A stretch of DNA of 35,451 nucleotides from a virus (IMGVR_UViG_2695420367_000003:1-35451), one strand, 5' to 3'. Counted from the stretch's first letter, positions 1-35,451 are shown. Made by a program: numbers and translations. The notes: a model not told the origin generated them from the sequence alone.

Positions 1-9658: not shown

Positions 9659-9964
9659 ATGCACGAAAAAGAGAGCCTTGCCGGAGCGTTCTGGCTCGTT
9701 TTGCTGATCATCGCAGGTTGGGGCGGTCTGGTCCGCTACCTGATAGATGTGAAGCAGAGTAAAGCAACGTGGAGTTGGATAAATGCTCTGGCACAAATAG
9801 TTGTATCAGGATTCACCGGTGTTATTGGTGGCCTGATTAGTATTGAAAGTGGCTTCAGCATTTACATGATTCTCGCGACGGCGGGGATTAGCGGTGCGAT
9901 GGGTTCGGTTGCACTGACGTACTTTTGGGAACGACTGACAGGGGTGAAAAATGCAAAATCTTAA
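9659..9964 (+). CDS. Putative holin (three predicted transmembrane segments)
   Basis: Small hydrophobic protein immediately upstream of and overlapping endolysin R; first ATG at 9659 (the track start at 9647 is a TTG); not the lambda S sequence. Confidence 0.6.
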   Translation: MHEKESLAGAFWLVLLIIAGWGGLVRYLIDVKQSKATWSWINALAQIVVSGFTGVIGGLISIESGFSIYMILATAGISGAMGSVALTYFWERLTGVKNAKS

Positions 9965-10427
9965 TCCTCAGCGTAAAGCTTTCCTCGATATGGTGGCATG
10001 GTCAGAAGGAACGGATAACGGACGGCAGAAAACCAGAAATCATGGTTATGACGTCATTGTAGGCGGAGAGCTATTTACTGATTACTCCGATCACCCTCGC
10101 AAACTTGTCACGCTAAACCCAAAACTCAAATCAACAGCCGCCGGACGTTACCAGCTTCTTTCCCGTTGGTGGGATGCCTACCGTAAGCAGCTTGGCCTGA
10201 AAGACTTCTCTCCAAAAAGCCAGGACGCTGTGGCATTGCAGCAGATTAAGGAGCGTGGCGCTTTACCGATGATTGATCGCGGTGATATTCGTCAGGCTAT
10301 CGACCGTTGCAGCAATATCTGGGCTTCACTGCCGGGCGCTGGTTATGGCCAGTTCGAGCATAAGGCTGACAGCCTGATTGCAAAATTCAAAGAGGCTGGC
10401 GGAACGGTCAGAGAGATTGAGGTATGA
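9951..10427 (+). CDS. R: Endolysin R (lambda-type lytic transglycosylase)
   Basis: Matches lambda gpR almost throughout (…[64 protein letters not shown]…). Confidence 0.93.
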
Positions 10428-10867
10428 GCAGAGTCACCGCGATTATCTCCGCTCTGATTATCTGCATCATCGTCTGCCTGTCATGGGCTGTTAATCATTA
10501 CCGTGATAACGCCATCGCCTACAAAGAGCAGCGCGATAAAGCCACATCCATCATCGCTGACATGCAGAAGCGTCAACGTGATGTAGCAGAACTCGACGCC
10601 AGATACACAAAGGAGCTTGCTGATGCTAACGCGACTATCGAAAGTCTCCGTGCTGATGTTTCTGCTGGGCGTAAGTGGCTGCGCGTCAAAGCTGTCTGTC
10701 CAGACATGCATAAAATCACCGCCGCCTCCGGCGTGGATGATGGCACCAGCCCCAGACTTACTGACACCGCTCAACGGGATTATTTCACCCTTAGAAAGCG
10801 GATTGAAACCAGTGATAAAATGATCCGAGGCTTGCAGCAATACATTCGCACGCAGTGTGTAAGATGA
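10424..10867 (+). CDS. Rz: Spanin inner-membrane subunit Rz
   Basis: N-terminus [34 protein letters not shown] matches lambda Rz; overlaps the R stop. Confidence 0.9.
10623..10823 (+). CDS. Rz1: Spanin outer-membrane lipoprotein Rz1, embedded in the +1 frame of Rz
   Basis: AAGGAG 7 nt upstream of the ATG; lipoprotein signal (…LLGVSGC) and proline-rich [24 protein letters not shown] as in lambda Rz1. Confidence 0.85.
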
Positions 10868-11247
10868 GCAATCTTTGCTAATTAGCCATGAAATAGATAA
10901 ATATCAGGCCAACGATGATTAGTGCCAGGCATCCTAATTGGTCAGAATGGCTGGCATTTGATCGTCTTGCTCTTCTTGCAGTTGACTGGACAGCCCTCTG
11001 TCCTCGACTTCCTCTTGGCATTCCTCTCATTTATTCTCTCTCAACATTGATATTGAACTGACAGATGATAATTATTTCATGAAAGTGGTATCTCGTTGAT
11101 TTGATTACGCTACATAGTCGCCGGATTTTCGCATTTATCGGCATCGGGCGGTGCAAAATTGGCATAATCGAAACGTAGAGTTTTTGGCTGACAACAGCAT
11201 TAGCGGTCACCCGGAGAGTGTTGTGAACATGTTAATTACATGACGCT

Positions 11248-11568
11248 TTAGATGCATCGACATTTGATGATGCTTGTCAGACCTGTCATTTTCTTTGCTT
11301 CATTTTCAACATTGAGGAAGTTGGTTGAGCATATTTTTTGATAATCTCCAGTTGTGAATCCTGTTTTATCGATCTTACGTTTCAAGGGATTAATCGTTTT
11401 GCAAGATGCTCTATGGATTCTGGTAAAGCGTTCGTCAGATTTATTACCTTTACCTCTGGTTCGCTTCAATGCATTGACAACATATCCGTCTGGATTATCG
11501 CCAAGCCAATTACGATAGTCTGATTCACTCTCAGTCTGAAGGTCACTTCTGAATACCTTTATGGACAT
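11248..11568 (-). CDS. Hypothetical protein where lambda carries bor (possibly the DLP12 ybcV/DUF1398 family)
   Basis: Minus-strand ORF with AGGAG RBS before MSIKVFRSDLQTESESDYRNWLGDNPDGYVVNALKR...; family assignment tentative, from memory. Confidence 0.5.
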   Translation of the reverse strand: MSIKVFRSDLQTESESDYRNWLGDNPDGYVVNALKRTRGKGNKSDERFTRIHRASCKTINPLKRKIDKTGFTTGDYQKICSTNFLNVENEAKKMTGLTSIIKCRCI

Positions 11569-11699
11569 GAAGATACTCCTGTGCATTTATGGTACGAAGA
11601 AATAGCAAAAGGATTTTTACCGTAAATTGCGAATCTACAAAAGCAAAACAATGCGTAATATCAGAGTGAATATTCTGCCTTTAATGTGGGTCCTTCTGA

Positions 11700-11900
11700 T
11701 GACCTGAGCTCTCACGGGGCGGAAGGCGCGCGGGTTTTCGCTATTTATGAAAATTTTCCGGTTTAAGGCGTTTCCGTTCTTCTTCGCCGTAACTTAATGT
11801 TTTTATTTAAAACCCCCCCTGAAAAGAAAGGAAACGACAGATGCTGAAAACGGGCTTTTTGGCCTTTGTCGTTTCCTTTCTCTGTTTTTGTCCGTGGAAT
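11700..11900 (+). promoter_or_regulatory. cos: Helper cos site (cosN-like 12-mer at about 11717-11728, plus cosB with R sites and IHF site) upstream of Nu1
   Basis: …GGGCGGAAGGCG CGCGGGTTTTCGCTATTTATGAAAATTTTCCGGTTTAAGGCGTTTCCGTTCTTCTTCG… is nearly identical to the lambda cos region as I recall it, except within the 12-mer. Confidence 0.8.
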
Positions 11901-11905
11901 GAACA

Positions 11906-12425
11906 ATGGAAGTCAACAAAAAGCAGCTGGCTGATATTTTCGGTGCGAGTATCCGTACCATTCAGAACTGGCAGGAGCAGGGAATGCCCGTTCTGCGAGG
12001 CGGTGGCAAGGGTAATGAGGTGCTTTATGATTCTGCCGCCGTCATAAAATGGTATGCCGAAAGGGATGCTGAAATTGAGAACGAAAAGCTGCGCCGGGAA
12101 GTTGAAGAACTGCGGCAGGCCAGCGAGGCAGATCTCCAGCCAGGGACTATTGAGTACGAACGCCATCGACTTACGCGTGCGCAGGCCGACGCACAGGAGC
12201 TGAAGAATGCCAGAGACTCCGCTGAAGTGGTGGAAACCGCATTCTGTACTTTCGTGCTGTCGCGGATCGCAGGTGAAATTGCCAGTATTCTCGACGGGAT
12301 CCCCCTGTCGGTGCAGCGGCGTTTTCCGGAACTGGAAAACCGACATATTGATTTCCTGAAACGGGATATCATCAAAGCCATGAACAAAGCAGCCGCACTG
12401 GATGAACTGATACCGGGGTTGCTGA

Positions 12426-12451
<26 letters not shown>
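11906..12451 (+). CDS. Nu1: Terminase small subunit Nu1
   Basis: MEVNKKQLADIFGASIRTIQNWQEQGMPV… matches lambda gpNu1. Confidence 0.95.
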
Positions 12452-16132
<3,681 letters not shown>

Positions 16133-16152
<20 letters not shown>

Positions 16153-17452
16153 TCTCCCGCATATTGCCAGTATGGCCTTTAATGAGCCGCTGATGCTTGA
16201 ACCCGCCTATGCGCGGGTTTTCTTTTGTGCGCTTGCAGGCCAGCTTGGGATCAGCCGCCTGACGGATGCGGTGTCCGGCGACAGCCTGACTGCCGGAGAG
16301 GCACCCGCGACGCTGGCGTTATCCGGTGATGATGGCGGGCCACGACAGGCCCGCAGTTATCAGGTCATGAACGGCATCGCCGTGCTGCCGGTGTCCGGCA
16401 CGCTGGTCAGCCGGACGCGGGCGCTGCAGCCGTATTCGGGGATGACCGGTTACAACGGCATTATCGCCCGTCTGCAACAGGCTGCCAGCGATCCGATGGT
16501 GGACGGCATTCTGCTCGATATGGACACACCGGGCGGGATGGTGGCGGGAGCATTTGACTGTGCTGACATCATCGCCCGTGTGCGTGACATAAAGCCGGTA
16601 TGGGCGCTGGCCAACGACATGAACTGCAGTGCAGGTCAGCTGCTTGCCAGCGCCGCCTCCCGGCGTCTGGTCACGCAGACCGCCCGGACAGGCTCCATCG
16701 GCGTCATGATGGCTCACAGTAATTACGGTGCTGCGCTGGAGAAACAGGGTGTGGAAATCACGCTGATTTACAGCGGCAGCCATAAGGTGGATGGCAACCC
16801 CTACAGCCATCTACCGGATGATGTCCGGGAAACACTGCAGTCCCGGATGGATGCAACCCGCCGGATGTTTGCACAGAAGGTGTCGGCATATACCGGCCTG
16901 TCCGTGCAGGCTGTGCTGGATACCGAGGCTGCAGTGTACAGCGGTCAGGAGGCCATTGATGCCGGACTGGCTGATGAACTTGTTAACAGTACCGATGCGA
17001 TCACCGTCATGCGTGATGCACTGGATACACGTAAATCCCGTCTCTCAGGAGGGCGAATGACCAAAGAGACTCAATCAACAACTGTTTCAGCCACTGCTTC
17101 GCAGGCTGACGTTACTGGCGTGGTGCAAGCGACGGAGGGCGAGAACGCCAGCGCGGCGCAGCCGGACGTGAACGCGCAGATCACCGCAGCGGTTGCGGCA
17201 GAAAACAGTCGCATTATGGGGATCCTCAACTGTGAGGAGGCTCACGGACGCGAAGAACAGGCACGCGTGCTGGCCGAAACCCCCGGTATGACCGTGGAAA
17301 CGGCCCGCCGCATTCTGGCAGCTGCACCACAGAGTGCACAGGCGCGCAGTGACACTGCGCTGGATCGTCTGATGCAGGGGGCACCGGCACCGCTGGCTGC
17401 AGGTAACCCGGCATCTGATGCCGTTAACGATTTGCTGAACACACCAGTGTAA
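16133..17452 (+). CDS. C: Head protease/scaffold protein C (GTG start)
   Basis: MTAELRNLPHIASMAFNEPLMLEP… matches lambda gpC; 20-nt overlap with B as in lambda; the track ORF start at 16019 is upstream of the true start. Confidence 0.9.
16847..17452 (+). CDS. Nu3: Scaffolding protein Nu3 (internal in-frame start within C)
   Basis: In-frame ATG (MDATRR…) 714 nt downstream of the C start, the same offset as lambda Nu3 relative to C. Confidence 0.7.
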   Translation: MDATRRMFAQKVSAYTGLSVQAVLDTEAAVYSGQEAIDAGLADELVNSTDAITVMRDALDTRKSRLSGGRMTKETQSTTVSATASQADVTGVVQATEGENASAAQPDVNAQITAAVAAENSRIMGILNCEEAHGREEQARVLAETPGMTVETARRILAAAPQSAQARSDTALDRLMQGAPAPLAAGNPASDAVNDLLNTPV

Positions 17453-17461
17453 GGGATGTTT

Positions 17462-17794
17462 ATGACGAGCAAAGAAACCTTTACCCATTACCAGCCGCTG
17501 GGCAACAGTGACCCGGCACATACGGCAACCGCGCCCGGCGGATTGAGTGCGAAAGCGCCTGCAATGACCCCGCTGATGCTGGATACCTCCACCCGTAAGC
17601 TGGTTGCGTGGGATGGCACCACCGACGGTGCTGCCGTTGGCATTCTGGCGGTTGATGCTGACCAGACCAGCACCACGCTGACGTTCTACAAGTCCGGCTC
17701 GTTCCGTTATGAGGATGTGCTCTGGCCGGAGGCTGCCAGCGACGAGACGAAAAAACGGACCGCGTTTGCCGGAACGGCAATCAGCATCGTTTAA
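17462..17794 (+). CDS. D: Head decoration protein D
   Basis: [40 protein letters not shown]… matches lambda gpD; AAGGGA RBS. Confidence 0.95.
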
Positions 17795-17849
17795 CCTTAC
17801 CCTTCATCACTAAAGGCCGCCTGTGCGGCTTTTTTTACGGGATTTTTTT

Positions 17850-18125
17850 ATGTCGATGTACACAACCGCCCAGCTGCTGGCGGCAAATGAGCAGAAATTT
17901 AAGTTTGATCCGCTGTTTCTGCGTCTCTTTTTCCGTGAGAGCTATCCCTTCACCACGGAGAAAGTCTATCTCTCACAAATTCCGGGACTGGTAAACATGG
18001 CGCTGTACGTTTCGCCGATTGTTTCCGGTGAGGTTATCCGCTCCCGTGGCGGCTCCACCTCTGAATTTACGCCGGGATATGTCAAACCCAAGCACTTAGC
18101 ATGGCTTTCTGAGGCTTTCGTGTAG
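17850..18125 (+). pseudogene. E: Major capsid protein E, 5' portion only (codons 1 to about 82), interrupted by the satellite insertion
   Basis: MSMYTTAQLLAANEQKFKFDPLFLRLFF…SEFTPGYVKPKH matches the lambda gpE N-terminus, then diverges into 9 unrelated codons and a stop at the insertion junction. Confidence 0.9.
18085..18094. repeat. Left junction core (attL-like) AACCCAAGCA
   Basis: Identical 10-mer at 28518-28527; joining the flanks restores …GTCAAACCCAAGCATGAAGTG… (VKPKHEV of E). Confidence 0.75.
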
Positions 18126-18257
18126 TTGCTGGTTTTTACACTTAATCTTTTGATAATAAAGAATAAGTTTATCTGGCGCTTTCACTGGATTTTCCTCGTT
18201 ATCTGTGTGTTGCAATCATCTCTGTATTGCAGCTTGTATTGCTTTTTGGGGCTAAAA

Positions 18258-19493
18258 ATGGCTGGCGAGAACAAACTGAGCGACAAAGCACTTAAAGGAT
18301 ATCTGGGGAAACCCAGAGAAAAGCAGATCACCATTGCTGATGGAAAGGGGCTTTCTATTCGTGTGAGTACCAAGGGGGCTGTGAGCTTTGTTTTCTTCTA
18401 CAGGTTAGCAGGTGGCCGGGCTGCTCCGGTCTGGCTAACGTTGGGTAAATATCCTGATATGTCACTCAAACAGGCAAGGGAAAAGCGCGACGAGTGCCGT
18501 GGTTGGTTGGCTGACAAACGTGATCCGCGTATCCAGATTAAGATTCAGGCTGAAGAACGCTTAAAGCCGGTCACAGTGGAGGATGCACTAAATTACTGGT
18601 ATGAAAATTACTGTAAGGTGCGTCGTAAAACTCATGCTGTAACGCTTGGCAGATTTCGAAAGCATATCTTTCCCTATATCGGTCATTTGCCCGTAAATGA
18701 CACTCACCTATATGAATGGCTGGACTGTTTTGACCGAATTAAACGTAATGCACCAGTTATGGCGGCGTATGTTTTTTCTGACACTAAATTAGCTCTTCGT
18801 TTTTGTCGGGTACGCCAGTACGCGACGTGTGATGCTTTAAAGGATTTGCGCATGAGTGATGTGGGGCAGATTGCAGGTAAGCGGGATCGGGTTCTGGATG
18901 AAGCCGAACTGGGCCAGCTCTGGAAGGCAATTTTTGTCGAGCCTGATTTAAAACTAATGTCTGAATACACGCGAAAAATGTTTGTGCTTTGTACAGTATT
19001 TGGATGTCGAATGAGTGAAGCCCGATTATCAGAATGGAGCGAATGGGATCTCGAAAGTTGGGTTTGGACTGTACCAAAAGATCACTCAAAAACTGGTGTT
19101 GAAATCGTCAGACCAGTACCTGAAATTCTACGACAGTGGGTAACGGATGTTCACGAAGAGACAAAACATACTGGTTATGTGCTGGGAAGTCTGCGAATTA
19201 GAGAAAGCGTAAGCAAGATTGGGGGGAAAATCGGTAAACGTTTGGGCCATGAAAAACAATGGTCACTACACGACCTTAGAAGAACGCTTTCAACCCATCT
19301 GAGTGATTTGGGCGTTGAGTTTCATGTAGTGGAGCAGCTGTTAGGCCATGCGCTACCTGGCGTGGCAGGTGTTTACAACCGGAGTAAGTTTATGGCTAAA
19401 AAACTGGATGCTCTGGAACTCTGGACTACATATCTCAATAGCATCGCAGCTGCTGATTCAAAAGTGACAATCCTCAAACAAAAGGCTGGTTAA
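18258..19493 (+). CDS. int: Tyrosine integrase (P4-type, with N-terminal arm-binding domain)
   Basis: N-terminal …LSDKALKGYLGKPREKQITIADGKGLSIRVSTKGAVSFVFFYR…; catalytic-region motifs HDLRRT…LLGH…VYNRS; true ATG at 18258, the track start is upstream. Confidence 0.88.
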   Translation: MAGENKLSDKALKGYLGKPREKQITIADGKGLSIRVSTKGAVSFVFFYRLAGGRAAPVWLTLGKYPDMSLKQAREKRDECRGWLADKRDPRIQIKIQAEERLKPVTVEDALNYWYENYCKVRRKTHAVTLGRFRKHIFPYIGHLPVNDTHLYEWLDCFDRIKRNAPVMAAYVFSDTKLALRFCRVRQYATCDALKDLRMSDVGQIAGKRDRVLDEAELGQLWKAIFVEPDLKLMSEYTRKMFVLCTVFGCRMSEARLSEWSEWDLESWVWTVPKDHSKTGVEIVRPVPEILRQWVTDVHEETKHTGYVLGSLRIRESVSKIGGKIGKRLGHEKQWSLHDLRRTLSTHLSDLGVEFHVVEQLLGHALPGVAGVYNRSKFMAKKLDALELWTTYLNSIAAADSKVTILKQKAG

Positions 19494-19494
19494 C

Positions 19495-19728
19495 ATGAAA
19501 AAAATGGCAATTGTCGATAAAAAGGGTCTGGAGTACATTCCTAACATTGACCGTATGATCCGCGAAAAAGAATGCCGTGAGTTAACTACTCTTGCTAATA
19601 GCACTCGATGGAAGTTAGAGAAAGAAGGAAAGTTTCCAAAGCGTATTAAAATAGGTGCCACTGCCGTAGCATATCGCCTTTCGGAGGTGCAGGCGTGGAT
19701 TCGTGGGGAATGGTACTTAAATAAGTAA
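19495..19728 (+). CDS. alpA: AlpA-family HTH regulator/excisionase-like protein
   Basis: …ECRELTTLANSTRWKLEKEGKFPKRIKIGATAVAYRLSEVQAWI… fits the AlpA pattern; directly follows int. Confidence 0.8.
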   Translation: MKKMAIVDKKGLEYIPNIDRMIREKECRELTTLANSTRWKLEKEGKFPKRIKIGATAVAYRLSEVQAWIRGEWYLNK

Positions 19729-19736
19729 ATCATTTC

Positions 19737-19765
19737 AATTAGGTAGGTTTATTACCTACCTAATT
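19737..19765. terminator. Perfect palindrome AATTAGGTAGGT-TTATT-ACCTACCTAATT between convergent genes (bidirectional terminator candidate)
   Basis: Seen directly: 12-bp perfect inverted repeat with a 5-nt loop, between the alpA stop and the stop of the minus-strand 241-aa gene. Confidence 0.6.
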
Positions 19766-19768
19766 AAT

Positions 19769-20494
19769 TTAAATCATGTCTGCCTTATTTCCTAATTTTA
19801 TGGAGCAATCCTCTAAAAGATGCCCGATGAACTTATGAGTTCCAATAACATAATCTTGAAGCCTATATTCCATTCCTAATAATGACTTGTTCTCTTTGTC
19901 CTTGAAAAAAGGAAAAGAGGCAAGGTTTTCATCGACAATATAAAGGTGTTTGATTTTGTTGTTTAAAACCCTAGTTTCGTTAATGACATCGTAAGAATCA
20001 AGTTGGGAGAGGTCAATACCATAACTTAAGTATTTCTTTTTTAATTTATCCCATGTATATGGAACTTTAACTTGACTTTCAGGTATTTCTTTAATAATTG
20101 CTTCTAGCAAAGAGTATGCCATGGTACTAAACTGTTCAATAATAGCCCAAAGATTAATTACGACACTGTCATTGGCAAAAAATGAGGCTTTTCTATTAAG
20201 ATCATCATAATAACCAACCATCTCTCTATGTCTGGCTTGAGAAATCAAGGCCATTTCATGCACTTCATCGTCTAATAAGTCTGGATTATATTGGGGAGTG
20301 TTGTCTGCAATTTTTTGTATCTCCTTAAGATTTATGTTATATGTATGATAAACAAATGAGTGAAATACTATTAGATCTTCAAGTCGGAACGAAAATTTCC
20401 CAAGTAGAGACAGGAATCTACTATCATGAGGGAAATAATGTGGGATAGGATTGTCTGTTAAATTATATTCACTTATTCGTTTTAGATTTTGCAT
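19769..20494 (-). CDS. Hypothetical 241-aa protein, AT-rich cargo (function unknown)
   Basis: Long ORF, visibly AT-rich versus surrounding genes, co-oriented and 24 nt downstream of the RHH gene; no motif I recognise. Confidence 0.6.
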   Translation of the reverse strand: MQNLKRISEYNLTDNPIPHYFPHDSRFLSLLGKFSFRLEDLIVFHSFVYHTYNINLKEIQKIADNTPQYNPDLLDDEVHEMALISQARHREMVGYYDDLNRKASFFANDSVVINLWAIIEQFSTMAYSLLEAIIKEIPESQVKVPYTWDKLKKKYLSYGIDLSQLDSYDVINETRVLNNKIKHLYIVDENLASFPFFKDKENKSLLGMEYRLQDYVIGTHKFIGHLLEDCSIKLGNKADMI

Positions 20495-20518
20495 CTCTCA
20501 CAGATCCTTTTAAAAGTC

Positions 20519-20713
20519 TTAACCTCTAGGTTCAATACCTTGTTTGCGTAGTTCTGCTCTTGCTAGTTCTTTAAGCCAATTAGCCAAACTCATTCCTTCT
20601 TTTGCAGCCGCACTAACCATTTGTTCTTTTAGTTCCGGGTGGATACGGATCTGAAATGCCGGTGCCTTACCAGCACCTTTCGGCTGTTTATCGCGCTGAA
20701 TGATAGTTGACAT
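20519..20713 (-). CDS. Ribbon-helix-helix (CopG/Arc-like) DNA-binding protein; candidate repressor or antitoxin
   Basis: 64 aa; …FQIRIHPELKEQMVSAAAKEGMSLANWLKELARAEL… is typical of RHH proteins; first gene of a leftward operon diverging from the replication module. Confidence 0.65.
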   Translation of the reverse strand: MSTIIQRDKQPKGAGKAPAFQIRIHPELKEQMVSAAAKEGMSLANWLKELARAELRKQGIEPRG

Positions 20714-20716
20714 GTA

Positions 20717-20817
20717 TGTACCTATTGCTTAGTATGCTTCTTGATAGGTACACACCTTATCATGTTTTATTACTCTGTAACAACGCCCTGCAGTGCTCGC
20801 AACACATACAGGGCGTT
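20717..20817. promoter_or_regulatory. Divergent control region with two 9-bp inverted repeats, each with an 18-bp spacer
   Basis: TGTACCTAT…ATAGGTACA (20717-20752) and AACGCCCTG…CAGGGCGTT (20782-20817), between the divergent RHH gene and the 20853 ORF. Confidence 0.5.
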
Positions 20818-20852
20818 TAACCACCAACGATAGCAACAGTATCGAGGTAGCT

Positions 20853-21056
20853 ATGAGAAATCATACCACACACCCGCAAGGGCGGGACCCGCACAACCTG
20901 AATAAATACATCTGGCGTTTTATCGCCCTGAGTACGGCACAACCGCGCGTGATTACCATCGAGGCCACCAGCGAACAGGAAGCCCGCCAGCAATCCCCAA
21001 CTGGCTGCGTGATGATATTCGCCGCCCGTATTCGTCAGGAGGTGTGCCATGAATGA
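20853..21056 (+). CDS. Hypothetical small protein (67 aa)
   Basis: GAGGTAG RBS before the ATG; first gene of the rightward operon leading to the primase. Confidence 0.5.
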   Translation: MRNHTTHPQGRDPHNLNKYIWRFIALSTAQPRVITIEATSEQEARQQSPTGCVMIFAARIRQEVCHE

Positions 21057-21273
21057 TCTTTATTTGAAAGTGCTGACACATGCTGAAAACGCGCTCGTTT
21101 GTGGCAAAAATATGCGAGAAATCTTATCAACCTGGCTTGATGGGACAACAAATGCGGAACACGATGAACGGGATGCTAATTTAGCTGGAGCGTTAATTAC
21201 GTTACTTGATCCTGTCATCAAAGAGCTGGATGAAGCTATAAAAATACACGACCAGAGCTATACCGGAGAATAA
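21049..21273 (+). CDS. Hypothetical small protein (74 aa)
   Basis: AGGAGGTG RBS; start overlaps the upstream ORF stop. Confidence 0.5.
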   Translation: MNDLYLKVLTHAENALVCGKNMREILSTWLDGTTNAEHDERDANLAGALITLLDPVIKELDEAIKIHDQSYTGE

Positions 21274-21276
21274 AAA

Positions 21277-21564
21277 ATGAAAAATAAATTTTCTGGCTTT
21301 ATTGCCAGCGGTCAAACTCATTCAAAAATCAGCCTTGGGGATATTTTCAAAGACAGCTATGGCTATCGGGTAAAGATTATTTCGGTTGATGATCGTCGTG
21401 TCTCTTATTTGCGTGATGGTTATGATTTTGAATGTGTTATGCCGCGTCAGCAGTTCGAAAGAGATTTCATTCTGGTAAAAAATTGCAAGACAGATAATCA
21501 GAGGCGTGCCGCAGGCTATATCCGTAAAATTCGGGCAATGTTAGTTGCCGGAGGTAACAAATGA
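21277..21564 (+). CDS. Hypothetical small protein (95 aa)
   Basis: GGAGAA RBS; stop overlaps the primase start. Confidence 0.5.
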   Translation: MKNKFSGFIASGQTHSKISLGDIFKDSYGYRVKIISVDDRRVSYLRDGYDFECVMPRQQFERDFILVKNCKTDNQRRAAGYIRKIRAMLVAGGNK

Positions 21565-23381
21565 AACGTGCTCCGAACTTAAAATACCAACCGCGCGACA
21601 AAATGACGGAAGTCATCATTTTTGCTGGCAGTGATGCCTGGAGCCATGCAAAAGAATGGAATGAATGGGCAGGTAAGCATATTGCAGCAGATGATACACC
21701 ACCAGTCATTCTGGGTACAGAACAACTGGAAAACCTGGATGATATGCAAATTATCGATGAAGGCCGTCATTATGTGCGTGTTTATCGTGCTGGAAAGATT
21801 GCAGAGAAAAGTCTGACGAAGGTTGCGACATTACTTGCTATTGCAGGCGTAAAGGAAGCACGTTGTTACCGTAGCTTTGTTGATCGAGAGCCTGAAGACT
21901 GGACTCCGCGCCTTGTCGGCCTAAAAGCTGAAGCGGAGCATGGGGAAAGTCTGGTGATTGAACTGCCAGTGAAGAAGGCAGAGCGCAAAAATGACGAGCG
22001 TGCTTCATCTTTGGCGTTGAATCAGATGGGGGCCAGCCAGCGCGGTGAAGTTCTCCTTGCACATTACGGCGGCGAACTGGCAATCAATGCCGACTCTGAC
22101 ACCGTTCATCATTACAACGGCGTTGTATGGGAGCCGGTTCAGGATAAAGAGTTACAGCGTGCTATGGCGCAGATTTTCATTGATGCGGAGATCAGCTATT
22201 CGCAGAACGCTATTAAATCGGCGGTAGATACCATGAAGTTAAGTTTGCCTGTAATGGGGAATACAGCCCGTAACCTGATTGGATTCAGTAACGGGGTATT
22301 TGATACCAGAACTGGTAATTTTCGGGAGCATAACAAAAACGACTGGTTGTTAATTGCCAGTGAATTACCTTTCAGCCCACCAGCAGAGGGGGAAACGCTG
22401 GCAACACATGCGCCGAATTTCTGGAAGTGGTTGCGCCGTTCGGTGGCTGAGAATGACCGCAAGGCAGATCGCGTACTGGCGGCATTATTCATGGTGCTGG
22501 CGAACCGGTACGACTGGCAGTTATTCATTGAGGTAACAGGGCCGGGGGGAAGTGGTAAAAGTGTGATGGCGGAGATTTGCACCATGCTGGCGGGTAAGGC
22601 GAATACAGTATCAGCAAGCATGAAGGCGCTGGAAGATGCAAGGGAACGTGCGTTAGTGGTTGGCTTTTCGCTGATTATCATGCCGGATATGACCCGCTAC
22701 GCTGGTGATGGGGCAGGGATTAAGGCCATTACAGGCGGTGACAAGGTGGCAATTGACCCGAAACACAAAGCCCCCTATTCAACGCGTATTCCGGCAGTAG
22801 TGCTGGCGGTTAACAATAACGCCATGTCATTCAGTGACCGCAGCGGGGGGATCTCACGTCGTCGGGTGATATTCAATTTTTCGGAAGTTGTACCGGAGAA
22901 CGAACGCGATTCGATGCTGGCGGAAAAAATAGAAGGTGAGCTGGCGGTAGTGATTCGTCATCTGCTTACACGGTTTGCTGATCAGGACGAAGCCAGACGC
23001 CTGTTATATGAGCAGCAGAAATCTGAAGAAGCACTGGCGATAAAGCGAGAGGGGGATTCGCTGGTGGACTTCTGCGGCTATCTCATGGCATCGGTAATGT
23101 GTGATGGCCTGTTAGTGGGTAATGCTGAAATTGTGCCATTCAGCCCACGCAGGTATCTCTATCATGCCTATCTGGCTTATATGAGGGCACATGGGTTTGG
23201 TAAACCTGTAACACTGACGCGCTTCGGTAAAGATATGCCGGGGGCAATGGCGGAATATGGCAGGGAGTATATGAAACGGAAAACGAAGCACGGTTTGCGT
23301 TCAAACGTGACACTGACGGAGGAATCAGAAGACTGGATGCCATCATGTGTATCGGTCACTAATGACGATAGCAAAAATTAA
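21561..23381 (+). CDS. Phage/plasmid primase-helicase (P4-alpha-like domain with SF3 helicase Walker A GPGGSGKS)
   Basis: 606 aa; Walker A and downstream helicase-like motifs; immediately followed by the iteron array. Confidence 0.85.
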   Translation: MKRAPNLKYQPRDKMTEVIIFAGSDAWSHAKEWNEWAGKHIAADDTPPVILGTEQLENLDDMQIIDEGRHYVRVYRAGKIAEKSLTKVATLLAIAGVKEARCYRSFVDREPEDWTPRLVGLKAEAEHGESLVIELPVKKAERKNDERASSLALNQMGASQRGEVLLAHYGGELAINADSDTVHHYNGVVWEPVQDKELQRAMAQIFIDAEISYSQNAIKSAVDTMKLSLPVMGNTARNLIGFSNGVFDTRTGNFREHNKNDWLLIASELPFSPPAEGETLATHAPNFWKWLRRSVAENDRKADRVLAALFMVLANRYDWQLFIEVTGPGGSGKSVMAEICTMLAGKANTVSASMKALEDARERALVVGFSLIIMPDMTRYAGDGAGIKAITGGDKVAIDPKHKAPYSTRIPAVVLAVNNNAMSFSDRSGGISRRRVIFNFSEVVPENERDSMLAEKIEGELAVVIRHLLTRFADQDEARRLLYEQQKSEEALAIKREGDSLVDFCGYLMASVMCDGLLVGNAEIVPFSPRRYLYHAYLAYMRAHGFGKPVTLTRFGKDMPGAMAEYGREYMKRKTKHGLRSNVTLTEESEDWMPSCVSVTNDDSKN

Positions 23382-23394
23382 ACTTATGGAATAA

Positions 23395-23620
23395 CTGTTC
23401 ACCACTGTTCACCCTGTCATAAATATCTTTTATATCAGTATATTATAGGGTGAACAGTTATTTATGAACTGTTCACCAAACTATTCACTGTTCACCTTTT
23501 TGATTGTTTATTGAGCTTCAAGGGTGAACAGTGGTGAACAGTTGGTGAATAGTTTTTGTGAAACTGTTCACCCATTAACATTATGAATTAAAAGAGAAAA
23601 TATCAAAAGGTGAACAGGTG
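23395..23620. repeat. Satellite replication origin: at least 10 copies of the iteron GGTGAACAG/CTGTTCACC in both orientations
   Basis: Seen directly: the motif recurs at about 23396, 23406, 23449, 23469, 23489, 23524, 23534, 23545 (variant), 23565 and 23610 within an AT-rich stretch downstream of the primase. Confidence 0.8.
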
Positions 23621-23668
23621 AAGGGTTAAAACGCAAAAATTTTAATTTACTGCTGTGAGATAAAGCCT

Positions 23669-23914
23669 ATGACAGCGAAGCACACAAAAAAATCACAATC
23701 GCACGCCCTTGATTTGACGGAACACTGGTTAAGGGTGTCGATAAAAATCATCGACCGCAACGCCGGGGAAGGATACGCGAAAGCACATCCCGAACTGATT
23801 AGCGCATTCATGACAACGGCGGCTGCAAACTTTGCCACTCTGACCGAACGGGAGATTGCTGAAGCGGAGGAAGTGACAACAATCAATATTAAGTCCGGAG
23901 AGCAGGCAGCATGA
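23669..23914 (+). CDS. Hypothetical protein (81 aa)
   Basis: ORF overlapping the SSB-like gene start; no recognisable motif. Confidence 0.45.
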   Translation: MTAKHTKKSQSHALDLTEHWLRVSIKIIDRNAGEGYAKAHPELISAFMTTAAANFATLTEREIAEAEEVTTINIKSGEQAA

Positions 23915-24360
23915 TGGCGCAAATATCAGTTTACGGGCGGTTGGTGGACGACCCGCAGACAAAACAGACCAGCAAGGGCACCCCCATGACGCTGGCGCGT
24001 ATGGCGGTATCAATGCCCTGCAGTCAGTCGGATGACGGTCAGGCGACGATGTGGTTATCTGTCCTGGCGTTTGGCAGACAAGCCGACGCACTGGCAAAGC
24101 ATCACAAAGGCGAACTCCTGAGCGTGGCGGGTAACATGCAGATGAGCCAGTGGACTGGACAGAACGGCGAAACGCGGCAGGGCTGGCAGGTTATCGCAGA
24201 CAGCGTAATCAGTGCGCGATCGGTGCGACCGGGCGGCAAAAAAGGCCAACAGGGGCAGGCTACTGACGAACTGAACAGAGCAAAACAACAGGCAGATCAG
24301 CAAGGAAGCCAGCCACCAGTGGGAGATAATGAGCAATGGGGAGATGATATCCCGTTTTAA
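23911..24360 (+). CDS. SSB-like single-stranded DNA-binding protein with C-terminal acidic DDIPF tail
   Basis: OB-fold-like N-terminal region parallels E. coli SSB; Gly/Gln-rich linker; C-terminal …EQWGDDIPF. Confidence 0.7.
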   Translation: MMAQISVYGRLVDDPQTKQTSKGTPMTLARMAVSMPCSQSDDGQATMWLSVLAFGRQADALAKHHKGELLSVAGNMQMSQWTGQNGETRQGWQVIADSVISARSVRPGGKKGQQGQATDELNRAKQQADQQGSQPPVGDNEQWGDDIPF

Positions 24361-24375
24361 ATATTGCCAATAAAA

Positions 24376-24401
24376 AAGGCCGGAAAAAATAAATTTTCCG
24401 G
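24376..24401. terminator. Hairpin GCCGGAAAA-AATAAA-TTTTCCGGC downstream of the SSB-like gene
   Basis: Perfect inverted repeat with A-rich and T-rich arms; a possible terminator or attenuator before the capsid genes. Confidence 0.4.
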
Positions 24402-24576
24402 CATGCTACATAAATCCCGACCAAAGGGAGTGAAGATATTAACACTAATTGTCCGCACTGAAGTTGTCACCCCAAAACTTTATACAACATTGCACTCGGT
24501 TGCATGTGTTCGCATGACAAATATCGGTGGTAGCATATATCCACAATTATTTTTAATGAATGCAAAGAGGATGCGT

Positions 24577-25617
24577 ATGGTTGATTTATATTCGCCTACT
24601 CAGCTTGTACAGGTGGTTAATGCTGTAGATGTACAAAAACAACTAAATGCGTTGTTTACCAGTTTGTTTTTTACTCGCTCGGTAATGTTTGAATCGCGCG
24701 ATATTATTCTTGATACAATCGACGATCCAAATATCCCAATTGCAGCGTTTTGTTCTCCTATGGTGGGTAGTAAAGTTTCACGTGACGAAGGGTACGAATC
24801 AAAAACAATTCGTCCAGGCTATATGAAGCCGAAAAGCAGCATTGATCCAAATAAGTTAGCTGTGCGCCCTGCTGGTGTATCACCTGAGCAATACAATGCT
24901 TTTGGGGCACGTAATATTAAAGTTAAACAGGCGATTGTAAATCAAGCTAAAGCTATTCGTGCACGTATTGAATGGCTTGCTGTTCAGGCAATCACAACGG
25001 GGAAAAATATCATTGAGGGCGATGGTATTGAACGTTATGAGCTGGACTGGAATATTAAACCACAAAATATCATCACTCAGTCTGGCGGTGCTGAGTGGTC
25101 AGGTAAGGATAAAGAAACTTTTGATCCAAATGATGATATTGAGAGCTACGCAGAATTTAGTGAGGGCGTCACTAATATTATCATTATGGGCGGTAATGTA
25201 TGGAAGAAATACCGTTCATTCAGAGCGATAAAAGAGGCTCTGGATACCCGTCGTGGTTCTAATTCCGAACTGGAAACGGCCCTTAAAGACCTTGGTGATT
25301 CGGTGAGTTTTAAAGGGTATATGGGCGATGTTGCGATTGTTGTATACAGCGGGCGTTATACCGACGAGGACGGAACTGAAAAACATTTCCTTGATCCTGA
25401 TTTGATGGTGCTTGGCAATACGGCTCTTCAGGGGATTGTCGCCTATGGCGGTATTCAGGATCCGGAGCTAATCCGAATGGGGCTGACTAAAGCCGAACTT
25501 GCACCGAAAAACTATATTGTGCCTGGTGATCCGGCTATTGAATATGTGCAGACACATTCAGCACCACAGCCAATACCGGCCCGCATCAATCGTTTTGTTA
25601 CCGTTCGCATTGGCTAA
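24577..25617 (+). CDS. Satellite-encoded major capsid protein, diverged homolog of lambda gpE
   Basis: C-terminal 180 aa align to lambda E (…SGGAEWSGKDKETFDPNDDIESYA…LDTRRGSNSELETALKDLG…GDVAIVVYSG…); N-terminal half diverged but collinear (RPGYMKPKS vs TPGYVKPKH); GAGG RBS 6 nt before the ATG at 24577. Confidence 0.85.
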   Translation: MVDLYSPTQLVQVVNAVDVQKQLNALFTSLFFTRSVMFESRDIILDTIDDPNIPIAAFCSPMVGSKVSRDEGYESKTIRPGYMKPKSSIDPNKLAVRPAGVSPEQYNAFGARNIKVKQAIVNQAKAIRARIEWLAVQAITTGKNIIEGDGIERYELDWNIKPQNIITQSGGAEWSGKDKETFDPNDDIESYAEFSEGVTNIIIMGGNVWKKYRSFRAIKEALDTRRGSNSELETALKDLGDSVSFKGYMGDVAIVVYSGRYTDEDGTEKHFLDPDLMVLGNTALQGIVAYGGIQDPELIRMGLTKAELAPKNYIVPGDPAIEYVQTHSAPQPIPARINRFVTVRIG

Positions 25618-25626
25618 GGGGGAGCA

Positions 25627-25968
25627 ATGGCTACTCATTACACTGAACTCATGGCTGGCACTGAAGCACTGGTGACTACACTGGGGATATTTTCAGCTAA
25701 TAAAGGGGTAATTCATGCATTTACGCCACTGATGCAGGAAGATGCAACAGGTGCACTGGTGGTATGGGATGGTTCGAGCGTAGGTAAAGCGGTTTATGTT
25801 TCCGCTGTACAAATCGACACCGCGAAAAAAACACAGGCTCAGGTCTATAAGACAGGTGTCTTAAATGTTGATGCTCTGAACTGGCCTGAGTCTGTTAAAG
25901 AACTGTCAGTAAAGGTTGCAGCGTTTGTTGGCTCAGGTATTTCTGTTCAGCCGCTGGCTCGTGTGTAA
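25627..25968 (+). CDS. Satellite-encoded head decoration protein, diverged homolog of lambda gpD
   Basis: 113 aa; shares the spaced pattern TPLM…WDG…G…Q.YK.G…WPE…AF.G..ISV with lambda D (copy at 17462-17794). Confidence 0.65.
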   Translation: MATHYTELMAGTEALVTTLGIFSANKGVIHAFTPLMQEDATGALVVWDGSSVGKAVYVSAVQIDTAKKTQAQVYKTGVLNVDALNWPESVKELSVKVAAFVGSGISVQPLARV

Positions 25969-25979
25969 AGGGGGATACA

Positions 25980-26363
25980 ATGCAGAATGATTACAATGAC
26001 CTTAAGCCAATTGCCGAAATGATGTACCCGAATCAAGCTGTAGAGGAATTAAAAGCTATCGCTGACAAAATGTGTTTAAGCGAGCGCCTTGTTGATATGA
26101 ATCAGGTGATGGAAATTACAACCCTGAGTCGTCGTACACTGCTAAACCTTGAGGCTAGTGGAGAGTTCCCGGAGCGTGTGCAGGTTACGGAAGGGCGTAA
26201 GGCCTGGTATTTAAGTGAAGTGATCGACTGGATAAATAATATTCCTCGCGCTTCTGAATATTGCCGCGTACCTGTCCCAAAAAAGCCAGATGCGGCGCTA
26301 TGCCTCAAGATTGAGCGTGTACGCCGCAATGCACGGGATGGTCGCTATAAGCTGATTGGTTGA
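25980..26363 (+). CDS. HTH DNA-binding protein (AlpA/MerR-like motif) adjacent to satellite cos
   Basis: …MEITTLSRRTLLNLEASGEFPERVQVTEGRKAWYLSEVIDWI… helix-turn-helix; last gene before cos. Confidence 0.6.
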   Translation: MQNDYNDLKPIAEMMYPNQAVEELKAIADKMCLSERLVDMNQVMEITTLSRRTLLNLEASGEFPERVQVTEGRKAWYLSEVIDWINNIPRASEYCRVPVPKKPDAALCLKIERVRRNARDGRYKLIG

Positions 26364-26413
26364 TGAAGTTAGGGCCCGCTCTGGCTGGCGGGTCCTTTCC
26401 GGCGATCCAGAAC

Positions 26414-26600
26414 GTTACGGGGCGTCAGGCGCGCAGATTCTTGCTATTTATGACAATTTTCTGCGATTTGCCGTTTCCGTTCTTCTTCCTCGTAACTTAG
26501 TGTTTTTACTAGAAATACCCTCTTAAAAGAAAGGAAATGACAGGTGCTGAAAACAGGCTTTTGGGTCTCCGTCATTTCCTTTCTCATTTTTATCTAAAAG
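26414..26600 (+). promoter_or_regulatory. cos: Satellite cos site (cosN-like 12-mer at about 26420-26431 plus cosB-like R and IHF elements), no terminase gene attached
   Basis: About 190 bp closely similar to the helper cos region (…CGTTTCCGTTCTTCTTC…AAAAGAAAGGAAA.GACAG.TGCTGAAAAC.GGCTTTT…TTTCCTTTCTC…); not followed by Nu1. Confidence 0.8.
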
Positions 26601-26815
26601 TAAGCATCGAGGCCACCCCAAATGCTTATAGAGGTTATTGTGTCACTATGCGTACTGTTCAGGATTTAAAGTAGCAAGACATCTAGTTGCTTGCAGTTTT
26701 GGCGAATGATGTGAGGTTCTCTATAACAGATAATGTAACAAGTTACTGATATATTCTGTTATGGTTGACTTTAAATTCTGTTGCTCCTTCAATGAATTAT
26801 TGAGGGGTGAAAATT

Positions 26816-26841
26816 AGGCGTGATAAGAATCGATCACGCCT
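26816..26841. terminator. Hairpin AGGCGTGAT-AAGAATCG-ATCACGCCT just beyond the 3' end of the minus-strand cargo gene
   Basis: Perfect 9-bp stem; T-rich on the plus side and A-rich on the minus side. Confidence 0.5.
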
Positions 26842-26846
26842 ATTGT

Positions 26847-28163
26847 TTATCTTGAAGAAATTTTAGGCAGGCTTTTTAAAAATAAATCTTTATTTCTACT
26901 TGCATCAGTTAAAAGTGTTAGGAATATTTTATCTGTAGGAGTGCATGTGCTCTTGTTTAACAGTAATTCACCAAGTTTCTGTAATCGAGAGAATTGCCCA
27001 TCCTCTTGGATTCTGTGACGAAGTGTACTATCATTTTTAATAACATCAACAAATGCAGAAACCATGTTAATATCAAAGTATTCAAACATTTCCAATATTA
27101 AAGGTGCAGCCCCATTTGAATAAAAATTCTTCCTTCCATACTGATAGCTGAAACCACGATGGCCAACATAAGTTTTTGTAATGGCTGAAACAAATTCAAC
27201 AATATTATCTTCAGGGACGAAACTCGAGAATGGTAATAATTGGGTTACGATTTTTTCCTCTTCTGACCAATTATCTAAAGACTCGGTGAGTTTATTAATG
27301 AGAGGCTCAATAATAACTTTTCGGGATGCAGGGCTAATATACATCAGTCCATCTACCAATAGTATGAATTGTTGTGCCTTCTCTATCTTATTGTTGTTTC
27401 CTGAAACTAAATACTTGTCAAATTGTTGGCCGACTTTACGTCGGTCGTCTTTTGAAAGTAATGTCCATAAAATAGGTGCGCAAAATTCAATGTTGTTTCT
27501 GAGTTCACTTGATATATTGGATGAGCAGTATGTGCCAAAAAAACGAGAGGATAATTCACTGATATAAATTGCAGGTAGATCTGAAAAGGCTTGCTTAACT
27601 GCCAGACTATTTTTATTAAATGTTGCCGAATCCATTTCTGAAAGATATGTAGATATATCTATGATGGCTGGTGGAAACTCTTTAGAAAGAACGTATTTAT
27701 TACAATCATTAATCAGGTTCACTACTTTGATTAAATCAGGGTCGCTACTTTGTGGATGTCCACCAAATAGATTCCTGGTTTCTCTAGCTTGTTGTAATAG
27801 TTTCTGACCTTCTCGATCGATAACTCCTATTTTAAATGCTCCATCTATTAAATCAAAGTCGCTCACATAATCCTGAAAATCTTCATACGTTTTAATTTCT
27901 TTTTTTTGTTTACACTCTTTGTTGAATAGATCTAGGCTACGATGAATTATCTTTTGACGTAAATCATCAACTACAGCATTCCAGTAAGCAGTGATGGCAC
28001 TTCTATAACCTTTTACAGGAAGAACTCTTATTGCTTCTGAAATATATGGGCAGTCAACTACATCATGCCTCACAGTTGAGAGCGCAGTTTGTAACAATGT
28101 AACTTCTGTAGAGTCTAGTGGAGTTGGCTGCACTAAATGAGAACTTATCTCTGTACCCTTCAT
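26847..28163 (-). CDS. Hypothetical 438-aa protein, AT-rich cargo (function unknown; candidate accessory or defence gene)
   Basis: Long uninterrupted ORF, visibly AT-rich, between satellite cos and the right junction; no motif I recognise. Confidence 0.6.
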   Translation of the reverse strand: MKGTEISSHLVQPTPLDSTEVTLLQTALSTVRHDVVDCPYISEAIRVLPVKGYRSAITAYWNAVVDDLRQKIIHRSLDLFNKECKQKKEIKTYEDFQDYVSDFDLIDGAFKIGVIDREGQKLLQQARETRNLFGGHPQSSDPDLIKVVNLINDCNKYVLSKEFPPAIIDISTYLSEMDSATFNKNSLAVKQAFSDLPAIYISELSSRFFGTYCSSNISSELRNNIEFCAPILWTLLSKDDRRKVGQQFDKYLVSGNNNKIEKAQQFILLVDGLMYISPASRKVIIEPLINKLTESLDNWSEEEKIVTQLLPFSSFVPEDNIVEFVSAITKTYVGHRGFSYQYGRKNFYSNGAAPLILEMFEYFDINMVSAFVDVIKNDSTLRHRIQEDGQFSRLQKLGELLLNKSTCTPTDKIFLTLLTDASRNKDLFLKSLPKISSR

Positions 28164-28517
28164 TTCAGGATTTTCCTATTCTTTTCCATTTTTCTACTCT
28201 ATTGAATTTGAAAAAGATATCAAGTTCGTTCTTGCCAGTTTTAAGTGGAAAAATTGATGTTACCTTATTGAGATAAGGCAGTTCTCTATAACCTATTGTT
28301 ATTAATTATTTTTATTTTTTTTCCAATTCAGATGTTTAGGGCTAAGAAGTTAAGTGAGAGTTCACAGCAAAACTGCTTCTAGTTCCTCACCGAGGAGCAA
28401 AAGGTTAAGACAGCGTACTTTGTATTGCACAATGTATTGCAGAACCTTCTTTCGAAAGCTACAACAATCAATTTTATATTGAAAATTCAATCATATCCTT
28501 TCGATATTGACTCATAT

Positions 28518-28527
28518 AACCCAAGCA
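28518..28527. repeat. Right junction core (attR-like) AACCCAAGCA
   Basis: Identical to 18085-18094; the downstream sequence continues in the E reading frame. Confidence 0.75.
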
Positions 28528-29308
28528 TGAAGTGAATCCGCAGATGACCCTGCGTCGCCTGCCGGATGAAGATCCGCAGAATCTGGCGGACCCGGCTTAC
28601 CGTCGCCGTCGCATCATCATGCAGAACATGCGTGACGAAGAGCTGGCCATTGCCCAGGTGGAAGAGATGCAGGCAGTTTCTGCCGTGCTTAAGGGCAAAT
28701 ACACCATGACCGGTGAAGCCTTCGATCCGGTTGAGGTGGATATGGGTCGCAGTGCGGCGAATAACATCACGCAGTCCGGCGGCACGGAGTGGAGTAAGCG
28801 TGATAAGTCCACGTATGACCCGACCGACGATATCGAAGCCTACGCGCTGAACGCCAGCGGTGTGGTGAATATCATCGTGTTTGATCCGAAAGGCTGGGCG
28901 CTGTTCCGTTCCTTCAAAGCCGTCAGGGAGAAGCTGGATACCCGTCGCGGCTCTCATTCCGAACTGGAGACAGCGGTAAAAGACCTGGGCAAAGCGGTGT
29001 CTTATAAGGGAATGTATGGCGATGTGGCCATCGTCGTGTATTCCGGACAGTACGTGGAAAATGGTGTCAAAAAGAACTTCCTGCCGGACAACACGATGGT
29101 GCTGGGCAACACTCAGGCACGCGGTCTGCGCACCTATGGCTGCATTCAGGATGCGGACGCACAGCGCGAAGGCATTAACGCCTCTGCCCGTTACCCGAAA
29201 AACTGGGTGACCACCGGCGATCCGGCGCGTGAGTTCACCATGATTCAGTCAGCACCGCTGATGCTGCTGGCTGACCCTGATGAGTTCGTGTCCGTACAAC
29301 TGGCGTAA
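28520..29308 (+). pseudogene. E: Major capsid protein E, 3' portion (codons about 80 to 341), separated from its 5' portion by the satellite
   Basis: …KHEVNPQMTLRRLPDEDPQNLADPAYRRRRIIMQNMRDEELAIAQ… to the C-terminus …DPDEFVSVQLA matches lambda gpE; no own start codon or RBS. Confidence 0.9.
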
Positions 29309-29349
29309 TCATGGCCCTTCGGGGCCATTGTCTCTCTGTGGAGAAGTCC

Positions 29350-29745
29350 ATGACGAAAGATGAACTGATTGCCCGTCTCCGCTCGCTGGGTGAACAACTG
29401 AACCGTGATGTCAGCCTGACGGGGACGAAAGAAGAACTGGCGCTCCGTGTGGCAGAGCTGGAAGAAGAGCTTGATGACACGGATGACACTGCCGGTCAGG
29501 ACACCCCTCTCAGCCAGGAAAATGTGCTGACCGGGCATGAAAATGAGGTGGTATCAGCGCAGCCGGATACCGTGACTGATACGGCTGCTCTGGTCACGGT
29601 CGTGGCACTGGTGACGCTGCACACTGTTGCACTTCACGCCACGCGGGATGAACCAGTGGCATTCGTACTGCCGGGAACGGCGTTCCGTGTCTCTGCCAGT
29701 GTGGCAGCCGAAATGACAGAACATGGCTTGGCCAGAATGCAATAA
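29350..29745 (+). CDS. FI: DNA packaging protein FI
   Basis: MTKDELIARLRSLGEQLNRDVSLTGTKEELALRVAELEEEL… matches lambda gpFI. Confidence 0.92.
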   Translation: MTKDELIARLRSLGEQLNRDVSLTGTKEELALRVAELEEELDDTDDTAGQDTPLSQENVLTGHENEVVSAQPDTVTDTAALVTVVALVTLHTVALHATRDEPVAFVLPGTAFRVSASVAAEMTEHGLARMQ

Positions 29746-29756
29746 CGGGAGGCGCT

Positions 29757-30110
29757 GTGGCTGATTTCGATAACCTGTTCGATGCTGCCATTGCCCGCGC
29801 CGATGAAACGATACGCGGGTACATGGGAACGTCAGCCACCATTACATCCGGTGAGCAGTCCGGTGCTGTGATACGTGGTGTTTTTGATGACCCTGAAAAT
29901 ATCAGCTATGCCGGACAGGGCGTGCGCGTTGAAGGCTCCAGCCCGTCCCTGTTTGTCCGGACTGATGATGTGCGGCAGCTGCGGCGTGGAGACACGCTGA
30001 CCATCGGTGAGGAAAACTTCTGGGTAGATCGGGTTACGCCGGATGATGGCGGAAGCTGTCATCTCTGGCTTGGGCGGGGGGGACCGCCTGCCGTTAACCG
30101 TCGCCGCTGA
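29757..30110 (+). CDS. FII: Head-tail connector protein FII
   Basis: MADFDNLFDAAIARADETIRGYMGTSATITSGEQSG… matches lambda gpFII; GTG start. Confidence 0.92.
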   Translation: MADFDNLFDAAIARADETIRGYMGTSATITSGEQSGAVIRGVFDDPENISYAGQGVRVEGSSPSLFVRTDDVRQLRRGDTLTIGEENFWVDRVTPDDGGSCHLWLGRGGPPAVNRRR

Positions 30111-30121
30111 AAGGGGGATGT

Positions 30122-30700
30122 ATGGCCATAAAAGGTCTTGAGCAGGCCGTTGAAAACCTCAGCCGTATCAGCAAAACGGCGGTGCCTGGTGCCGCCGCAA
30201 TGGCCATTAACCGCGTTGCTTCATCCGCGATATCGCAGTCGGCGTCACAGGTTGCCCGTGAGACAAAGGTACGTCGGAAACTGGTAAAGGAAAGGGCCAG
30301 GCTGAAAAGGGCCACGGTCAAAAATCCGCAGGCCAGAATCAAGGTTAACCGGGGGGGTTTGCCCGTAATCAGGCTGGGTAATGCGCGGGTTGTCCTGTCC
30401 CGCCGCAGGCGTCGTAAAAAGGGGCAGCGTTCATCCCTGAAAGGTGGCGGTAGCGTGCTTGTGGTGGGAAACCGTCGTATTTCCGGCGCGTTTATTCAGC
30501 AACTGAAAAATGGCCGGTGGCATGTTATGCAGCGTGTGGCCGGGAAAAACCGTTACCCCATTGATGTGGTGAAAATCCCGATGGCGGTGCCACTGACCAC
30601 GGCGTTTAAACAGAATATTGAGCGGATACGGCGTGAGCGTCTTCCGAAAGAGCTGGGCTATGCGCTGCAGCATCAACTGAGAATGGTAATAAAGCGATGA
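30122..30700 (+). CDS. Z: Tail completion protein Z
   Basis: MAIKGLEQAVENLSRISKTAVPGAAAMAINRVASS… matches lambda gpZ. Confidence 0.92.
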   Translation: MAIKGLEQAVENLSRISKTAVPGAAAMAINRVASSAISQSASQVARETKVRRKLVKERARLKRATVKNPQARIKVNRGGLPVIRLGNARVVLSRRRRRKKGQRSSLKGGGSVLVVGNRRISGAFIQQLKNGRWHVMQRVAGKNRYPIDVVKIPMAVPLTTAFKQNIERIRRERLPKELGYALQHQLRMVIKR

Positions 30701-31092
30701 AACATACTGAACTCCGTGCAGCCGTACTGGATGCACTGGAGAAGCATGACACCGGGGCGACGCTTTTTGATGGTCGCCCCGCTGTTTTTGATGAGGCGGA
30801 TTTTCCGGCAATTGCCGTTTATCTCACCGGCGCTGAATACACGGGCGAAGAGCTGGACAGCGATACCTGGCAGGCGGAGCTGCATATTGAAGTTTTCCTG
30901 CCTGCTCAGGTGCCGGATTCAGAGCTGGATTCGTGGATGGAGTCCCGGATTTATCCGGTGATGAGCGATATCCCGGCACTGTCAGATTTGATCACCAGTA
31001 TGGTGGCCAGTGGCTATGACTACCGACGCGACGATGATGCGGGCCTGTGGAGTTCAGCCGATCTGACTTATGTCATTACCTATGAAATGTGA
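30697..31092 (+). CDS. U: Tail terminator protein U
   Basis: [43 protein letters not shown]… matches lambda gpU. Confidence 0.92.
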
Positions 31093-31099
31093 GGACGCT

Positions 31100-31840
31100 A
31101 TGCCTGTACCAAATCCAACAATGCCGGTGAAAGGTGCCGGGACCACACTGTGGGTTTATAAGGGGAACGGTGACCCTTATGCGAACCCGCTTTCAGACGT
31201 TGACTGGTCGCGTCTGGCAAAAGTTAAAGACCTGACGCCCGGCGAACTGACCGCTGAGTCCTATGACGACAGCTATCTCGATGATGAAGATGCAGACTGG
31301 ACTGCGACCGGGCAGGGGCAGAAATCTGCCGGAGATACCAGCTTCACGCTGGCGTGGATGCCCGGAGAGCAGGGGCAGCAGGCGCTGCTGGCGTGGTTTA
31401 ATGAAGGTGATACCCGTGCCTATAAAATCCGCTTCCCGAACGGCACGGTCGATGTGTTCCGTGGCTGGGTCAGCAGTATCGGTAAGGCGGTGACGGCGAA
31501 GGAAGTGATCACCCGCACGGTGAAGGTCACCAATGTGGGACGCCCGTCGATGGCTGAAGATCGCAGTACGGTGACGGCGGCAACCGGCATGACGGTAACG
31601 CCAGCCAGTGCGTCCGTAGTGAAAGGGCAGAGCACCACGCTGACCGTGGCATTCCAGCCGGAAGGCGCAACCGACAAGAGCTTCCGTGCGGTGTCTGCGG
31701 ATAAAACAAAAGCCACCGTGTCGGTCAGTGGTATGACCATCACCGTGAAAGGTGTTGCTGCAGGCAAGGTCAACATTCCGGTCGTATCCGGTAATGGTGA
31801 ACTTGCTGCGGTTGCAGAAATCAACGTCACCGCCAGTTAA
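31100..31840 (+). CDS. V: Major tail tube protein V
   Basis: [39 protein letters not shown]… matches lambda gpV, including the C-terminal Ig-like domain. Confidence 0.93.
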
Positions 31841-31855
31841 TCCGGAGAGTCAGCG

Positions 31856-32278
31856 ATGTTCCTGAAAACCGAATCATTTGAACATAACGGCGTGACCGTC
31901 ACGCTTTCTGAACTTTCAGCCCTGCAGCGTATTGAGCATCTCGCCCTGATGAAACGGCAGGCAGAACAGGCGGAGTCAGACAGCAACCGGAAGTTTACAG
32001 TGGAAGACGCCATCAGAACCGGTGCTTTTGTGGTGGCGATGTCCCTGTGGCATAACCATCCGCAGAAGACAAAGCAGCCTTCCATGAATGAAGCCGTTAA
32101 ACAGATTGAGCAGGAAGTGCTTACCACCTGGCCCACAGAGGCAATTTCTCATGCTGAAAACGTGGTGTACCGGCTGTCCGGTATGTATGAGTTTGTGGTG
32201 AATGATGCCCCTGAACAGGCAGAGGACGCCGGGCCTGCAGAGCCTGTTTCTGCGGGAAAGTGTTCGACGGTGAGCTGA
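31856..32278 (+). CDS. G: Tail assembly chaperone G
   Basis: MFLKTESFEHNGVTVTLSELSALQRIEHLALMKRQAEQAESD… matches lambda gpG. Confidence 0.93.
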   Translation: MFLKTESFEHNGVTVTLSELSALQRIEHLALMKRQAEQAESDSNRKFTVEDAIRTGAFVVAMSLWHNHPQKTKQPSMNEAVKQIEQEVLTTWPTEAISHAENVVYRLSGMYEFVVNDAPEQAEDAGPAEPVSAGKCSTVS

Positions 32279-32694
32279 GTTTTGCCCTGAAACTGGCGCG
32301 CGAGATGGGGCGACCCGACTGGCGTGCCATGCTTGCCGGGATGTCATCCACGGAGTATGCCGACTGGCACCGCTTTTACAGTACCCATTATTTTCATGAT
32401 GTTCTGCTGGATATGCACTTTTCCGGGCTGACGTACACCGTGCTCAGCCTGTTTTTCAGCGATCCGGATATGCATCCGCTGGATTTCAGTCTGCTGAACC
32501 GGCGCGAGGCTGACGAAGAGCCTGAAGATGATGTGCTGATGCAGAAAGCGGCAGGGCTTGCCGGAGGTGTCCGCTTTGTCCCGGACGGGAATGAAGTTAT
32601 CCCCGCCTCCCCGGATGTGGCGGACATGACGGAGGATGACGTAATGCTGATGACAGTATCAGAAGGGATCGCAGGAGGAGTCCGGTATGGCTGA
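31856..32694 (+). CDS. T: Tail assembly chaperone GT (product of the -1 frameshift at 32254-32260)
   Basis: The T-frame ORF (…FDGELSFALKLAREMGRPDWRAMLAGMSSTEYADWHRFYST…) matches the lambda gpT portion and has no independent start. Confidence 0.85.
32254..32260 (+). promoter_or_regulatory. Programmed -1 ribosomal frameshift slippery site G GGA AAG (G to GT fusion)
   Basis: Heptamer in the G frame near the G 3' end; the -1 frame continues as the T ORF to 32694. Confidence 0.85.
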
Positions 32695-35248
32695 ACCGGT
32701 AGGCGATCTGGTCGTTGATTTAAGTCTGGATGCGGCCAGATTTGACGAGCAGATGGCCAGAGTCAGGCGTCATTTTTCCGGTACGGAAAGTGATGCGAAA
32801 AAAACAGCGGCAGTCGTTGAACAGTCAATGAACCGACAGGCGCTGGCTGCACAGAAAGCGGGGATTTCCGTCGGGCAGTATAAAGCCGCCATGCGTATGC
32901 TGCCTGCACAGTTCACCGACGTGGCCACGCAGCTTGCAGGCGGGCAAAGCCCGTGGCTGATCCTGCTGCAACAGGGTGGTCAGGTTAAGGACTCCTTCGG
33001 CGGGATGATCCCCATGTTCAGGGGGCTTGCCGGTGCGATCACCCTGCCGATGGTGGGGGCCACCTCGCTGGCGGTGGCGACCGGTGCGCTGGCGTATGCC
33101 TGGTATCAGGGCAACTCAACCCTGTCCGGTTTCAACAAAACGCTGGTCCTTTCCGGCAATCAGGCGGGACTGACGGCAGATCGTATGCTGGTCCTGTCCA
33201 GAGCCGGGCAGGCGGCAGGGCTGACGTTTAACCAGACCAGCGAGTCACTCAGCGCACTGGTTAAGGCGGGGGTAAGCGGTGAGGCTCAGATTGCGTCCAT
33301 CAGCCAGAGTGTGGCGCGTTTCTCCTCTGCATCCGGCGTGGAGGTGAACAAGGTCGCTGAAGCCTTCGGGAAGCTGACCACAGACCCGACGTCGGGGCTG
33401 ACGGCGATGGCGCGCCAGTTCCATAACGTGACGGCGGAGCAGATTGCGTATGTTGCTCAGTTGCAGCGTTCCGGCGATGAGGCCGGGGCATTGCAGGCAG
33501 CGAACGAGGCCGCAACGAAAGGGTTTGATGACCAGACCCGCCGCCTGAAAGAGAACATGGGCACGCTGGAGACCTGGGCAGACAGGACTGCGCGGGCATT
33601 CAAATCCATGTGGGATGCGGTGCTGGATATTGGTCGTCCTGATACCGCGCAGGAGATGCTGATTAAGGCAGAGGCTGCGTTTAAGAAAGCAGACGACATC
33701 TGGAATCTGCGCAAGGATGATTATTTTGTTAACGATGAAGCGCGGGCGCGTTACTGGGATGATCGTGAAAAGGCCCGTCTTGCGCTTGAAGCCGCGAGAA
33801 AGAAGGCTGAACAGCAGAGTCAACAGGACAAAAATGCGCAGCAGCAGAGCGATACCGAAGCGTCACGGCTGAAATATACCGAAGAGGCGCAGAAGGCTTA
33901 CGAACGGCTGCAGACGCCGCTGGAGAAATATACCGCCCGTCAGGAAGAACTGAACAAGGCACTGAAGGACGGGAAAATTCTGCAGGCAGATTACAACACG
34001 CTGATGGCGGCGGCGAAAAAGGACTATGAAGCGACGCTGAAAAAGCCGAAACAGTCCGGCGTGAAGGTGTCTGCGGGCGATCGTCAGGAAGACAGTGCTC
34101 ATGCTGCCCTGCTGACGCTTCAGGCTGAACTCCGGACGCTGGAGAAGCATGCCGGAGCAAATGAGAAAATCAGCCAGCAGCGCCGGGATTTGTGGAAGGC
34201 GGAGAGTCAGTTCGCGGTACTGGAGGAGGCGGCGCAACGTCGCCAGCTGTCCGCACAGGAGAAATCCCTGCTGGCGCATAAAGATGAGACGCTGGAGTAC
34301 AAACGCCAGCTGGCTGCACTTGGCGACAAGGTTACGTATCAGGAGCGCCTGAACGCGCTGGCGCAGCAGGCGGATAAATTCGCACAGCAGCAACGGGCAA
34401 AACGGGCCGCCATTGATGCGAAAAGCCGGGGGCTGACTGACCGGCAGGCAGAACGGGAAGCCACGGAACAGCGCCTGAAGGAACAGTATGGCGATAATCC
34501 GCTGGCGCTGAATAACGTCATGTCAGAGCAGAAAAAGACCTGGGCGGCTGAAGACCAGCTTCGCGGGAGCTGGATGGCAGGCCTCAGGTCCGGCTGGAGC
34601 GAGTGGAAAGAGAGCGCCACGGACAGTATGTCGCAGGTTAAAAGTGCAGCCACGCAGACCTTTGATGGTATTGCACAGAATATGGCGGCGATGCTGACCG
34701 GCAGTGAACAGAACTGGCGCAGCTTCACCCGTTCCGTGCTGTCCATGATGACAGAAATTCTGCTTAAGCAGGCAATGGTGGGGATTGTCGGGAGTATCGG
34801 CAGCGCCATTGGCGGGGCTGTTGGTGGCGGCGCATCCGCGTCAGGCGGTACAGCCATTCAGGCCGCTGCGGCGAAATTCCATTTTGCAACCGGAGGATTT
34901 ACGGGAACCGGCGGCAAATATGAGCCAGCGGGGATTGTTCACCGTGGTGAATTTGTCTTCACGAAGGAGGCAACCAGCCGGATTGGCGTAGGAAATCTTT
35001 ACCGGCTGATGCGCGGCTATGCCACCGGCGGTTATGTCGGTACACCGGGCAGCATGGCGGACAGCCGGTCGCAGGCGTCCGGGACGTTTGAGCAGAATAA
35101 CCATGTGGTGATTAACAACGACGGCACGAACGGTCAGATAGGGCCACAGGCACTGAAGGCGGTTTATGACGTAGCCCGTAAGGCGGCAATGGATGTTGTG
35201 ACCGGGCAGATGCGCGATGGTGGTCTGTTCTCCGGAGGTGGACGATGA
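32687..35248 (+). CDS. H: Tail tape measure protein H
   Basis: 853 aa, matches lambda gpH along its length (MAEPVGDLVVDLSLDAARFDEQMARVRRHF…). Confidence 0.95.
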   Translation: MAEPVGDLVVDLSLDAARFDEQMARVRRHFSGTESDAKKTAAVVEQSMNRQALAAQKAGISVGQYKAAMRMLPAQFTDVATQLAGGQSPWLILLQQGGQVKDSFGGMIPMFRGLAGAITLPMVGATSLAVATGALAYAWYQGNSTLSGFNKTLVLSGNQAGLTADRMLVLSRAGQAAGLTFNQTSESLSALVKAGVSGEAQIASISQSVARFSSASGVEVNKVAEAFGKLTTDPTSGLTAMARQFHNVTAEQIAYVAQLQRSGDEAGALQAANEAATKGFDDQTRRLKENMGTLETWADRTARAFKSMWDAVLDIGRPDTAQEMLIKAEAAFKKADDIWNLRKDDYFVNDEARARYWDDREKARLALEAARKKAEQQSQQDKNAQQQSDTEASRLKYTEEAQKAYERLQTPLEKYTARQEELNKALKDGKILQADYNTLMAAAKKDYEATLKKPKQSGVKVSAGDRQEDSAHAALLTLQAELRTLEKHAGANEKISQQRRDLWKAESQFAVLEEAAQRRQLSAQEKSLLAHKDETLEYKRQLAALGDKVTYQERLNALAQQADKFAQQQRAKRAAIDAKSRGLTDRQAEREATEQRLKEQYGDNPLALNNVMSEQKKTWAAEDQLRGSWMAGLRSGWSEWKESATDSMSQVKSAATQTFDGIAQNMAAMLTGSEQNWRSFTRSVLSMMTEILLKQAMVGIVGSIGSAIGGAVGGGASASGGTAIQAAAAKFHFATGGFTGTGGKYEPAGIVHRGEFVFTKEATSRIGVGNLYRLMRGYATGGYVGTPGSMADSRSQASGTFEQNNHVVINNDGTNGQIGPQALKAVYDVARKAAMDVVTGQMRDGGLFSGGGR

Positions 35249-35451
35249 AAACCTTCCGCTGGAAAGTGAAACCCGGTATGGATGTGGCTTCGGCCCCTTC
35301 TGTAAGAAAGGTGCGCTTTGGTGATGGCTGTTCCCAGCGAGCGCCTGCCGGGCTGAATGCCAACCTGAAAACGTACAGCGTGACGCTTTCTGTCCCCCGT
35401 GAGGAGGCCACGGTACTGGAGTCGTTTCTGGAAGAGCACGGGGGCTGGAAA
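35245..35451 (+). CDS. M: Minor tail protein M, 3'-truncated by window edge
   Basis: MKTFRWKVKPGMDVAS…YSVTLSVPREEATVLESFLEEHGGWK matches the lambda gpM N-terminus; ATG overlaps the H stop. Confidence 0.9.
   Translation, partial: MKTFRWKVKPGMDVASAPSVRKVRFGDGCSQRAPAGLNANLKTYSVTLSVPREEATVLESFLEEHGGWK

Follow-up and report, generated by a model that had tools for sequence, protein, structure and literature searches.

A 35,451-nucleotide viral sequence (IMGVR_UViG_2695420367_000003:1-35451; the window, that is, the whole stretch of DNA analyzed here) carries a single long gene whose product is named 'hypothetical protein' by all sources, and the question raised by this locus is what such a gene does in the satellite that harbors it. 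An earlier note, made from the DNA alone, had described it as an AT-rich orphan between the satellite cos and the right junction, with no recognizable motif, and had proposed it as a candidate accessory or defense gene in a cargo hotspot of the kind known in P4-like satellites and PICIs. Our analyses place the gene in a replaceable slot at the end of a helper-embedded PICI (HE-PICI) and suggest, with a probability that we would put at roughly 55%, that its product works alone as an auto-inhibited HEPN RNase in abortive-infection defense, with a C-terminal solenoid as its putative sensor. The features on which this reading is built are collected in Table 1.

Table 1. Coordinates of the satellite, its terminal cassette and the predicted protein domains, counted from the first nucleotide of the window
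Feature	Position	Strand	Description
Whole helper-embedded PICI	18096..28520, ends approximate	+	~10.4 kb, within the major capsid gene E of a lambdoid prophage
Satellite cos region	26397..26590	+	Lambda-like; 86% identical to the helper cos (11690-11890) upstream of Nu1
Variable cargo cassette	26592..28481		~1.9 kb, GC 34.7%; edges are homology breakpoints with sister HE-PICIs
Hairpin	26815..26842	both	Terminator-like on both strands; 10-bp stem, 5 nt past the stop codon of the gene
438-aa ORF	26847..28163, stop codon included	-	ATG start; RefSeq WP_016247987.1 'hypothetical protein'; PF27235 'AF_1680'; phrog_27609
C-terminal all-helical ARM/HEAT/MIF4G-like solenoid	26850..27656	-	Residues ~170-438; proposed sensor/regulatory domain
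N-terminal HEPN-fold domain	27669..28076	-	Residues ~30-165; predicted
Predicted catalytic motif R130-N131-L-F-G-G-H136 (Rx5H)	27756..27776	-	End codons CCT (revcomp AGG) and ATG (revcomp CAT)
Conserved upstream region	28164..28239	-	76 bp, DNA-level match with the Cronobacter copies
attR junction and C-terminal fragment of helper capsid gene E	28519..29308	+	Restarts at ...PKHEVNPQMTL

The gene and its flanking sequences

The reading frame was recovered on the minus strand at exactly the coordinates given in the earlier note, and the longest stop-free run in the 1.9-kb cassette spans 442 codons, as against a mean of 82 and a maximum of 194 in 5000 shuffled cassettes; from base composition, 438 codons without a stop would be expected with a probability of ~3e-15. 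Its AT-richness relative to the rest of the element was likewise borne out, the gene having a GC content of 34.8% (GC3 26%) against 43-57% for the core genes of the satellite and 54-57% for TerL and the capsid-E fragment, the helper genes that were measured, with a GC fraction of 0.34-0.35 over positions 26501-28500 compared with 0.45-0.59 on both sides. As had been described, AT-rich non-coding DNA lies on both sides of the gene (26592-26846 and 28164-28481), and the hairpin terminator that had been placed near 26816-26841 was found again with limits differing by a single nucleotide at each end. It has a folding energy of -15.1 kcal/mol (z = -4.65), a value that none of 200 shuffled sequences equaled, and because T-runs follow it on both strands it looks bidirectional. 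The gene is intact and under selection: close homologs are all full length, and comparison with the Cronobacter copy gave a pN of 0.138 against a saturated pS of 0.80, which points to strong purifying selection.

At the DNA level, the E. coli and Cronobacter copies resemble each other from inside the 3' end of the ORF to 76 bp upstream of the ATG (position 28239), and the match with the Phytobacter copy ends upstream of the ATG at 28180. This upstream region may hold a promoter of the gene's own; it contains a sigma-70-like TTGATA-16-TAGAGT at 28223-28196, a consensus match that is by itself at chance level, and an AGGA stands 11 nt ahead of the ATG. An antisense ORF of 128 aa (27181-27567) was taken as spurious, since it lies entirely within the conserved gene, and a transposon-like nature of the cassette was ruled out by the lack of terminal inverted repeats.

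A helper-embedded PICI with a variable terminal slot

The element that carries the gene is a helper-embedded PICI of type E:Phage_cap_E:80 (PMC10111431). It consists, in order, of attL in codon ~80-82 of capsid E, int, a 5' variable zone, genes for a D5-type primase, SSB, gpE-like, gpD-like and AlpA proteins, cos, the cargo and attR, and the genes for the tyrosine integrase, D5-type primase, SSB, gpE-like capsid protein, gpD-like decoration protein and AlpA are all co-oriented with the late operon of the helper; the same layout is found in RefSeq genomes. The att junctions were placed by reading the capsid-E translations, the N-terminal fragment ending with ...GYVKPKH at ~18096 and the C-terminal fragment restarting at ~28520. 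The published helper-embedded PICIs of this type agree with the element in the capsid-E codon ~80 site, in late-operon co-orientation and in the order of int, AlpA, primase, SSB and capsid genes. The satellite cos that had been reported beside the gene is indeed present and closely resembles that of the helper (Table 1). A P4-like satellite, on the other hand, was rejected because of the lambda-type cos, the gpE-like and gpD-like genes and the embedding in a lambdoid prophage; the dependence on a P2-type helper with Sid, Psu and delta that defines P4 is not found here, and the only echoes of P4 are the D5-type primase and, in sister elements, an Icd-like gene.

Homology with sister HE-PICIs runs through AlpA and cos to 26586-26591 and begins again from 28482-28499, and these breakpoints delimit the gene and its flanks as a replaceable cassette. 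Of 5426 complete E. coli genomes, 419 have the decoration-AlpA module; the gene is present in 12 genomes, every time at the same position. In other capsid-E HE-PICIs, the slot is occupied by a TIR-domain protein, an unrelated 311-aa hypothetical protein, a DUF2971 protein, HEPN plus DUF262, or an 'abortive infection family protein', and these alternative occupants are antiparallel to the core genes with the exception of the 311-aa hypothetical protein. Comparison of the same position in related elements, which the earlier note had suggested, therefore shows a content that varies and that includes defense-type proteins, and this supports the reading of the locus as a cargo hotspot: the gene belongs to the accessory cargo of the satellite, at its variable end. 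That part of the original proposal stands, together with the antiparallel orientation and the assignment to PICIs; its P4-like part does not. In relatives inserted at the portal gene, clpS and phoQ, no cargo gene was found between the att junction and the pair formed by the terminase small subunit and a small hypothetical ORF.

According to the Penadés laboratory (PMC11364771), PICIs have immune systems at the 5' or 3' end, and the slot resembles both these regions and the psu-int/cos hotspot of P4 (PMC9122126) in being variable, AT-rich and adjacent to cos and att, as well as in the swapping of unrelated defense genes between otherwise near-identical elements. It differs from the situation in the P2/P4 pair in that this lambda-dependent element lies within its helper and that the present occupant of the slot matches no recognized system. 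The description of HE-PICIs by Tommasini, Mageeney & Williams (2023, PMC10111431) distinguishes Integration, Bro, Replication and Late zones and contains no discussion of defense cargo; the terminal slot, occupied here by the gene, is absent from it. The type of host element and the idea of defense hotspots in satellites were already known, and the recognition of a terminal cargo slot in helper-embedded PICIs is new. If this reading is true, helper-embedded PICIs would carry a swappable defense slot by attR in the manner of P4 and of classical PICIs.

The position of the gene between the satellite cos and attR, within the late operon of the helper, could also be that of a factor in the satellite life cycle, which would cut late transcripts of the helper or of competitors to favor packaging of the satellite, or would time the induction of the helper; satellites commonly encode factors that interfere with their helpers. 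We nevertheless consider such a role very unlikely, given that just 12 of the 419 E. coli genomes with the decoration-AlpA module carry the gene, that sister elements hold unrelated genes or nothing in the slot, and that homologs occur outside satellites, on plasmids and on chromosomal islands of Xanthomonas, Bacteroidota and Campylobacterota.

A predicted HEPN domain followed by an alpha-solenoid

The earlier note had proposed that structure prediction be used to look for, among others, a HEPN fold, and such a fold was found in the N-terminal domain. The AlphaFold model of the full-length protein is all-helical (pLDDT 86, pTM 0.71, from a 39-sequence alignment), and residues 1-170 modeled alone reach a pLDDT of 89.4 and a pTM of 0.83. 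A Foldseek search of the PDB with the full-length model gave no match at E <= 1e-3, the best being weak importin/ARM matches with a TM of ~0.27, which were taken only as a hint of a solenoid; the solenoid matches vanish when the fold search uses residues 1-170 only. Fold searches with the whole chain and with residues 1-170 assign residues ~30-165 to a HEPN fold and, by subtraction, residues ~170-438 to an ARM/HEAT-like solenoid. Within the predicted HEPN domain, helix 1 spans residues 39-50 and helix 2 residues 53-83, a helical-hairpin insert follows at 93-111, and helices 3 and 4 span residues 117-134 and 144-159. Comparison of an HMM profile with PDB sequences returned a spurious 11.8-bit match only; as no link at the sequence level to a solved HEPN protein was found, the assignment rests on predicted structures together with one short motif. 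In these models the HEPN fold is well supported.

This motif corrects the statement that none could be recognized, an invariant R-N-x4-H being present in the family. Even when relatives at only 20-25% identity are aligned, W61, R130 and H136, and no other columns, are invariant, and N131 is conserved in >90% of the sequences; R130 and H136 are retained in all of 41 diverse sequences, position 131 being a histidine in a few members. R130 ends the helix at 117-134, and H136 opens a loop (residues 135-143) ahead of the helix at 144-159. The definition of HEPN domains (PMC3710099) includes a polar residue (N, D or H) after the arginine, an insert between helices 2 and 3, and an acidic residue of the Ex3[KR] type in helix 2. 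The protein agrees with it in the placement of Rx5H, in N131 following R130 and in the helical hairpin at 93-111 between helices 2 and 3; in helix 2, D67-L-R-Q-K71 is invariant in the close family, and the acidic position varies in distant relatives. By the features testable here, the predicted protein qualifies as a member of the HEPN superfamily.

A HEPN domain might instead be inactive, the protein acting outside immunity as a Roquin-like or MtlR-like regulator or scaffold that binds RNA, nucleotides or proteins. This is unlikely, because R130 and H136 are the sole invariant polar residues superfamily-wide, with N131 following the arginine, and because it is precisely the R and H that inactive HEPN domains characteristically lose (PMC3710099). 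The patchy distribution, foreign GC content and cargo positions on mobile genetic elements also argue against a housekeeping role.

Family membership and distribution

The gene is not the orphan that it had been taken for. A word-indexed search of 5.8 billion cluster representatives returned 858 homologs at E <= 1e-3, from many phyla, and the protein has both a Pfam and a PHROG entry. Relatives that are full length and 50-60% identical occur in Campylobacterota, Xanthomonas, Stenotrophomonas and others, and the Cronobacter protein is 80% identical. PF27235 ('AF_1680') is precomputed on nearly all close homologs, the assignment used here being the precomputed match on the representative of the 90%-identity cluster (P0001) and on homologs of 80-50% identity. 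This cluster has 129 members, two of which occur on 422 and 367 contigs. A phmmer search of 1.84 billion 50%-identity representatives found 372 clusters at E <= 1e-3, 27 of them at E <= 1e-30, with one architecture of ~410-495 aa throughout, and phrog_27609 was matched at E = 2e-188, residues 1-438 aligning with positions 1-418 of the 418 in the profile. The protein is accordingly a full-length member of both families, of which phrog_27609 is listed as of unknown function and PF27235 is known here by name only.

Other searches returned little. No defense family of PADLOC-DB v2.0.0 (2023 release) was matched at E <= 0.01, scans of the protein with NCBIfam and with a local Pfam-A that lacked the PF27235 model gave nothing, and when 30 diverse family members were compared with Pfam at E <= 1, neither a recurring family nor a HEPN model appeared. 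Sub-threshold Pfam matches (PhiKZ_gp35 at E 0.04, and others) were regarded as chance. No counterpart of the gene was found among sequenced phage isolates by a tblastn search of 50,697 phage genomes, and no published account of PF27235, AF_1680, WP_016247987 or an anti-phage HEPN plus solenoid protein was found in a literature search that did not cover most subscription journals. The predicted HEPN plus solenoid architecture of the PF27235 family is, to this extent, new.

A pattern scan using one genome per species located 40 loci in 185,579 species, a minimum figure for the close family. These loci are spread among Enterobacteriaceae, Campylobacterota, Gamma- and Deltaproteobacteria, many Bacteroidota, Aminicenantes, Lentisphaerae, Chlorobiales, Nostoc and others, and the enterobacterial copies have a GC content of 35-36% in surroundings of ~52-53%. 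This patchy spread across phyla, together with the low GC of the enterobacterial copies, suggests horizontal transfer.

Genomic contexts of the homologs

In Cronobacter and in Phytobacter (84% identity), the gene is flanked by fis on one side and, on the other, by the large terminase gene of a capsid-forming PICI-like island; in these fis-integrated cf-PICI copies it again occupies the 3' terminus of the satellite and runs antiparallel to the core genes. The repeated carriage of the gene in the terminal slot of two PICI lineages is a new observation. Plasmid pBM374-1 of Klebsiella variicola has a 93% identical copy, directly after which come 'anti-phage protein Ppl' and a P-loop NTPase, with a Fic protein, a DUF4041 protein and an N-6 methylase close by. 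A copy in Campylobacterota adjoins a TIR protein, with YoeB/Phd and PemK modules near; the Xanthomonas copy has a transposase, X-Tfe effectors and SymE in its island; and Prevotella sp. oral taxon 376 has three copies in an integrase-Toprim-VapE element. Among the 142 nearest neighbors of the homologs, the PADLOC models matched included IetS (twice), mads (twice), type IIG R-M, AbiLi, ZorB, PD-T4-6 and HKD+Snf2. At many of the loci the homolog has ordinary housekeeping genes on its flanks, and the apparent association of the family with defense islands is no more than suggestive.

A HEPN RNase in such mobile contexts might alternatively be a selfish addiction or stabilization toxin, held in check by a hidden small antitoxin (a tiny ORF or an antisense RNA in the cassette), whose role would be to stabilize the satellite, plasmid or island and not to sense phage. 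We regard this proposal as unlikely. When ORFs within <=6 kb on each side of 39 loci were clustered all against all, no conserved partner emerged, no family being present in >=3 independent loci, and the only recurring neighbor sets were the three copies of one element in the single Prevotella genome. Neither did any Pfam family recur among the 142 nearest neighbors, in which no nucleotidyltransferase (MNT) is listed and no other antitoxin family recurs. Within the cassette, no Rfam family reached threshold, and outside the gene, conservation between the E. coli and Cronobacter copies covers the 76 bp upstream only, with nothing downstream.

Plasmids and satellites also carry anti-defense genes, and Csm6-type HEPN proteins are structural neighbors of the predicted domain, so the product could be imagined as a counter-defense factor, for example a HEPN nuclease that breaks down the signaling RNAs or nucleotides of host immunity. 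The gene is, however, transcribed against the late operon, apparently from a start in its own upstream region, suggesting lysogenic over lytic expression; its neighbors and slot-mates are defense-type genes, and no CARF or SAVED-like sensor was found. These features make counter-defense quite improbable.

Distant paralogs were also observed on plasmids. One of them, 22% identical to the protein and sequence-identical across many enterobacterial plasmids, is a lone 'hypothetical' gene, as are further paralogs on plasmids of Clostridium perfringens and Streptomyces, and the neighbors of the paralogs on plasmids are toxin-antitoxin and recombinase genes. Three further distant relatives (P0163, P0153 and P0122) are on contigs of insufficient length to show their surroundings.

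A possible mode of action and its relation to known HEPN systems

We infer RNase activity, auto-inhibition, an oligomeric state, a sensor role of the solenoid, a trigger and an anti-phage phenotype, and these would fit together as follows. The antiparallel orientation of the gene to the helper late operon and the bidirectional-looking hairpin at its end suggest the layout of a lysogen-expressed 'moron', that is, cargo in a 3'-terminal accessory slot with its own terminator and possibly its own promoter. The protein would have two domains, an N-terminal HEPN-fold, metal-independent RNase and a C-terminal ARM/HEAT-like alpha-solenoid, and the former, in which mean pairwise identity is 75%, may be the effector, whereas the faster-evolving solenoid (53%) may be the regulatory or sensor module. 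HEPN enzymes normally are dimers or tetramers that pair their Rx4-6H motifs. In uninfected cells the RNase would be kept inactive; a signal of infection, most likely the binding of a phage protein to the solenoid, would then release or assemble the HEPN active site, and the activated enzyme would cut tRNA, mRNA or rRNA, so that translation would stop and the infection be aborted. In this way the lysogen population, and hence the composite of satellite and helper, would be protected from competing phages.

The closest precedent for a lone HEPN effector is HepS of the Salmonella prophage Gifsy-1, a single-protein abortive-infection system that is activated by a phage tail-tip protein, cleaves tRNA anticodon loops and spares its own prophage (PMC13043305). 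The two proteins differ in that HepS, with 218 residues, is essentially HEPN only, whereas the 438-aa protein studied here includes a solenoid of ~270 aa, and no sequence similarity between them is detectable. Related conflict RNases of the HEPN type are HEPN-MNT, RnlA/LsoA, the C-terminal HEPN domain of AbiA, Csm6/Csx1 and Cas13 (PMC3710099). The present protein lacks an MNT, Dmd-type antitoxin, CARF, RT or ABC-ATPase partner or fusion, and the defining partners of HEPN-MNT, RnlAB, CARF-HEPN and the ATPase-fused anticodon nucleases PrrC and RloC are all absent here. The combination of HEPN with an ARM/HEAT-like solenoid matched no characterized system in PADLOC v2.0.0 or in the literature searched.

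A bolder version of the preferred reading, which we put forward tentatively and consider doubtful as a whole, is that PF27235 is an unrecognized, widespread single-gene sensor-effector in which the solenoid binds a phage protein and thereby triggers the fused HEPN RNase, the satellite copy sparing its own lambdoid helper and excluding rivals; on this version, HEPN Abi proteins would gain a new trigger-recognition module and HE-PICIs a defense function. If the defense reading is true, the family would constitute a new single-gene anti-phage system, pairing a HEPN RNase with a solenoid sensor and ranging from Enterobacteria to Bacteroidota and Cyanobacteria. Should the protein have no function in defense, it would still represent a conserved, uncharacterized family of predicted HEPN proteins that is frequent on mobile elements. 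[quoted passage not shown] The case is directly testable because the 1.9-kb cassette is self-contained and the protein offers two obvious point mutants.

Occupants of the cargo slot and homologs elsewhere

[quoted passage not shown] The target gene also occurs on plasmids. A copy 93% identical to it is located within a defence island of Klebsiella variicola plasmid pBM374-1 (NZ_CP063918.1, region 131526-150839), which comprises DUF4041, IS30, Fic, the target homolog, Ppl (an anti-phage protein), P-loop NTPase, and N-6 methylase genes. A distant paralog of 476 aa (WP_001460374.1), annotated as hypothetical and sharing ~22% identity with the target across 84% of the query, is encoded on E. coli plasmid pEco-CTX-M-15 (6815-8245), surrounded by toxin-antitoxin, integrase, and IS26 genes. 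The same paralog is found on about 50 other enterobacterial plasmids, and the match is the same in identity, E-value, and aligned range on all Escherichia, Shigella, Klebsiella, and Enterobacter plasmids listed. Outside this group, a single genome of Prevotella sp. oral taxon 376 holds three copies of one target homolog (loci L040, L051, and L054), all with the same neighbors, namely a tyrosine integrase, a GNAT protein, a Toprim/DnaG-like primase, and a VapE/DUF5906 protein, which looks like a multicopy integrative, satellite-like Bacteroidota element with the same cargo. On one short contig, a Hypoth_Ymh (PF09509) gene directly follows P0153, a distant relative (L064 1794-2591); this is a single case.

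Features of the slot occupants and of the window
Feature	Location	Strand	Remarks
TIR protein, 380 aa, WP_000688840.1	L013 9563-10705	-	same HE-PICI slot as target
HEPN + DUF262 pair, WP_000389900.1 / WP_032298611.1	L056 4741-6457	-	same HE-PICI slot
Abi-family protein, 253 aa, WP_001021158.1	L057 5671-6432	-	same HE-PICI slot
Second AT-rich ORF, 241 aa	window 19769-20494	-	GC 32.5%, antiparallel
Direct + palindromic repeat cluster, GGTGAACAGTT...AACTGTTCACC, at least 4 copies	window 23384-23572		just downstream of primase gene
Inverse autotransporter, 1302 aa, intimin/invasin type	window 1811-5719	+	IAT_beta + Big_1/Invasin_D3 repeats
Alpha/beta-hydrolase (BD-FAE), 347 aa	window 5756-6799	-	convergent with autotransporter gene

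Other features of the satellite and its helper

The second AT-rich ORF lies directly past the integrase, within the 5' variable zone of the satellite, and the otherwise similar EC931 element carries HTH, DUF2971, and SWIM genes at this position. Among 5.8 billion proteins searched, the ORF had only 10 homologs, all from Enterobacterales, and it had no match in Pfam, PADLOC, or NCBIfam; unlike the 438-aa gene, this ORF is nearly a genuine orphan. The repeat cluster is a candidate satellite replication origin, its position fitting the placement of the HE-PICI origin downstream of pri (Tommasini, Mageeney & Williams 2023, PMC10111431). The satellite cos region (26397-26590) is 86% identical to that of the helper (11690-11890), with several base differences in the segment equivalent to lambda cosN (helper ...ACGGGGCGGAAGGCGCGCGGG... 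versus satellite ...ACGGGGCGTCAGGCGCGCAGA...). Past cos, this satellite is without the small terminase gene that is present there in several sister elements. In the left part of the window, the autotransporter and hydrolase genes lie upstream of the region with the helper lysis and terminase genes.
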